Assembly (NCBI GenBank): GCA_965205605.1
Contig: CBDBHE010000007.1
Location: 384,001-448,000, forward strand
Direction of reading: 5' to 3'
DNA length: 64,000 nt
Source: Spirochaetota bacterium
GTDB taxonomy: Bacteria; Spirochaetota; UBA12135; COTS27; CBDBHE01
The notes beneath the pieces were generated by a model. The model was not told the origin of the DNA and made no database searches. It saw only the letters and a program-made list of their open reading frames with translations. Shown here piece by piece: positions 1 through 64,000 of the stretch. The position numbers were made by a program, and so were the translations under genes. Position 1 is the stretch's first letter. Each line of letters opens with the position of its first letter.

Positions 1-21
1 AGAGACATTTTAGAGACATTT
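1..21. repeat. Short tandem duplication AGAGACATTT(T) x2 (may extend beyond the window edge)
   Basis: agagacatttt agagacattt at the window start. Confidence 0.5.
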
Positions 22-106
22 GGCCTAATTGATGAGGGGATTTTATAAGCCGTCAAAGTAAGACAAAAATAGCATGTGAAGTCGAGGAAAAAGGTAAAGG
101 AGTGAC

Positions 107-937
107 TTAATGATTTCCTTTGGGTAGAATTTTTACCACGCGTTCTTTTATAATAGAGAGCACTTCATTTGGATTACGTTGCCACCAATTTTTATCAGAA
201 AATATTTCCACCTCGATATACCCCTTATAGCCGGCCTGCTCAACCATATGATAGATAGCTGAGATATCGATAATGCCGTCTCCCATCATTCCGCGATCAA
301 CTAAGAGGTCTTGAGTCTCCTTAAGCCAGTCGCAAATATGAAAGCCGAGGATTTTATTTTGAGCTCGTTTGATCTGGGAAGAGAGCTTGGGATCCCACCA
401 CACATGATAAACGTCAATGGCCACTCCAACTCCATCACCGAGTGTTTCGCACAAATCAAGGGCTTGAGACAAAGTGTTAACACAAGAGCGATCGGCTGCA
501 TACATGGGGTGTAGTGGTTCAATAGCCAGTGGGATATTGAGCGAACGAGAATAATCTAAGATTTTAGAAATTCCTTGTTCCACTTGTTGCCTGGCCAGGG
601 CAATATTTTTTGATTCAGGGGGCAAACTGCCGACGACAAGCACAAGACTTTGAGCCCCAATCGTCATAGCTTCATCAAGTGCTTTTTTATTTTCATCGAT
701 TGCTTTTTGAAGACTTTTTTTATCATTGGCGGGAAAAAAGCCTCCTCGGCAAAGAGCATTGACCACAAGGCCGCTATCATCGATTCTCTGTCTAATTTCT
801 TTAAGGGGTTTTTTAGCAATTTGATCTCGCCAAGGACAAATTGCTTTTATCCCATGACGCACGCAACCATCTATCATCTCGTTTATATCCCACTTCAAGC
901 GAACGGTTGCTGTATTTAAAGATAATTTTTCTAACAC
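107..937 (-). CDS. Sugar phosphate isomerase/epimerase family (xylose isomerase-like TIM barrel)
   Basis: Metal-ligand motifs AIEPLHP, IDVYHVWWD, FHICDW, DRGMMGDG, IEVEIFS; GTG start. Confidence 0.88.
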   Translation of the reverse strand: MLEKLSLNTATVRLKWDINEMIDGCVRHGIKAICPWRDQIAKKPLKEIRQRIDDSGLVVNALCRGGFFPANDKKSLQKAIDENKKALDEAMTIGAQSLVLVVGSLPPESKNIALARQQVEQGISKILDYSRSLNIPLAIEPLHPMYAADRSCVNTLSQALDLCETLGDGVGVAIDVYHVWWDPKLSSQIKRAQNKILGFHICDWLKETQDLLVDRGMMGDGIIDISAIYHMVEQAGYKGYIEVEIFSDKNWWQRNPNEVLSIIKERVVKILPKGNH

Positions 938-955
938 CCTGCCTTCTACATTCCC

Positions 956-2134
956 TTAAATAATCAATGATTCTTCAAAGCAGGTGGAAAGTAATTTGTT
1001 CATTCTCTCTAGGGCAAGCTCAGGCTTAACAAGCACTTTTGCTTGATCAGCAAGTCGAAATAATTGACAATAATGCGCAAAGGAACGAGCAGATTCAAGA
1101 CCTCCTAAAAGCTGACAATGGCTTTGAAATCCATTTAAATAAGCCATAAACACAACCCCTGCTTTATAATATTGAGTAGGGGACTTAAAGATATGTTTAG
1201 AAAGAGCTACGGTAGGGTTTAAGATTTCAAAATAACGCTTCTCATCACCTTGACTAAGAGCATCAAAAGCAGCACTAGCCGCTATAGCGATGGGATCAAA
1301 AATACCTAGAAGAGCATCGGAATAATGCTGGTCATCACCACCGATGAGCTCTGGATAATTAAAATCATCTCCCGTATAAAGCCTTACAGAGTGAGGGAGC
1401 CTCTTTCGAAACGATTTTTCACGCTTAGCGTCTAAGAGAGAAATTTTAATCCCGTCGATTTGTTTAACGTTTTCTTCAATAATTTCCAAGACGTTTTTTT
1501 CAGCCATATCAAGATCTTCTGTTGCCCAATACCCTTTTAAGCGAGCGTCAAAAACATCTCCTAGCCAATGGAGAATCGCTGGTTGCTCTAATGGATCTAA
1601 GATCGCTTTATAAACCTTTTTATAATCATCAAACAAAGTGGCTGTTTTGGCAAGGAGCGGACTGGCCATGATAATAACACGCCCACCTCTTTTTTCGATA
1701 AAATCACATTGTTCTCTGTAAGCACTAGTAATCGCATCGAGAGAATACTGTCTATTTGGATCAAGCTGATCGGTAGCCGCTCCACAGGCAATAAGGGCAT
1801 GTTTGCGTGATTTGGCCTCTGATAAACTCTTAGAAATGAGTTCTTTTGCTTGCTCATAGTGAAGCCCCATTCCCCTTTGGGCTGTGTCCATAGCTTCTGC
1901 CACCCCTAGGCCTAAATCCCACAGGTAATGGCGAAATTGAAGGGTTGTTTCCCAATCAATGGTGCTGTGCTCCCAGGGACTATCGTTAGCCAAAGGATTT
2001 TTTACGACATGGGCAGCGGCATAAACAATGCGGTTAAATTTTTTTTGAGGGAAATCTCCTTCAAATTTTAAAGAGGTGTTTTTTAAAGAATAAGAATAGA
2101 GAGACCCTTTTAGATCGATTAGTTTAATTTTCAT
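956..2134 (-). CDS. DUF993 / dihydrodipicolinate-synthase-like TIM barrel protein
   Basis: AAAHVV, GLGVAEAMDTAQRGMGL, ILHWLG, GIKISLLD, LYTGDDFNYPELI motifs; overlaps the upstream oxidoreductase by 11 nt. Confidence 0.85.
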   Translation of the reverse strand: MKIKLIDLKGSLYSYSLKNTSLKFEGDFPQKKFNRIVYAAAHVVKNPLANDSPWEHSTIDWETTLQFRHYLWDLGLGVAEAMDTAQRGMGLHYEQAKELISKSLSEAKSRKHALIACGAATDQLDPNRQYSLDAITSAYREQCDFIEKRGGRVIIMASPLLAKTATLFDDYKKVYKAILDPLEQPAILHWLGDVFDARLKGYWATEDLDMAEKNVLEIIEENVKQIDGIKISLLDAKREKSFRKRLPHSVRLYTGDDFNYPELIGGDDQHYSDALLGIFDPIAIAASAAFDALSQGDEKRYFEILNPTVALSKHIFKSPTQYYKAGVVFMAYLNGFQSHCQLLGGLESARSFAHYCQLFRLADQAKVLVKPELALERMNKLLSTCFEESLII

Positions 2135-3275
2135 GCTTGATCTCTTTGAGCTCGATGAGGCGTTTTTCTAAATCGCTTTTTTCAGCAGCGATGGCTAAAT
2201 GTAAGTTAGTGATTCCTTTATCAAGCCCATGGGCCCATGGGCTATTTTCCAAGACATGGCGTAAAAAAGATTTCCACTGCATTAAAAAACCATTTTCAAA
2301 TGCTTTATTAGCATCCACTTCTACCCAATCGGAATAAAATGGATGTTCTTGCTTGACGTCTGGATTCCAAATAAATCTGGGGGTTTTGCCTCTTGCTTGG
2401 TACCAACAGTTGCTTAAGCCTGCGACTGCTGAGCCTTTATCCCCATCTACTTGAAACGAAACTAGATCATCGCGCCTTACCCGAGTGCACCAATCTGAGT
2501 TGATTTGTACAACAGCTCCCGTAGCGAGCTCAACAATAGCGTAAGCAGCGTCATCGGCAGTGGCTGCGTAAGAAACATTTTTTTCGTCGACTCTTTCCTT
2601 AATGTGTGTTCGTTTACAACAATAGATAGATTTGATCTCTCCAAAAAGATTTTCCACCACATAATGCCAATGACACATCATATCAATAATAATTCCCCCA
2701 CCATCCTCTTTACGGTAATTCCAAGAAGGTCTTTGTGGTAAAATCCCATCTTTTCCTTCAAAGACCCAGTACCCAAAGTCAATACGAACACTTAGAATTG
2801 ATCCAATCTTTCCTGTTTTAATGAGCTTTTTAAGTTTTATCAAACCCGGCAGAAACAACTTGTCCTGCACAACCCCATGCTTGACTCCTTTTTCACGAGC
2901 AATCTCATAAAGCTTTTGAGCATGAAAGAGGTCATGAGCTAAAGGTTTTTCGCAATAAACATGTTTGCCTTGATCCATTGCTTTTTTTAAGGACTTAAAT
3001 CTAAATTGAGTCAAACTCGCATCAAAAAAAACATCGCTTTGCTCGATGGCTTTATCGATGTTTGTGGTGTACTCTTTGCAATTGAGCTCAGTCGCCAAAG
3101 CTTGCAACTTATCGCGATTTCTTCCCACTAAAATGGGAACAACGTTCACCTTGTCGCCATTTTGAAGACTAAATCCACCCTGTTTTTTAAGCTCTAATAT
3201 AGAACGAATCAAATGCTGATTTTTTCCCATTCTCCCTGTAATCCCATTCATTGCTACTTTAATTTCATTTTTCAT
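2124..3275 (-). CDS. Gfo/Idh/MocA family NAD(P)-dependent oxidoreductase
   Basis: NGITGRMG Rossmann loop, CEKP, GGGIIIDMMCHW (DxxxH). Start moved to ATG 3275, which has GGAG 8 nt upstream. Confidence 0.9.
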   Translation of the reverse strand: MKNEIKVAMNGITGRMGKNQHLIRSILELKKQGGFSLQNGDKVNVVPILVGRNRDKLQALATELNCKEYTTNIDKAIEQSDVFFDASLTQFRFKSLKKAMDQGKHVYCEKPLAHDLFHAQKLYEIAREKGVKHGVVQDKLFLPGLIKLKKLIKTGKIGSILSVRIDFGYWVFEGKDGILPQRPSWNYRKEDGGGIIIDMMCHWHYVVENLFGEIKSIYCCKRTHIKERVDEKNVSYAATADDAAYAIVELATGAVVQINSDWCTRVRRDDLVSFQVDGDKGSAVAGLSNCWYQARGKTPRFIWNPDVKQEHPFYSDWVEVDANKAFENGFLMQWKSFLRHVLENSPWAHGLDKGITNLHLAIAAEKSDLEKRLIELKEIKHEN

Positions 3276-3305
3276 ATCAAACACTCCATATACTCATCTA
3301 ATATT

Positions 3306-4604
3306 TTATTTCCCAAAAGCCATCTCAAGAAAAATCCCACCAGAACAAGCATAATAATCCTCATCAAGCAAAAATAGTCCCCGGTTTATTTTTGACCAAG
3401 GTTTAGAGGAAAAAGACAAATTTTCTCGCATCTTTTCCCAATCCGTATAATTTTGATGACCGTTTGTTTCTAAAAGTCCTACTCGAAGCCCTTTAAGAGG
3501 ATGTAATCTAGTGGCGATGTTTTTATTCCATTCGACGAGCAAAGGTGGCACGGTTAAATCAGCACAAAAGCATGGGACGCTTTTTTGATGAGCATAAGCG
3601 GCAATTTTAAACGTTTCGCTCATTGTTTTCGCCACCGGCTTAAGAGCAATGGCTTTATAACCAAGGTCGATGCGTTCTTTGACTTCTTGCAAAGAATGAG
3701 CACTTTCATCAGCGGCAATCTTTACTGGCAAGTCATTCACTTCAATTTTCATCGACTCAGGCCAAGGCTCCTCAATGAGTAAAATTTGTTCTAACATTCC
3801 AATGCTATCGCAATGCTCCAAAAGACGCTCTAAAGTTTCTTTGCTATCATAACAGCCATTAATATCGAGATAATAGGGGATTTTGCCATCATCAGTGTGC
3901 TCCGTTGTTCGGTTTTTAAAAAACGCATGAATTTCGCTAAGACGAGCCTTATCCCAGGTCAACATCGCCTCGACAGCCTCTCTTCCTTTTTTTTTATTGC
4001 CAGAACCTGCCGATAAATTCCCTATTTTTATTTTGGGAAAAAAAAATCCCCCGTCAATGAGCTCCTTAATTTCTTGCTGCTGATCTTTATAACTAATCGC
4101 AGGGACTGCAGCTACTTTTTTATGTCGATAGGAAAGAGCTGCTCGTGATCCTTTCGGAATCATTTCATCAAAAGTTTGCAAGTTATTATGCCGACAATAA
4201 AGGAGCCAAGCAGCATTGTCAATGCTGACTAAAGCATTTAAAACAAAGGTCTTTTTCAAATCTTTGTTTCCTGTTATCTTTTTTCCATAATCAAAAACCA
4301 ATGGAAATATTTCATCGAGAAGAGACATGGGTGTGTCAAACGTCCTCTCCTTAAAAAGCGATAAAGCATATTGAGTAAGGCTTAACATGAGGGCATTCCC
4401 CCCTGCCTGGCTATTAGAAAAAAAAACAGATGAATCAGACCACAAGACCGATTGGGTTCCCAAACCACAAGCGCTTTGAGTATCTGTTTGTAGTTTCGAA
4501 CACACTTCCCATTGCTCTGTAATGTATCCTCCTTTAAATCCAAAGGGCTTTAGAAATGATCGTCTGATAAAATCTAAAGTCCCTTCAGAAATTTTAAATG
4601 CCAT
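3306..4604 (-). CDS. Enolase superfamily protein (mandelate racemase/muconate lactonizing enzyme group)
   Basis: KxK (PKIKIG), metal ligands in YYLDING, IEEPW and AADES, Lys in ALKP. Confidence 0.8.
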   Translation of the reverse strand: MAFKISEGTLDFIRRSFLKPFGFKGGYITEQWEVCSKLQTDTQSACGLGTQSVLWSDSSVFFSNSQAGGNALMLSLTQYALSLFKERTFDTPMSLLDEIFPLVFDYGKKITGNKDLKKTFVLNALVSIDNAAWLLYCRHNNLQTFDEMIPKGSRAALSYRHKKVAAVPAISYKDQQQEIKELIDGGFFFPKIKIGNLSAGSGNKKKGREAVEAMLTWDKARLSEIHAFFKNRTTEHTDDGKIPYYLDINGCYDSKETLERLLEHCDSIGMLEQILLIEEPWPESMKIEVNDLPVKIAADESAHSLQEVKERIDLGYKAIALKPVAKTMSETFKIAAYAHQKSVPCFCADLTVPPLLVEWNKNIATRLHPLKGLRVGLLETNGHQNYTDWEKMRENLSFSSKPWSKINRGLFLLDEDYYACSGGIFLEMAFGK

Positions 4605-4631
4605 TAATTTATTTTTTATCTCAAGGGAGGA

Positions 4632-6317
4632 CTAACGTGTAGTACGTCTTTTCCTGATAAAATGGGTCACAATAACGCTAATAATGAGCACTAGAAAGAT
4701 AATCCTTCCTATAGGGACTGGCATTCCCTCTATCATTAGAGATTTATTCCAAGCTGTATGAGCGGCTGCTATGGCAGTTATCCCTAGCGATAGAGATAAC
4801 AAGATATTCCAAATTAAACGACTTTTCCCTTTAGGGATGTTGTCTTTTAAAACCTTTTTTGAATTCATTAAAAGAAAAAAAGCTAAAAAAGCAATGGGTA
4901 GTAACACGTACCCCAAGGCTGAAGTTGTTACTGCCAAATAAACTTTGGAAGTCCCATTCCATAAAAATGGCCAAAAAATCCCAAACCCTCCAAAAAGAGT
5001 CCCCAGCCGATGCTGCCAACCTCCGTGTTTAACGCCAAACGCCTCGCAAACAACATAACCCGATATGAGCATTAAAACAGATATGGTTGATAGTGCCATA
5101 CCAAGCACTCCCATCCCAAAAATAAAATTTGCAATCCCTCCGCCAACTAGAGGATTAAGAGCCCTAACCAAACGATTGTTATCGCGCTGAATAAGCATAG
5201 AAGCGAGAAATTGTTCTTCTTTGACAATAGGAACCTCTTTTAAACGACCTTCTTCGTGAGACATTCTTTTAGCAATGGCTCGGTTGTATGCCCGTATCTG
5301 CCCTTGATAACGCTGAGTTTCTTTTGTTAATTGATAATTCCCCTCTCTCGTTTCGACCAAAATCCCTTCATAAGGTTTGCCATGAAAAACACTCGCAGAC
5401 GAAATAACAATAAAAGAGGTGATGATCACAAAAGGAAACACCATCCCCACAAGAATATCAAAACCCGCTAACTGACGAAAAGACCTTCCCCATCCCTTTG
5501 CCAGTAAGGAAAAAGGAAGAAGAAATGTCATATTGATCCCCACAGCAGCAGAGGCACCTGCAATCATTCTCAGTCTCTGTGTTTCGAGTATCCATCCTCG
5601 CCAAAAATTTTTAACATCATTATTTTCTATGGTGTCAATAATTTGCTGATACGTTTCCACAGGTCTAAAATACAAAGTCACATCGGGTATAAATCCTTTA
5701 AAAACAGCCCCCCAATCAAGTCCTTTCTCACTTAAAGATAGTGCTAAAACAACACCTGTAAAACTCAAAACAATGACCCCTATCATGATTTTCAACATAA
5801 GCTCGTAGATTTTAATCCCAATTCCTTTCCTTCCATAAAAAGAAGTCACCCCAAAACAAATGGAAAAAACGACAATAGAGACAAAAAATTTATTAGAAAA
5901 AAAGCTCTCCTTTTCAAAAAACCCGGTTAAAATATTATCGCTTAAAGCAGAATACGCCAAACTAAACTGCGGTAATAACCAAATAATATTGGCCGCTAAA
6001 GAAGCAAGAAGCCATCCCCAAGCTAAAGCTGGATTGATATGAAGGTTAATGAGATGAAAAGGACTTTTTTCCGTGGAAAGAGTCACATAAGAAATCCCTA
6101 CCAGCATAGTCGCTCCTAACAACATCGAAAATAACTGTACCCACAGCATCGACGTCCCTCCAATTACCCCTAAGAAAAGAGAGCTAGCAAGTGAGCCTCC
6201 TCCTAAAGTAATCGCACTTTGCATCCATCCTGGGCCAGAAAGCCTGAGGTAAGCTTTGAAAGTAGCTAACCGTCCTTTTTTTTTTGCTCCTTCAAGAAGC
6301 TCTTGTTCTTTCATCAT
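4632..6317 (-). CDS. Nramp-related (APC/LeuT fold) membrane transporter
   Basis: About 11 hydrophobic segments; GPGWMQSAITLGGGS N-terminal motif and VGINMTFL; no DPGN metal motif. Confidence 0.75.
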   Translation of the reverse strand: MMKEQELLEGAKKKGRLATFKAYLRLSGPGWMQSAITLGGGSLASSLFLGVIGGTSMLWVQLFSMLLGATMLVGISYVTLSTEKSPFHLINLHINPALAWGWLLASLAANIIWLLPQFSLAYSALSDNILTGFFEKESFFSNKFFVSIVVFSICFGVTSFYGRKGIGIKIYELMLKIMIGVIVLSFTGVVLALSLSEKGLDWGAVFKGFIPDVTLYFRPVETYQQIIDTIENNDVKNFWRGWILETQRLRMIAGASAAVGINMTFLLPFSLLAKGWGRSFRQLAGFDILVGMVFPFVIITSFIVISSASVFHGKPYEGILVETREGNYQLTKETQRYQGQIRAYNRAIAKRMSHEEGRLKEVPIVKEEQFLASMLIQRDNNRLVRALNPLVGGGIANFIFGMGVLGMALSTISVLMLISGYVVCEAFGVKHGGWQHRLGTLFGGFGIFWPFLWNGTSKVYLAVTTSALGYVLLPIAFLAFFLLMNSKKVLKDNIPKGKSRLIWNILLSLSLGITAIAAAHTAWNKSLMIEGMPVPIGRIIFLVLIISVIVTHFIRKRRTTR

Positions 6318-6612
6318 TTTTTACCCTTCTTTAAAATAAAAATCTCTTATCTTTCCATCATTTTATAGCATAAGTATAACTTAAAATATTATTTTTTATA
6401 ATTCCTTCTTTAAAAAATATTTTTTTTTAAAAAAAATTAATCATTTATAAAAATTTTGGTCTGAAACAGCTTATTAGAAGTAATGGAAAGCATTTTATTA
6501 AGTGTCATCTTTACTAAAAAAATCCTAAAATTTTAAACGAAAAAATATGAAATCAGAACATATACTATAATACCCCTCTATTTATATTTGACAAATGCTT
6601 GCAATCCTGTTA

Positions 6613-6644
6613 TTGACCTCACCTATATGTAGGAAAATTAAACT
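6613..6644 (+). promoter_or_regulatory. Candidate sigma70 promoter with a long (20 bp) spacer containing a dyad (MerR-type layout)
   Basis: TTGACC-N20-TAAACT with CCTATATGTAGG near-palindrome in the spacer. Confidence 0.25.
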
Positions 6645-6831
6645 TTTTTCGTTTAACTACTTATCTTATAAATAAAATAATAAATCTCTCCAGCTGGATT
6701 AATAAATCCAAAGTTAAATACAATTTGGGAAATGTTTTAGCGAAAAAATATAAACAAAAAGCCCTTGAAGATTTAAAAAATACAGAAAGAGATCAATGTT
6801 CATTTTTAATTTCCCCACTTATTTTAATAGA

Positions 6832-6840
6832 TGTTATCAT
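6832..6840 (+). promoter_or_regulatory. Extended -10 element (TGnTATCAT) 6 nt before ATG 6847
   Basis: TGTTATCAT then tgtatt then ATG. Confidence 0.35.
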
Positions 6841-6846
6841 TGTATT

Positions 6847-7686
6847 ATGAAGTTCAATGATAAAATTCTAAAGATAAATATTTCACTTTTTGTAGTCTTT
6901 TTACTAATTGTTAGTCTAATTTTTCCTCAGAAAATTTACGGCGATATTTGGAATATTGCTCCCAATACGTATAAATTTTGGATTAATCAAAATACATCTT
7001 ACACCTCGTATGTTTTAAACGAAACAGGAGACCCTGTAAAAAGTGACTATTTAGACAATGGGTTTTTACAATATACCTCGTTTAGTTTTACATACAGCCC
7101 TACAAGTCAAATTCATGGGTCTATTTTTTTGCCTTTTGAAAAAAAAAAAGACGAAATAGGTCGCCCGATTCCAGACACCTTAGTGAATAGCTTCAATGAT
7201 TACAACCTGCCTCAAGTTTATTTTGATTTACATTATGGTCTTACTGATAATCTATACACCCAAGGACTTGGATTTTTTTATTATTTACCGCTTGAAAAAA
7301 TTGAAAGCAAAACTCATCATGCAGGGATTTCGTTTTCAACTTATTTGAATGTAAAAGAAATTAAGATGGTTTTTATTTCTAGTACTGCTTTAGCTGCTAG
7401 TTATGGATTTTTTAATGAATTTTCTAATGACTTCTTACGAGGAGGCTATGTTTTAGAAAAAATAGAAGTTTATCACGACATTACTTCATCTTTTCAAGGA
7501 CACTATCTTTTTGAAGGAGTGGCTTCTAATTGGTATTACTTTAAAATGGCTTTAGGGGCGTATATTCCTTTGGGGACTAACCGAAGTAAAATAGGCTTTC
7601 ATTACAATAAAATTTTTTTTGGGAAATGGGTCCTTCCATCAGATGGAATAGAAATTTCTTTAGATTATTACTTTACAGTACTTTAG
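6847..7686 (+). CDS. Hypothetical exported protein, probable outer-membrane beta-barrel
   Basis: Signal-peptide-like N-terminus from ATG 6847 (MKFNDKILKINISLFVVFLLIVSLIFP); aromatic/Gly-rich alternating strands; ends IEISLDYYFTVL. Confidence 0.6.
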   Translation: MKFNDKILKINISLFVVFLLIVSLIFPQKIYGDIWNIAPNTYKFWINQNTSYTSYVLNETGDPVKSDYLDNGFLQYTSFSFTYSPTSQIHGSIFLPFEKKKDEIGRPIPDTLVNSFNDYNLPQVYFDLHYGLTDNLYTQGLGFFYYLPLEKIESKTHHAGISFSTYLNVKEIKMVFISSTALAASYGFFNEFSNDFLRGGYVLEKIEVYHDITSSFQGHYLFEGVASNWYYFKMALGAYIPLGTNRSKIGFHYNKIFFGKWVLPSDGIEISLDYYFTVL

Positions 7687-7721
7687 AAATTTTTTTAATT
7701 TCAGTTTCCTTTTTCCACAAC

Positions 7722-7751
7722 TTTACAAAAAAAACCATCTCAAGCTATAAT
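7722..7751 (+). promoter_or_regulatory. Putative sigma70 promoter of hppA
   Basis: TTTACA-N18-TATAAT. Confidence 0.4.
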
Positions 7752-7830
7752 AGTGCTTAAACAAATCATACGACTTTAAATGAAAACTCTTTTTTAAAAG
7801 ATAAACAACAATAATCAAAGGAAAAAAATA

Positions 7831-9951
7831 ATGATCAATTTAATGGTAATCGTAGCTAGTTTTAGTTTACTCATTTCAATTTTTTATGCTTTTAAAGTAC
7901 TACGGATTCCGATAGGAAAAGAAATTGAAAAAAAAGAAAAAAAAAAGAAATTGTTGTTAATTCATAAGGCAATTGCCACAGGGGCGAGTACTTTTATTAC
8001 ACAACAAGCCAAGGCATTATTAATTTTTATTTTTTTCTTTGGGTTATTCATCTATTTTATGATTGACAACCCCAAAACGCTTAATATCCAAGAGGGATTA
8101 TTAACAGGGATTGCTTTTTTCTTTGGAGCTATCACATCGATGGGAAGTGGATTTATAGGGATGAAAATTGCCACAGCTGGAAATGCACGTACGGCAAGTG
8201 CAGCTAAAAAATCAATTCAAAAAGCCTTTCAAATTGCCATTCATTCAGGAGCTGTCATGGGTTTTGGTCTAGTGGGGCTGGCTATTTTGGGACTGTTATT
8301 AGTGTATGGATTATTAAAGTTTCTTTTACCTCCAGATGTCTCCACGCATCTTTTAATGGAACTTTTAGCTGGATTTGCCTTAGGGGGGTCTTCGATTGCT
8401 CTTTTTTCAAGAGTGGGGGGAGGAATCTTTACTAAAGCAGCTGATGTGGGGGCTGATTTAGTGGGAAAAGTAGAAAAAGGAATCCCTGAAGATGATCCTA
8501 GAAATCCAGCGGTGATTGCCGATAATGTTGGTGACAATGTAGGAGATGTTGCTGGAATGGGAGCAGATCTTTTTGGATCATGTGCTGAAAGTACCTGTGC
8601 TGCTTTAGTGATTGGCTCTAGTATGGCTTTGATTACAAACTCTCAAAGTGCTTTGTTTTACCCTGTCATGATTTCTGTTATTGGCATTCCTGTTGCCTTA
8701 ATAACAATGTTTTTTGCAAAAGCAAAAACAGAAAAAAAAATCTTTACTTCTTTAAAAAAGATGCTAATTTATTCAACCATTTTCATGGCTATTTGTATGT
8801 ATTTTGTAACAATCTATGCGTTTCCACAAGGGTCTTTTGATATTATAGAAGGGTTTCAAACAAATGCTTTTTCCATTTATCTTTGTCTTTTTACAGGGTT
8901 GTCATGTGGGCTTGCGATTGGACTATTAACAGAGTACTATACCTCTCATCATTACAAACCTGTTAAAGAAATTGCTGAAGCTTCAAAATCAGGTGCGGCG
9001 ACCAATATTATTTTTGGGATTTCTTTAGGTTATTATAGTGCCATTATTCCCATTATTTTAATTGCCATTAGTGTCGTAATCACCCATCAACTGGCCAATA
9101 TGTACGGAGTAGCCATTTGTGCCTTAGGAATGCTTGGGACTTTGATTATAGGCTTAACAATTGATGCTTATGGACCTGTAGCAGATAATGCAGGAGGGAT
9201 TGCTGAAATGAGTGGCCTTGAAAAAGAAACACGACAACGAACAGATATTTTAGATGCCGCCGGAAACACAACCGCTGCCATTGGAAAAGGTTTTGCTATT
9301 AGCTCTGCTATTGTTACTTCATTGGCTTTATTTGCTGCTTTTGTCACTCGCTGTGGCATTCAAATCGTTAATTTAATCGATCCTTATGTTTTAGCTGGAC
9401 TTTTTTTTGGAGCCCTGTTACCCTTTGCTTTTTCAGCAATGACGATGAAATCTGTTGGGAAAGCTGCTTATTCTATGATTGAAGAAGTAAGAGATCAGTT
9501 TAAGAAAAATCCAAATATTTTAAAGGGAACCGTTTTGCCTGATTACACTCGTTGTATTAAAATCTCTACTCAAGCAGCCTTAAGAGAAATGATAGCCCCT
9601 GCTTTAATGATTTTAATCATCCCTATTTTAATTGGCTTTCTTTTTGGAATTAAAATGTTGTGTGGTGTTTTAATCGCTTCTTTAGTTTCTGGTAGTATTT
9701 TAGCCATTGCCAAATCAAACTCAGGGGGAGCTTGGGATAATGCTAAAAAATACATCGAAAGTGGTCACTTGGGAGGAAAAGGCTCTGATGTTCATAAAGC
9801 TTCTGTCGTCGGTGACACACTCGGAGATCCTTTTAAAGATACCTCAGGCCCTTCTTTAAACATTCTATTAAAACTAATGGCTATCTTAAGTCTTGTTTTC
9901 GTGCCTTTTTTTACAAAATATGGGGGTTTTTTATTACCGTTTATTCAATAA
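7831..9951 (+). CDS. hppA: Membrane-bound pyrophosphatase, K+-dependent, probably H+-pumping
   Basis: [73 protein letters not shown]. Confidence 0.97.
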
Positions 9952-9973
9952 ACTTTTTTTTAAAACAATTGCA

Positions 9974-10243
9974 TTGAAAAAAAAAAAATCTTATTTACGA
10001 CATCATTGGAAATTAGGCGTTCACTTAATCTTTAAAACAAAACGATTTGGGGTGAATAACAAATGGTGGGTCCCTTTTGATTCTCTTTGGGGCACTGGCC
10101 CCTTGAAAATGATCTTAAAAACACTTTTGATCCTCCCTCTCGTCAAAAATTACCTGGCTCTCAAAAAAAGAATGGGGCATTCTGTTGGCTTTATTCCCAA
10201 AAAAGAATATGACCTCTTATTTAAAAAAATTAATAATCAATAA
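9974..10243 (+). CDS. Possible small hypothetical protein (89 aa from TTG)
   Basis: Open frame fills the hppA-M23 gap; no recognisable family; A12 tract right after the start. Confidence 0.25.
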   Translation: MKKKKSYLRHHWKLGVHLIFKTKRFGVNNKWWVPFDSLWGTGPLKMILKTLLILPLVKNYLALKKRMGHSVGFIPKKEYDLLFKKINNQ

Positions 10244-11153
10244 TAAGGTAATCTTTTGCATTTTGATACGCATTGGCTAATTTAACACTGTAATAAAAAT
10301 CACCACTACTAATACCAAAATAATTCCCCTTAGAAATGAAATCCCCTTCTTTATAGTGACTAACATCAACTGAAAGCAACCCTTCGTACCTTGTTTCATA
10401 ACCATACGAATGATCAATCATGACTGAAAAAAATTTATTTTCATCATTTAAAACAATTTTTTTAATCGTCCCACTGGCCGTCGCAAGTACTTTTAAACCC
10501 ACAACACTTTGAATAAAAAGTTTTTTAGAACCCGCTATTTTACGTAAAGCCCCCAAATGACTTTCAATCGGCCATAACGTAGGGACAAATTTAATAAATT
10601 GTTTTCGTCTTTGAAAAAAATTATTAAGATATTCACTATCATCAGCCAAAACATTATTCTTTAATTTTTTTTTTAAAAGAAAATCAGAAGCTTCAAGTGA
10701 TGATTTTTTTTGAAATAAATTTTCAAATTCTTTTGGGAGGTTTTCTACTGTAAAATCAATGCCTCCAATACCACCTTTTTTTTTTGAATCCACTCTTTTT
10801 TTGCCTACTTTAGAAGCCAATTTTTCTAACTTATTAGTAAAACGAAAATAAACATTCTTATAATAATAATTAAATTCTTCTTCATAAAAAATAGCTAGTT
10901 TTTTTTTTATGATCACATTTTTTTTAAGATCAACTAACTTTATGTGCAAGTAAATTCGATCAATCGCAAAAAAACAAGAAAATAATAAAATTAAAAAAGA
11001 ACCTAAAAGAATGAAAAAAAAAAACTTTTTAGGCAAATTAAAATAAAAAGACTTCTTTTGGCGATTTGTTGAAACAATTAAAATACAACTAAATGCATAC
11101 AAGGTATTTAAAACCCATTTTTTTATTTTCAATACAATCGTTGATATCTTCAT
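10230..11153 (-). CDS. Membrane-anchored M23/LytM-domain protein with degenerate active site
   Basis: TM segment plus coiled coil, then PTLWPI, VLATASG, VMIDHSYGYETRY, KEGDFISKG; HxxxD and HxH motifs absent. Confidence 0.72.
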   Translation of the reverse strand: MKISTIVLKIKKWVLNTLYAFSCILIVSTNRQKKSFYFNLPKKFFFFILLGSFLILLFSCFFAIDRIYLHIKLVDLKKNVIIKKKLAIFYEEEFNYYYKNVYFRFTNKLEKLASKVGKKRVDSKKKGGIGGIDFTVENLPKEFENLFQKKSSLEASDFLLKKKLKNNVLADDSEYLNNFFQRRKQFIKFVPTLWPIESHLGALRKIAGSKKLFIQSVVGLKVLATASGTIKKIVLNDENKFFSVMIDHSYGYETRYEGLLSVDVSHYKEGDFISKGNYFGISSGDFYYSVKLANAYQNAKDYLIIDY

Positions 11154-11218
11154 AAAAGTTAAAAATGAAATTATTTTATATTATCGGAAAAATTATTGAA
11201 GTTTAAACTTAAAAAAAA

Positions 11219-12184
11219 TTAGTCTGGAAATTTATGACGATAAAGCTTACTAACTCGATCTAAAAAAAGCTGTTCTTCAACTCTAAGGGCGTTTAATCCT
11301 TTTTGAGAAATCATTTGTAATAAAACATCAATGGTTTCTTCAATTTGCTTATCTGTCATTTTTCTTTCATCTAAATCAAAATGCTTTTTTCTTTTAAATA
11401 TTCCTCCTTTAAAAAAAAAATTTTTTTCTTTTGAAATTTGAGTATGTTCGTAAACTTGGGAAGAAGACAAACCAAAAAATTCTTTAAAGCTTCCAAATAA
11501 TCGCCTCAATGAATTATTAGGCACTTGATAAAGTTGATTTTTTTGATTTAAAAAAAAGAAAATAACCCCAAATAACATCCCTCCAATATGCCCCGCATGA
11601 GAAACTCCACTCTTGGCATTTGAAAATAAAGAAAACAATTCGATCAATCCATACCCAATGGCAAAATGCTTGGCTTTAAGAGTAATGGGAAGAATGAAAA
11701 ATAAAAGAAGCGTGATTTGCCGCTCTGGAAAATAAAGAGCATACGCCACTAAAATCCCTAAAATAGCCCCACTCGCCCCTAATGTCGTTGGAGCTATTTT
11801 TTGATTGAAATAAAACATCGATACCCAATCAACCAATAAAATAAAAAATCCAGCTCCAATTCCTGTAAAAAAATAATATTGTAAAAAACGTTTCTTTCCC
11901 CATTCTCTTTCTAAATCTGCTCCAAAGAAAAATAAAAACAAAAGATTAAAAAGAATATGCCAAAAATTCCCATGCAAAAACATGTACGTCAAAACTTGCC
12001 AGTACATGTTGTAATTTAAAACTTGGTGATAATTTAAAGCAAACGATTTAACAATCAGTCCATTGAGCCCAGTAAACGTCTGTAAAAAAAAAATAACGAT
12101 ATTAATGATTAATAAAATTTTAACCGCCGGGGTAAAATAACCTCCAAATGGGCTGTTAGATATAGATCGACGATAATAATTCAC
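11219..12184 (-). CDS. Rhomboid family intramembrane serine protease with C-terminal DUF6576-like domain
   Basis: WQVLTYMFLHGNFWHILFN, GASG catalytic Ser, HAGHIGG catalytic His; C-terminal IDVLLQMISQKGLNAL. Confidence 0.92.
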   Translation of the reverse strand: MNYYRRSISNSPFGGYFTPAVKILLIINIVIFFLQTFTGLNGLIVKSFALNYHQVLNYNMYWQVLTYMFLHGNFWHILFNLLFLFFFGADLEREWGKKRFLQYYFFTGIGAGFFILLVDWVSMFYFNQKIAPTTLGASGAILGILVAYALYFPERQITLLLFFILPITLKAKHFAIGYGLIELFSLFSNAKSGVSHAGHIGGMLFGVIFFFLNQKNQLYQVPNNSLRRLFGSFKEFFGLSSSQVYEHTQISKEKNFFFKGGIFKRKKHFDLDERKMTDKQIEETIDVLLQMISQKGLNALRVEEQLFLDRVSKLYRHKFPD

Positions 12185-12246
12185 AAGACTAAATTTCCTT
12201 TTTACTTCCTAAGTATATCATAACATTCATACAAAAATTTTATTCT

Positions 12247-12275
12247 TTGACCCTATTTAACTTCTATATTATATT
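12247..12275 (+). promoter_or_regulatory. Putative sigma70 promoter of the 12288 orphan
   Basis: TTGACC-N17-TATATT, 12 nt upstream of the ATG. Confidence 0.5.
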
Positions 12276-12287
12276 GTAATTATCAAC

Positions 12288-13841
12288 ATGTGTAAGTGGA
12301 TAGAGTATTTTTCCAACCAAAAGCCTTTTCATAAAAAAGCTAATTTCTCTAAAGATTATCCTAATTTTTCTCCTAGTATTGACCAAATCGTTCTGTATCT
12401 TCATAAAAAATCAAAATGGCAAGACCTTCAAAATCACCTTAATTATTTAAACAAACTCCCAATCATTACTTTCCAATCTCGTGAAGTTTCTTCTCTTTTA
12501 ATCATGGTTGAAAATCATAAAAAAGTGATGATAAAAAAATTTTTTTATGATACCCTCGTTCAAAAATTTCAAAATGAATTTCATACTTATCTTTTAGGAT
12601 TATCCCTCCTTTATGAACATCTTTGCGAAGATTTGAGTATTGATTTACACAGTCTTTTTCCTTCTTTTCTTGCCCAAAGAAAAATAGCTCTTTATCCTGA
12701 AGAGTTTAGTTTACTTTATGGTACTCTTAAAGAAGACACCGTCTCTCAAAAAGCATTTTTGTTTTTAAATTTAATTCATTATCAAAAAATCAATCAGGTT
12801 TCCTCTCTTGAAAAAAAAATTATTCGAGATTGCTTAGGTGTTTCTTACACAAAAAGATTACTAGGACTTAAAAAAAATGATTATAAATACTTAGAATCAA
12901 AACCAGACTTAAGCAACCAAAACTCAAAACAACTTGAAATCTACTATAAAGTAAAAGAAGAAATTAGCATCAATCAAATTGATTTTTTAAGTTATACTCA
13001 AAACTATTTAAAAGATAAAAAAATAATTTCATGGTGTTGGTGGATGATTAGTCCTTTCTTGGCTTCGGATGTTTCGACATTACTCCATTTGATTTCAGAG
13101 GCTAAAAAAATCAAACGTGTGTATATTGACTTGTGCACTGAATCTGAAAAAATTTATCAAGATTATATTCAAAATAAAGATATTAAAGAAGAAACCATCG
13201 AAAAGGAAATTAAAAAAATATATCCCCCTACTTTAAAAAATTTTCAAAAAGAAATTTTTCCTTATGAAGTTTTACTTGAAAAATTAAAATTTCTTTCTAT
13301 TCCAGTAAAATGTTTTGGGTTTAACGGTATCGACCTCATAAATAAAGAACCTATTTTAATTAAAGAAAATAATATCCTCGATTACCCCATTGATCAAAAA
13401 TGGAAAAAAGCTCTTTATCAAGAATATCAAAATATTGATCAACTTAAAGAAAATGAAATCATTGTTTATTTTCATTTTATGAAACCCATGTTTTTTTTCC
13501 CACCTAATTTACAAGATTCGCGTATCGAAAAAATTATTCATACCGACCAATTCACTGGATTTGGTTCTCAAAAACCAGAAAACGCTTTGGCTATTTATTC
13601 TTGGTATCACTCAAGTGCTTCTAATTCTTTTATTTATCCTGATATCAAGAAAGCTTCTTTTAAAAATGAAAACATTATTCATTTTCCAAAAATTAATGAT
13701 CAGATTCCAAAGCTTAATTACGCTAAGTTTAATCAATTTAAACTCTATGACACGATGATTTATTCTTCAAAATCAAACGAAGGAGACGGAGAAAAGGATT
13801 TTGTTGAAAATCCAAATTCGATTTTTACTTTTTCATCTTAA
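12288..13841 (+). CDS. Hypothetical protein (517 aa)
   Basis: Long ORF in very AT-rich sequence with an upstream promoter; no confident family. Confidence 0.7.
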   Translation: MCKWIEYFSNQKPFHKKANFSKDYPNFSPSIDQIVLYLHKKSKWQDLQNHLNYLNKLPIITFQSREVSSLLIMVENHKKVMIKKFFYDTLVQKFQNEFHTYLLGLSLLYEHLCEDLSIDLHSLFPSFLAQRKIALYPEEFSLLYGTLKEDTVSQKAFLFLNLIHYQKINQVSSLEKKIIRDCLGVSYTKRLLGLKKNDYKYLESKPDLSNQNSKQLEIYYKVKEEISINQIDFLSYTQNYLKDKKIISWCWWMISPFLASDVSTLLHLISEAKKIKRVYIDLCTESEKIYQDYIQNKDIKEETIEKEIKKIYPPTLKNFQKEIFPYEVLLEKLKFLSIPVKCFGFNGIDLINKEPILIKENNILDYPIDQKWKKALYQEYQNIDQLKENEIIVYFHFMKPMFFFPPNLQDSRIEKIIHTDQFTGFGSQKPENALAIYSWYHSSASNSFIYPDIKKASFKNENIIHFPKINDQIPKLNYAKFNQFKLYDTMIYSSKSNEGDGEKDFVENPNSIFTFSS

Positions 13842-13847
13842 AAAAAA

Positions 13848-15815
13848 TTAAATCAATTCTACTGGGTCCATATCATATTCAATATAAATCGAAGGCGATC
13901 GCTTCAAACGATGTTTAAACTGATCTAATCCTTGAAAAAAACGATTCAAATCTTTAATTCTCATTAAATAATTCCACCGATAATGATGTTTAATTTTGCT
14001 CAAAAGACAAGGTGCTGGCCCTAAAATTTGAGCCGAATCACTTAAACTATCAGCTAAATTTTTTTTTATTCCCAAGCTAAACTCAATGAGTTTTTTTTCT
14101 TCTTTTGACCTAAGAACCATTCGAAACAATTTAGAAAAAGGAGGGTATGCAAATTCTCTCCTTACTTTAATTTCTTTTTCATAAAAAGCAAGATAATCCT
14201 GCTCACACCCATATTTAATCGCATAATGATCCGCTAAATCAGTTAAAACAACGACATTTCCTTTTAAAGATCGTCTTCCTGCTCGACCAGAAACTTGAGT
14301 AATTTGACTAAAAACTCGTTCGCTAGAACGAAAATCAGGAAAAGCTAAATATCGTTCTGGGTAAATCACAATCACAAGCTGGACATCTGGAAAATCATGT
14401 CCTTTAATAATCATTTGCGTACCAACGATAATATTGTACTTGTGATGAATAAAATCTTTTAAATGTTCTTTGATTTTTTTAGGGGTTGAAAGCTGATCCG
14501 AATCAAAGCGTAAGACTTTAGCTTTATCAATTTTTTCTACAATTTCTTCCACTAATCGTTCCGTACCAATGCCTATGGTAGAAAGAGAACCTTGCTTACA
14601 GCGCTCACAAGTTTTTATATTAATATTTTTTTTTTCAAACCCACATTGATGACAGAGCAGTTTTCCTCTTGCTTTATGATAGGTAAGACTCACATCACAA
14701 CGATAACAACGCCAAAAAAACCCACACTGCTTACAAAAAAGACTCGGTGCATAACCTCGATAATTAATATATAAAATAGATTGGTGTCCTTTTTCTAAAT
14801 TGCTATATAACATTTTTAAAATATCTCGATTGATAACGGTTTGGCTTCCTTTCTTAGAGCTCACCACTTGACTCTGAGGTAAGGGAACTCCTTGATAGCG
14901 AGTATCAAGAGAATAATAATTAATTTTTTTTTGTCTAGTTTGATAAAAAATTTCAACAGATGGGGTTGCCGAACCTAACACTAGAGGGACTTGATACTGG
15001 CGACATTTATACTGAGCGACTTGTCTTGCATGATAGCGAGGAACTTGATTATTTTTGTACGTCGGCTCATGCTCTTCATCAACAATAATGAGCCCCAAGT
15101 TAACCGTCGGAGCAAAAACCGCCGAACGAGGCCCAATAATAATATTAATTTTTTCTTCTAAAACTTCTTGGTAGAGTTGTCTCTTTTTTTCAGAACTAAT
15201 TTGAGCATGAATGACAGCAATCCTTTCTTGATAAAAAAAAGAAGTTAAAACGTCTTCGACTTGAGAAGTGAGACCTATTTCAGGAATCAGTAAAATCACT
15301 TGTTTGTTACGAGCAATGGTTTTTTGAATTAAATCAATATAAATATGTGTTTTCCCACTGCCGGTGATACCGTGAATAAGAGAAATATTAAAGGTAATCG
15401 CATTTTTTAAAATTTGAATAGCTATTTGGTTTTGTTTTTCTGTAAGAGATAAAATCATTTTTTTCTCTTGTTGATTAAGAATTTTTCTTTTTCTTTTAAC
15501 AACCTTAGAAGAAGAAAACGAAAAAAAAAGTGAAAGAGCTTCTCCTAAAGAAGCACTATAATACCGAGAAATCCACTGAGCAAGCTCAAAATCTTTTTTA
15601 GAAATAAGTGGTTTTTCATCAATAAGACTTAAAACAGATTTTAATTTATTAGTTTGTTTAAACTGAGAAGTTTTTGATTCTGAGATGATAAAACCGATTT
15701 TTTTTTTAGTACCAAAAGAAACAAGCACTCTTTTAAAAAGAGACCCAGTAAAAGAAGATTGATAAGAAAAAGACTGCTTAAGAGGTGTTTTAAAAACAAC
15801 CTCAACATAAATCAT
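13848..15815 (-). CDS. priA: Primosomal protein N' (replication restart helicase)
   Basis: GITGSGKT, DEEHE, GSATPS, CxxC zinc motifs, GTQMIIKGHDFP, QVSGRAGR. Confidence 0.97.
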   Translation of the reverse strand: MIYVEVVFKTPLKQSFSYQSSFTGSLFKRVLVSFGTKKKIGFIISESKTSQFKQTNKLKSVLSLIDEKPLISKKDFELAQWISRYYSASLGEALSLFFSFSSSKVVKRKRKILNQQEKKMILSLTEKQNQIAIQILKNAITFNISLIHGITGSGKTHIYIDLIQKTIARNKQVILLIPEIGLTSQVEDVLTSFFYQERIAVIHAQISSEKKRQLYQEVLEEKINIIIGPRSAVFAPTVNLGLIIVDEEHEPTYKNNQVPRYHARQVAQYKCRQYQVPLVLGSATPSVEIFYQTRQKKINYYSLDTRYQGVPLPQSQVVSSKKGSQTVINRDILKMLYSNLEKGHQSILYINYRGYAPSLFCKQCGFFWRCYRCDVSLTYHKARGKLLCHQCGFEKKNINIKTCERCKQGSLSTIGIGTERLVEEIVEKIDKAKVLRFDSDQLSTPKKIKEHLKDFIHHKYNIIVGTQMIIKGHDFPDVQLVIVIYPERYLAFPDFRSSERVFSQITQVSGRAGRRSLKGNVVVLTDLADHYAIKYGCEQDYLAFYEKEIKVRREFAYPPFSKLFRMVLRSKEEKKLIEFSLGIKKNLADSLSDSAQILGPAPCLLSKIKHHYRWNYLMRIKDLNRFFQGLDQFKHRLKRSPSIYIEYDMDPVELI

Positions 15816-16162
15816 TTTTGACTATTTTTACATTCTTTAGGGTTAGCACACTGAGTGGTCCAGGGGATAGCTTGTAGCCGCTTGCTATTAATTGCTTTGC
15901 CGCAATGAACACAAATCCCATATTTTTTATTATCGATACGAATTAAAGCCCCATCAATAGCCCTAAGTAATTTTTTTTCATTTTCAGACATTTCAATGGC
16001 TAAATCTTTTTCATACATATTAAAAGCGGCATCGACCATATCACCGACTTCATTTTTACTTAAATCACCAAATTTTTCTTTATCCCCGTAAAGTTGTGTT
16101 AAGACTTTTTTTCTTTCTTTTATCAGTAAGTTTTTATATGACTCAATTTTTTCTTGTTTCAT
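15812..16162 (-). CDS. dksA: DksA/TraR family C4 zinc-finger transcription factor
   Basis: Coiled-coil tip GDMVDAA (DxxDxA), ALIRIDNKKYGICVHCG...RLQAIPW...C. Confidence 0.85.
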   Translation of the reverse strand: MKQEKIESYKNLLIKERKKVLTQLYGDKEKFGDLSKNEVGDMVDAAFNMYEKDLAIEMSENEKKLLRAIDGALIRIDNKKYGICVHCGKAINSKRLQAIPWTTQCANPKECKNSQK

Positions 16163-16183
16163 AAAATATCCTTAGAATCTTTT

Positions 16184-16624
16184 TTAATTTTTAGAATTTT
16201 TTTTCAAATCAACCACTTCTTTTTTTTTATTCAAATTTTCTTGATTTTCTTTAGGGGACACATCAAGTTTTTCTGAAACAAGCTCTATATAACATTGCGT
16301 TGCTCCATCTCCTTTTCGCCTAATGGCTTTATAAATTCTTGTATAACCACCTTTTTGGTTTTTGTAGCGTTTACCGATATCTTCAAATAATTTTTTAAGG
16401 ATTCTTGTATTTTTAATATTTTTATAAACTTCTCTTCGATGATGCACCGTATCGCTTTTAGAACGTGTGATTATTTTTTCAACAAAGCTTTTTAAAACTT
16501 TAGCTTTAGGAAGGGTTGTTTTAATCTTCTCGGACTTTAAAAGAGAAGTAGAAAGATTACGAAGCATCGCTTTTCTATGCTTTCGATCTTTACCTAATTT
16601 TTTAATTTTACTACGATGATTCAA
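16184..16624 (-). CDS. rplQ: 50S ribosomal protein L17
   Basis: HRKAMLRNL, IKTTLPKAK, GGYTRI; TTG start. Confidence 0.97.
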   Translation of the reverse strand: MNHRSKIKKLGKDRKHRKAMLRNLSTSLLKSEKIKTTLPKAKVLKSFVEKIITRSKSDTVHHRREVYKNIKNTRILKKLFEDIGKRYKNQKGGYTRIYKAIRRKGDGATQCYIELVSEKLDVSPKENQENLNKKKEVVDLKKNSKN

Positions 16625-16638
16625 AAATAAGTCCTTTA

Positions 16639-17652
16639 CTAAAAAATTCCTTTTTCAATATAATCGATATTTTTCATATCTAAACTTAAATCTTTTTCAC
16701 TTATTTTTTCCTTAATATCTTCAATGATTGCCTCATTACAATATTTTTTAGATAATAAATCTTTTTCATTTTTTATAACAATTTGTCCAATTTCTTTCAT
16801 TTCATTCATCTTAAGAAAAAAATGAGTCCTAACAGAAAAAGGAATCGTATAAATGGTCTCATTAAAAATAGAGCTTTTTTCTAAACTAGATTCTTCTAAA
16901 TTATTACCTACAGGAGAGGTAATAGGTTCTGTTGTAATTTCTCCAAAGGTCTTGTAAGATTCTTTTAAAATTTGAGCCGCTTCTTGAAGAGCGGCTTCAG
17001 GCGAAATGGTGCCTTTTGTTTTAATATCAAATTCAAGTTCTTCATAATACTTATTATTACCAAAATGAAAAGACTTTACTTTAAAGCTTACATTTAAAAT
17101 AGGTGAATAATCTGCATCAATTGGAATGGTGCCTTCAATTTGAATCATTTCTCTAAAAGATTCACTTTCAACATAACCTCTCCCTTTTTCGACTTGTACT
17201 TCAAAATCAATTTCTTGTAATTTGTCATAAGAACAGATTTCGTGTTCTAAATTTCCAATGATAAGATTGTTATCCAAAGACAAAAAATCTTTACCTTTAA
17301 GCACACCACTTCCTTTTAGCTTCAGCTTAAAAACCCTAGAAGTCATCGTTGTGTCTTTAAAGCCAATAGCGAGTGCTTTTAAATTAGCTATAATTTCAAT
17401 GGTGTCTTCAAAGACCCCTTCAATATTTTGAAACTCATTGTTAACACCACTAACCCTAATTGCAACAACACTGTATCCTGGGATAACTGAAAGTAAAGTC
17501 CTCCTAAGAGAATTACCTATGGTGGTTCCAAATCCTTTTTCATAAGGTTTGGCAGAAAAAATTCCTCTGTTATTTTCTTCGGAAACTTTAATAAAATTAA
17601 CCTCCTTGGGCCTTTTAAGACTCGAAATTAATTTTGTTTCTACTATAGTCAT
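16639..17652 (-). CDS. rpoA: DNA-directed RNA polymerase subunit alpha (divergent)
   Basis: GFGTTIGNSLRRTLLS, EKGRGYV, IPIDADYSP, position between rpsK and rplQ. Confidence 0.95.
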   Translation of the reverse strand: MTIVETKLISSLKRPKEVNFIKVSEENNRGIFSAKPYEKGFGTTIGNSLRRTLLSVIPGYSVVAIRVSGVNNEFQNIEGVFEDTIEIIANLKALAIGFKDTTMTSRVFKLKLKGSGVLKGKDFLSLDNNLIIGNLEHEICSYDKLQEIDFEVQVEKGRGYVESESFREMIQIEGTIPIDADYSPILNVSFKVKSFHFGNNKYYEELEFDIKTKGTISPEAALQEAAQILKESYKTFGEITTEPITSPVGNNLEESSLEKSSIFNETIYTIPFSVRTHFFLKMNEMKEIGQIVIKNEKDLLSKKYCNEAIIEDIKEKISEKDLSLDMKNIDYIEKGIF

Positions 17653-17658
17653 TTCGAT

Positions 17659-18039
17659 TTATACTCTCCTTACTTTTCTAGCTCGACAACCATTATGGGG
17701 AACCCCCGTAACATCTTTAATCAAACTAATTTTAATACCTGCTTTAGCAACCGCTCTTACCGCTGATTCACGTCCAAATCCAGGCCCTTTGACATAAACT
17801 TTTGCTTCTTGAAAGCCGTATTTTTGAGCGGACTCAATAGCAACTTTTGTTACTATTTGTGAAGCATAAGGAGTACTTTTTTTTGCTCCTCTAAAATTCA
17901 TCGCTCCCCCAGAAGACCAAGAAACAGCATTGCCATTAAGATCTGTAACGGTTACTATTGTATTATTAAACGTGTTTTTAATATGAACAATTCCTACAGG
18001 AATATGTTTTTTTACTTTTTTATGTTTTTTTGAAGCCAT
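17659..18039 (-). CDS. rpsK: 30S ribosomal protein S11
   Basis: [32 protein letters not shown]. Confidence 0.98.
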
Positions 18040-18054
18040 TATTTTTTTTAACCT

Positions 18055-18432
18055 TTATTTTTTAATCATTTTTTTATTAGCGATTGTCTTTCCTTTTCCT
18101 TTTCGAGTACGTCCATTAGTTTGAGTTCTTTGCCCTCTAACAGGAAGCCCACTTCGATGCCTCATCCCCCGGTAACAATTAATACTAATGAGCCTTTTAA
18201 TAAAAGAATGTACTTTTGCCTTTAAATCTCCCTCTATTACATAGCTTTTTTCAATTACTTTTCTGATTTGATTTACTTGTTCTGGACTTAAAGTACTTGC
18301 TTTTTTGTTTTGGTCAATCTTTGCTGCTTTTAAAATTTTAGAAGCCGAAGCAAGACCAATCCCATAAATATAAGTCAATGCAATAATAATGCGTTTATTA
18401 GGAAGATTAATTCCTGAAATTCTTGTAGCCAT
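18055..18432 (-). CDS. rpsM: 30S ribosomal protein S13
   Basis: [26 protein letters not shown]. Confidence 0.98.
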
Positions 18433-18445
18433 CGTGTCCTCTCCT

Positions 18446-18559
18446 TTATCCTTGCCGCTGTTTATGACGAGCGTTTTTACAAATGACCCGCAAAACTCCT
18501 TTTCTTCGAATAATTCGACAATCTTTACAAATTTTCTTAATAGAGCTTCTTACTTTCAT
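18446..18559 (-). CDS. rpmJ: 50S ribosomal protein L36 (zinc-ribbon form; missed by the ORF track)
   Basis: Manual translation: [37 protein letters not shown]. Confidence 0.97.
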
Positions 18560-18574
18560 TGCTGGGTCCTTTTT

Positions 18575-18796
18575 TTACTTTTGCCTGTAAACAATCCTAC
18601 CTTTTGTTAAATCATAGGGAGAAAGTTGTACTTTGACAATATCTCCAGGTAATATTTTAATATAATACATCCTCATTTTACCAGAAATATGACATAAAAT
18701 CACATGTTTATTTTCTAATTTTACTTTAAACATCGCATTTGGAAGTGGCTCTACAACCGTACCACTTACTTCAATCAATTCTTCCTTTTTACTCAT
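18575..18796 (-). CDS. infA: Translation initiation factor IF-1
   Basis: [30 protein letters not shown]. Confidence 0.98.
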
Positions 18797-18819
18797 GCAC
18801 TTTAAAAAATAATAAACTA

Positions 18820-20169
18820 CTAACGTTGCCGTTTTCTTGTTCTTTTTTTCTTACTCATAAATCCATCATATTCTTTCATTACCAACTGAGATTCGATTTG
18901 TTGCATTGTGTCTAAGTCAACTGAAACTAAAATAAGCAATGAAGTCCCCCCCATTAAATACACGAAACTTCTTGGCATTCCTTCAAATAAATTAACTCGA
19001 AGAAGCAAATCAGGAAAAATTGCTATCAAAGCCAAAAAAATAGACCCCGCAAGGGTAATGCGCATTAAAACTTTTTGTAAGTATTCTTGAGTATGAGTTC
19101 CTGGCCTAATACCAGGGACATATCCTCCTCTTTTTTTAAGATTTTCTGCAATTTCAACAGGGTTAAATTGAATCGTTGTGTACATATAAGCAAAGGCAAT
19201 CACTAAAAATCCATAAACAAACATATACAAAACATGACCTGGTGAAAAATAAGACGCTAAATTGGCAACCGTAGGATATTTATCACCTAACATTTGAGCT
19301 ACCTGGACAGGCAAAAGCACCACCGCAGAAGCAAAAATAATAGGAATGACCCCCGTTGGGTTAATTTTAAAAGGAATATAGGTGCTTTGGGCTCCATAAA
19401 TTTTTCTTCCAACAACTTTTTTAGCAAATTGCACCGGAATCCGCCTTTGACCTTGTTGTTCATACACAACAAAAAAAATAATCACCGCAAACACAATTAA
19501 AATCGCCATAAATCCTACGGGGTTAAAAACCCCTTCCCTAACACTACTAATAGTTTTAACAAATTCAACGGGAATACGAGCTGCAATTCCTGCAAAAATA
19601 ATAAGAGAAATCCCATTACCAATCCCTCTTTCGGTGACTTGCTCCCCAAGCCAAACTAAAAACATCGTCCCTGTTGTAATTGAGGTAACCGCAATAATAG
19701 AAAAAAGTATTCGATTATTTTCCAAATCAGGGGAAAGGACCCCTTCGTGAGAAGCAATCCAATTGCTAATAAAAGCCGATTGAAGCATACAAATTAAAAT
19801 CGTTGCGTATCGCACATATTTTTGAATTTGCTTCCTACCCGCTTCTCCTTCTTTTGAAAGTTTTTCTAAATGAGGCACAACCGCTGTCATCAACTGCATA
19901 AAAATCGAAGCACTAATATATGGCATTAATCCCAAAGCAAAAATCGTAAATTTCTCAAAAGCACCCCCTACAAAAAGATCAAAATACCCAATTAATCCCC
20001 CAAAGTTAGACTTACTAAGACGATCGGTCAACTCAGCGAGCCCTGTTGGATTAATACCAGGTGTTGTGATGTGAGCGCCTATTCGAAAAATAACCATCGC
20101 CATAATCGTAAATAAAACCTTTTTCCTTAAATCAGGGACCTTCAAAATATTAGTCAACATATTTGCCAT
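18820..20169 (-). CDS. secY: Preprotein translocase subunit SecY
   Basis: [54 protein letters not shown]. Confidence 0.98.
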
Positions 20170-20183
20170 CGTGATTCTTTCTC

Positions 20184-20624
20184 TTATTCCTCTAGTTTTT
20201 TTCTAAGCGTACGGGTCGCAAAAACAGGGGCTTTAATTTTAAGTTTTAATTTTCCATCTTCTTTAGGATTTTTTGACCCTAAAATTTTAACTTTTTTAAC
20301 CGTTTTACGATCGACAATTCCTTTTTTTCGAAGCGATTCCATTGAAACTTCTTCACCTTCTTTATAAGCATAAACGAGAGTCTTAATGGAAACTTCAAAA
20401 AAAGACTCTTCATGCCTTTCATTAGAAAATCCCACTTTAGGCAGTCTTCTCACTAAAGGCATTTGTCCACCCTCAAATCCTCTTACTGTTTTTCCTCTCC
20501 CCGATCGTACTTTTTGTCCTTTATGACCTTTTGTTGAGGTTCTTCCTTTCCCTGAGCCAGTCCCACGCCCTATAATTTTTTTTTTCTTACTCGAATTTTT
20601 AGGAGAAATAATTTCTTTTTTCAT
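20184..20624 (-). CDS. rplO: 50S ribosomal protein L15
   Basis: [34 protein letters not shown]. Confidence 0.96.
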
Positions 20625-20633
20625 GGTTTACTC

Positions 20634-20810
20634 TTAGCTCTTTTTACCCACCCAAACTAAATGTCTTACTCTTTCCACCATTCCCACCAAGGCCTTGTTA
20701 TTAATATCTACAGTGATTTCTTTATTCATTTTTGTGAGCTTTAAAGCCTTAAGGGTCCCTTTGACTCTTTTAGATTTTCCAATACCACTTTTAATTAATT
20801 TAACTTTCAT
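20634..20810 (-). CDS. rpmD: 50S ribosomal protein L30
   Basis: MKVKLIKSGIG...TLKALKL...GMVERVRHLV; start reset to ATG 20810. Confidence 0.93.
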   Translation of the reverse strand: MKVKLIKSGIGKSKRVKGTLKALKLTKMNKEITVDINNKALVGMVERVRHLVWVGKKS

Positions 20811-20829
20811 GATGAACCAAGATTTATCT

Positions 20830-21348
20830 TTAATTGAAAAATTCAGATGCTTTAGCGATCTCTCTACTTTCACTCATATACTTAGCACTTGAAAGCTGTA
20901 CTAAACAATTAAAAGCTGCTTTTGCAGTGTTAATCGAATTTCTTGATTTATACGTTTTGGTTAAAATATTTCGAACCCCCGCAAACTCTAAAACAGGACG
21001 AAGATTGACCCCTGCAAGAATGCCCGTTCCTTCAGAAGCAGGCATCATCCATACTTTAGAAGCACAAAACTTTCCAACAACTTCATGAGGGATCGTGTGT
21101 TTATATAAATTAATCACCACTAATGTTTTTTTAGCTCTTTCAGTTGCTTTTCGAATGGCTTCTGGGATTTCTCTCGCTTTTCCAAACCCAAGTCCCACAA
21201 CCCCTTTTTTATTACCGACAACCACTAAAACAGAAAAACTAAAACTACGTCCCCCTTTAACAACTTTAGTGACTCTTTTAAGGGTAATTAAATGTTCTTC
21301 AAGCCCTTCAATATTCATCGAATCTACATATTTTATTTTATTTAACAT
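20830..21348 (-). CDS. rpsE: 30S ribosomal protein S5
   Basis: RVTKVVKGGR, GKAREIPEAIRKA, PASEGTG. Confidence 0.97.
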   Translation of the reverse strand: MLNKIKYVDSMNIEGLEEHLITLKRVTKVVKGGRSFSFSVLVVVGNKKGVVGLGFGKAREIPEAIRKATERAKKTLVVINLYKHTIPHEVVGKFCASKVWMMPASEGTGILAGVNLRPVLEFAGVRNILTKTYKSRNSINTAKAAFNCLVQLSSAKYMSESREIAKASEFFN

Positions 21349-21351
21349 CTT

Positions 21352-21364
21352 TCTCTCTCTCTCT
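21352..21364. repeat. (TC)6 microsatellite in the rplR-rpsE spacer
   Basis: tctctctctctct. Confidence 0.6.
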
Positions 21365-21365
21365 T

Positions 21366-21692
21366 CTAAAAAACAAGCCCATGCTCTCTTGCTGATTCAC
21401 CTAGAGCCTTCACAACCCCATGATAACGATAGGCATTGCGATCAAAGACAATTTGTTTGATCGATTTTTTTTTTGCCTCTTCAGCAACTAACTTCCCTAG
21501 TTTTTTAGCGGAGGCAATATTTTTCCCTTCCCTCATTAAAACACTACAAAGCGTCTTCTCTTCTTTGTCATCAATCAATTGCACATTTAGTGACGTTAAA
21601 CTTTTGTACAAGCTTAAGCGGGGTCTTTTTTGAGTCCCCATAATTTTTTTTCGAATCCTAAATTTTGTTTTGACCCGTCTCTCTTTTTTCAT
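21366..21692 (-). CDS. rplR: 50S ribosomal protein L18
   Basis: RPRLSL, QLIDD, VFDRNAYRYHG, AREHGL. Confidence 0.96.
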   Translation of the reverse strand: MKKERRVKTKFRIRKKIMGTQKRPRLSLYKSLTSLNVQLIDDKEEKTLCSVLMREGKNIASAKKLGKLVAEEAKKKSIKQIVFDRNAYRYHGVVKALGESAREHGLVF

Positions 21693-21695
21693 TGT

Positions 21696-22229
21696 TTAAG
21701 CACTCGATTTCCCTTGTTTCTTTATAAACGTCTCACCCACATATCGTACTCCTTTGCCTTTATACGGCTCTAAAGACCTAAACGATCGTATTTTAGCAGA
21801 CACTTCCCCTACTAATTGTTTATCAAAACCCATAATAGAAAGTTTGTTTTCATCTACTTTAGCTTCAATGTCTTCTGGCAGATCGTATTCGACAGGATGG
21901 GAAAATCCCAAATTCATCGTTAATTTCTTAGCCCTACAGCTCCACCTGTACCCAACTCCATGAAGCTCCAATTGTTTAGTAAATCCTTTTGTCACCCCTA
22001 TCATAAAATTCTCAATCATTCGATAAGTAAGTCCCACAAAACTAGCTTTAACATCTTCTTGGTTGCTTCTAAAGACTTTCACTCCCTTCTCTTCTTGACT
22101 CACTTTAATCCCTTTTGGAAGATTAAAATCAAGCTTTCCCTTAGCCCCTTCTAAACAAACTTTGTCTTCAAAAATCGAAACAGATGCTCCTGATGCAATA
22201 GGCAATAAATGATTTTCAAATCGACTCAT
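21696..22229 (-). CDS. rplF: 50S ribosomal protein L6
   Basis: GVTKGF, GVGYR, LGFSHPV, EPYKGKGVRY; start reset to MSRF at 22229. Confidence 0.96.
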   Translation of the reverse strand: MSRFENHLLPIASGASVSIFEDKVCLEGAKGKLDFNLPKGIKVSQEEKGVKVFRSNQEDVKASFVGLTYRMIENFMIGVTKGFTKQLELHGVGYRWSCRAKKLTMNLGFSHPVEYDLPEDIEAKVDENKLSIMGFDKQLVGEVSAKIRSFRSLEPYKGKGVRYVGETFIKKQGKSSA

Positions 22230-22239
22230 CACATGCCTT

Positions 22240-22632
22240 TTAAAAAATATAACAAATGGGCTCTCCCCCCACATTTTTTTTCTTCGCTTCCTTTCCTGTC
22301 ATCACCCCTAATGAAGTACTCATAATCACCGTTGCAAATCCATTCTTAATTCGAGGTATTTTTTTTGCTTTACAATAAATTCGCAGACTACTTTTACTAA
22401 AAAGTTTAATTTCTCTAAAAACCGCTCTTCCATTTTTATCATGCTTGATTTTCACTTTAGTAAAATGTTTCTTATCTTTATTAATCACTTCATAAGAATC
22501 TAAATAACGCTTCTCTTTTAAAATAGCAATAATATAATTCACCAACTTATTAGCTGGAAACTGCACTTTAAAACGACCCGCCATCGCTCCATTTCGAATC
22601 GATGTCATCGCCCGACTTACTAAATCTTGCAT
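22240..22632 (-). CDS. rpsH: 30S ribosomal protein S8
   Basis: IRN, STSLGVMT, VGGE; position in the spc operon. Confidence 0.93.
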   Translation of the reverse strand: MQDLVSRAMTSIRNGAMAGRFKVQFPANKLVNYIIAILKEKRYLDSYEVINKDKKHFTKVKIKHDKNGRAVFREIKLFSKSSLRIYCKAKKIPRIKNGFATVIMSTSLGVMTGKEAKKKNVGGEPICYIF

Positions 22633-22651
22633 ACTTATACCAAACCTACCT

Positions 22652-22837
22652 TTACCAGCTTGATTTCACAATGCCTGGAACACTGCCTTCATTGGCATAC
22701 TTGCGAAAACAAATCCGACACATTTTAAATTTCCTAAGATACCCACGTGGTCTGCCACAAATTTCACATCGATTATATTCTCGCACTTTAAACTTGCTCT
22801 TTTTTTTACACTTAGCAATCATTGAAACTTTAGCCAT
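22652..22837 (-). CDS. rpsN: 30S ribosomal protein S14 type Z (zinc-binding)
   Basis: [23 protein letters not shown], 61 aa. Confidence 0.97.
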
Positions 22838-22839
22838 GT

Positions 22840-22904
22840 CTTAATCTCTTTTTTTCTTTAATCCCTTAATCTCTCTTAATCTCTCTTAATCTCTCTTAAT
22901 CTCT
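22840..22904. repeat. 10-bp tandem repeat CTTAATCTCT (AGAGATTAAG on the mRNA strand): 4 contiguous copies plus 1 separate perfect copy
   Basis: Perfect copies at 22840, 22865, 22875, 22885 and 22895; a degenerate copy near 22856; the last copy contains the rplE stop. Confidence 0.95.
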
Positions 22905-23450
22905 AAAAGGAAGCCCCATTAATTTTAACATTTCAAACGCTTCTTCTTTCGAAGCTTTATTCGTCACAAAAACAGCACTCACTCCTGATGCCTCTTGAGA
23001 ATGCAAATGAGAAATTTCAATAAAACTACTTACCTCTTTAAGACCAATGGTGTAGTTACCAAAATGATCAAAAGATTTCTTACTAAGTCCTTGAAAATCT
23101 TTAACCCTAGGCAAGTTAAGATTAATAAAACGCACTAAAAAATCATACATCCTATTTTTTCGAAGTGTCACCATCGCTCCAATGGGCATTTTTTCTCGTA
23201 TCTTAAACCCTGCCACTGATTTCCTTGCTAAAGTCGCCACTGATTTTTGACCTGCTATAAGAGAAAGCAATTTAGTGTTTTCAGTAATCACTTTTTTATT
23301 GTTTTTTGCTTCACTTAAACCCATATTTAACACAATTTTATCTAGTTTTGGCACTTCCATGATCGATTTAAATTTAAATTTATTCTTAAGTGTCTCAACA
23401 ACTTCTTCTTCATAATACTGTTTAGAACCCTTTAAAATCATTTTTTCCAT
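22896..23450 (-). CDS. rplE: 50S ribosomal protein L5
   Basis: VPKLDKIVLNMG, IAGQK, ARKSVAGFKIRE, LPRVKDFQG. Confidence 0.97.
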   Translation of the reverse strand: MEKMILKGSKQYYEEEVVETLKNKFKFKSIMEVPKLDKIVLNMGLSEAKNNKKVITENTKLLSLIAGQKSVATLARKSVAGFKIREKMPIGAMVTLRKNRMYDFLVRFINLNLPRVKDFQGLSKKSFDHFGNYTIGLKEVSSFIEISHLHSQEASGVSAVFVTNKASKEEAFEMLKLMGLPFRD

Positions 23451-23457
23451 TCAAAAA

Positions 23458-23787
23458 CTACACCACTTTTTTAGATTTATTTCTCATAAATCGTTCTTTT
23501 TTACCCTTGCCTATTTGACACCCCAAACGAACCCCTTTACCAGAATCATTATCTAAATACATGACTTTTGAAAGATGGATAAAAGCTTCTTTTTCTGTAA
23601 TGCCCCCCTTAGGGTTTTCTTGAGTTTTTTTGATGGTTTTTTTAACAACATTAATACCTTCAACCAAGACAAGATTATCAAATCGATTAATATTCAAAAT
23701 CTTCCCTTGTTTGTTTCTATATTTTCCCGATATTACCTTAACAAGATCGTCTTTTTTTAATTTTGTTTTAATTTTATTCTTTTTCAT
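23458..23787 (-). CDS. rplX: 50S ribosomal protein L24
   Basis: KOW motif VKVISGK, VLVEGIN, GGITEKEAFIHLSKVM. Confidence 0.97.
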   Translation of the reverse strand: MKKNKIKTKLKKDDLVKVISGKYRNKQGKILNINRFDNLVLVEGINVVKKTIKKTQENPKGGITEKEAFIHLSKVMYLDNDSGKGVRLGCQIGKGKKERFMRNKSKKVV

Positions 23788-23807
23788 CTCAAGTATTTTT
23801 TTTAAAT

Positions 23808-24176
23808 CTACAATACTTCTGGAGCTAAAGAAATAATCTTCATATAGTTTTTTTCTCTAAGCTCTCTTGCAACAGGTCCAAAAACACGCGTCCCAATAGG
23901 GTTGTTGTCATTTCCTATTAAAATAGCTGCATTATCATCAAATTGAACCACCATTCCATTCTTTCTTTTAATCGGATGCTTGGTACGAACAATGACTGCC
24001 TTAACCACAGACCCTTTTTTTAAATTCGAATTAGGAATCGCCTTTTTGATCGAACAAACAATCACATCCCCCACTCTACCATATCTCTTCTTAGCTCCAC
24101 CCAAAACTTTAATACACATAATATTTTTAGCACCACTATTATCAGCTACTAACAAGCGAGATAAATTTTGAATCAC
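23808..24176 (-). CDS. rplN: 50S ribosomal protein L14
   Basis: [35 protein letters not shown]. Confidence 0.98.
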
Positions 24177-24433
24177 TTTTTAATCTCTATTTTTTTAATG
24201 ATTTTATTTAATTTGAATTTTTTTCTTTTACTATAAGGCCTACTCTCGATAATTTCTACTAAATCCCCTTCTTTACTATCATTTTTCTCATCATGAAAAA
24301 GATATTTTTTAGAAGATTTTATTTTTTTATGATACTCTCTATGCGATTTTTTAGTTTCCACTATAATACAGGCTGTTTTATCACTTTTAGTCGAAACGAC
24401 TATTCCTCTAAAACGCTTTTTAAATTCTTCCAT
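24173..24433 (-). CDS. rpsQ: 30S ribosomal protein S17
   Basis: [32 protein letters not shown]. Confidence 0.96.
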
Positions 24434-24480
24434 CTTGTTTAAATAAAGGCTTTTATATTACTATGAAAAAGTCATTTTTA

Positions 24481-24687
24481 TCAACTCAAAGGTTTTTCTT
24501 GATGTTGACGACTATTTTGCTTTGTTAGTAATAAAGCAATCTTTTTTTTTAATTTCTTAATTTTTGAAGTATCCGTTAACTGACCTAAAGCATTATCAAA
24601 TCTAAATTTTCGAAGTTGTTCTTTTAATTCTTCTAAACTTTGGGTTTCTTTATTAACAACTTTTTTAGTTTCTTTTCCATCAGCCAT
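24481..24687 (-). CDS. rpmC: 50S ribosomal protein L29
   Basis: FRFDNALGQL...IKKLKKKIA; position after rplP. Confidence 0.88.
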   Translation of the reverse strand: MADGKETKKVVNKETQSLEELKEQLRKFRFDNALGQLTDTSKIKKLKKKIALLLTKQNSRQHQEKPLS

Positions 24688-24691
24688 TATT

Positions 24692-25105
24692 TTATAATCC
24701 TCTTACAACTTGCTTTGTCTTAACAGGGAGCTTGTAAGAAGCTTTTTTAAAAGCAGCAAAAGCTTTTTCTTTAGTTGTACCCCCGATTTCAAATAAAATT
24801 TTACCTGGTTTAATCACACAACAATAATGATCCACATCGCCTTTTCCTTTACCCATTCGTGTTTCAGCTGGACGTTTTGTAATCGGCTTATGAGGAAACA
24901 TACAAATCCATATTTTTCCTTCTTTTTTAAGCTCTCGATTAATACTCACTCGAGCCGATTCAATTTGACGACTGGTTATAAAACCAATCGACTGAGCTGA
25001 AAGACCATATTCTCCAAAAACAACATTATTGCCTCCTTTCGAAATACCTTTAGCTTTTCCTCTTTGAATTTTGCGATATTTATATTTTTTTGGCATCAAC
25101 ATCAT
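24692..25105 (-). CDS. rplP: 50S ribosomal protein L16
   Basis: RQIESAR, FPHKPITKRPAETRMGKGKG. Confidence 0.98.
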   Translation of the reverse strand: MMLMPKKYKYRKIQRGKAKGISKGGNNVVFGEYGLSAQSIGFITSRQIESARVSINRELKKEGKIWICMFPHKPITKRPAETRMGKGKGDVDHYCCVIKPGKILFEIGGTTKEKAFAAFKKASYKLPVKTKQVVRGL

Positions 25106-25113
25106 AAAAAACC

Positions 25114-25812
25114 TTATTGCTTAGTGACTAGTGAGCCTATATTATCGATGACTTCATCACTGTTTTTTTCTTTTTTTCCTTTATAAATCCAAACTGAAAC
25201 CCCAACCATCCCATAGGTTGTTTGCGCATCATATTTTGCATAATCCACATACGCATCAAAGGTATGTAGGGGCACAGAGCCTTCTTTAAAAGATTCTCTT
25301 CTAGCCATATCAAGCCCACCTAGTCTACCTGCAACCATCACCTTCACCCCAAGTGCTCCTGATTTAACCGAACGTGTGATCGCTTGCTTCATCGCTTTTT
25401 TATAAGAAACTCTCTGTTCGATCATTTTACCAATCACTTGACTCACCACGAAAGCATCTAAATCTGTTTTTTTGATTTCACTAATATTGACATTAATATT
25501 TGTTTTTTTAGGAACAAATACAAAAAGCCCTTTTTTAAGCTTCTCAATATCCGCTCCTTTTTTTCCAATTAAAAGACCTGGTTTTGACGTATAAATATAA
25601 ATTTCAATCGCTCCTGGGTAACGCTTAATTTTAATTTTAGAAATTTCAACTCGCTCATAACCTTTTTGCTTTAAAATTTTACCTCGAATAAAGTTGCGTA
25701 TCTTAATGTCTTCAATCACATACTGCCCATAATTTTTATCTGCATACCAATGACCATCCCAAGTGTCACTAATTTTAAGTCGCATACCTCTTGGATTTAC
25801 TTTTTGACCCAT
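25114..25812 (-). CDS. rpsC: 30S ribosomal protein S3
   Basis: MGQKVNP, KPGLLIGKKG, GRLGG, VPLHT. Confidence 0.98.
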   Translation of the reverse strand: MGQKVNPRGMRLKISDTWDGHWYADKNYGQYVIEDIKIRNFIRGKILKQKGYERVEISKIKIKRYPGAIEIYIYTSKPGLLIGKKGADIEKLKKGLFVFVPKKTNINVNISEIKKTDLDAFVVSQVIGKMIEQRVSYKKAMKQAITRSVKSGALGVKVMVAGRLGGLDMARRESFKEGSVPLHTFDAYVDYAKYDAQTTYGMVGVSVWIYKGKKEKNSDEVIDNIGSLVTKQ

Positions 25813-25813
25813 G

Positions 25814-26239
25814 TTATTTTGTTTCCTTTGTTATCTTTTCTTTTTTTAAATTCTGCTTTTTTGATTTTTCTTGTTTTAAGTTTTGTTTTTTGCCTTGATT
25901 TTCATTACCATCTGTTAAAACTACCTTAATATGAGAAGAGCGTTTGAAAATCCTATCAGCCCTCCCTTTAGCACGAGGCAACATTCGCTTCATGGTAGGG
26001 CCTTTGTCAACGTAAATATGTTTCACTTTAAGTTCTTCCACATTGGCATTAGGATTTTTTGTTTGATAATTACTAGAAGCAGAAAGAATGGTTTTAAGCA
26101 ATTCTCTAGCTGCTTTTTGAGGTAAAATCATCAATGACATCTTGCTTTCACTCACCGTCAAACGAATACATTCCCTAGCTAATCTTGCTATTTTTCGCCT
26201 TGAAATCCCTACATATTTTTTTAAAGCAATAGCTTCCAT
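25814..26239 (-). CDS. rplV: 50S ribosomal protein L22 with Lys-rich C-terminal extension
   Basis: VDKGPTMKRMLPRAKGRA, SHIKVVL. Confidence 0.96.
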   Translation of the reverse strand: MEAIALKKYVGISRRKIARLARECIRLTVSESKMSLMILPQKAARELLKTILSASSNYQTKNPNANVEELKVKHIYVDKGPTMKRMLPRAKGRADRIFKRSSHIKVVLTDGNENQGKKQNLKQEKSKKQNLKKEKITKETK

Positions 26240-26241
26240 GG

Positions 26242-26505
26242 TTACTTTCTGCTTCCCCCATGAGATTTAAAAAGTCTCGTTGGTGCAAACTCTCCTAATT
26301 TATGTCCGACAAAATTATCACTAATTTTAACAGGGATAAACTTATGCCCATTATGAACATGAATAATCTTTCCTATCATCTCTGGAAAAATCGTAGAAGC
26401 CCTTGAATAAGTTTTAATTTGGACACTAGGATCATTTTTAGAGTTAATAACTTTTTTATAAAGTTTAGGATAAATGTAAGGTCCTTTTTTAAGTGATCGA
26501 GTCAT
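26242..26505 (-). CDS. rpsS: 30S ribosomal protein S19
   Basis: [23 protein letters not shown]. Confidence 0.98.
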
Positions 26506-26521
26506 AATAATTTAGTTTCCT

Positions 26522-27355
26522 TTATTTTTTTTCATTTCTTCTTCTTAAAATAAGACGATTGCTATACTTTTTTTTCTTTCTTGTTTTAAATCCTTTAGCA
26601 ATGACTCCTGTTGGAGAACAAGGATGCCTTCCTCCTGAAGATTTTCCTTCGCCTCCACCCATAGGGTGGTCAACTGGATTCATCACAACTCCTCTTACCT
26701 TAGGTCTTCGTCCTAAGTATCGACTTGCCCCTGCTTTACCCAGTTTAATATTACGATTATCTTTATTAGAAATCACCCCAATCGTTGCATAACACTCGCC
26801 TCTAAAAAGTTTCACCTCTCCAGAAGGGAGTTGCAAAGAAACAAAATCACCATCTCGACCCAGTACTTTCGCACCTCCACCAGCTGAACGCACAACTTGA
26901 CCTCCTTTTCCTCGTTTAATCTCAATATTATGCACAAAAGAACCAATGTTTACCTTTCGAAGTGGCAAACAATTGCCCTCCCTAGATTTAGCTTCTTCAC
27001 CTGATATAATTTTAGTACCGACTTTCAGCCCATCTATCGCCAAAATATAACGCCTATCCCCATCAGTATAATTCACCAAAGAAATAAAAGCACTCCTATT
27101 TGGATCATACTCAATGGTTTTAATGGTGCCTTCAATGTTAGCTTTATTTCTTTTAAAATCAATTTGTCGGTATTTTCTTTTAGCCCCGCCCCCTCTTCTT
27201 CTAACACTAATCCTTCCTTTAGAGTCTCGAGCAGAAATAGATGACTTGCCTTTACAAAGAGATTTAACTGGCTTTATTCCACTTAATTCTTCAAAGTTTA
27301 AGCCAACTTTTCCTCTCATCGCAGAGGTGACCGGTTTTAAATTTTTTAAACCCAT
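26522..27355 (-). CDS. rplB: 50S ribosomal protein L2
   Basis: IEYDPNRSA, RSAG, VRGVVMNPVDHPMGGGEG. Confidence 0.98.
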   Translation of the reverse strand: MGLKNLKPVTSAMRGKVGLNFEELSGIKPVKSLCKGKSSISARDSKGRISVRRRGGGAKRKYRQIDFKRNKANIEGTIKTIEYDPNRSAFISLVNYTDGDRRYILAIDGLKVGTKIISGEEAKSREGNCLPLRKVNIGSFVHNIEIKRGKGGQVVRSAGGGAKVLGRDGDFVSLQLPSGEVKLFRGECYATIGVISNKDNRNIKLGKAGASRYLGRRPKVRGVVMNPVDHPMGGGEGKSSGGRHPCSPTGVIAKGFKTRKKKKYSNRLILRRRNEKK

Positions 27356-27363
27356 TTTATTTT

Positions 27364-27657
27364 TTACGCCTCAAGTTCTGTAATTTTTCCATCTTTTTTT
27401 AACTTCACAATCGCTTTTTTAAAACTAGGGCTTATCCCTACCACTTGTTTTTTAGCAAGCTTGCCTTTTTTTATCTTTCCTTTTTTAACAAAAATATTAA
27501 CTTCTGCCACTTCCACTTTAAAAATACTTTCAACGGCTTTTTTAACCATGATTTTATTAGCTCGTTTATCAACAACAAAAACATATTGACGATGAGTTCT
27601 TAGCTGTGTGCTTTTTTCTGTTATTAAAGGTTTTTTTAACACATCATGCAAATTCAT
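27364..27657 (-). CDS. rplW: 50S ribosomal protein L23
   Basis: PLITEKS, ANKIMVKKAVE, FKKAIVKL. Confidence 0.96.
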   Translation of the reverse strand: MNLHDVLKKPLITEKSTQLRTHRQYVFVVDKRANKIMVKKAVESIFKVEVAEVNIFVKKGKIKKGKLAKKQVVGISPSFKKAIVKLKKDGKITELEA

Positions 27658-28304
27658 TCTTGACTCTTTTTAGGTAAAAATCTTTTATTTATTTTTTCAA
27701 TCGCTGATTTTAAAATCACAATTTCCTTGGCATAAAAAAGATCTTTAAGTTCAATACTTTCTTGATTAATCACCTTCACCCAAGAAAGGTTTGAGCTTGA
27801 TTTCCTGATAATAGAGTACGAACCTCCCTTTTCAGAAGTTAAAATAAACAAAATTTTTTCTTGTTTGGTGACCGCTTTTAAAATCCCTTCGATTTTTTTA
27901 GTGCTATACACCTTCATTTCAAAATCTTCTAAAATAATGAGCTGCTTATTCTTAGCAAAAAGACTTAAAATAGAAGTAAAAGCACGTCTCTTTACTTTTT
28001 TGGGTATTCGGTAAGAATAATCTCTTGGATGCGGTCCAAAAGCAATCCCTCCCCCTCTCCAAATAGAAGAAGTGACTGTCCCAACTCTAGCTCTCCCAGT
28101 TCCTTTTTGCTTCCAAGGTTTTTTGGTGCTTGCTTTAACAAAAGAACGACTCTTCGTACTAGCAGTCCCTTGCCTTTTATTGGCTAGTTGATTTTTAAGC
28201 CCTTCATAAATCGTAGAGTGGTTTTCTTTATCGTCAAAAAATTCTTTATTAAGAGTAAGATTCCCTTGGACTTGACCGGTTGTATTTTTAATTTCTAAAA
28301 CCAT
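27654..28304 (-). CDS. rplD: 50S ribosomal protein L4
   Basis: RQGTASTK, KPWKQKGTGRAR, WRGGGIAFGPHPRDY. Confidence 0.98.
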   Translation of the reverse strand: MVLEIKNTTGQVQGNLTLNKEFFDDKENHSTIYEGLKNQLANKRQGTASTKSRSFVKASTKKPWKQKGTGRARVGTVTSSIWRGGGIAFGPHPRDYSYRIPKKVKRRAFTSILSLFAKNKQLIILEDFEMKVYSTKKIEGILKAVTKQEKILFILTSEKGGSYSIIRKSSSNLSWVKVINQESIELKDLFYAKEIVILKSAIEKINKRFLPKKSQE

Positions 28305-28317
28305 TTTTTTTAAAACC

Positions 28318-28947
28318 TTAGGCTTTTTTTATCGCCTTTCTAATAAAAACATTTTTATTCTCACTTCCTGGAATCGATCCTTTAATTAAAATGAGCTGAT
28401 TTTCCTTATCAATTTCAACAATTTCCAAAGATTGAATCAACACTTTTTCACCACCCATTCTACCGGGCATTTTTTGACCCTTCCAAACTTTTGCTGGAAA
28501 CGTTGCCCCCCCAATAGATCCAGGCCTTCTGTGAAAATTAGAACCATGCGTGGCAGGCCCCCCTTTCATATTATGGCGCTTGATAACTCCTTGAAATCCT
28601 TTTCCCAGGCTCACCCCAGACACATCAACATAACGAACCCCTTCAAAAAAATCAAGTCCAATTTCGTCCCCTACTTTAAAACCTTTTAGCTCTTCTCTCA
28701 ACCTAAACTCTCTAATGACCCTAGGAACTTTCTTTTCTTCAAAACGCCCTTTTTCTGCTCGATTGGCTTTATTTTTTTTCTTAAGCCCAAAACCAAGCTG
28801 AATAGCAAAATACCCATGCTTACTTTCTGTTTTAATATCAAGCACTTTATTGGGTTCGATACGCACAACAGTAACCGGAAGACACGTGCCATCTTCTTTA
28901 AAGATTTGCGTCATCCCTATTTTTTCACCAATTAATCCACCATTCAC
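28318..28947 (-). CDS. rplC: 50S ribosomal protein L3
   Basis: KIGMTQIF, GKGFQGVIKRH, HRRPGSIG, MPGRMG. Confidence 0.98.
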   Translation of the reverse strand: MNGGLIGEKIGMTQIFKEDGTCLPVTVVRIEPNKVLDIKTESKHGYFAIQLGFGLKKKNKANRAEKGRFEEKKVPRVIREFRLREELKGFKVGDEIGLDFFEGVRYVDVSGVSLGKGFQGVIKRHNMKGGPATHGSNFHRRPGSIGGATFPAKVWKGQKMPGRMGGEKVLIQSLEIVEIDKENQLILIKGSIPGSENKNVFIRKAIKKA

Positions 28948-28962
28948 TTTAAATCACTTCCT

Positions 28963-29271
28963 CTACTGCTTGACCTCAATATCAACACCAGCTGGTAGCT
29001 CAATATTCATAAGCGAATTCATCGTTTCTGCAGAAGTGTCATAAATATCAATCAAACGTTGATACGTTCTCATTTCAAATTGCTCTCTTGCGGTGATATT
29101 AACATAGGGAGAACGGAGAACCGTATACTTTCGAATTTTAGTTGGAAGGGGAACAGGTCCTGAAATTTTGGCCCCACTAATTTTAGCCGAATTAACAATT
29201 GATTGTGTCGAAATATCAATGATTTTATTGTCAAATGATTTTAGCTTAATTCTAATTCTCTGACCTGCCAT
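28963..29271 (-). CDS. rpsJ: 30S ribosomal protein S10
   Basis: IRIKLKSFD, GPVPLPT, REQFEMR, LPAGVDIE. Confidence 0.98.
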   Translation of the reverse strand: MAGQRIRIKLKSFDNKIIDISTQSIVNSAKISGAKISGPVPLPTKIRKYTVLRSPYVNITAREQFEMRTYQRLIDIYDTSAETMNSLMNIELPAGVDIEVKQ

Positions 29272-29306
29272 AATTCTCTCTTCAAACTCCTTGCTTTTGT
29301 TTTTTT

Positions 29307-30509
29307 TTATTCAATAACTTCCGTTACCACACCTGCTCCAACTGTTTTACCACCTTCTCGTATGGCAAACTTCACTCCTTTTTCAAGAGCGATCGTTGAA
29401 ATCAATTCTGCTTCAACAGTCGTATTATCTCCTGGCATAATCATCTCAGCCCCATCTAAAAGCTTTAGATCGCCTGTAACATCGGTTGTTCTAAAATAAA
29501 ACTGCGGCCTATACCCATTAAAAAAAGGAGTGTGTCTTCCCCCCTCTTCTTTTTTAAGAACATAAATCTCAGCTTTAAACTTTTTATGAGGAGTAATTGA
29601 TTTTGGCTTACAAAGCACTTGCCCTCTTTGGACTTGCTCTCTTTCAATTCCTCTTAAAAGAAGACCCACGTTATCTCCTGCTTGAGCGTCGTCGAGCTCT
29701 TTTCGAAACATCTCAACGCCTGTAATGGTGGCTTCTTGAGTTTCTCTAATCCCAACAATTTCAATCTTATCACCCACCTTTATTAATCCCTGTTCAATAC
29801 GACCTGTCACCACCGTTCCTCTACCTGAAATACTAAACACATCTTCAACAGCTAAAAGAAAATCTTTATCAACTTCTCTTTTAGGAGTTGGAATAAAACC
29901 ATCAACTTGATCTAAAAGATCTTTAATAATTTTAGCGTCATCTGTATCCATTTTTCCAGCATTAATATCTTCCAATGCCTTAAGGGCCGATCCTTTAATA
30001 ACAGGCACTTTATCCCCTGGGAATTTATAACTTGTTAAAAGCTCTCTTACTTCTATTTCAACCAACTCTAAAAGCTCTGGATCATCAACTTGATCAACTT
30101 TATTTAAAAAAACCACAATATGAGGAACATTAACTTGATTTGCAAGCAAGATATGCTCCCTTGTTTGAGCCATAGGACCATCTGTTGCAGCAATGACCAA
30201 AATAGCTCCATCCATTTGAGCCGCCCCTGTTACCATGTTTTTTACATAATCAGCGTGCCCTGGACAGTCTACGTGAGCATAATGTCTTTTTTCTGTCATA
30301 TATTCTACATGCGAAGTATTAATCGTAATCCCTCTTTCTTTTTCTTCTGGAGCATTATCAATATCATCATATTTTTTTTTCTCCCCAAGCCCTTTCGCAG
30401 CACTATAACTACAAATGGCGGCTGTCAACGTTGTTTTTCCATGATCGACATGTCCAATTGTCCCTACATTAACGTGTTCTTTATCACGAATAAATTTTTC
30501 TTTTGCCAT
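29307..30509 (-). CDS. tuf: Elongation factor Tu
   Basis: [30 protein letters not shown]. Confidence 0.99.
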
Positions 30510-30541
30510 TTTTTTTCTATTCTCCTTTGTTTATATAAAAT

Positions 30542-32632
30542 TTAAGCACCTTTTGCTTTTTTAATAATTTCTTCACTAATACTTTTGGGCACTTCTTCAT
30601 AAGAATGAAATTCCATACTATAGGTTGCTCTTCCTTGAGTTTTAGACCTCAAAGCAGTCGAATAGCCAAACATTTGCGCCAAAGGCACTTCTGCTTTAAT
30701 AATTTTACTCCCTGACACATCTTCCATGCCAAGTACTTTTCCTCTACGGCCATTCAAATCTCCGACAACATCACCCATATAATTTTCAGGGCATTCTACC
30801 TCTACTTTAAAAATAGGCTCTAAAAGTACCGGACTGGCTTTAAGACAACCACTTTTAAAAGCCATTGAAGCCGCTATTTTAAAAGCAATCTCACTCGAAT
30901 CCACATCATGAAAAGACCCATCAACTAGATCCACCTTCAAATCAAGCACAGGATAGCCAGCTAAAACCCCTGCTTTCATTGCCTCTTCAATACCATCACG
31001 AATGGGAGTGATGTATTCTTTTGGAATTCTCCCACCCGTAATTTTACTATTAAAAACATATCCGTCTCCTTTTTCACCTGGAGCAAAATGACAAACAACA
31101 TGACCATACTGACCACGCCCACCTGTTTGCTTGATATACTTTGTTTCAATATTTTCAACCAATTTTCGAATGGCTTCTTTATAGGCCACTTGAGGCTCTC
31201 CTACATTTGCCCCTACTTTAAATTCTCTTAAAAGACGATCGACAATAATTTCCAAATGCAGCTCTCCCATTCCAGAAATTAACGTCTGGCCTGTCTCTAA
31301 ATCTGTTTCCATTTTAAAAGTAGGGTCTTCTTCCATGAGCTTTCCAAGAGCAACCCCCATTTTTTCTTGATCAATTTTTGTTTTAGGCTCAATAGCCACT
31401 TTAATGACCGGCTCTGGAAAATTCATTTTCTCAAGCTCAATGGGGCTTGCTTCTTCACAAATCGTATCTCCTGTAACGGCCTTAATCCCCACACAAGCAA
31501 CAATATCCCCTGCATAAGCTTCGTCAATTTGCTCTCGACTATTGGCATGCATTCTGAGCAATCTTCCGACTCTTTCTTTTTTTTGAGTCGATGCATTAAA
31601 AATATAAGAACCCTTCTTAAGCACTCCTGAGTACACTCGAATAAAACTCAAACGCCCTACATAAGGATCTGTCATGATTTTAAAAGAAAGCGCTGAAAAT
31701 TTTTCATCATCAGAAGACTCTCTAATCACTTTCTTCCCTTCCCCACTGCCATTAAGAGAAAATCCCTCAATCGCCGGCACTTCCTTAGGAGAAGGCAAAT
31801 AATTAATAATACAATCTAAGAGAAACTGAACCCCTTTATTTTTAAAAGCAGATCCCCCAAGAGCAGGAAAAATTTTAACATCAATGGTTGCTTTTCGAAT
31901 CGCTCCTTTAATTTCTTCAAGACTAATTTCTTTGCCCTCTAAGTACTTTTCAGCGATAGCGTCATCAACGTCTGCTAAAGCTTCAATCATTTTTTCTCTA
32001 TATTGTTTAGCTTTTTCAGAAAAATCACTGCGAATCTCTTTAATCTTAAAAGTTGACCCTTTATCTTGATCATCATAAACGATTTCTTTCATCTCAACGA
32101 GATCAATGACTCCTTCTAAATTATCTTCACTTCCAATAGGAATACTAATAAGGATGACATTGGCCATAAGGCGATCTCGAATCGTATCAACTGCTTTATA
32201 AAAGTCAGCCCCCACACGGTCCATTTTATTAATAAAAATCATTCGAGGAACATTATAGCGCGTTGCTTGACGCCAAACAGTTTCTGATTGAGGCTGAACA
32301 CCTGCAACCCCGCAAAATACCCCTACCGCCGAATCTAAAACCCTAAGCGACCTTTCAACCTCTACTGTAAAATCAACATGCCCTGGCGTATCAATAATTT
32401 GGACATTGTGATCTTTCCAAAAACAAGTCGTTGCCGCAGAAGTAATCGTAATCCCTCTTTCTCTCTCTTGCTCCATCCAATCCATTTCTGCAGCCCCTTC
32501 ATGAACCTCTCCGATTTTATGGGTTTTTCCTGTATAATATAAAATTCGCTCTGTAACGGTTGTTTTACCAGCATCAATATGTGCCATGATTCCAATATTG
32601 CGATATTTTTCAATCGAAAATTCTCGAGCCAT
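30542..32632 (-). CDS. fusA: Elongation factor G
   Basis: [35 protein letters not shown]. Confidence 0.99.
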
Positions 32633-32655
32633 TTTTTTTTAATCGATCAAAATCA

Positions 32656-33126
32656 TTACCAACGATAATGAGCAAACGCTTTATTGGATTCTGCTGATTT
32701 AAAAATTTCTTCTTTTTTCTTAATAGAGTTTCCCGTATTATTATACGCATCCATAAACTCTGATGAAAGCTTAGCTATCATTCCTCTCTCAGAACGCCCT
32801 CTAGAATAATTAACAAGCCAGCGTATGGCTAGGGTAATCTGACGAAACTCATTGACTTCCAAAGGAACCTGATAAACCGCCCCTCCTACTCGTCTTGATT
32901 TAACCTCTACTTGAGGCTTAACATTGGTAATAGCTTGTTCAAACACTTCAATGTTTTTTTTCTTCATTTTTTGATTGACAGTATCAATGGCTTTATAGAA
33001 AATTTTCTCTGCTGTTCCTTTCTTGCCCCCTAGCATCAACCGATTGATAAAACGAGAAACTAAAACACTCCCATAAATAAAATCTGGGTTAATAATTCTT
33101 TTTTTAGCAATCTTTTTTCTTGACAT
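32656..33126 (-). CDS. rpsG: 30S ribosomal protein S7
   Basis: EVKSRRVGGAVYQVP, AESNKAFAHYRW. Confidence 0.98.
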   Translation of the reverse strand: MSRKKIAKKRIINPDFIYGSVLVSRFINRLMLGGKKGTAEKIFYKAIDTVNQKMKKKNIEVFEQAITNVKPQVEVKSRRVGGAVYQVPLEVNEFRQITLAIRWLVNYSRGRSERGMIAKLSSEFMDAYNNTGNSIKKKEEIFKSAESNKAFAHYRW

Positions 33127-33147
33127 GATTTAATTCATTTTTTTTAA

Positions 33148-33531
33148 TTATTTTTTAGACATCTTCGCCCCATATTTGGAACGTCCTTTTTTACGATCAA
33201 CAACTCCTAAAGTATCTAAAGCCCCTCTTACAATATGATAACGCACCCCCGGAAGATCTTTCACCCTTCCCCCTCTAACAAGCACCATCGAGTGCTCTTG
33301 AAGATTGTGTCCAACCCCTGGAATATAAGCTGTCACTTCCATACCATTAGAAAGCTTTACCCTAGCCACTTTGCGCATTGCTGAATTAGGTTTCTTGGGA
33401 TTTAAAGTCATCACGCGTGTACAAACCCCTCTTTTTTGAGGACATTTCTTAAGCGCTCTAGACTTTGTGGGTTTTTTTATTTTTTTTCTTCCCTTTCTAA
33501 TTAATTGTGAGATCGTGGGCATAAATTTCAT
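33148..33531 (-). CDS. rpsL: 30S ribosomal protein S12 (canonical MPTI start would be 33522)
   Basis: [31 protein letters not shown]. Confidence 0.98.
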
Positions 33532-33557
33532 TGAAACCTTATTTAAAATTAGCGATT

Positions 33558-33586
33558 ATGATACATTACATTAAGTAAAATGTCAA
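33558..33586 (-). promoter_or_regulatory. sigma70 promoter of the str/S10/spc/alpha superoperon
   Basis: TTGACA-N17-TATCAT on the minus strand upstream of rpsL. Confidence 0.75.
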
Positions 33587-33622
33587 TATGAAAAATAAAA
33601 GTAATGTTTCTACTTTTTTAGA

Positions 33623-34462
33623 ATGATTTTTATTGTTTATAACCTTAAAAAAAACCCTGAAAAATTTATTGAACATTTAACAAAAAAACTCCTTTCTTTA
33701 AAAGAAAAAGTCTACACCACAAAATCCTACCCTCTAAATAAACAAGATATTAAAAATCTTAAAAAATCAAAACTCATTATTACTTTAGGAGGAGATGGAA
33801 CGGTTTTATCATTATTTCCTTTTATTATAAAAGCTACCCTCACTCATATCCCCATTGTACCGGTTCATTTTGGAACTCTAGGGTTTATTTGTTCCGTTGA
33901 TCCTAAAAGTGCCGAAAAAATCGTTCTTGATTATTTAAACCCAAAAAAAATCGTTTCTTACAAAGAAAACAAAAAAAGTTTTTTAAAAATAACTTATAAA
34001 AATAAATATTTTTATAGCTTAAACGAAGCCTATCTTTCCAAAGGCGATCTTGGAAAAGCCATTGAAATCGAAGCAAATATTGGAAAAACAATTATTGCTA
34101 ATTTTAGATCGGATGGTGTCATTATTGCAAGCCCTATTGGATCGACTGCTTATAATCTAGCAGCCGGTGGGCCTATTGTTGCTTCTGACTTGAAAGCAAT
34201 CATTTTCAACCCTGTTTGCCCACATTCATTAACTGCAAAGCCAATCGTAATTTCTGGAAAAGAAATCATTACCATCAAAGCAAAGTCTAACAATTCAAAA
34301 ATACTCCCCAAGCTCATTTTAGATGGGAAAATTCACAGAAATATCGATTCTAAAGCACCCATTACTTGTCAATTGGACAAAAGAGAAATTATCTTTTTAA
34401 GGCCTAAAAAACAAGATTATTACCATCTTTTAAAAACAAAGCTTTCTTGGTTAAAAAACTAA
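33623..34462 (+). CDS. nadK: NAD kinase
   Basis: LGGDGT, GTLGF, LNE, DGVIIASPIGSTAYNLAAGGP. Confidence 0.95.
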   Translation: MIFIVYNLKKNPEKFIEHLTKKLLSLKEKVYTTKSYPLNKQDIKNLKKSKLIITLGGDGTVLSLFPFIIKATLTHIPIVPVHFGTLGFICSVDPKSAEKIVLDYLNPKKIVSYKENKKSFLKITYKNKYFYSLNEAYLSKGDLGKAIEIEANIGKTIIANFRSDGVIIASPIGSTAYNLAAGGPIVASDLKAIIFNPVCPHSLTAKPIVISGKEIITIKAKSNNSKILPKLILDGKIHRNIDSKAPITCQLDKREIIFLRPKKQDYYHLLKTKLSWLKN

Positions 34463-34517
34463 ATTTTTTTTTATCTCTTATTTTTATTTTTGATGACTCT
34501 CATTAAAAAAATGTCTT

Positions 34518-35474
34518 TTAAAGAGGGGTTGAAATTAAATGAGCGATGATTTGATCAGCTGAAACTTGATCAAGCTGTGAATTATAATTTAGTAAAAGAC
34601 GATGACGCAAAATAGGGTAAAGGACTTTTGCTAAGTGATGTTTCTCAACAGATTGTTTATTTTCTAAAAAAGTACTGACTTTAGCGGCTTTAATCGCAAA
34701 CTTGCAAGCTCTAGGAGAGGCCCCTAGCCTTACATAATCTTTGATCATTTTTTCTGTTGTTTCTAAAGGGCGGGTCTTTCGAATCACTTTTACCAACCAT
34801 TCAATCACTTCAGGAGCTATTTGTATTTGTTGAGTCGTTTTTTTAAGCTTGTTGAGCTCTGATAAAGACACAACAGGTTTAACTTCTTTAAGTATTTCTT
34901 CTGAATGAAGACAAGCAATTTTTGTTTCATCTTTTAAAGAAGGGTAGGTAACTTGTAGCATAAACATAAATCGATCCAATTGAGCTTCTGGTAAAACATA
35001 AGTGCCTTCTTGTTCAAAAGGATTTTGAGTAGCGAGGACCATAAAAGGAGTTTGAAGAGGGTATTTATGACCACTGAGGGTCACTTCTTTTTCTTCCATC
35101 GCCTGCAACAAAGCAGACTGTGTTTTAGCAGGGGAACGATTAATTTCATCGGCTAAAAGAATTTGAGAAAAAATAGGGCCTTCAACAAATCGAAAATTTT
35201 TTTTAGCTCCTTTTTCTTCAAATACATCATACCCGACAATATCAGAAGGCATTAAATCAGGGGTAAATTGAATCCGATTAAAAGAAAGATCAAAAGCTTT
35301 TGCAAGTGATTTGATTAAAAGAGTTTTTGCTAGCCCCGGGACCCCATTAAGTAATAGATGCCCTTCGGATAAAAAACCAACGAGCATTTGTTCGATGAGG
35401 TCTTTTTGACCAACAATGGTTTTTTCTAATTCTTTTTGAACAGCGAAAAGAAATGAAGAGTTGGTTTTAGGCAT
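34518..35474 (-). CDS. MoxR family AAA+ ATPase
   Basis: GVPGLAKT, RIQFTPDLMPSDI, LADEINR, ATQNP, LPEAQLDRF. Confidence 0.95.
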   Translation of the reverse strand: MPKTNSSFLFAVQKELEKTIVGQKDLIEQMLVGFLSEGHLLLNGVPGLAKTLLIKSLAKAFDLSFNRIQFTPDLMPSDIVGYDVFEEKGAKKNFRFVEGPIFSQILLADEINRSPAKTQSALLQAMEEKEVTLSGHKYPLQTPFMVLATQNPFEQEGTYVLPEAQLDRFMFMLQVTYPSLKDETKIACLHSEEILKEVKPVVSLSELNKLKKTTQQIQIAPEVIEWLVKVIRKTRPLETTEKMIKDYVRLGASPRACKFAIKAAKVSTFLENKQSVEKHHLAKVLYPILRHRLLLNYNSQLDQVSADQIIAHLISTPL

Positions 35475-35486
35475 AAAGAAAAAAAA

Positions 35487-36548
35487 TTATAAAAGCTCTG
35501 GGTTGGTTTTAGAAATTTGTTTTAAAATTAACTTGATATCCCCTTCTTTTTTTTTATGAGAGATGTATAAAATATTATCTTCAAAAATAATATTTAAATC
35601 TTTCACCCCATTTAAAACAACCGAAGTTTTTTTGGTATGATCGACTTGACAAGTAACCTGCTTGCAATCAAAGTCAAAAACTTTTTTGGAAAACAAATTG
35701 CCATTTATGTCAGTTTTTTTAAGGCGAGAGAGAGCATTCCAAGACCCCACGTCATCCCAAATAAAATCTGCTTTAAGACAATAAATCTCTTTTGTTTTTT
35801 CAGCAATAGCATAGTCAAAAGAAATTTTTTCAAGCGTTTTAAATAAAGAAAGCGCTTTTTTAACATCCCTATCTCGTAAACGCACAAACTCCAAAAGTGT
35901 ATCAAAATGCGTCTTGGCATAACGCCTAAAAAGTTCAAAGCAAAGATCTTTTCGAATAAAAAACATCCCTGCATTCCAAAAATAATGATTTGTTTTAAGA
36001 TAAGCTTTAGCTTGATCAACATTTGGTTTTTCAATAAAAGAACCTACTGTAAAAAGATTTGTTTCAATCTGATCTTGTAGTTGGATATAACCAAATCCAT
36101 CTGAAGGATAGTTTGGCTTGATACCAAGTAAAACAAGTGCTTTTTTTTGAGAACAAATTTGCATGCCTTTTTTAATATTTTCATAATAAAGATTTTTATT
36201 GGCAATAAAGTGATCGGCTGGAATAAAAAACAAAACATCTTCATCACTGGCATTGATACAAAGAGCTGACAAGCCAATAGCACAAGCGGTATCTTTTGGC
36301 ATGGGCTCGGTAATAATATTTTTTGCTGGAAAATCTTTTAAAAGTTCACTGGCTTTATTTTTAAACGCCTCTGCGGTACTAATATAAATATCTTGCTTAT
36401 CACAAAAAGGCAAAAGCCGTAAAACCGTTTCTTCCAACATGGTTTTTTCACTAATAATAGGAGTAAATTGTTTAGGTGACTGCCGCCTACTTTTTGGCCA
36501 AAAGCGTTCGCCAAATCCTCCCGCCATAATAATAATTTTAAGTTTCAT
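35487..36548 (-). CDS. manC: Mannose-1-phosphate guanylyltransferase (monofunctional)
   Basis: MAGGFGERFWPKSR..PKQF, PADH, FIEKP, WNAGMF, SFDYAIAEK, WDDVGSW. Confidence 0.92.
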   Translation of the reverse strand: MKLKIIIMAGGFGERFWPKSRRQSPKQFTPIISEKTMLEETVLRLLPFCDKQDIYISTAEAFKNKASELLKDFPAKNIITEPMPKDTACAIGLSALCINASDEDVLFFIPADHFIANKNLYYENIKKGMQICSQKKALVLLGIKPNYPSDGFGYIQLQDQIETNLFTVGSFIEKPNVDQAKAYLKTNHYFWNAGMFFIRKDLCFELFRRYAKTHFDTLLEFVRLRDRDVKKALSLFKTLEKISFDYAIAEKTKEIYCLKADFIWDDVGSWNALSRLKKTDINGNLFSKKVFDFDCKQVTCQVDHTKKTSVVLNGVKDLNIIFEDNILYISHKKKEGDIKLILKQISKTNPELL

Positions 36549-37542
36549 AAAAAAATTCCAACAAATGATTTATTTTTTTTAAATCATAATCTTCTAATCT
36601 TACTTTAAGATCAAAATAATTTTGAGTTTTTTTTTCTAAAGACATTTTTGGCATTTGTTTTAACCATTCATCTTCTTTGTTTTTAAAAAATGCTTCCTTT
36701 ATTTCTGTTAAAAAAATCCCCTTTTCCATCGCCTTTAGCCAAGTAAATTGTTTTTTAGCAAAATGACGTGTTTTCTTTTTAATCTCTTGAATACAATCTT
36801 GCAAAGAAATTTTTTTTTCCAAAAACAAAGCCACTTGTTTATACCCAATCATCGTAAACAGCTTGTTTTGATAGGCTTTATTTTTGACCAAAACCTTGAC
36901 TTCTTCAACAAATCCATTTTCAAACATTTGATCGATCCTTTTTTCAATCATATGATAAAGAGGTTTTCTTAAGGGAGCTAAAACCAAAACCAAACAGTTT
37001 AAAGAAGGCTTTTGTCTTTTTGTGCGCAAACTTGTAAAGCTTTTCCCTGTCAAGCGAATGACTTCGATGGCACGTAAGATTCGTACAGGGTTGTTTTGAT
37101 CTACTTGAGCGTAATAAGAGTAATCTTTTTCTTTAAGTTCTTGTAAAAAAGGCCTCAGTCCTTTCTCTTGATATTCTTTTTTAAGAATGGTTTTTAGTTC
37201 AATTGCAAAAGACGTGCTGAGAAGAGGCAAGCCACCTAAAAGACTTTGGGTATAAAGAGAAGGCCCACCGATAATGAAGACCCTTCTAACAGCTTTATGG
37301 TAGTGAGTAGACAAAGCAAGGGTTTGTTTTAAAAAATCGAAAGCAGAGAAAGATTTTGATAAATCTAAGAAATCGGTAAGGTGATAAGCATAAGATTTAA
37401 TTTCTCTAAGAGTTGGTTTTGCTGTACCAATATTGGCATGTTGATACATTTGCCTAGTATCTGCATTAATAATAACATCAGGAAAACGATAAAGAGAGTG
37501 CAGTAAATGTGTTTTACCAGAAGCCGTTGGGCCTAGGAGCAA
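36538..37542 (-). CDS. miaA: tRNA dimethylallyltransferase (true start probably upstream, see findings)
   Basis: GPTASGKT, NADTRQMY..ANIGTAKP, RILRAIEV, IGYKQ, TRHFAKKQFTW. Confidence 0.93.
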   Translation of the reverse strand: MLLGPTASGKTHLLHSLYRFPDVIINADTRQMYQHANIGTAKPTLREIKSYAYHLTDFLDLSKSFSAFDFLKQTLALSTHYHKAVRRVFIIGGPSLYTQSLLGGLPLLSTSFAIELKTILKKEYQEKGLRPFLQELKEKDYSYYAQVDQNNPVRILRAIEVIRLTGKSFTSLRTKRQKPSLNCLVLVLAPLRKPLYHMIEKRIDQMFENGFVEEVKVLVKNKAYQNKLFTMIGYKQVALFLEKKISLQDCIQEIKKKTRHFAKKQFTWLKAMEKGIFLTEIKEAFFKNKEDEWLKQMPKMSLEKKTQNYFDLKVRLEDYDLKKINHLLEFFYET

Positions 37543-37611
37543 AACAATCTTAGGGGTAATCGTTGCTTTTTCTTTAATACTAAAAAATCTTATTTAAAAA
37601 TGGTAAGTCAC

Positions 37612-37905
37612 TTAAGAAGGTTGTCGCTTATTTATTGCTCCCTCTTGATCTAAACCAACAGAAGGTTTATCTTCAGCAGCAAATAGATCATCATCTTCTT
37701 CAGCAAAAAGCTCGCTTTCATGTAAGAGATACTTGACATCTTCATCTAAAACGTGTTTAAGCGAAACTAAAGCATCTTTTCTTTCCAATTTTTGATATTC
37801 ATCGGGCTCTAAAAAACGAACCTTTTTTGCATAACCAATACAAGCTTTGGCCAGTAGATATCGATTACCTTTATAATTAATAAGTTTTTCTAAAGAAAAA
37901 TGCAT
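37612..37905 (-). CDS. rpoZ: RNA polymerase omega subunit, spirochaete type
   Basis: FSLEKLINYKGNRYLLAKA motif; directly downstream of gmk (conserved gmk-rpoZ pairing). Confidence 0.75.
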   Translation of the reverse strand: MHFSLEKLINYKGNRYLLAKACIGYAKKVRFLEPDEYQKLERKDALVSLKHVLDEDVKYLLHESELFAEEDDDLFAAEDKPSVGLDQEGAINKRQPS

Positions 37906-37933
37906 GGGGGATCTCCTATTTATATTTTTTTAA

Positions 37934-38527
37934 TTAAAAATGATTTTTTACCAATTTTTCCAAAGATTTCAAGGCTTTTAAAAGATTAGTGTCATTCATT
38001 ATAACATGCGGCCATTTAGAAAAAAAATTTAACTCTTTCTTGGCGATTTCAAGTCTTTTTTCAATGATTTTTAAATCTTGATCTCCTCTTGCCAAAAGCC
38101 TTTTTTTTAAAACCTTTGGGTTTTTGACTCGAATAAAAACAAAAAGACCTTTAATCTTTTTTTGTAAATAAAGTCCCCCTTGAACATCAATATCTAAAAT
38201 AATTTTTTTTCCTTTAGCCGTTTTATCTTCTATTTCCTTAATGGAAGTCCCGTAATAATGCTGATAAACTTTTGCCCATTCTAAAAAAAAATTAGCTTTA
38301 ATCTTTTTTTCAAAAAATTCATTATTAACGAAGAAATAGTCTTTCCCTTCTTTTTCCTTGTCTCTAGGATTACGAGTTGTATGGGAGACACTAAAAGCAA
38401 AAGAAGGGTTTCTTTGTAAAAAAAGATTAATAAGGCTTGTTTTTCCCGAACCAGAGGGGGCTGTAATTACAAGTAATTTTTTATCATAATCTAACAAAAT
38501 AAAAAAAACTCTCTTATAAAATAGCAC
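37934..38527 (-). CDS. gmk: Guanylate kinase (start may be TTG 38497)
   Basis: APSGSGKTS, SVSHTTRNPR, GKDYFF, YYGT, ILDIDVQG. Confidence 0.96.
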   Translation of the reverse strand: MLFYKRVFFILLDYDKKLLVITAPSGSGKTSLINLFLQRNPSFAFSVSHTTRNPRDKEKEGKDYFFVNNEFFEKKIKANFFLEWAKVYQHYYGTSIKEIEDKTAKGKKIILDIDVQGGLYLQKKIKGLFVFIRVKNPKVLKKRLLARGDQDLKIIEKRLEIAKKELNFFSKWPHVIMNDTNLLKALKSLEKLVKNHF

Positions 38528-38530
38528 TCA

Positions 38531-39427
38531 TTATAGTTGAGATTTAATTTTTGAATGATAAAACAGCATAAATCCACAAGCGACATAAATAGAGGAATAG
38601 GTCCCTATAATCAAACCTATGATTAAAGAAAAAGCAAAATTTTTAAGTGAACCTTGCGTAAATAAATACATTGTAAAAACAACCACTAAAGTAGTAAGAG
38701 AGGTAATTAAAGTCCTAATAAAAATACTATTAACAGATTGATTAACGACTTCTTTGTAATTGACCGCTTCTTTTTGTCGAATTTTTTCTCGAACACGATC
38801 AAATAAAACAATCGTGTCATTAACCGAATAACCAAAAATAGTTAAAATCGATGTAATGGTTAAAACATTCACTTCAAATTGGCTAAAAGAAATTACCCCC
38901 AACATAATAAAAACATCATGAAAAACAGCAATAATGGCAGCAAGACTATACTGCCATTTAAAACGAAAGGTAATATAAAAAACAATGGCAATGATCGCAA
39001 ACACAATAATTTTAATAGCATTATCACGATTTTCACGACTAATGACCCCTCCAACGACTCGGCTTCGTTCAAAAGAAAAAGAATTGCCATTCTTTGAAAA
39101 ATTTTGTAGATTTTCTTTAAGTAAAGCTTCTATTTCAAGGCCTGTTTTTTGATTAGAAATTGGGATTCGAAAAATAAAACGATTTTTTTTAGTTAAAATA
39201 GACTCGATATCAACTTGTAGTTTTTGGGTTTTAAAAAAAACAAAAAGGTCTTGGGTCGTTGTTTGTTTTGAAAATTGTGCGGTTACTTCTACCCCTCCGG
39301 TAAAATCTGTGCCATATTTAAATTGTTTTCCAAAAAAAATAGTATACAAACTTAAAATAACAGCCAAAAAGGAAAAGAGGTAAAAAATCTTGGCGTATTT
39401 AAAAAAATCAAAAAAAGGCTTTATCAT
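38531..39427 (-). CDS. secF: Protein translocase subunit SecF
   Basis: GTDFTGG, HDV, GYSVNDTIVLFDRVRE, RTLITSLTT, GTYSSIY. Confidence 0.97.
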   Translation of the reverse strand: MIKPFFDFFKYAKIFYLFSFLAVILSLYTIFFGKQFKYGTDFTGGVEVTAQFSKQTTTQDLFVFFKTQKLQVDIESILTKKNRFIFRIPISNQKTGLEIEALLKENLQNFSKNGNSFSFERSRVVGGVISRENRDNAIKIIVFAIIAIVFYITFRFKWQYSLAAIIAVFHDVFIMLGVISFSQFEVNVLTITSILTIFGYSVNDTIVLFDRVREKIRQKEAVNYKEVVNQSVNSIFIRTLITSLTTLVVVFTMYLFTQGSLKNFAFSLIIGLIIGTYSSIYVACGFMLFYHSKIKSQL

Positions 39428-39454
39428 GGTTTCATCATTAATCGATCGTGTTTA

Positions 39455-40963
39455 TTAAATCCAAATTCGTTTAAATTTGATGCTTGTATTAAAATAAAAA
39501 CAAACATCAAAAACAAAACGCGTTAAAAAAAGTGCTGTGAACATACTAACAATTACCCCAATAAAAAGAGTCGTCGCAAATCCTTTAATCACTCCTTCTC
39601 CATAACTAGAAAGTACAAATGCAGCAATTAAAGTGGTGATATTAGCATCAAAAATAGACCAAAAAGCTTTTTGATACCCTTTGATATAGGCTTGACTAAA
39701 GTCTTCTTTATTGTGAAAAAACTCTTCTCGAATGCGCTCAAAAATAAGCACATTAGCATCGATGGCAATACCAATCGTTAAAAGTAATCCCGCAATACCG
39801 GATAAGGAAAGACTTAATTGAAAAGGAGCCAAAAGGGCTAAAACAACCATTCCATTTAAAATTAAAGCTAAAGAAGCAATCAAGCCAGAAAGCCGGTAAC
39901 GGAAAATCATAAAAATAAAAATAGCAATAATACCAAAAAACATGGCTTTTAAACTTTTAAGTAAAGATTCTTGACCAAGTTTAGGGCCGATGACTTCTTT
40001 AGAAACAATACTCAGTTTACCAGGGAGAGATCCCGACTTTAAAATCAGTGCTAAATCCGTTGCTTCTTGGGCATTAAAGCCTCCATCGATTTGACCTTGA
40101 CCAAAAATACGACCTCCTATTTTTGGCATCGAATACACTTTCTTGCGATCCAAAACAATTGCCAAACGCTTGCCCACATTATTGCCTGTCACTTCTGAAA
40201 AAATATTAGCCCCTTTTGCATCCAACTCAAAACTAACAACGATTTCTCCATATTGATCATAATTCATCGATGCATTAACAATCCGATTGGCATTAAGCTC
40301 TGCTTTTTTTTGTAGTAAAACCGGACTAACAGGCACTCGTTTCCCAAGGGCATCTTTTTCATAAAGAAAAGCAACATCATAATCTTTTTCCAACGTTTTT
40401 TGATTTAAAACCTTCTTTTGTTTTTCATCATAATTTAAAAGATCAAACCCCTCTTCAGCCACAAATTTAAATTCTAAATTTCCGGTTGTTTGGAGAATAT
40501 TTTCAATTCTTTCAGAATTAGTTTCTCCTGGTATTTGAATAATAATTTTATCAAAACCGACTTTTCTTAAAACAACATCCGAAACACCAAATTGATCAAT
40601 TCGATTTTGAATAATAAAAACAATCCGACTAAGAGCTTCTTTTTTTTCCTCATCGCTTAAATCATCAACTGCTTTTGATCGTTTTTTTGCCATATCAGAA
40701 AAATCAATTTGCATCACAATATAAATCCCTCCTTTAATATCAAGACCAAAACCAATGATACGTTCTTTAAGAGGATCTAAAGTCTTGGCTTCTTGAAGAG
40801 CTTTTAGATTAAAATTAAACGCTTCTCTTTGCTCTAGAGGAATTTCTGTAATTTTTCTAGCTTCCTCAGAAGCAACAAGATAATAGCGAATCGATGGGTA
40901 AAGACAATAAAAAATAATAGAAAAAATTCCTAAAATAACAAAAAAACGAAAACTTTTAGACAT
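39455..40963 (-). CDS. secD: Protein translocase subunit SecD
   Basis: GLDIKGG, NRIDQFGV, LKSGSLP, GIAIDANVLIFERIREE, DANITT. Confidence 0.97.
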   Translation of the reverse strand: MSKSFRFFVILGIFSIIFYCLYPSIRYYLVASEEARKITEIPLEQREAFNFNLKALQEAKTLDPLKERIIGFGLDIKGGIYIVMQIDFSDMAKKRSKAVDDLSDEEKKEALSRIVFIIQNRIDQFGVSDVVLRKVGFDKIIIQIPGETNSERIENILQTTGNLEFKFVAEEGFDLLNYDEKQKKVLNQKTLEKDYDVAFLYEKDALGKRVPVSPVLLQKKAELNANRIVNASMNYDQYGEIVVSFELDAKGANIFSEVTGNNVGKRLAIVLDRKKVYSMPKIGGRIFGQGQIDGGFNAQEATDLALILKSGSLPGKLSIVSKEVIGPKLGQESLLKSLKAMFFGIIAIFIFMIFRYRLSGLIASLALILNGMVVLALLAPFQLSLSLSGIAGLLLTIGIAIDANVLIFERIREEFFHNKEDFSQAYIKGYQKAFWSIFDANITTLIAAFVLSSYGEGVIKGFATTLFIGVIVSMFTALFLTRFVFDVCFYFNTSIKFKRIWI

Positions 40964-40989
40964 GGAGAACTCTCTCCTTTAATTCAACT

Positions 40990-41367
40990 TTATTTTTTAG
41001 GAGTCTTTTTATAATTTTTGTTATGATTTTTGTCTTCTTTAGGAAAAACTTCTGAAATAGCCGAACGAAGAATTTCAATTTGAACTCCTTTAGCAATCTC
41101 GATAATTAAAATATTCCCTTCTTCTTTAAATTGACTCACCACTCCATAAACCCCACTACTAAAAAGAACTTTGTCTCCCTTTTGAACCGTTTTTCTTTTT
41201 TTTTCAATTGCTTTTTGACGCCTTAATTGGGGACGAAGCACTACGAAATAAGTAATTAAAATAATGATAACAAGAGGAAAAAACATACCAGAATCTAATT
41301 TTTTTTTAGTCGGTTTGGGGGCTTGACTTGGGACTTGAGTTTGAGCGTGAAGAATCGTTGTTAACAT
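40990..41367 (-). CDS. yajC: Preprotein translocase subunit YajC
   Basis: Single TM, LRPQ, KGDKV..SSGVYGVV; upstream of secD. Confidence 0.93.
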   Translation of the reverse strand: MLTTILHAQTQVPSQAPKPTKKKLDSGMFFPLVIIILITYFVVLRPQLRRQKAIEKKRKTVQKGDKVLFSSGVYGVVSQFKEEGNILIIEIAKGVQIEILRSAISEVFPKEDKNHNKNYKKTPKK

Positions 41368-41532
41368 GGTGATATTCCTTTGATTAATAATAGTTTAAAA
41401 CAAACTTGTATGATTTTAGCATCTGAAGAAAAAAAACTAAAGAAAACAAGAGATGTTTTTTCACTTAATTTTAATAAGAAGTTATAATAACACTTAGAAA
41501 AATTTAAATTAAGTTAGAAAAAGGAACTAAGC

Positions 41533-42420
41533 ATGCAAGAATTTTTTATTTCTCTCATCATCATTTTTGCAGGAGTGATGATTTTATTTATTGGAAGCCT
41601 TAAAAAACAAATAAAATCTTCTTACCCTATAGGGGTTGGAGCCTTAGTCTTAGGGGGGCTGCTATTTTTAAAGACATGTATCTTTCAAGTCGATGAAGGA
41701 GAAGCTCTTGTAAAAACAACATTTAAAAAGATCTCTGGGTCTTTAACCAAACCAGGCGTTAATTTAAAATGGCCATGGGAAAGTGTGCATAGTTTTCCAA
41801 CACGCCTAGAAGCATATACTGATAAAATCCCTGCTCGTAGTAAAGATGGGATGGCTATTGATATTGATCTTACGATTCACTATAAAGTAGACAAAAATAA
41901 TATTGAAATTATTTATCGTGGTATTGCTAAAAGTCTAAAAGACTTAAAAGAAAAAATCATTTACCCTACTTTAAGAAAAACGATACGGGATTCAATTGCT
42001 ACTTTAAATGTCAAAGAAGTTTATTCAAAAAGAACTGAGCTTAATGACAAAATCACTGTCGATGCCAGCGAAGAACTTAAAAGCAAACACATTGTTATTG
42101 ATAAAATTTTACTAAGAGATATTAAATTGCCTGAACAAGTCGAAAATGAAATTAGAAAAAAAATTCAATCCCAGCAACAAGCTGAAGCGATGGAATATAA
42201 AAAAAAAGTTTCCCAACAACAAGCTGAAATTAAAGCCATTGAAGCTAGAGGAATCGCAGAAGCTCAAAAAATTATTAACCGTACTCTCACCCCTCTTTAT
42301 CTCCAACACGAGGCAATCGAAGCATATAAAAAATTAGCTGAAGGTTCTAATTCAACGTTTATTATCATCCCAACAAACCCAAAAGGAACTGGTATTCCTT
42401 TGATATTAAACTCAAAGTAA
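41533..42420 (+). CDS. SPFH/prohibitin (band 7) family membrane protein
   Basis: N-terminal TMs, PGVNLKWPW, SKDG, LLRDIKLP, EARGIAEAQ. Confidence 0.9.
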   Translation: MQEFFISLIIIFAGVMILFIGSLKKQIKSSYPIGVGALVLGGLLFLKTCIFQVDEGEALVKTTFKKISGSLTKPGVNLKWPWESVHSFPTRLEAYTDKIPARSKDGMAIDIDLTIHYKVDKNNIEIIYRGIAKSLKDLKEKIIYPTLRKTIRDSIATLNVKEVYSKRTELNDKITVDASEELKSKHIVIDKILLRDIKLPEQVENEIRKKIQSQQQAEAMEYKKKVSQQQAEIKAIEARGIAEAQKIINRTLTPLYLQHEAIEAYKKLAEGSNSTFIIIPTNPKGTGIPLILNSK

Positions 42421-42510
42421 AAAATAAAAAAATTATTTTTTAAAGCTAAAAATTTGTCATAATTTAACTAAAGACAAAGAAATCATTTGTTTTAGTTTAA
42501 AAAGATAAAA

Positions 42511-44175
42511 TTGATGAAAAAAAAAAGCTATACCGCTATCATTATTAGCCCTTTACTAAAAAAAAATCCTTTGAGCGAGTTTCACAAACAAAAAGAACTC
42601 ACTCTCGTACACCAAAAACCTCTCATTGATTGGGTGATTAGAGCTTTTCAAGGATGTGATTTTATTAAAAAAATCATTGTTATTGCCAAAAAAGAAGTTG
42701 AAAAAACATTAGATTTTAGACATGTTAGTTTTAGAACTTATCTTGAAAATGATTTGTTTATCTCTGTTAATTTAAGAAATTTAAAAAAAACCATCGGGCA
42801 AGTCATAAGAGAATCTAGCCCGACTCATCCTTGTTTACTCACTTATAGTGATGCCATTTGGTTAAAGCCTACTATTTTAACAAACTACATCCAAACCATC
42901 GAATCTATAGAAGATTTTCAAGAAGATTTTTTAACGACTTTTATGAGCCCTTCAAATATTAAAACTAATATTCCCTCGAAAAAAGGTGGCTATTTACTTT
43001 ATCTAAAAAACCCTAAGGTATTACTTTCGATAATCAATCATTTAAAAACCAATCAAAAAGCAGCTGATTTTTTTACAGAGCCTTTAAAAGAAATTCATTC
43101 CCTTGTAAAGCAAAATCAAAAAAATTTCTCTACCAAAGCAATCCAAATAAAAGAAACCAATTTATTTAAAAGAGTTTGTGATCAAGAGATGCTAAAAAAA
43201 GCTCACGAAGAGCTTACTCCCCCTTGGAAAAAAGGCAAAAAAGTGATGGTGGTTTATAATCCAAATGCTGGAATAGGCCCTAAGATTCCCCTTATTTTAA
43301 GTAAAATTTTAGGGATTAAGCAAATTAATAAAAATGATAAAAAAAATACAGTCGAGCTTATCAAACAAATTAAACACTATCTAAGTGAGTATGGGTTAAA
43401 AACAGAAGTGAAAAAAACATTAAGACCCAAACATGCCATTAGTATCGCTAAACAATGTGTGAAGGAAAAGTATGATGTTGTGGTAGCAGTAGGCGGAGAT
43501 GGCTCGATTAATGAGGTGGTCAATGGGATTGCAAAAAGCAATGTTGCTTTAGGGGTCATTCCACAGGGAACGGCGAATGTGTTTTCTATTGAAATGAATT
43601 TACCAACCAATATTAAATCAGCTTGTCAAATCATTGCAGAAGGGAAAATAAAAAAAATTGATCTTGGGATTTTAAAAAATCGCTATTTTGTTTCGATAGC
43701 AGGTATTGGGTTTGATGCCTATGTTGCCAAGCGAGTTGATTCTAAACTAAAAAGAGCGTTTGGAGTTTTGGCCTATATTTTAATTATTTTTAGAGAATTT
43801 TTTCGTTATCCTTTTAAGCAGATTCGAGTCAAAATTGATAATCAACCTATTATTAGGAGAGGGTTTTTTGTTTTTATTGGTAATGGAAAATACTATGGAG
43901 GAGATCTTTTGATGACCCCTAAGGCTAAAATAAATGATGGTTATTTAGATGTTTGTATTTTAAAAGCAAAGGGTCTTTTTTCATTTTTACGGTTTCTTTG
44001 GGGGCTTAAAAGAGGGAAAATCCAAAAAAATGTCGATGTAGAATATTTTCAATTCAAAAAACTTGAAATTGTTAAAAGAAAAAAAAATCATTTAGCGCAT
44101 ATTGATTCAGAAGTCTCTGCTTGGACGCCACTTAAAATTAGAGTCGTCCCTGGGGGACTAAAAGTCATTTGTTAG
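42511..44175 (+). CDS. Fusion: degenerate NTP-transferase-like domain plus YegS/DgkB diacylglycerol/lipid kinase
   Basis: C-terminal YNPNAG, GGDGSINEVVNG, IPQGTANVF, GIGFDA, NGKYYGG; N-terminal KPLIDWVIRAF..IKKIIVI, LLTYSDA. Confidence 0.82.
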   Translation: MMKKKSYTAIIISPLLKKNPLSEFHKQKELTLVHQKPLIDWVIRAFQGCDFIKKIIVIAKKEVEKTLDFRHVSFRTYLENDLFISVNLRNLKKTIGQVIRESSPTHPCLLTYSDAIWLKPTILTNYIQTIESIEDFQEDFLTTFMSPSNIKTNIPSKKGGYLLYLKNPKVLLSIINHLKTNQKAADFFTEPLKEIHSLVKQNQKNFSTKAIQIKETNLFKRVCDQEMLKKAHEELTPPWKKGKKVMVVYNPNAGIGPKIPLILSKILGIKQINKNDKKNTVELIKQIKHYLSEYGLKTEVKKTLRPKHAISIAKQCVKEKYDVVVAVGGDGSINEVVNGIAKSNVALGVIPQGTANVFSIEMNLPTNIKSACQIIAEGKIKKIDLGILKNRYFVSIAGIGFDAYVAKRVDSKLKRAFGVLAYILIIFREFFRYPFKQIRVKIDNQPIIRRGFFVFIGNGKYYGGDLLMTPKAKINDGYLDVCILKAKGLFSFLRFLWGLKRGKIQKNVDVEYFQFKKLEIVKRKKNHLAHIDSEVSAWTPLKIRVVPGGLKVIC

Positions 44176-44195
44176 CTTAATTTTTATTTAAAATT

Positions 44196-44669
44196 TTATT
44201 TCTTATCAAAAAAAGTGACGACTTGATCAATACAGTTTTCTTCTTTATAAGAAAATTTTGCAGAAAAAAAACGATTTTCTTCTATCCACTTGAGGAAGAA
44301 TCGATCAGAAGGCCATAAATTAAGAGCTTGTAAATTCTCATTCTCAATCCATTTTAAATTTCCTTCTTGACAATTTTTTATCATCGTGCCTTCAAATTGA
44401 TTTGAGGTATAAACAAACACATACCAATCTTCTTGTTGGTGATCAAAAAAAGGGAATGTCAAAATGCCTTTTAAATCAAATTGTATTAATTGATACCCCG
44501 ATTCTTCAAAAACTTCTCTTTTAAGAGCGTCTTCAGGACTTTCTCCTTTTTCAAATTTTCCTCCAATCCCATTCCATTTATTCTTATGGAGATCATTTTT
44601 CTTTTTAACACGATGTATCATCAATGTTTTGCCATTTTGCTTTAAATAACAAAGAACGGCTAGTTTCAT
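44196..44669 (-). CDS. NUDIX hydrolase, 8-oxo-dGTP diphosphatase (MutT/MutX-like)
   Basis: GGKFEKGESPEDALKREVFEESG Nudix box; KWNG; CQEGNLKW; LWPSD. Confidence 0.9.
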   Translation of the reverse strand: MKLAVLCYLKQNGKTLMIHRVKKKNDLHKNKWNGIGGKFEKGESPEDALKREVFEESGYQLIQFDLKGILTFPFFDHQQEDWYVFVYTSNQFEGTMIKNCQEGNLKWIENENLQALNLWPSDRFFLKWIEENRFFSAKFSYKEENCIDQVVTFFDKK

Positions 44670-44673
44670 CTTT

Positions 44674-45546
44674 TTAAACCCATTTTTTAGGCTGATAATA
44701 AGCGTTCATGGTTTCTTCAAAAGAGTCTTTTTTAATTTGTCGATCATAAGGAAACGTAACCGTTGTGGGCAAAGACATTAAAATAGATTCAGTTTTTCCA
44801 CCTGCTTTAAGGCCAAAAGCTGTCCCCCTGTCATAGAGCAAATTAAATTCAACATACCGCCCTCGCCTCCATAGTTGAAATTCTTTTTCAGCCAAGCTAC
44901 TGGTTTCATTTTTTCTAAGAGAGATAATTTTAAGATAAAAAGGGAGCAAAGCATCCCCTACATTTTTAACAAGCTCAAAGGCTTTTTCATCTTTTAAATG
45001 ATCAAAAAAAATCCCCCCAATGCCTCTCATTTCACCTCGATGAGGAAGGGTAAAATAACGATCACATTCTGCCTTAAAAGCTTCATAACAATCTAAATGC
45101 GTTTTTAAAACAGCTTGTTTCATGCTTTTATGAAATAAAATAAAATCTGCTTCGTGAGGATAATAAGGCGTAAGATCAACACCACCCCCAAACCAAAAAG
45201 TATTTTTAGTTTCAAAATAACGCACGTTCATATGAATAGTGGGAATTTTAGGGGAAGAAGGGTGAAAAATTAAAGATAGCCCACAAGCAGAAAAAGGTTC
45301 TTTTCTTACTTTAAGTAAAGTAGCCACCTCACCTGACATCATAGAACTAACCGAAGAAACTCCTATCCCTGCTTTTTCAAAAATATCGCTGTCTAAAAGA
45401 ATCGTTGTTAGTCCCTTTCCTATCTCAGGGTTAGACCAAGGGGCTTGATGAAACTTTTTACTATCGATCTTTTCTAAAGCAGCGTACATCTTCTTTTGAA
45501 GGGAAGAAATATACAAAAACATAGACTCAAATTGTTTGGAAGGCAC
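44674..45546 (-). CDS. hemF: Oxygen-dependent coproporphyrinogen III oxidase
   Basis: PTIHMNVRYF, WFGGGVDLTP, RGIGGIFFD, RRGRYVEFNLLYDRGT. Confidence 0.96.
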   Translation of the reverse strand: MPSKQFESMFLYISSLQKKMYAALEKIDSKKFHQAPWSNPEIGKGLTTILLDSDIFEKAGIGVSSVSSMMSGEVATLLKVRKEPFSACGLSLIFHPSSPKIPTIHMNVRYFETKNTFWFGGGVDLTPYYPHEADFILFHKSMKQAVLKTHLDCYEAFKAECDRYFTLPHRGEMRGIGGIFFDHLKDEKAFELVKNVGDALLPFYLKIISLRKNETSSLAEKEFQLWRRGRYVEFNLLYDRGTAFGLKAGGKTESILMSLPTTVTFPYDRQIKKDSFEETMNAYYQPKKWV

Positions 45547-45561
45547 TACTTTTTTTAAAAA

Positions 45562-45583
45562 AAGAGATTTTTAAGAGATTTTT
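45562..45583. repeat. 11-bp tandem duplication AAGAGATTTTT x2
   Basis: Seen directly in the hemF upstream spacer. Confidence 0.5.
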
Positions 45584-45636
45584 ATATGCATTCTAAAATT
45601 AAAAAAAAAAAATTGATAGCCTAGAAAAAGAAAATT

Positions 45637-45665
45637 TTGACATCAAAAAAAGCGTACGATACAAT
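45637..45665 (+). promoter_or_regulatory. sigma70 promoter, apparently giving a leaderless mRNA
   Basis: TTGACA-N17-TACAAT; GTG start is the 7th nt after the -10. Confidence 0.65.
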
Positions 45666-45671
45666 TTAAGT

Positions 45672-46553
45672 GTGTTGAATGAAAAAAACAGTGCCAAATC
45701 ACTAACGTCTTTAATGAATCAAATTGTTAAAAAAATTCCCTTTGATTTTCCAGAAAGCGAATCTTACTTAAACAAAGACGAGCACATTCACTCCAATATT
45801 CTTTTTTCTATTACTCCTCCACTACCAATTTCAAATCAAAAAAAAAAGATTTTAAGCACCATCATTGAGCTCACCAACACCACCCTTAATATTCACAGTG
45901 ATATTCTAAACCCCTATAAGCATTTGAATAAAAACAACCATTTTGAAGAAAAAAACAAACAAAGGATTTTAGCTGGCGATTATTATTTTTCTCATGCCTT
46001 GAGTTTAATTCCAGAAATTGAAAATCAAAAAGTTGAAATTTTTATTTATCAACAAATTCAAAAAGCTTGTCTTGGCAGGCTTCATGTCGAATCTAAAACC
46101 AACCCTCAAATGCCAAAAAATATTAGAGAATACAAAAAAATCATTTTATCTAAAATAGATCCTTTATTTTTATGTTGTTTTACGATTCCCTTTATGCTAG
46201 GCAATCATTCAAAAAAAACATTGTCGATTTTAAAAGAAATTTCTAAAAAATTTTCACTCCTTTATCAATTTACTCAAGATTACAAAGAACTTTCTAAAAA
46301 AAATGGAACTAGTTCAAAAAAAAATAGCCTATGGTCTCATCTTTGGGAAAAAGAAATTAAAAAAAAGTTAGTTGATTTATCAAAAAAAACAAATGGCAAT
46401 CTTGAAAAAGAAACCATCCATTTTATAAAAAAAACTCTCTGTGAAAAGATGGAAACTTTAAAGAAAAAATATTTTTATCAAAAAAAAAATTATTTTCAAA
46501 TGGATCAATTATTTTATAGTTTGCCTAAAATTGAATATTTTTCAAACCTCTAA
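45672..46553 (+). CDS. Polyprenyl-diphosphate synthase-like protein with both DDxxD motifs degenerate
   Basis: IELTNTTLNIHSDIL, ILAGDYYFSHA, YKKIILSK, LYQFTQDYKE align to the trans-prenyltransferase regions. Confidence 0.72.
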   Translation: MLNEKNSAKSLTSLMNQIVKKIPFDFPESESYLNKDEHIHSNILFSITPPLPISNQKKKILSTIIELTNTTLNIHSDILNPYKHLNKNNHFEEKNKQRILAGDYYFSHALSLIPEIENQKVEIFIYQQIQKACLGRLHVESKTNPQMPKNIREYKKIILSKIDPLFLCCFTIPFMLGNHSKKTLSILKEISKKFSLLYQFTQDYKELSKKNGTSSKKNSLWSHLWEKEIKKKLVDLSKKTNGNLEKETIHFIKKTLCEKMETLKKKYFYQKKNYFQMDQLFYSLPKIEYFSNL

Positions 46554-46859
46554 AACATCCCTCATCCACTTTAAATAAAAACGACTACCCCCTTTAATAG
46601 ACCAAAAAACAATACAAGGGTTTTCATAAGGGTGATATTCTTTGAGTTTTTTTACAAGGTGTTTTTTTTTAATCATCATTGTTTTGCCAATGACTAATGT
46701 TTCTTTTTCACAAACGATTTTCTGATCCCAAAAATAAAGAGAATCAGCGGTAGGGATTAAATTAGCACAAGCAATTAACTTTTGTTCTAATAATTTAAAA
46801 ATAACTTGTTTTGCTTTAGGTTTAGAAGGGAAAGTGGTGTAAAAAGTAAGGTACTTCAT
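46542..46859 (-). CDS. cutA: Divalent-cation tolerance protein CutA
   Basis: KLIACAN, SLYFW, HPYENPCI. Confidence 0.93.
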   Translation of the reverse strand: MKYLTFYTTFPSKPKAKQVIFKLLEQKLIACANLIPTADSLYFWDQKIVCEKETLVIGKTMMIKKKHLVKKLKEYHPYENPCIVFWSIKGGSRFYLKWMRDVLEV

Positions 46860-48343
46860 TAAAGCGGTGTTTTAAGAGAATCGCCTTTAGCATTAATTTT
46901 ACAAACATGTTGATGGTTTTTATTCAAATACAAATCGACATAACGAGCACATTCTCTTCCTTCAAGGATTGCCCAAACAACCAAAGACTGACCCCTTCTA
47001 GCATCCCCACAAGCAAAAACACCTTTCTGATTGGTTTGATAAGAATTTTCTTTGGCATCGATATTACCTTTAGAGCTTTTTTTTAAATCTAGCTCTTTTA
47101 AAACATCTCCATGATTAGGGTGCAAAAACCCCATTGCCAAAAAAATAAGATCTGCTTTTACAATAAAATCTGTATTGGGTATTTCTTCAAATCCTATTGG
47201 AATGCCTTTTGAAAATTGATTCCATTTAAGGCGCACACATTTAAGACCTTCCAAGTTTCCTTTGGCATTACTGATAAACTCTTTTGTCAAAAGACCAAAT
47301 TCTCTTTGGCAGCCTTCTTCTTGAGAAGAGGAAGTCCTAAAGATTCGATCATAAAGAGGCCAAGGCATGGAGAGGTCTCTTGAAAAAGGAGGTTTATCCA
47401 TAAGCTCGATTTGAGTCACTTTTTTGGCTTGCTGGCGAATGGAAGTCCCAACACAATCAGAGCCTGTATCGCCTCCCCCTAAAACTACAACATGCTTTCC
47501 TCGTGCACTAATGAATGAATCCCCAAGATTATCTCCTGCTACTTTTTTATTATTAGCGATGAGAAAATCCATTGCAAAATAAACCCCATGACTCTGGCGA
47601 CCTTTAATAGGAAGATTTCTTGGGGTTTGGGAGCCTATAGCAATAACAATAGCATCGTATTGTTTAGTAAGTTGATTTTTACTAATATCTCTTCCAACTA
47701 AAACAGAAGTTTTAAAAACAATGCCTTCTTGTTGTAAAAGATTAATACGTCTATCAAGAATATTTTTTTCTAGTTTAAAGTCAGGAATCCCATAACGAAG
47801 AAGCCCACCGATACGATCTGATTTTTCGTAAACGGTGACATGGTGACCTGCTTTATTAAGTTGATCGGCACACGCAAGCCCTGCAGGCCCTGATCCAACA
47901 ATGACAATTTTTTTACCAGTCCTTTTAAGGACTTTTTTAGGTTTTACTTTACCATCTAAAAAAGCTCTTTCTGCAATGGCGTGTTCAATAACTTTAATGG
48001 CAACAGGTGGCTTATTAATCCCTAAAACACATGCTGATTCACATGGGGCAGGGCAAATGCGACCCGTTACTTCAGGAAAATTATTCGTACTACTAAGAGA
48101 ATAATAAGCTTGTTCCCATTGATTTTTATAAGTAAAATGATTCCAATCAGGGATAATATTACCAAGAGGACAGCCTTGATGACAAAAAGGCACTCCGCAA
48201 TCCATGCATCGAGCTCCTTGGTTTTGTAGCTCATCTTCTTTTAAAGGAACAAGAAATTCTTTATAATGAGTTTTTCTTTTTTCAATGGCCTGATAAGCAT
48301 TAACTTTTCTTTCATATTCTTTAAATCCAGTTAACTTACCCAT
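46859..48343 (-). CDS. gltD: Glutamate synthase small subunit
   Basis: MGKLTGF start, RCMDCGVPFCHQGCP, GSGPAG, GGGDTGSDC, GQSLVVWAI. Confidence 0.97.
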   Translation of the reverse strand: MGKLTGFKEYERKVNAYQAIEKRKTHYKEFLVPLKEDELQNQGARCMDCGVPFCHQGCPLGNIIPDWNHFTYKNQWEQAYYSLSSTNNFPEVTGRICPAPCESACVLGINKPPVAIKVIEHAIAERAFLDGKVKPKKVLKRTGKKIVIVGSGPAGLACADQLNKAGHHVTVYEKSDRIGGLLRYGIPDFKLEKNILDRRINLLQQEGIVFKTSVLVGRDISKNQLTKQYDAIVIAIGSQTPRNLPIKGRQSHGVYFAMDFLIANNKKVAGDNLGDSFISARGKHVVVLGGGDTGSDCVGTSIRQQAKKVTQIELMDKPPFSRDLSMPWPLYDRIFRTSSSQEEGCQREFGLLTKEFISNAKGNLEGLKCVRLKWNQFSKGIPIGFEEIPNTDFIVKADLIFLAMGFLHPNHGDVLKELDLKKSSKGNIDAKENSYQTNQKGVFACGDARRGQSLVVWAILEGRECARYVDLYLNKNHQHVCKINAKGDSLKTPL

Positions 48344-48366
48344 GGTGAAATCCTTCAAAAAATAAA

Positions 48367-51300
48367 TTAAGCACTTTTTTTTTCCTTAAATGCTAAAAGG
48401 ACTCTTTTATAATCTTTTGGGATTACTTTTAAAAATTGATGAGAAAGTGTTTGCCAATCTTTTAAAACCTTCTCTGCTTGAATACTATGGACTAATTGAT
48501 GATAAGTTTCAATTTCTTCTTTTAAATAATCAATATCTTCTTTAGAAAGAGGATCTAAATCAATCATTTCTAAATTAATATTTTGTTGATATTTTTTTTT
48601 CCCTTCAAAAATATAAGCAATGCCTCCACTCATACCAGCAGCAAAGTTTCTGCCAATAGCCCCTAAAATAATGACTCGCCCACCTGTCATATATTCACAT
48701 CCATGCTCTCCGATTGATTCGACGACAACCTTAGCTCCAGAATTTCTCACACAAAATCTCTCTCCGGCAAGTCCCCCTATATACGCTTTACCTGAAGTCG
48801 CTCCATAAAAAGCAACATTACCCATAATCACATTTTCATGAGCGATGAGTTTTGATTTTTTAGGGTGATACAAAATCAACTTTGCCCCACAAAGACCTTT
48901 TGCAAAATAATCATTCACATCTCCTTCAATCTCAAATGTTAGTCCTTTGGCACCAAAAGCAGCGAAGCTTTGTCCAACCGAACCTTTTATTTTAAGAGAA
49001 ATATGGTCTTCAGGTAGGCCTTTTTCTCCAAAACGCCTAGAAATTTCAGAAGATAAAATCGTCCCAAACGCCCTATTTTTATTGGTCATAGAAAGGTTTT
49101 CTCGATATGGTTTTTTTTCATCTAAATGGATTTTCATCCTAGAAAGGATTTGATAATCCAAAGAGTTTTTAAGAATATTCTCTTGTCCTCTACAACAAAA
49201 TTGCTGATTGATTTTTATACCTTCGCCCATATGATAAAGCAAGCGATTTAAATCGATCGTTTTGGCTTTAGAGTGGGTAATCTTGTCTTTCATTTTAAGC
49301 TTATCGGTCCTACCAATCATTTCATCAACGGTTTTAAAGCCAAGCTTAGCCATGATTTCTCTTACTTCCTTGGCAATAAAATGAAACAAATTAACAACGT
49401 GATCAGCTTGACCGGTAAAAAGTTTTCTAAGATCTTTATCTTGGGTAGCCACCCCCACCGGGCATGTGTTGAGATGGCACTTTCGCATCATAATACACCC
49501 CATAGCCACCAAAGCGGCTGTAGCCACCCCCCATTCTTCAGCTCCCAACAAAGCAGCTATCACCACATCACGACCCGTTTTAATTTGCCCATCTGTTTGG
49601 ACAACAATGCGATCTCGCAGTTTATTTCTCAGTAACACTTGGTGGGTCTCAGCGAGGCCTAGTTCCCAAGGAAGACCTGCATGCTTAATGGAAGTCAGTG
49701 GTGAAGCTCCCGTCCCTCCGTCATAACCTGCAATCACCACCAAGTCAGCATACGCTTTAGCCACCCCAGAAGCAATCGTACCAACACCGACTTCAGAAAC
49801 CAACTTGACACTCACTCGAGCTCTATCATTAGAATTTTTAAGATCAAAAATAAGCTGTGCTAAATCTTCAATGGAGTAAATATCATGGTGAGGGGGAGGA
49901 GAAATAAGACCAACTCCTGGAGTAGAACAACGGACTCTAGCTATCGTTGTGTCTACTTTATGACCTGGTAATTGGCCCCCTTCACCTGGTTTGGCCCCTT
50001 GAGCAATTTTAATTTGAATTTCTTTGGCATGAACTAAATAGTTAGAAGTGACCCCAAAACGACCTGAGGCCACTTGTTTAATCGCCGAGCATAAATCATC
50101 TCCATTGCCTTGAGGCTTAAAACGAATCGGATCTTCACCTCCTTCTCCAGTATTACTCTTACCCCCAATACGGTTCATCGCAATGGCAAGCGTCGTGTGA
50201 GCTTCCCAAGAAATCGAACCAAAAGACATCGCTCCTGTAGCAAAACGTTTGGTAATGGCTTCAATAGATTCTACGTCTTCAAGCGAAATAGGGTTTTGAT
50301 TTTTAAAATCCAAAAGACCTCTAATAGTTGTTGGAAAATCTTTTTGTTGATTAATAATATCTGCATATTCTTGATACACACTATAATCATTAAGCCTACA
50401 AGCATGCTGAAGCTTATGAATGGTCGTCGGATTAAAAAGATGCCTTTCTCCCCTATGCCTCCAAGCATACTGACCTCCTGGATCAAAATCATTGACTTCT
50501 GTTGTTTCTTCTTTTACAAATCCATAGGCTTCTTGGTGTTTTTTATACGCTTCTTCCTCTAAAAGTTCAAAGCCAATTCCCCCAATCCTAGAAACAGTCC
50601 CTGGAAAACATTCATTGATAAAGGCTTCATTTAAACCAACCGCTTCAAAAATTTGAGCCCCCCTGTATGAACGTAATGTCGAAATCCCCATCTTAGACAT
50701 AACTTTTAAGATTCCTTTTTCAACAGCTTTGATGTAATTTTTTATGAGAGCACTTGTCTGCATTTCTTTTTCAACAAGCCCCTCATTAATAAGCCCCTGC
50801 ACACTAGCAAAAACTAAATAAGGGTTAACCGCACTGGCTCCATACGCAAGTAAAAGCATAAAATGATGGATTTCTCTTACTTCTGCTGTTTGCAAAACAA
50901 TATCCGCAAAAGCTCGCCTCCCTAAGGGAATCAAATGATGATGCACCACCGAAGTCGCTAGCAAACAAGGAATGGGAATCTGGTTTTCATTTGGAAACTG
51001 ATCACTTAAAATCAAAAGACAGTAATCATCTTTTACAGCTTGCTGGGCTTGTTGTTTTAAATCTTCAATCGCTTTTTTAAGACCTGTTTTTTTATCAAAA
51101 AAAAGAGATAAAGTTTTAGATCGAAATTTTTTTTGAGTTAAAGTTTTTAATTTTAAAAAAGCATCATTACTTAAAACAGGGCTTTCAAGTTCTATTAAAA
51201 GATTAGTTTCAAGCTTATTAGATAAAATATTTCTTTTAGAGCCTAAAATCACCCCTAGATTCATAACTCGTTTTTCTCTAATAGAGTCAATCGGTGGATT

Positions 51301-52914
51301 AGTGACTTGAGCAAAAAGTTGATAAAAATAATTAAAAAGACTTTGAGGTTTTTCAGAAAAAACAGCCAGTGGTGTGTCCGCACCCATTGAACCAATTGGT
51401 TCTGCCGCCGAGTTCATCATCGGCGCTAAAATTATTTTAAAATCTTCCATGGTATACCCAAAACATTTTTGATACTTAAACAAAGACTCTAAATCTAAAA
51501 AAACCTTTTGAGAAGGCTCCGTGACTGTTTTTAAATGATTTGAAAAAGGAATTAAATTAGTTTCATTTGTAGCAAAATAATGTTCTAAAGAAGCCATTTT
51601 TTTTTTAATGGCATCGTTAAAAGAAACCACTCCTTTTTGTAAATCAATCGAAAAAATCCCTCCTGGTTTCAGCCTCCCTTTTAAAGCAATCTTTTCATCT
51701 TCGACTTCGATCACACCTGTTTCTGAAGACATAATAAAAAAATCATCCTTTGTTAAATAAAATCTTGATGGTCTTAGGCCATTTCGATCTAAACAAGCGG
51801 CTACAAAATCCCCATTGGAAAACACGACCGAAGCTGGCCCATCCCAAGGCTCAACAAGAGTGGCATGATAACGATAAAACGCTTTTAAACTAGGCTCCAT
51901 AAGCACATCATTTTCCCAAGCTTCGGGGATTAGCATCATCATCGCATGCTCAATACAATGCCCTGTTAAAACAAGTAGCTCAAACATCTGATCCAAAGTC
52001 GCCGAATCAGAAGTTTCTTCACTTAAAATAGGTTTAATAATTTCAAGATCTTCTTTAGAAAAAAACTCAGAAGTAAAAATCGCCTCTTTAGAACGACACC
52101 AATTAATATTACCTCTTAAAGTGTTAATTTCTCCATTATGTGCTAAAAAACGAAATGGTTGTGCCAGCGGCCAAGAAGGATGCGTATTTGTTGAAAATCG
52201 ACTATGCACTAAAGCTAAAGCCGATTTAAAAAGAGGATCTTTTAAATCAAAAAAATACTCTTCTAATTGATTGGTGGTTAACATTCCTTTATAAACAATC
52301 GTCCGACAAGAAAGACTAGGAACATGAAAAAAAAATTTTTCTTTTAAAGTAGACCTTCGTACTTGATGTTCAACGGATTTACGTAAAATATAAAGTTTTC
52401 GTTCAAAAGCAAGATCATCTTTTAAAGCAGGATTTCGAGCAATGAAAATTTGTTCCATTTTAGGCTCTTGTTTCAAAGCCCCCTCACCTAAATTAGCAGC
52501 ATTGACACGCATCTCTCTCCAGTCAATAATCGAAAGACCCCATCGCTTCGCTTCCTTTTGAAAAAGTTGCTTAATGATTTCTCGTTCTTTTTGATCTTTT
52601 GGAAGAAAAACAATGCCAGGAGCATAATCTCTTTCTTGAGGAAGAGCCATTTTTTTTTTTTCAAAAACTTTTAAAAAAAATTCGTGAGGGATCTGAACTA
52701 AAATTCCAGCTCCATCTCCCGAGTTTGCTTCAGCTCCTTTGGCACCTCTGTGATCAACACTTTTTAAAAGTTCAAAACCTTTTTCAATCACTTCATGAGA
52801 TTTTTCATTTTTTATATGACAATAAAAACCAACCCCACAAGCATCGTGTTCGTATTGAGAAAACCAAAGTCCCTCTGATTTTAAAACAACCTCTTTATTT
52901 TGTATCATTTTCAA
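48367..52914 (-). CDS. gltB: Glutamate synthase large subunit
   Basis: HDACGVGF (N-terminal Cys), HSRFSTNT, AHNGEINT, AQGAKPGEGGQLPG, CHLNTCPVGV, GCEYMTGG. Confidence 0.98.
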   Translation of the reverse strand: MKMIQNKEVVLKSEGLWFSQYEHDACGVGFYCHIKNEKSHEVIEKGFELLKSVDHRGAKGAEANSGDGAGILVQIPHEFFLKVFEKKKMALPQERDYAPGIVFLPKDQKEREIIKQLFQKEAKRWGLSIIDWREMRVNAANLGEGALKQEPKMEQIFIARNPALKDDLAFERKLYILRKSVEHQVRRSTLKEKFFFHVPSLSCRTIVYKGMLTTNQLEEYFFDLKDPLFKSALALVHSRFSTNTHPSWPLAQPFRFLAHNGEINTLRGNINWCRSKEAIFTSEFFSKEDLEIIKPILSEETSDSATLDQMFELLVLTGHCIEHAMMMLIPEAWENDVLMEPSLKAFYRYHATLVEPWDGPASVVFSNGDFVAACLDRNGLRPSRFYLTKDDFFIMSSETGVIEVEDEKIALKGRLKPGGIFSIDLQKGVVSFNDAIKKKMASLEHYFATNETNLIPFSNHLKTVTEPSQKVFLDLESLFKYQKCFGYTMEDFKIILAPMMNSAAEPIGSMGADTPLAVFSEKPQSLFNYFYQLFAQVTNPPIDSIREKRVMNLGVILGSKRNILSNKLETNLLIELESPVLSNDAFLKLKTLTQKKFRSKTLSLFFDKKTGLKKAIEDLKQQAQQAVKDDYCLLILSDQFPNENQIPIPCLLATSVVHHHLIPLGRRAFADIVLQTAEVREIHHFMLLLAYGASAVNPYLVFASVQGLINEGLVEKEMQTSALIKNYIKAVEKGILKVMSKMGISTLRSYRGAQIFEAVGLNEAFINECFPGTVSRIGGIGFELLEEEAYKKHQEAYGFVKEETTEVNDFDPGGQYAWRHRGERHLFNPTTIHKLQHACRLNDYSVYQEYADIINQQKDFPTTIRGLLDFKNQNPISLEDVESIEAITKRFATGAMSFGSISWEAHTTLAIAMNRIGGKSNTGEGGEDPIRFKPQGNGDDLCSAIKQVASGRFGVTSNYLVHAKEIQIKIAQGAKPGEGGQLPGHKVDTTIARVRCSTPGVGLISPPPHHDIYSIEDLAQLIFDLKNSNDRARVSVKLVSEVGVGTIASGVAKAYADLVVIAGYDGGTGASPLTSIKHAGLPWELGLAETHQVLLRNKLRDRIVVQTDGQIKTGRDVVIAALLGAEEWGVATAALVAMGCIMMRKCHLNTCPVGVATQDKDLRKLFTGQADHVVNLFHFIAKEVREIMAKLGFKTVDEMIGRTDKLKMKDKITHSKAKTIDLNRLLYHMGEGIKINQQFCCRGQENILKNSLDYQILSRMKIHLDEKKPYRENLSMTNKNRAFGTILSSEISRRFGEKGLPEDHISLKIKGSVGQSFAAFGAKGLTFEIEGDVNDYFAKGLCGAKLILYHPKKSKLIAHENVIMGNVAFYGATSGKAYIGGLAGERFCVRNSGAKVVVESIGEHGCEYMTGGRVIILGAIGRNFAAGMSGGIAYIFEGKKKYQQNINLEMIDLDPLSKEDIDYLKEEIETYHQLVHSIQAEKVLKDWQTLSHQFLKVIPKDYKRVLLAFKEKKSA

Positions 52915-52969
52915 GTAAAATATTTAAAATATCACCTATTTTTAAAGTGTATTATGTTAAGTAAAATTT

Positions 52970-53716
52970 TTAAATATTTAAAATACTCCTTGCCACAATT
53001 CCTGCTCCATACCCATTATCAATATTAACCACACAAACCCCATCCGCACAACTATTTAACATCGAAAGTAAAGAAGCTAGCCCCTGAAAATGAGCTCCAT
53101 ATCCCACACTCGTCGGCACCCCTATAACCGGACACCCCACTAATCCTCCCACCACACTTCCAAGTGATGCTTCCATTCCCGCTACGACAATGATCACCTT
53201 AGCTTCTTGTAAAACAGAGATGTTTTTTATCAGTCTCTGCAGTCCCCCAACCCCTACATCAAACAATCTCTTCACACCACACCCTAAAATCTCAGCTGTT
53301 AAAGCCGCCTCTTCAGCTACCTTCATATCACTTGCCCCCGCACTCATCACTAAAATCTCAAAATTTTCCTCTCCGATTCGTTTAAAAGGGGTGTAAATCA
53401 TTTTAGCTATTTTATGATATTCTAAAACAAAATTTTTTTTTATAAGTTTTTTATACACGTCCTCACTAGCACGTGTCACTAAAAGTGGCTGATTTAAGTC
53501 TAAAAAGCTTTTCACGATTTTTTTGATTTGCTCAAAACTCTTCCCTTCACCATAAACTGCTTCTGGATATCCCTTCCTAAAAATTCGATGCGAATCTAGC
53601 TTTACATCTCCCAAATCTTCATAAGGTAAGCCTTGAAAAAATTTGAAAGCTTTTGAAACAGAAAGCTTTTTTTCTCTAACTGCCCCCAAAAGATCCATGA
53701 GTTTTTTTCTATTCAT
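52970..53716 (-). CDS. larB: Nickel-pincer cofactor biosynthesis protein LarB / NCAIR-mutase (PurE)-related protein
   Basis: PEAVYGEGKS, VAEEA, DVGVGG, VAGME, PTSVGYGA, VVNIDNGYGA. Confidence 0.88.
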   Translation of the reverse strand: MNRKKLMDLLGAVREKKLSVSKAFKFFQGLPYEDLGDVKLDSHRIFRKGYPEAVYGEGKSFEQIKKIVKSFLDLNQPLLVTRASEDVYKKLIKKNFVLEYHKIAKMIYTPFKRIGEENFEILVMSAGASDMKVAEEAALTAEILGCGVKRLFDVGVGGLQRLIKNISVLQEAKVIIVVAGMEASLGSVVGGLVGCPVIGVPTSVGYGAHFQGLASLLSMLNSCADGVCVVNIDNGYGAGIVARSILNI

Positions 53717-53731
53717 ATAAAAAAAAAGCCA

Positions 53732-55123
53732 TTATTTAGCAAAAACAATCGCAAAAACCACTTCTTTCTCATGACTACTAAAAATAGACCCCACTAATGG
53801 TTTAGAGAGTAAGACGGATTCGAGCGATTTGAAAACTTGGTCTTTAAAGTAAAGCTCTCCTATGACAACGATTAAAAGACCATAAAACAAAAAATCTTGT
53901 AACAAATATTCACTCTCTTTTTTAAGAGTTACTCGAAGCGCTGTAAAATCATCAAAATCAGCAATCTGTTCTTCTAAAAAAGCTTCTTCTTTTCTCTTAA
54001 TTTTTAAAACAGATTGTTTAGGAAAAATCAATTTAACTTGCTTCATAGCTTTTTTAGTATCCCAATGATCTTGAGTCAGGACTTTTTGCCCAAAAGAAAG
54101 GATCGCTCTTTCATAAAAAGGAGTTTGAAACTCGATTGTTTGCACTCCGTGTTGAAGGGAGTGAGAAGTAAAAGGATCAATAGCCACAACATCTCCTACT
54201 TTAAGAGGTAGTTTGCCTGTAAAAGCATTCATCGCTTCTCGAAGAACTTCTTCTTTTTTCACAAGATCTTTAGGAAGCTGTTTTTGCCAGTTCAAAAGCT
54301 TTTGGGGAGCAACCGCTTCTTTTAAACCTATCTTTTCTTTTTGACGATATTCATCTAAAAGCTGATCAATTTCTCTCCTTACGCTCTCATACGCTTCAAC
54401 ACGATCTAAATAAGCTTTTTTAAAAGCATCCTCATTTTCTTGATACTGATTTAAAACAACCTTATCAAAACCATAGCGTAAAAATCCCACCCCACTTGGC
54501 CACGCTTCTTTAGAAAGATGAGTGACTAGATACACTTCTTTTTTTTTCTCATGCATTTCGTAATACAAGTCTCCATAACCTTCATGAGGGAATGGATCTA
54601 AAATTTTAAGTAAATTAATTTCCTTTTCTTTTCCTCCCACAAGTGTATGTGGGGCTATTGAAAGGACCCAAGGCAAAACTTGCTTTTCTTCTCTTTTGTC
54701 TATCACTAAAGAAAGTCCTCTTTTCTCCATCCCTGTGTACCAAACTTCTTTTCCCCAAGGTTTTGGGATGTCAATAGGAAAGAGTTTAATCGGTTCCGCA
54801 AAATCAATCAAAGGAGTTTTAAAAGTATCTGCTAAAGAAATAAAATAAAGAATGGCTTCTTCTTTAGAAAAAAAAGTTTTTACAAAACATTTTTCTTGAC
54901 GAGTCGTGACCATCGCCAAAATAGAAACAAAATTTTTTTTCTTAGTTAAAAGGTAATAAGCACTCAAAGCAACCATCCTTTGATTGTTTTCTGCAAGCCA
55001 CGTTTCTTTTAAATCATAATGACAAGCTAAAAATCCTAAAGAAGTGTCACTTTGTTTAAAATCTTTAGTAAACTCAAAAAGAGTTTCTTCAGGTACGTCA
55101 GTGGTTGTTTCTAAAACAAGCAT
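53732..55123 (-). CDS. Phosphomannose-isomerase type I-like cupin protein with N-terminal extension
   Basis: PKPWGKEVW, LLKILD, LYYEMH..KKE, HSLQHG, EFQT follow the ManA-type motif order. Confidence 0.55.
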   Translation of the reverse strand: MLVLETTTDVPEETLFEFTKDFKQSDTSLGFLACHYDLKETWLAENNQRMVALSAYYLLTKKKNFVSILAMVTTRQEKCFVKTFFSKEEAILYFISLADTFKTPLIDFAEPIKLFPIDIPKPWGKEVWYTGMEKRGLSLVIDKREEKQVLPWVLSIAPHTLVGGKEKEINLLKILDPFPHEGYGDLYYEMHEKKKEVYLVTHLSKEAWPSGVGFLRYGFDKVVLNQYQENEDAFKKAYLDRVEAYESVRREIDQLLDEYRQKEKIGLKEAVAPQKLLNWQKQLPKDLVKKEEVLREAMNAFTGKLPLKVGDVVAIDPFTSHSLQHGVQTIEFQTPFYERAILSFGQKVLTQDHWDTKKAMKQVKLIFPKQSVLKIKRKEEAFLEEQIADFDDFTALRVTLKKESEYLLQDFLFYGLLIVVIGELYFKDQVFKSLESVLLSKPLVGSIFSSHEKEVVFAIVFAK

Positions 55124-55210
55124 GTTATTTCCTTACTTAAAAACGATAGAATAAATCAAAATTTCACTCATTTAAGAGTTAAAAAAAATGGATTTATTAA
55201 ATTAAAATAT

Positions 55211-55284
55211 TCGGGCATGGCGGACTTGAACCGCCGACCTTCAGACCCCCAGCCTGACGCGCTAGCCAACTGCGCTAATGCCCG
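55211..55284 (-). tRNA. tRNA-Pro(GGG), CCA not encoded
   Basis: CGGGCATTAGCGCAGTTGGCTAGCGCGTCAGGCTGGGGGTCTGAAGGTCGGCGGTTCAAGTCCGCCATGCCCGA; full cloverleaf, anticodon GGG. Confidence 0.96.
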
Positions 55285-55451
55285 ATTTGAAAACAAAGCT
55301 TATTATAAAATAAGACTTTAAAATTTCGTAGTTTTTAAAAAAAAAGAAAACCACCCAATCAATAAAAAAAAAGCATCTCTCCTAAAATATTTTAATTCTT
55401 TTTAAGAGTATAATTTATAATAAACTTTCCTTATCGTTAAAAAATTAACCA

Positions 55452-56966
55452 ATGCAAGAAAAAATATTAATTTTTGATACCACCTTAAGAGATGGCGAAC
55501 AGTCTCCTGGAGGAAGTATGTCGATTGAACAAAAAGTAGATTTCGCCAAACAACTACAAACATTAAACGTCGACATTATCGAAGCTGGATTTCCTATTTC
55601 TTCTAAAGCTCAATTTGAAGCTTGTCAACTCATCACAAAAGAAGTCAAAAAACCCATCATCGCAGGTCTTGCCAGAGCCACTAAAGGTGATATTGATGCC
55701 GTTTACAAATCTTTAAAAAAAGCAAAAAAACCTCGTATTCATACGTTTATTGCCACTTCTCAAATCCATATGCAAAATAAGCTTAATAAAAAACCCAATG
55801 AAATTTTAAAGCTAGCCGTTGAGTCAGTAAAATATGCTAAAGAATTAATCAACGATGTTGAGTTTTCTGCTGAAGATGCCACTCGCTCTGATCTTTCTTT
55901 TTTAGTAGACATCGTAAGCGCCGTCATCCAAGCCGGTGCCACTACCATTAATCTTCCCGACACCGTCGGTTACACCACTCCAAAAGAGTACTACAATATG
56001 ATCAAACATCTTAAAGAACATTGCCAATTAAAAAATAATACCATTTTCTCTGTTCACTGTCACAATGATTTAGGACTCGCCGTCAGTAACACCATCGCCG
56101 CTATCCAAGCCGGTGCCAAACAAGCAGAGTTAGCCATTAACGGCATTGGAGAAAGAGCTGGTAATGCTAGTTTAGAAGAACTGGTTATGATTTTAAAAAC
56201 AAGAAATGATTTTTATCCTTTTAAAACCAATATTAAAATAAAAGAAATTTACAAAACAAGTAAACTCCTTTCTCAAATAACAGGGATCCCCGTCCAACCC
56301 AATAAAGCCATTGTCGGTTATAATGCTTTTTTACACGAAGCAGGGATTCACCAACATGGCATGATTAAAAATAAAAAAACTTATGAAATCATAAACCCAA
56401 ATTCCATTGGAAGAACCGACGATTATATCGTCCTTGGAAGACACTCTGGAAAACACGGCGTCAAAAAAGCCCTTAGTAAACTTAATCTTAAAATAAAGAA
56501 AACAGATTTTCAAAAGTTTTATCAACTCTTCTCAGAAATATCCGATAAAAAAAAACAACTCGATGAGGAAGATATCACCACGATTTATGAAGAAGCCACC
56601 AAATCAATTAGAGAGGGCTATAAACTCGATTATGTCAGTGCCACCTCTGGGATAGCACCTACTGCTAATGTTAAAATCACTTTTAAAAATAAAATCTATC
56701 AAGAAACTTCTTCTGGAAAAGGCCCTATTGATGCCGTTTACAATGCTATCGATAAAATGACTCAAACCAAAATGATTTTAAAAGAATATCAATTATCTGC
56801 TATTGGCTCTGGACACGATGCCATCGGAAATGTCAAAGTAATTTTGGCTAATCATAAAAAAGAAAATTTTAATGGAAATGGGTATTCAGTTGATATTATT
56901 GAAGCCTCTGCAAAAGCGTATTTAAATGCCATTAATCTGTATAAACGAGCAAAAGGAAAAAAATGA
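55452..56966 (+). CDS. leuA: 2-isopropylmalate synthase
   Basis: FDTTLRDGEQSPG, HCHNDLG, GIGERAGNA, HEAGIHQHG, C-terminal regulatory domain GPIDA. Confidence 0.95.
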   Translation: MQEKILIFDTTLRDGEQSPGGSMSIEQKVDFAKQLQTLNVDIIEAGFPISSKAQFEACQLITKEVKKPIIAGLARATKGDIDAVYKSLKKAKKPRIHTFIATSQIHMQNKLNKKPNEILKLAVESVKYAKELINDVEFSAEDATRSDLSFLVDIVSAVIQAGATTINLPDTVGYTTPKEYYNMIKHLKEHCQLKNNTIFSVHCHNDLGLAVSNTIAAIQAGAKQAELAINGIGERAGNASLEELVMILKTRNDFYPFKTNIKIKEIYKTSKLLSQITGIPVQPNKAIVGYNAFLHEAGIHQHGMIKNKKTYEIINPNSIGRTDDYIVLGRHSGKHGVKKALSKLNLKIKKTDFQKFYQLFSEISDKKKQLDEEDITTIYEEATKSIREGYKLDYVSATSGIAPTANVKITFKNKIYQETSSGKGPIDAVYNAIDKMTQTKMILKEYQLSAIGSGHDAIGNVKVILANHKKENFNGNGYSVDIIEASAKAYLNAINLYKRAKGKK

Positions 56967-56967
56967 A

Positions 56968-57435
56968 ATGAAAAAAAAAGAAAAAAAAAACTTAGAAATG
57001 ATTCAAAAAAATTTAAAAAATTATACTAATTTTTTTGAAAAAAAAAACTTAGCAGAACTGACTATCGAAGAAAAAGGAATTAAAACCACTTTAAAAATAA
57101 AAGGGTTTTTATCAAACAAAGCCTCTCCCTCTCCTATTCCCCCCCCTTCCTCCTCATTACCTCTTTCAAAGACCAGAGAAAAAAAAACCAATACTTCGAA
57201 TTACAAAAAAATTACAAGCCCTATTATAGGGACTTTTTACTCTTCCCCAACTCCTGAGAAGCCTCCTTTTGTTAAAGTGGGAGACAAGGTAACCCCTCAA
57301 ACAAAAATAGGAATTATTGAAGCCATGAAAAACATGAATGAAATTAAAGCCATGATGAGTGGGAAAATTGTTGAAATTTTAGTTGAAAATCAAACGCCTG
57401 TTCAAGCAGGAAGCGTTTTAATGCACCTTGAATAA
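56968..57435 (+). CDS. accB: Biotin carboxyl carrier protein
   Basis: SPIIGTFY..P.P, IIEAMKNMNEI biotinylation motif, Pro/Ser linker; start reset to ATG 56968. Confidence 0.92.
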   Translation: MKKKEKKNLEMIQKNLKNYTNFFEKKNLAELTIEEKGIKTTLKIKGFLSNKASPSPIPPPSSSLPLSKTREKKTNTSNYKKITSPIIGTFYSSPTPEKPPFVKVGDKVTPQTKIGIIEAMKNMNEIKAMMSGKIVEILVENQTPVQAGSVLMHLE

Positions 57436-58558
57436 ACTTGTTTTTCTTTTTTTCTTTTTTTCTTTCCTCGTTGTAAAAGCAAATTTTACCGGCTACCCTC
57501 TTTGGGTATCAGCAAGCCCAGAAATTAAAATAGAATTAAAAGAAAAACAAAGTTATGGACTTTTTTCTGAAGTCTCCATTTTGCTCCATTGCCCTTATGC
57601 CAATGATTATAAAATCTCAAATGATCCTACTTTTAAAAATGCTCTCTGGCGAAAAGTAAAACCCAAAATTACTTGGAAACTTAAAAAAGAATACATTACA
57701 ACTGTTTACGTTATTTTTAGAAGGCATAACAAAGAAAAAAATATTAAAGAAATCTCTCCTATTGTTCATTACACGCTGGACAGAAAAAATCTTGAAAAAA
57801 AAATTGATAAAAAGCCCAACGGATATATTAATTGGACTGATCTTTATATTTCCGTTAATGTAACCAATGTCCAAAAACAACAAGCAGGAGAAAGATACCT
57901 TTTTGCTTCTGCTCAAAAAAGAGCCGAAGAAACAATTAATAGTTATCTTTATGATATTTTAAAAGATATTGACACAAACTCTTTTTATACGATTAAAGAC
58001 TTCACATCTATTTACGAAAACATTCAAGAAAAAATTTTAAATTACTTAAACCAAGAAGTTAAAATTAATGAAATTTTCTATCCATCTAAAAATACGGTCG
58101 TTGTTTCGGGAAGTCTAAATCTTTACTCTTCTTTCTTTAAAAAAAATCATTTTATTTCTCTTTTAAAACCAAGATTAAATCAACAAAGCCTGATTAAAAA
58201 AAATTATTACGAAACCATTATTAATACCCTTGTTATTGATGTTAAAAAGATGAATTTTAAACCTTGTCTTTTTCCCGAAGTCATTTTAGAAAACGATCAA
58301 ATCATCATTCACCCAAGTTTTAACACAAACTCTAGCATTCCTTACGTGCGCTATATCAGAAGTTTAGAAAAACTCAATGAAAAATTAAAGTTTCAAAAAA
58401 AACAAAAAAATTCGTTTCTTATTATTAAGCCTCTTGCCCTAAAAATAAAAGAAAAAAGTAAAATTATTATCACTCAAAGACATAAAGAAATTCTTCTTGG
58501 AAACCAACAAACCATCGATCAAATCGCCAACGGAGGGTTTTTTATTTTAACTGATTAA
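57428..58558 (+). CDS. Exported hypothetical protein (Ig-like N-domain plus LPP20-like region)
   Basis: Signal peptide; ISND..F..A.W....ITW.L....TVYV.FR; GYINWT; LVIDVK....PCLFP. Confidence 0.55.
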   Translation: MNKLVFLFFFFSFLVVKANFTGYPLWVSASPEIKIELKEKQSYGLFSEVSILLHCPYANDYKISNDPTFKNALWRKVKPKITWKLKKEYITTVYVIFRRHNKEKNIKEISPIVHYTLDRKNLEKKIDKKPNGYINWTDLYISVNVTNVQKQQAGERYLFASAQKRAEETINSYLYDILKDIDTNSFYTIKDFTSIYENIQEKILNYLNQEVKINEIFYPSKNTVVVSGSLNLYSSFFKKNHFISLLKPRLNQQSLIKKNYYETIINTLVIDVKKMNFKPCLFPEVILENDQIIIHPSFNTNSSIPYVRYIRSLEKLNEKLKFQKKQKNSFLIIKPLALKIKEKSKIIITQRHKEILLGNQQTIDQIANGGFFILTD

Positions 58559-58586
58559 AAAAAAATGATGAACTAACAATGAATCT

Positions 58587-58628
58587 AAAAAAGAAGGCTC
58601 TAAAAGTCATCCTAGAACCTTCTTTTTT
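58587..58628. terminator. Bidirectional intrinsic terminator between convergent genes
   Basis: A6-GAAGGTTCTAGGA-TGAC-TTTTAGAGCCTTC-T6 on the minus strand; fully paired with G-U wobbles. Confidence 0.8.
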
Positions 58629-58685
58629 AAACTGTTCTATTTTTTTAAGTGATATATATGCTTCTTTTTTTTAGCAAGAAACCTT

Positions 58686-59027
58686 TTAGCCAATGGCTTT
58701 TTGTCCTTTTTCTCCCGTTCGTATGCGAATACATTCCTCAATAGAAGAAACAAAAATCTTCCCATCTCCTATCTTTCCTTTTTTAGCTCCTTTGACAATG
58801 GCTTTAATTGTTTTATCAGCAAAATTATCATTCACAACAACTTCTAAACGTACCTTTTCTAAAAGCATCATTTCTTCTTGAGCACCTCGATAACTTTCAA
58901 CAAACCCACCTTGTTGTCCGCAACCTAAAGCATTGGTAACAGACAAGTTTTTGATGTTGTTTTCAAATAAAGAAGCTTTAACAGCACCTAAATTTCCAGG
59001 TCTAATGTAAGCAACAATTAATTTCAT
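58686..59027 (-). CDS. glnK: P-II nitrogen regulatory protein
   Basis: MKLIVAYIRP, YRG T-loop, GKIGDGKIFV, IRIRTGE; follows amtB; SD AGGAGG. Confidence 0.93.
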   Translation of the reverse strand: MKLIVAYIRPGNLGAVKASLFENNIKNLSVTNALGCGQQGGFVESYRGAQEEMMLLEKVRLEVVVNDNFADKTIKAIVKGAKKGKIGDGKIFVSSIEECIRIRTGEKGQKAIG

Positions 59028-59061
59028 TTTTTCCTCCTAACCCTTCTTAAAGGTTTTTTTT

Positions 59062-60375
59062 TTAAAATCTTCCTGAATAAGCTTCCATTGCATGCTCTGA
59101 AGCATCTAATCCCATCAATTCTTCTTGTTCAGAAACACGAACGCCTAAAATGATTTTTAAAATCATAAAAAGCACAAAAGCTGCAACAACCGTAAAAAGC
59201 CCATAAGCACCAACCCCTAAAAGTTGGATGATAAAACTATGGTTTTTACTAAAAAGACCGACTGCCAAAGTACCCCAAATACCACAAACTAAATGAACAG
59301 AAATCGCTCCTACTGGATCATCTATTTTTAAAACTGATTCAATAAAAATCACTGAAAACACAACCAAGACTCCAGAAACCAAACCAACCACACAGGCAGC
59401 AAAAATACTTAACACATCTGCTCCTGCTGTAATCCCCACTAAACCAGCCAAAGCACCATTAAGCACCATCGACAAATCAGGTTTTTTTTGTAATAATTTT
59501 GAAGTCATCGCCGCACCAACAATCCCACTAGACGCCGCTAAAGAAGTTGTCACACACACAAAAGCAATCACTCCCGCATCAGCTGATAAAACAGATCCAC
59601 CATTAAATCCAAACCATCCAAACCAAAGTAAAAAAGTCCCAATCGTAGCAAGAGGCAAACTATGACCTCGTATCGCCATCACAGACTCCCCATCATATTT
59701 GCCCATCCTCGATCCTAAAATAGAAGCACACACTAAAGCACCCCAACCCCCTACGGAATGCACCAACGTAGAACCAGCAAAATCATAAAATCCTCTCTGA
59801 TCCAACCAGCCTCCTCCCCATTTCCAACTTCCTAAAATAGGATAAATCAATCCAACAAAGAAAATAGAAAATATAAGGAAACTAGATAATTTAATTCTTT
59901 CTGCAACCGCTCCTGAAATAATCGTCGCCGCTGTTGCTGCAAACATCGCTTGAAAAAGAAAATCAGTATAATAACTATAACTTCCATCAGCGTAATCAAT
60001 CAAGCCTAAACTCCCTTTCGGACTCTCTATACCAAAGCCTCCAAAGCCAAACCAATTGGAAAAAATCCAGCTCTCTCCAGGATACATTAAGTTAAAACCA
60101 AGCAACGCATACGTTAAAATCCCTATCGAAAGAATTAAAACATTCTTAAACAAAATATTAACCGTATTCTTTGCTCTCGTTAACCCACTCTCTAAAGTAG
60201 AAAACCCTAAATGCATGATAAAAACTAAAAAAGCAGCTAAAAGAATCCAAAGATTATTCACTGTAAACATCGCCTCTTTAGCTAAATCTAACTCTTCCCC
60301 TGTTTCTGAAAAAAGAAAAGTAGATAAGATCAACCCCATTAAAAAAAGTTTTTTAATCATTCTCATAAAACACAA
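59062..60375 (-). CDS. amtB: Ammonium transporter
   Basis: FQAMFAAT, SGAVAER, DFAGSTLVH, WFGWFGFNGGS, DDPVGAISVH (twin His present). Confidence 0.97.
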   Translation of the reverse strand: MCFMRMIKKLFLMGLILSTFLFSETGEELDLAKEAMFTVNNLWILLAAFLVFIMHLGFSTLESGLTRAKNTVNILFKNVLILSIGILTYALLGFNLMYPGESWIFSNWFGFGGFGIESPKGSLGLIDYADGSYSYYTDFLFQAMFAATAATIISGAVAERIKLSSFLIFSIFFVGLIYPILGSWKWGGGWLDQRGFYDFAGSTLVHSVGGWGALVCASILGSRMGKYDGESVMAIRGHSLPLATIGTFLLWFGWFGFNGGSVLSADAGVIAFVCVTTSLAASSGIVGAAMTSKLLQKKPDLSMVLNGALAGLVGITAGADVLSIFAACVVGLVSGVLVVFSVIFIESVLKIDDPVGAISVHLVCGIWGTLAVGLFSKNHSFIIQLLGVGAYGLFTVVAAFVLFMILKIILGVRVSEQEELMGLDASEHAMEAYSGRF

Positions 60376-60424
60376 ACCTCCATTATAAAAAATTTCTTTT
60401 TAAAAAACTACTTGAAATACTATT

Positions 60425-60441
60425 ATCAAAATTAATGCCAA
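60425..60441 (-). promoter_or_regulatory. Candidate sigma54 (-24/-12) promoter of amtB-glnK
   Basis: TTGGCAT-TAATT-TTGAT: GG-N10-GA, the -12 C replaced by A. Confidence 0.55.
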
Positions 60442-60558
60442 TATTATTAAAAAATAATTTAATAAAGCTTTATCCTCTCATATTCTTTTTTTAAATCAAA
60501 AAAATAATCCCTTTTTTAAAAATCCTTGTTTGATTTTATCTTTTTAGTTTAAAAAAAA

Positions 60559-60614
60559 AGACCAATAAATAATCTTTATGACTATTTTATAGTCACATGC
60601 CAATTAGTTGGTCA
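60559..60614. promoter_or_regulatory. Three tandem 17-bp palindromic sites, TGACYA-N5-TRGTCA type (candidate enhancer)
   Basis: Perfect TGACTA-TTTTA-TAGTCA at 60579-60595; imperfect copies at 60598-60614 and 60559-60575. Confidence 0.55.
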
Positions 60615-60647
60615 TTTTTATAAGTAAAGAAAATTAAAATAAATAAT

Positions 60648-61925
60648 TCATTGATTTCTAGTGTCGATAACGCGTTTAGCCTTACCTTCTGTGCGTTTGA
60701 GTGAGAATGGTTTGAAAAGGGTAAGTTTTGGAGAAATGTTTAAGGTGTTTTTTAAAGCAGATGAAATTTCTTTTTGAATGGTTTTATAATTGGTTTTATT
60801 GTGATGAGCGACTTCGGCTTTAATTTCCATTTCATCGAGAAAGTTAGATTGCTTTAAGTGAATTTCGTAATGGGGCATAAGACGCTGATCTTTTAATAAA
60901 ACACTTTCTATTTGAGAAGGGTAAATATTAATCCCTTTGACAATGAGCATGTCATCACTTCTACCCCTAATACGATCAATGCGTGTGTACAAAGACCCAC
61001 ACGAACACCTTTGAGGTAAAAGACGAGAAATGTCTCTTGTTCGATAGCGCAAGAGTGGAAACGCTTCTTTATGGAGAGAAGTAAAGACAAGCTCTCCCCA
61101 CTCTCCTTGAGGGAGAATTTTTAAAGTTTTGGGGTCAATAACTTCAACTAAAAAAGCATCTTCGCTGACATGGAGGCCTTTTTGAGCTTGGCACTCATAC
61201 GCAACTCCCGGACCTATCAGTTCGCTTAAACCATAATTATCATAAGCGGGGGCTTTAAAAAAATCTTGAATTTTTTCTCTCATTGCTTCACTCCAAGTCT
61301 CTGCCCCACACAAAACTCGTTTAACTGAAAAATTTTTTGCTGTTAATCCCAATTCTTTCGCTTTGTCACAAAGGTAAATCAAATAAGAAGGCGTCCCAAG
61401 TAATGTCGTTGCTTTAAAATCTTTCATTAACTTTAGCTGCCTTTCGCTTTGACCACTTGAAACCGGTACCACACAAGCTCCCAAATCTGTGGCTCCTTGA
61501 TGAAATCCAAGCCCCCCTGTAAAAAGACCATACTGAAAAAGAATATGCACCACGTCATTTTTCCCAACACCCACTTCTTTCATAAGACGTGCTGTTAGTT
61601 CTTGCCAAAGCATTAAATCTCTTTTAGTGTAACCGACAACCAAAGGATCCGCTGTACTACCGCTAGTGGCATGAAGGCGAATAATTTTCTCTAAAGAAAC
61701 ATTAAAAAAACTAAAAGGATAACTTTTTACAAGATCTGCTTTAGTTGTAAAGGGAAGCTCTCTTAGATCAACTAAAGATTTAATGGTTTTCAGATTAACG
61801 TCTTTAAGATGTTTGAAATAAAAAGACTTACTTTTTTTTAATGCTAAAAGAAGGTTAAAAAAAATTTGTTTTTGATAGGTTTGTAAATCTTCTTTTTCTG
61901 TAAATGGGATCTGATTTAAAATCAT
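60648..61925 (-). CDS. paaK: Phenylacetate--CoA ligase family protein
   Basis: LPFTTKADL, HATSGST, YGLFTGGLGFH, YGLSELIGPGV, RYRTRD, GRSDDMLIVKGIN, GKAKRVID. Confidence 0.92.
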   Translation of the reverse strand: MILNQIPFTEKEDLQTYQKQIFFNLLLALKKSKSFYFKHLKDVNLKTIKSLVDLRELPFTTKADLVKSYPFSFFNVSLEKIIRLHATSGSTADPLVVGYTKRDLMLWQELTARLMKEVGVGKNDVVHILFQYGLFTGGLGFHQGATDLGACVVPVSSGQSERQLKLMKDFKATTLLGTPSYLIYLCDKAKELGLTAKNFSVKRVLCGAETWSEAMREKIQDFFKAPAYDNYGLSELIGPGVAYECQAQKGLHVSEDAFLVEVIDPKTLKILPQGEWGELVFTSLHKEAFPLLRYRTRDISRLLPQRCSCGSLYTRIDRIRGRSDDMLIVKGINIYPSQIESVLLKDQRLMPHYEIHLKQSNFLDEMEIKAEVAHHNKTNYKTIQKEISSALKNTLNISPKLTLFKPFSLKRTEGKAKRVIDTRNQ

Positions 61926-61932
61926 AAATAGC

Positions 61933-62673
61933 TTATTTTTTTAAAAAAAAATTTTCTTCAAATCCATTTAAAATTCCTTCTTTAATCTTTATTTTTTCTT
62001 TTTTATTTAAGGCTGACTGTTTACAAAAAACAAGACTGCCATTTTGAAAGATATAAATATGATGGGTCCAATTTAAAAGATTAAAATAATCTTGTTCAAC
62101 GAGCAAAATACCAAGACCTTCTCTTAAGAGCTGTTGAATAATCCTTTCAATCATTTTTTGAAACTTAGGAGAAAGACCTGTCATTGGCTCATCTAAAATC
62201 AAAAGCTTAGGAGAGGTCATTAAAGCTCTTCCTATGGCTAAAATTTGTTGCTGACCTCCTGAAAGATTGCCAGCGAGTTGATTTTTTTTGTCATAAAGCA
62301 GAGGAAATAAATGATAAACAAAATCAAAATTACGTGCTCTTTTCTTCCTATCAAAGTAAAACACGTAAGAACCTAAAAACAAATTATCTAAAACACTAAG
62401 GTTAGAAAAAATTTCTTTACTTTCTGGTACAAAACTAATTCCCTTTATAATAAGGTCTCTTGGAGTACTTCCCAAAATATTTTTTTTATTAAACACAAGG
62501 AAGCCTTTAATTTGGTTTTCATTAAGATGGCCTGTAATTGTTTTTAAAAGCGTTGTTTTCCCTGCTCCATTATTGCCCAAAATAGAAACCATCTCCCCTT
62601 TTTTGACCCTAAGAGAGATTTTTTTAAGTGCCACAAAAGCACCATATCTGACATCAACTAAAAGATCCAACAC
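61933..62673 (-). CDS. livF: Branched-chain amino acid-type ABC transporter ATP-binding protein
   Basis: GNNGAGKTT, LSGGQQQ, LDEP, LVEQ. Confidence 0.9.
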   Translation of the reverse strand: MLDLLVDVRYGAFVALKKISLRVKKGEMVSILGNNGAGKTTLLKTITGHLNENQIKGFLVFNKKNILGSTPRDLIIKGISFVPESKEIFSNLSVLDNLFLGSYVFYFDRKKRARNFDFVYHLFPLLYDKKNQLAGNLSGGQQQILAIGRALMTSPKLLILDEPMTGLSPKFQKMIERIIQQLLREGLGILLVEQDYFNLLNWTHHIYIFQNGSLVFCKQSALNKKEKIKIKEGILNGFEENFFLKK

Positions 62674-62675
62674 AC

Positions 62676-63425
62676 TTAAACTCCCAAATACAAATCCATC
62701 ACTTCTTTTCTTTTAAAAATAGTTTTAGGGCTTTCTTTTAATAATACCCTTCCTTCATAAAGAAAAATCGCTTGATCACAAAGTCTTTTAATAAAGTTGA
62801 CATCATGGTCAATTAAAACAATCCCCATATATTTTGTTTTTTTAATTTTCAAGAGCATCTTAAGAAAATTTTTTTTTTCTTCCACATCCATTCCCGCTCC
62901 GACTTCATCTAAAAGTAAAAATTTAGGTGAATTCATAAGCGCTCGAGCCACCTCTACTTTTTTTTTTTCTCCAAAAGATAAAGTAGACACATGTTTATTT
63001 TTTAATGAATCCAATTGTAATGAAGAAAGGATATTTTTTGCTTTTAAAAAAAGATTTTTTTCTTCTTGTTTAAATTTTTTTGTTCTTAAAAAAGCTGAAA
63101 AAACTCCATAATTCACACTCAATTGACCCCCAAATAAAACGTTGTCTAAAATAGAAAAATGATCAACAAGCTTAGGAGTCTGAAAAGTCCTGCTTATGCC
63201 TTTGCGTGCAATTTGATGCTGTTTTTTTGGTAGCTTTTTATTTTCAAGCCAAATCTTCCCAAAAGAATAATCACAAAGTCCTGTTATCACATTAAACAAA
63301 GTTGTCTTTCCAACTCCATTGGGACCAATAATAGCGGTTATTTTTTCATGCTCAAAAGTAACGTTCAAGTTTTTTAAAACATGGTTGCCCCCATAAGAAC
63401 AATGAATATTTTCAATGCGTAACAT
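62676..63425 (-). CDS. livG: Branched-chain amino acid-type ABC transporter ATP-binding protein
   Basis: GPNGVGKTTLFN, RTFQ, LSFGEKKKVEVARAL, LDE..AG, IDHD. Confidence 0.9.
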   Translation of the reverse strand: MLRIENIHCSYGGNHVLKNLNVTFEHEKITAIIGPNGVGKTTLFNVITGLCDYSFGKIWLENKKLPKKQHQIARKGISRTFQTPKLVDHFSILDNVLFGGQLSVNYGVFSAFLRTKKFKQEEKNLFLKAKNILSSLQLDSLKNKHVSTLSFGEKKKVEVARALMNSPKFLLLDEVGAGMDVEEKKNFLKMLLKIKKTKYMGIVLIDHDVNFIKRLCDQAIFLYEGRVLLKESPKTIFKRKEVMDLYLGV

Positions 63426-63999
63426 AAAATTTTCTTAAAATTGTTTTCTTAAAATCAAACAGATATTTTTTTAAATGATAAGGAGAAATTTTAAAAAATA
63501 AAAGAATAAAAAAGCTATAAAACAATAATTCAAAATCTTCAAAAGTTCTCAAAAGTTCGGGTAATATGGTAAAAAAAGCACACGCCAAAACACCTCTATA
63601 AATAGAGGTCATCCCTCCAAGCACAACACAAACAATAAAAAAAATAGAACTTTTTAAATCAAAATCCTCCGGCCCCACATACCCTAAAAATCCTGCTTGC
63701 AAACCACCCGATATCGTTGCTAATAAACAAGCCATAACAAAAAAAACGACTTGATACCCATACGCATTAATCCCTAAAGATTGTGCTAGCATTTTATTTT
63801 CACCAATGACAATTAGATTTCGGCCATAACGACTTTTTAAAAAACGTTCATAGCTCCAAACAATGCATAAAACCAAAACCCAAGTAAAGTAAAAAATTAT
63901 AACCGGACTAATCAGTTTAAAAGAAAACAACGTCACCTTAGGAATATCTCCTATCCCTTCCGAACCTCCTAAAAAATCACTCCCCCGAAGAAGATGTTG
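63412..63999 (-). CDS. livM: Branched-chain amino acid-type ABC transporter permease (5' part outside the window)
   Basis: Frame open to the window edge (LGGSEGIGDIP); SRYGRNL, AQSLGIN, VVLGGM, LPELLR. Confidence 0.88.
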   Translation of the reverse strand, partial: QHLLRGSDFLGGSEGIGDIPKVTLFSFKLISPVIIFYFTWVLVLCIVWSYERFLKSRYGRNLIVIGENKMLAQSLGINAYGYQVVFFVMACLLATISGGLQAGFLGYVGPEDFDLKSSIFFIVCVVLGGMTSIYRGVLACAFFTILPELLRTFEDFELLFYSFFILLFFKISPYHLKKYLFDFKKTILRKFYVTH

Positions 64000-64000
64000 C

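Follow-up and report, generated by a model that had tools for sequence, protein, structure and literature searches.

[quoted passage not shown] The gene, rpoA (16639..17652, minus strand; 337 aa plus stop in the ORF list), is the sole alpha gene found in its genome, and the best-supported account, which we judge reasonably probable as a whole, takes it as a single, functional alpha whose CTD would have been kept for a role other than the canonical DNA and sigma4 contacts.

The window protein passed the rpoA equivalog model TIGR02027 (249.9 bits; cut-off 227.8) and scored 277.6 bits against NF003519 (cut-off 277), and its best PDB matches were RNAP alpha chains (lowest E 6.3e-47; 9.2e-37 for E. 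coli alpha). The gene lies in the alpha-operon order secY-infA-rpsM-rpsK-rpoA-rplQ, next to rpsK and rplQ, with the genes for S13, S11, alpha and L17 contiguous and all on the minus strand: SecY, IF-1, S13 and S11 are encoded on its upstream side and L17, then a DksA-like gene and priA, downstream, while rpsD is absent from the rpsK-rpoA interval. The host is a deep-branching member of the Spirochaetota and belongs to a small-genome lineage, a class-level clade of uncultured MAGs. Its genome (1.69 Mb, 8 contigs, 91% complete, 32% G+C) is the sole member of its own family in the genome collection, in which the class is represented by 10 species genomes, including four single-contig assemblies. 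One relative within the clade is named 'Spirochaetes bacterium COTS27' (AP019861.1).

Francisella has two rpoA genes and a heterodimeric-alpha RNAP, and the original prediction had proposed a comparable arrangement here, with the window alpha specialised for one position and a second rpoA paralog elsewhere. The genome-wide search did not bear this out: profiles TIGR02027 and PF03118 found one rpoA above cut-off, and no second one, in the 91% complete window genome. Exactly one TIGR02027 match was present in each of the 10 class genomes, including the four single-contig ones, and in 40 of 41 relatives, the one exception having bases withheld. Two lower-scoring matches in the window genome were rejected as second alphas: an alpha-CTD-like match of 15-16 bits is a 497-aa ORF directly upstream of infB, namely NusA with its C-terminal helix-hairpin-helix (HhH) domain, and a further PF03118/TIGR02027 match at 11.9 bits was put down to chance. 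Francisella alpha1 (E 4.4e-29) and alpha2 (E 4.5e-23), from PDB 6wmp, the heterodimeric alpha1/alpha2 RNAP of that genus, are detectable homologs of the window protein and are also divergent alphas; in contrast to the two rpoA genes of Francisella, one was found per genome in the spirochaete clade. A Francisella-like pairing, in which the window alpha would occupy just one position and a different alpha the other, is therefore highly improbable: the divergence of the window alpha at R191, the beta' contact, and in the CTD would fit such a role, and a gene could be missing from a 91% complete genome, but the rpoA count per genome stands against it, the changes are common to the whole clade, and both R45 and the dimerisation domain are intact. 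A lone rpoA and substitutions found in relatives too are two of the points that the original prediction had itself named as speaking against it.

The substitutions themselves, first noted in a gap-free manual alignment, held up when the window protein and 29 relatives were aligned (MAFFT L-INS-i) with E. coli K-12 RpoA translated from NC_000913. The CTD aligned without gaps, the window residue number being the E. coli number plus 10 (single residues are given below in E. coli numbering, and all features lie on the minus strand). VRSANCLK of helix 1 (E. coli 264-271) reads VRTHFFLK in the window protein (residues 274-281; 16810..16833), that is, S266T, A267H, N268F and C269F with R265 kept. NLGKKS reads YCNEAI (N294Y, L295C, G296N, K297E, K298A and S299I) within the segment KKYCNEAI (residues 302-309, E. 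coli 292-299; 16726..16749), an HhH loop without N294, G296, K298 and S299. In IYTIPF (residues 267-272, E. coli 257-262; 16837..16854) the D258/D259/E261 patch is replaced (D258Y, D259T and E261P). In the N-terminal domain (NTD), ARVEQRTDLDKL has become FHFGNNKYYEEL (residues 195-206, E. coli 190-201; 17035..17070), with R191H, R195N and K200E, and the R45 equivalent is retained in NSLRR (residues 47-51; 17500..17514), as in 30/30 clade sequences and 116/116 others. One further change noted originally, HEY to NEF, is present but ordinary, since relatives carry NEF, HEF or SEF. Against 20 non-clade spirochaete genomes, the window alpha-NTD was 35-46% and the alpha-CTD 21-36% identical, compared with 50-61% for S11, 47-62% for S13 and 40-52% for L17. 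With R191 present in 111/116 and N268 in 98/116 non-clade alphas, and with higher identities in S11, S13 and L17, the changes in the window alpha exceed ordinary drift.

The changes are shared across the clade. A protein search listed 120 matches, of which the first 24 (at least 41% identity), together with nine class-level loci, represent the same lineage; after four duplicates were dropped, 30 clade sequences were tallied against 116 others (20 loci from relatives and 96 database matches among those listed; mostly spirochaete). Position 268 was Y in 20 and F in 10 clade sequences and N in none (N in 98/116 others), and position 269 was F in 30/30 (2/116). Position 265 was R in 16, K in 10, P in 3 and A in 1 of the 30, as against R in 116/116. 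G296 was absent from all 30 (others: G 50, S 64); position 297 was E in 19/30; position 298 was E in 18 and K in 1 (others: K 56, Q 47); and position 299 was I in 22, V in 7 and L in 1, never S (others: S 50, V 34, I 17). Position 258 was acidic in no clade sequence and Y or H in most. In a tree computed from the NTD columns alone (83 rows, with two in three of matches P0025-P0120 left out), the aromatic type formed one clade of 30 rows (SH-aLRT 97) nested among canonical spirochaetes, while the H294/S296 type found in other Spirochaetota formed a separate group (support 69). On this tree, the aromatic state has a single origin in the class ancestor, separate from that of the H294/S296 type.

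Profile scores trace the same lineage. The gathering cut-off of the alpha-CTD model PF03118 was passed by 388 of 401 genomes of a phylum sample, and the ten class genomes, at E 1e-2 to 6e-9, were the weakest among those clearly holding rpoA (canonical: 1e-23 to 1e-28). Some incomplete genomes in the sample scored weaker still. The window protein fell below the cut-off of 23.8, with 20.1 bits by hmmscan and 23.2 bits in the genome search. Only 78 proteins among 1.84 billion representatives matched the window CTD at E ≤ 0.001. The phmmer CTD matches outside the clade were rejected as aromatic-type relatives, being proteins with 2-11 tandem alpha-CTD domains.

The contact between alpha-CTD and the UP element belongs to textbook promoter architecture and underlies class I activation; R265 is the most important DNA-contact residue of the domain, the backbone of G296 contacts DNA, and E. 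coli K297 and K298 face phosphates. The replaced residues of the clade fall on this surface. The 265 determinant comprises R265, N268, N294, G296, K298, S299 and E302 (PMC10853779, also the source for the 261, 287 and sigma 596 determinants). At these seven positions, in order, the window has R, F, Y, N, A, I and D, so that one residue of the seven (R265) is kept, and the shares of clade sequences with the canonical residue were 0.53, 0, 0.07, 0, 0.03, 0 and 0.07. Among the 31 CTD positions that are at least 70% conserved in 49 canonical sequences, the clade has replaced 6/7 in the 265 determinant and 6/24 elsewhere; as positions 265, 268 and 296 define the canonical group, only 294, 298, 299 and 302 count as independent, and each of these is replaced. 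Net charge over positions 265, 271, 291, 294, 297 and 298 was +5 in E. coli, +4.5 on average in canonical sequences, +0.8 on average in the clade and +1 in the window, and aromatic or histidine residues at six face positions averaged 4.9 in the clade and 1.35 in canonical sequences. The 261 determinant (257-259 and 261) reads I, Y, T and P in the window, its acidic residues having been lost. On the other hand, the 287 determinant (285-289, 315, 317 and 318) was changed no more than background CTD positions: the share of clade residues agreeing with the canonical-spirochaete consensus was 0.42 against 0.37 for the background CTD, in a surface that is weakly conserved everywhere.

The surface of sigma that faces the 261 determinant has changed as well. 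In E. coli, alpha D259 and E261 contact sigma70 R603 when the alpha-CTD is positioned beside sigma region 4 (PMC5511352, citing Ross et al. 2003). The primary sigma of the window genome aligns full-length with E. coli RpoD and carries A at 596 and Q at 603, and the -35-reading residues R584, E585 and Q589 are retained. Sigma loci were read in 30 genomes (9 clade, 21 others) from 41 matched relatives, the tenth class genome yielding no primary-sigma locus. Position 603 was Q, N or T in 9/9 clade genomes; the 21 others had R (16), K (2) or N (3) there. R596 occurred in no clade genome. Two of the non-clade genomes with N603 have alpha E261H, and the third (G011) has a canonical acidic alpha patch. 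The co-variation of alpha and sigma represents one evolutionary event, given the single origin of the clade, rather than a statistical correlation. Thus, as judged from aligned residues, both sides of the alpha-CTD-sigma4 contact are gone in the clade. As background, the regulator census of the window genome (91% complete) gave five matches to sigma70 region 4.

The original prediction had also suggested, as its second reading, that the lineage abandoned UP-element recognition. This part gained support from the clade-wide replacement of the 265 determinant, the loss of the 261 determinant and the replaced sigma-A contacts, and the loss of recognition is likely rather than established. It has to be weighed against the chance that alpha-CTD still binds upstream DNA in an altered mode, UP-like recognition being modified and not lost: R or K at 265 and K292-K294 would hold the backbone, and Y/F268 and F269 would act as a minor-groove wedge. 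Counted against loss of DNA binding is the basic residue at 265, which is R in the window and R or K in 26/30 clade sequences. A basic cluster also precedes the hairpin in the clade (K292, 72% conserved; K293, 83%; often K294), K271 is present in 97%, and the loop 290-299 together with positions 265 and 271 carries a charge of +3.1 (canonical +5.4); the cluster and the positive loop leave an altered DNA contact possible. Upstream of the single 16S gene, one sigma70-like promoter candidate was found against 2.9 expected from shuffles, and A-tracts precede the best candidate, an anecdotal observation that would suit an altered mode although in a 32% G+C genome it says little either way. Several features run against such a mode: i) E297 (19/30) and E298 (18/30) stand where the E. 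coli lysines face phosphates; ii) G296 is kept in 0/30 and R265 is P or A in 4/30; iii) the sigma4 residues that are relevant only with a DNA-docked alpha-CTD are gone in 9/9 clade genomes. On balance we regard the altered mode as unlikely, though the likeliest of the rival readings. The window genome also contains a CarD-sized ORF, so that another factor, putatively anchoring upstream DNA, exists in this organism.

The domain plan of alpha is otherwise retained. The alpha-NTD (residues 1-238; 16939..17652), the part for dimerisation and beta/beta' assembly, scored well above the Pfam cut-offs (PF01000 72.8 bits, PF01193 66.1 bits), had AlphaFold2 (AF2) pLDDT of about 82-93 over residues 21-230 and matched Thermus alpha-NTD chains in Foldseek with target-normalised TM of 0.87-0.90. 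A flexible interdomain linker (residues 239-259; 16876..16938) showed pLDDT below 50 in the full-length model, which was built with the 24-sequence clade alignment and covered 303-330 aligned columns of RNAP alpha chains in Foldseek. The alpha-CTD (residues 260-337; 16642..16875), with its fold kept and its contact surfaces remodelled according to AF2 and Foldseek, reached pLDDT 79-90 over about residues 261-330 of the same model, with predicted helices at 274-282, 288-292, 296-300 and 307-318, four as expected for an alpha-CTD. A model of the CTD only was weaker (pLDDT 61.3, alignment of 10 sequences); its top Foldseek matches were all alpha-CTDs, none at E ≤ 0.001, and it superposed on 1lb2_E, 3k4g_A and 1z3e_B with rmsd 0.9-1.1 A over 53-56 columns. 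In these models the window CTD is a compact alpha-CTD fold of four helices and two HhH-like units.

Conservation within the clade was as high in the CTD as in the NTD (mean identity 0.50 and 0.54), while between clade and others it was 0.29 and 0.40. Besides the new face, G279, V282, I303, M316 and Y321 are invariant in the clade CTD. A C-terminal tail, LSLDMKNIDY in the window (residues 322-331; 16660..16689), follows a clade pattern L-x-L-x-M-K-x-I-x-Y in which M and Y are invariant in the 24-sequence alignment; in other groups the M equivalent is 82% conserved (L in the H294/S296 type) and the Y position is unconserved. Such conservation points to new constraint, not to decay, as far as residue patterns can tell. 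Neutral decay, by which a CTD without particular function would be losing constraint in small host-associated genomes with few regulators, has some circumstantial backing: the window genome is small (1.69 Mb) and, at 91% completeness, has no OmpR-type Trans_reg_C domain and only two sub-threshold Crp-type HTH matches, the clade is relaxed at R191 and R265, and its PF03118 E-values are the weakest among rpoA-holding genomes of the 401-genome sample. We nevertheless consider it improbable, as the CTD is conserved to the level of the NTD, the new residues F269, Y/F268 and a hydrophobic 299 are each fixed in 30/30 alongside the five invariant residues above, the fold is confidently predicted, and the same state is present in a member with a 5.4-Mb genome (G004).

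In the NTD, the relaxation at position 191 had a less clear counterpart. PMC9177976 describes salt bridges from alpha R191 to beta' D410 and D413, so the earlier statement that R191 is needed for beta' assembly was roughly right, and the R191H change it rested on is there. R191 was kept in 11/30 clade sequences (the rest K 7, T 6, N 2, S 2, A 1 and H 1) compared with 111/116 others. A search for compensatory changes in rpoB/rpoC had been suggested; among the 30 genomes in which beta' was read we found no clear one and no pattern tied to alpha 191: position 413 of beta' was acidic in 29/30, the window genome included, and position 410 varies phylum-wide. The lone exception in this comparison was G008, in which both residues were lost.

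Compared with canonical RpoA as in E. coli, the window alpha is thus alike in operon place, in the two-domain plan with a flexible linker, in the NTD, in R45 and in the four-helix CTD; it differs in keeping 1/7 of the 265-determinant residues (R265; the clade keeps none reliably) and in its sub-threshold PF03118 score, and the clade differs in having neither an acidic 261 determinant nor the sigma-A R596 and R603 equivalents. Among spirochaetes, a canonical member, S. africana, has an alpha-CTD that touches the DNA minor groove, according to a preprint (10.64898/2026.02.09.704077). The H294/S296 or 'KHYS' type (Leptospira-like and other Spirochaetota; 64/116 non-clade sequences) also departs from the canonical loop, at H294, S296, Q298 and V/I299. 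Unlike the clade, it has R265 in 100% and mostly keeps N268, and the acidic alpha patch and sigma R603 are kept in 4/4 genomes with both read; its change, by sequence comparison, is independent of the aromatic type and milder. A functional parallel comes from Thermus, whose alpha-CTD lacks some DNA-binding residues and whose RNAP is unstimulated by the UP element (PMC5511352); the fold matches of the CTD-only model include 1doq, a CTD structure from T. thermophilus. Thermus is a precedent, by analogy, for a UP-insensitive lineage; the function of the clade CTD is read here from sequence, and the aromatic T-H/Y-F/Y-F motif with its paired sigma change is established here for the spirochaete clade only. 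In the literature searched, with most subscription journals outside its coverage, we came across no report of a divergent alpha-CTD in this lineage, of spirochaetes that have lost the 265 determinant, or of a class-wide aromatic alpha-CTD variant.

For the preferred reading, loss of the canonical upstream contacts with retention of the domain, we propose the following scheme. Two copies of the single alpha would form a normal alpha2-beta-beta' core. The minor-groove face (the 265 determinant) was rebuilt in the clade ancestor into an aromatic and acidic surface (H/Y267, Y/F268, F269, F295, E297, E298 and I299), with the CTD fold kept under purifying selection. The 261 determinant, the acidic patch that touches sigma region 4, was lost, and the matching sigma-A R596 and R603 were replaced too. 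As the most likely consequence, the RNAP would no longer read UP elements nor form the canonical alpha-CTD-DNA-sigma4 upstream contact, and the tethered CTD may be kept for another job, such as contacting regulators, either by the 287-type surface, which is largely unchanged, or by the new aromatic patch. A bolder version, which we advance tentatively, is that the former DNA face is now an aromatic/acidic surface on which a lineage-specific partner, or the other CTD, would dock, so that, with a sigma-A devoid of R596 and R603, the CTD would be purely a protein-protein module in an RNAP without UP-element/sigma4 upstream architecture.

UP-element contact is usually assumed wherever an alpha-CTD is present. 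The variant described here is natural and class-wide, and it retains the domain with both the DNA face and the sigma-contact patch replaced and with corresponding changes in sigma-A. If the loss of DNA binding is true, this lineage would show what role alpha-CTD plays when it is not a DNA reader, would caution against transferring UP-element logic to such genomes, and would offer two defined surfaces on which to look for new partners, namely the aromatic patch and the changed C-terminus of sigma4.

The primary sigma factor was consistent with a clade alpha-CTD that gave up canonical UP-element and sigma4 contacts. Throughout the class-level Spirochaetota lineage with the aromatic-type alpha-CTD, the equivalents of E. 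coli RpoD R596 and R603 were replaced, by A, S or T and by Q, N or T respectively, and the residues that read the -35 element were retained; in G000, the genome that carries the window, this C-terminus lies outside the window (L170/L176, G000:C6:121906-122655). The absence of both arginines from sigma-A of the clade was counted as evidence for this reading of alpha. As for activators, a search of the whole G000 genome (91% complete) yielded no OmpR-type Trans_reg_C domain and just two matches to the Crp-type HTH, both sub-threshold. Very few activators of the classic type that depends on the alpha-CTD appear to be encoded in it.

Non-canonical alpha-CTDs were also encountered elsewhere in Spirochaetota. 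A second type, with H294, S296, Q298 and V/I299 but with R265 retained, was widespread in Leptospira-like and other Spirochaetota, accounting for 64 of the 116 alphas from outside the clade (loci L017, L020, L027, L029 and L030 plus 59 database matches). A third form, in which R265, N268 and F269 are followed by G-A-T/N-E-M-I, was present in family f18, whose 38 sampled genomes had a PF03118 E-value of ~1e-8. Some public metagenome proteins (database matches P0122, P0124-P0127, P0129-P0136, P0139, P0145 and P0169) carried 2-11 alpha-CTD domains in tandem, in some cases fused to TPR repeats, sigma70 region 4 or a helicase.

Among other transcription factors of G000, NusA (497 aa; L002, 349-1842 of G000:C6, upstream of infB) contained one alpha-CTD-like HhH domain, scoring 15-16 bits on PF03118 and TIGR02027, and ended in an acidic tail whose two CxxC pairs could form a zinc ribbon. 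The CarD_TRCF_RID search of whole genomes returned only a CarD-sized match (159-183 aa), and no Mfd-sized ORF, in the three smallest class genomes (G000, G005 and G007), versus an ORF of >1000 aa in each of the seven others; Mfd may be absent from the smallest genomes of the class.

Within the window, rpsK and rpoA are separated by six bases (17653-17658), with no rpsD between them, where E. coli has it. Beside priA lies a forward-strand ORF of 517 aa (12288-13841), which had no match in NCBIfam at E <= 1e-5. Directly 3' of rplQ in the rpoA operon, a reverse-strand gene (15812-16162), whose stop overlaps the start of priA, encodes a DksA-like C4 zinc-finger protein of 116 aa that scored 70.5 bits on TIGR02420, far under the equivalog cut-off of 115.5. 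This protein may be an RNAP-binding factor co-transcribed with alpha, and is of possible interest as such.
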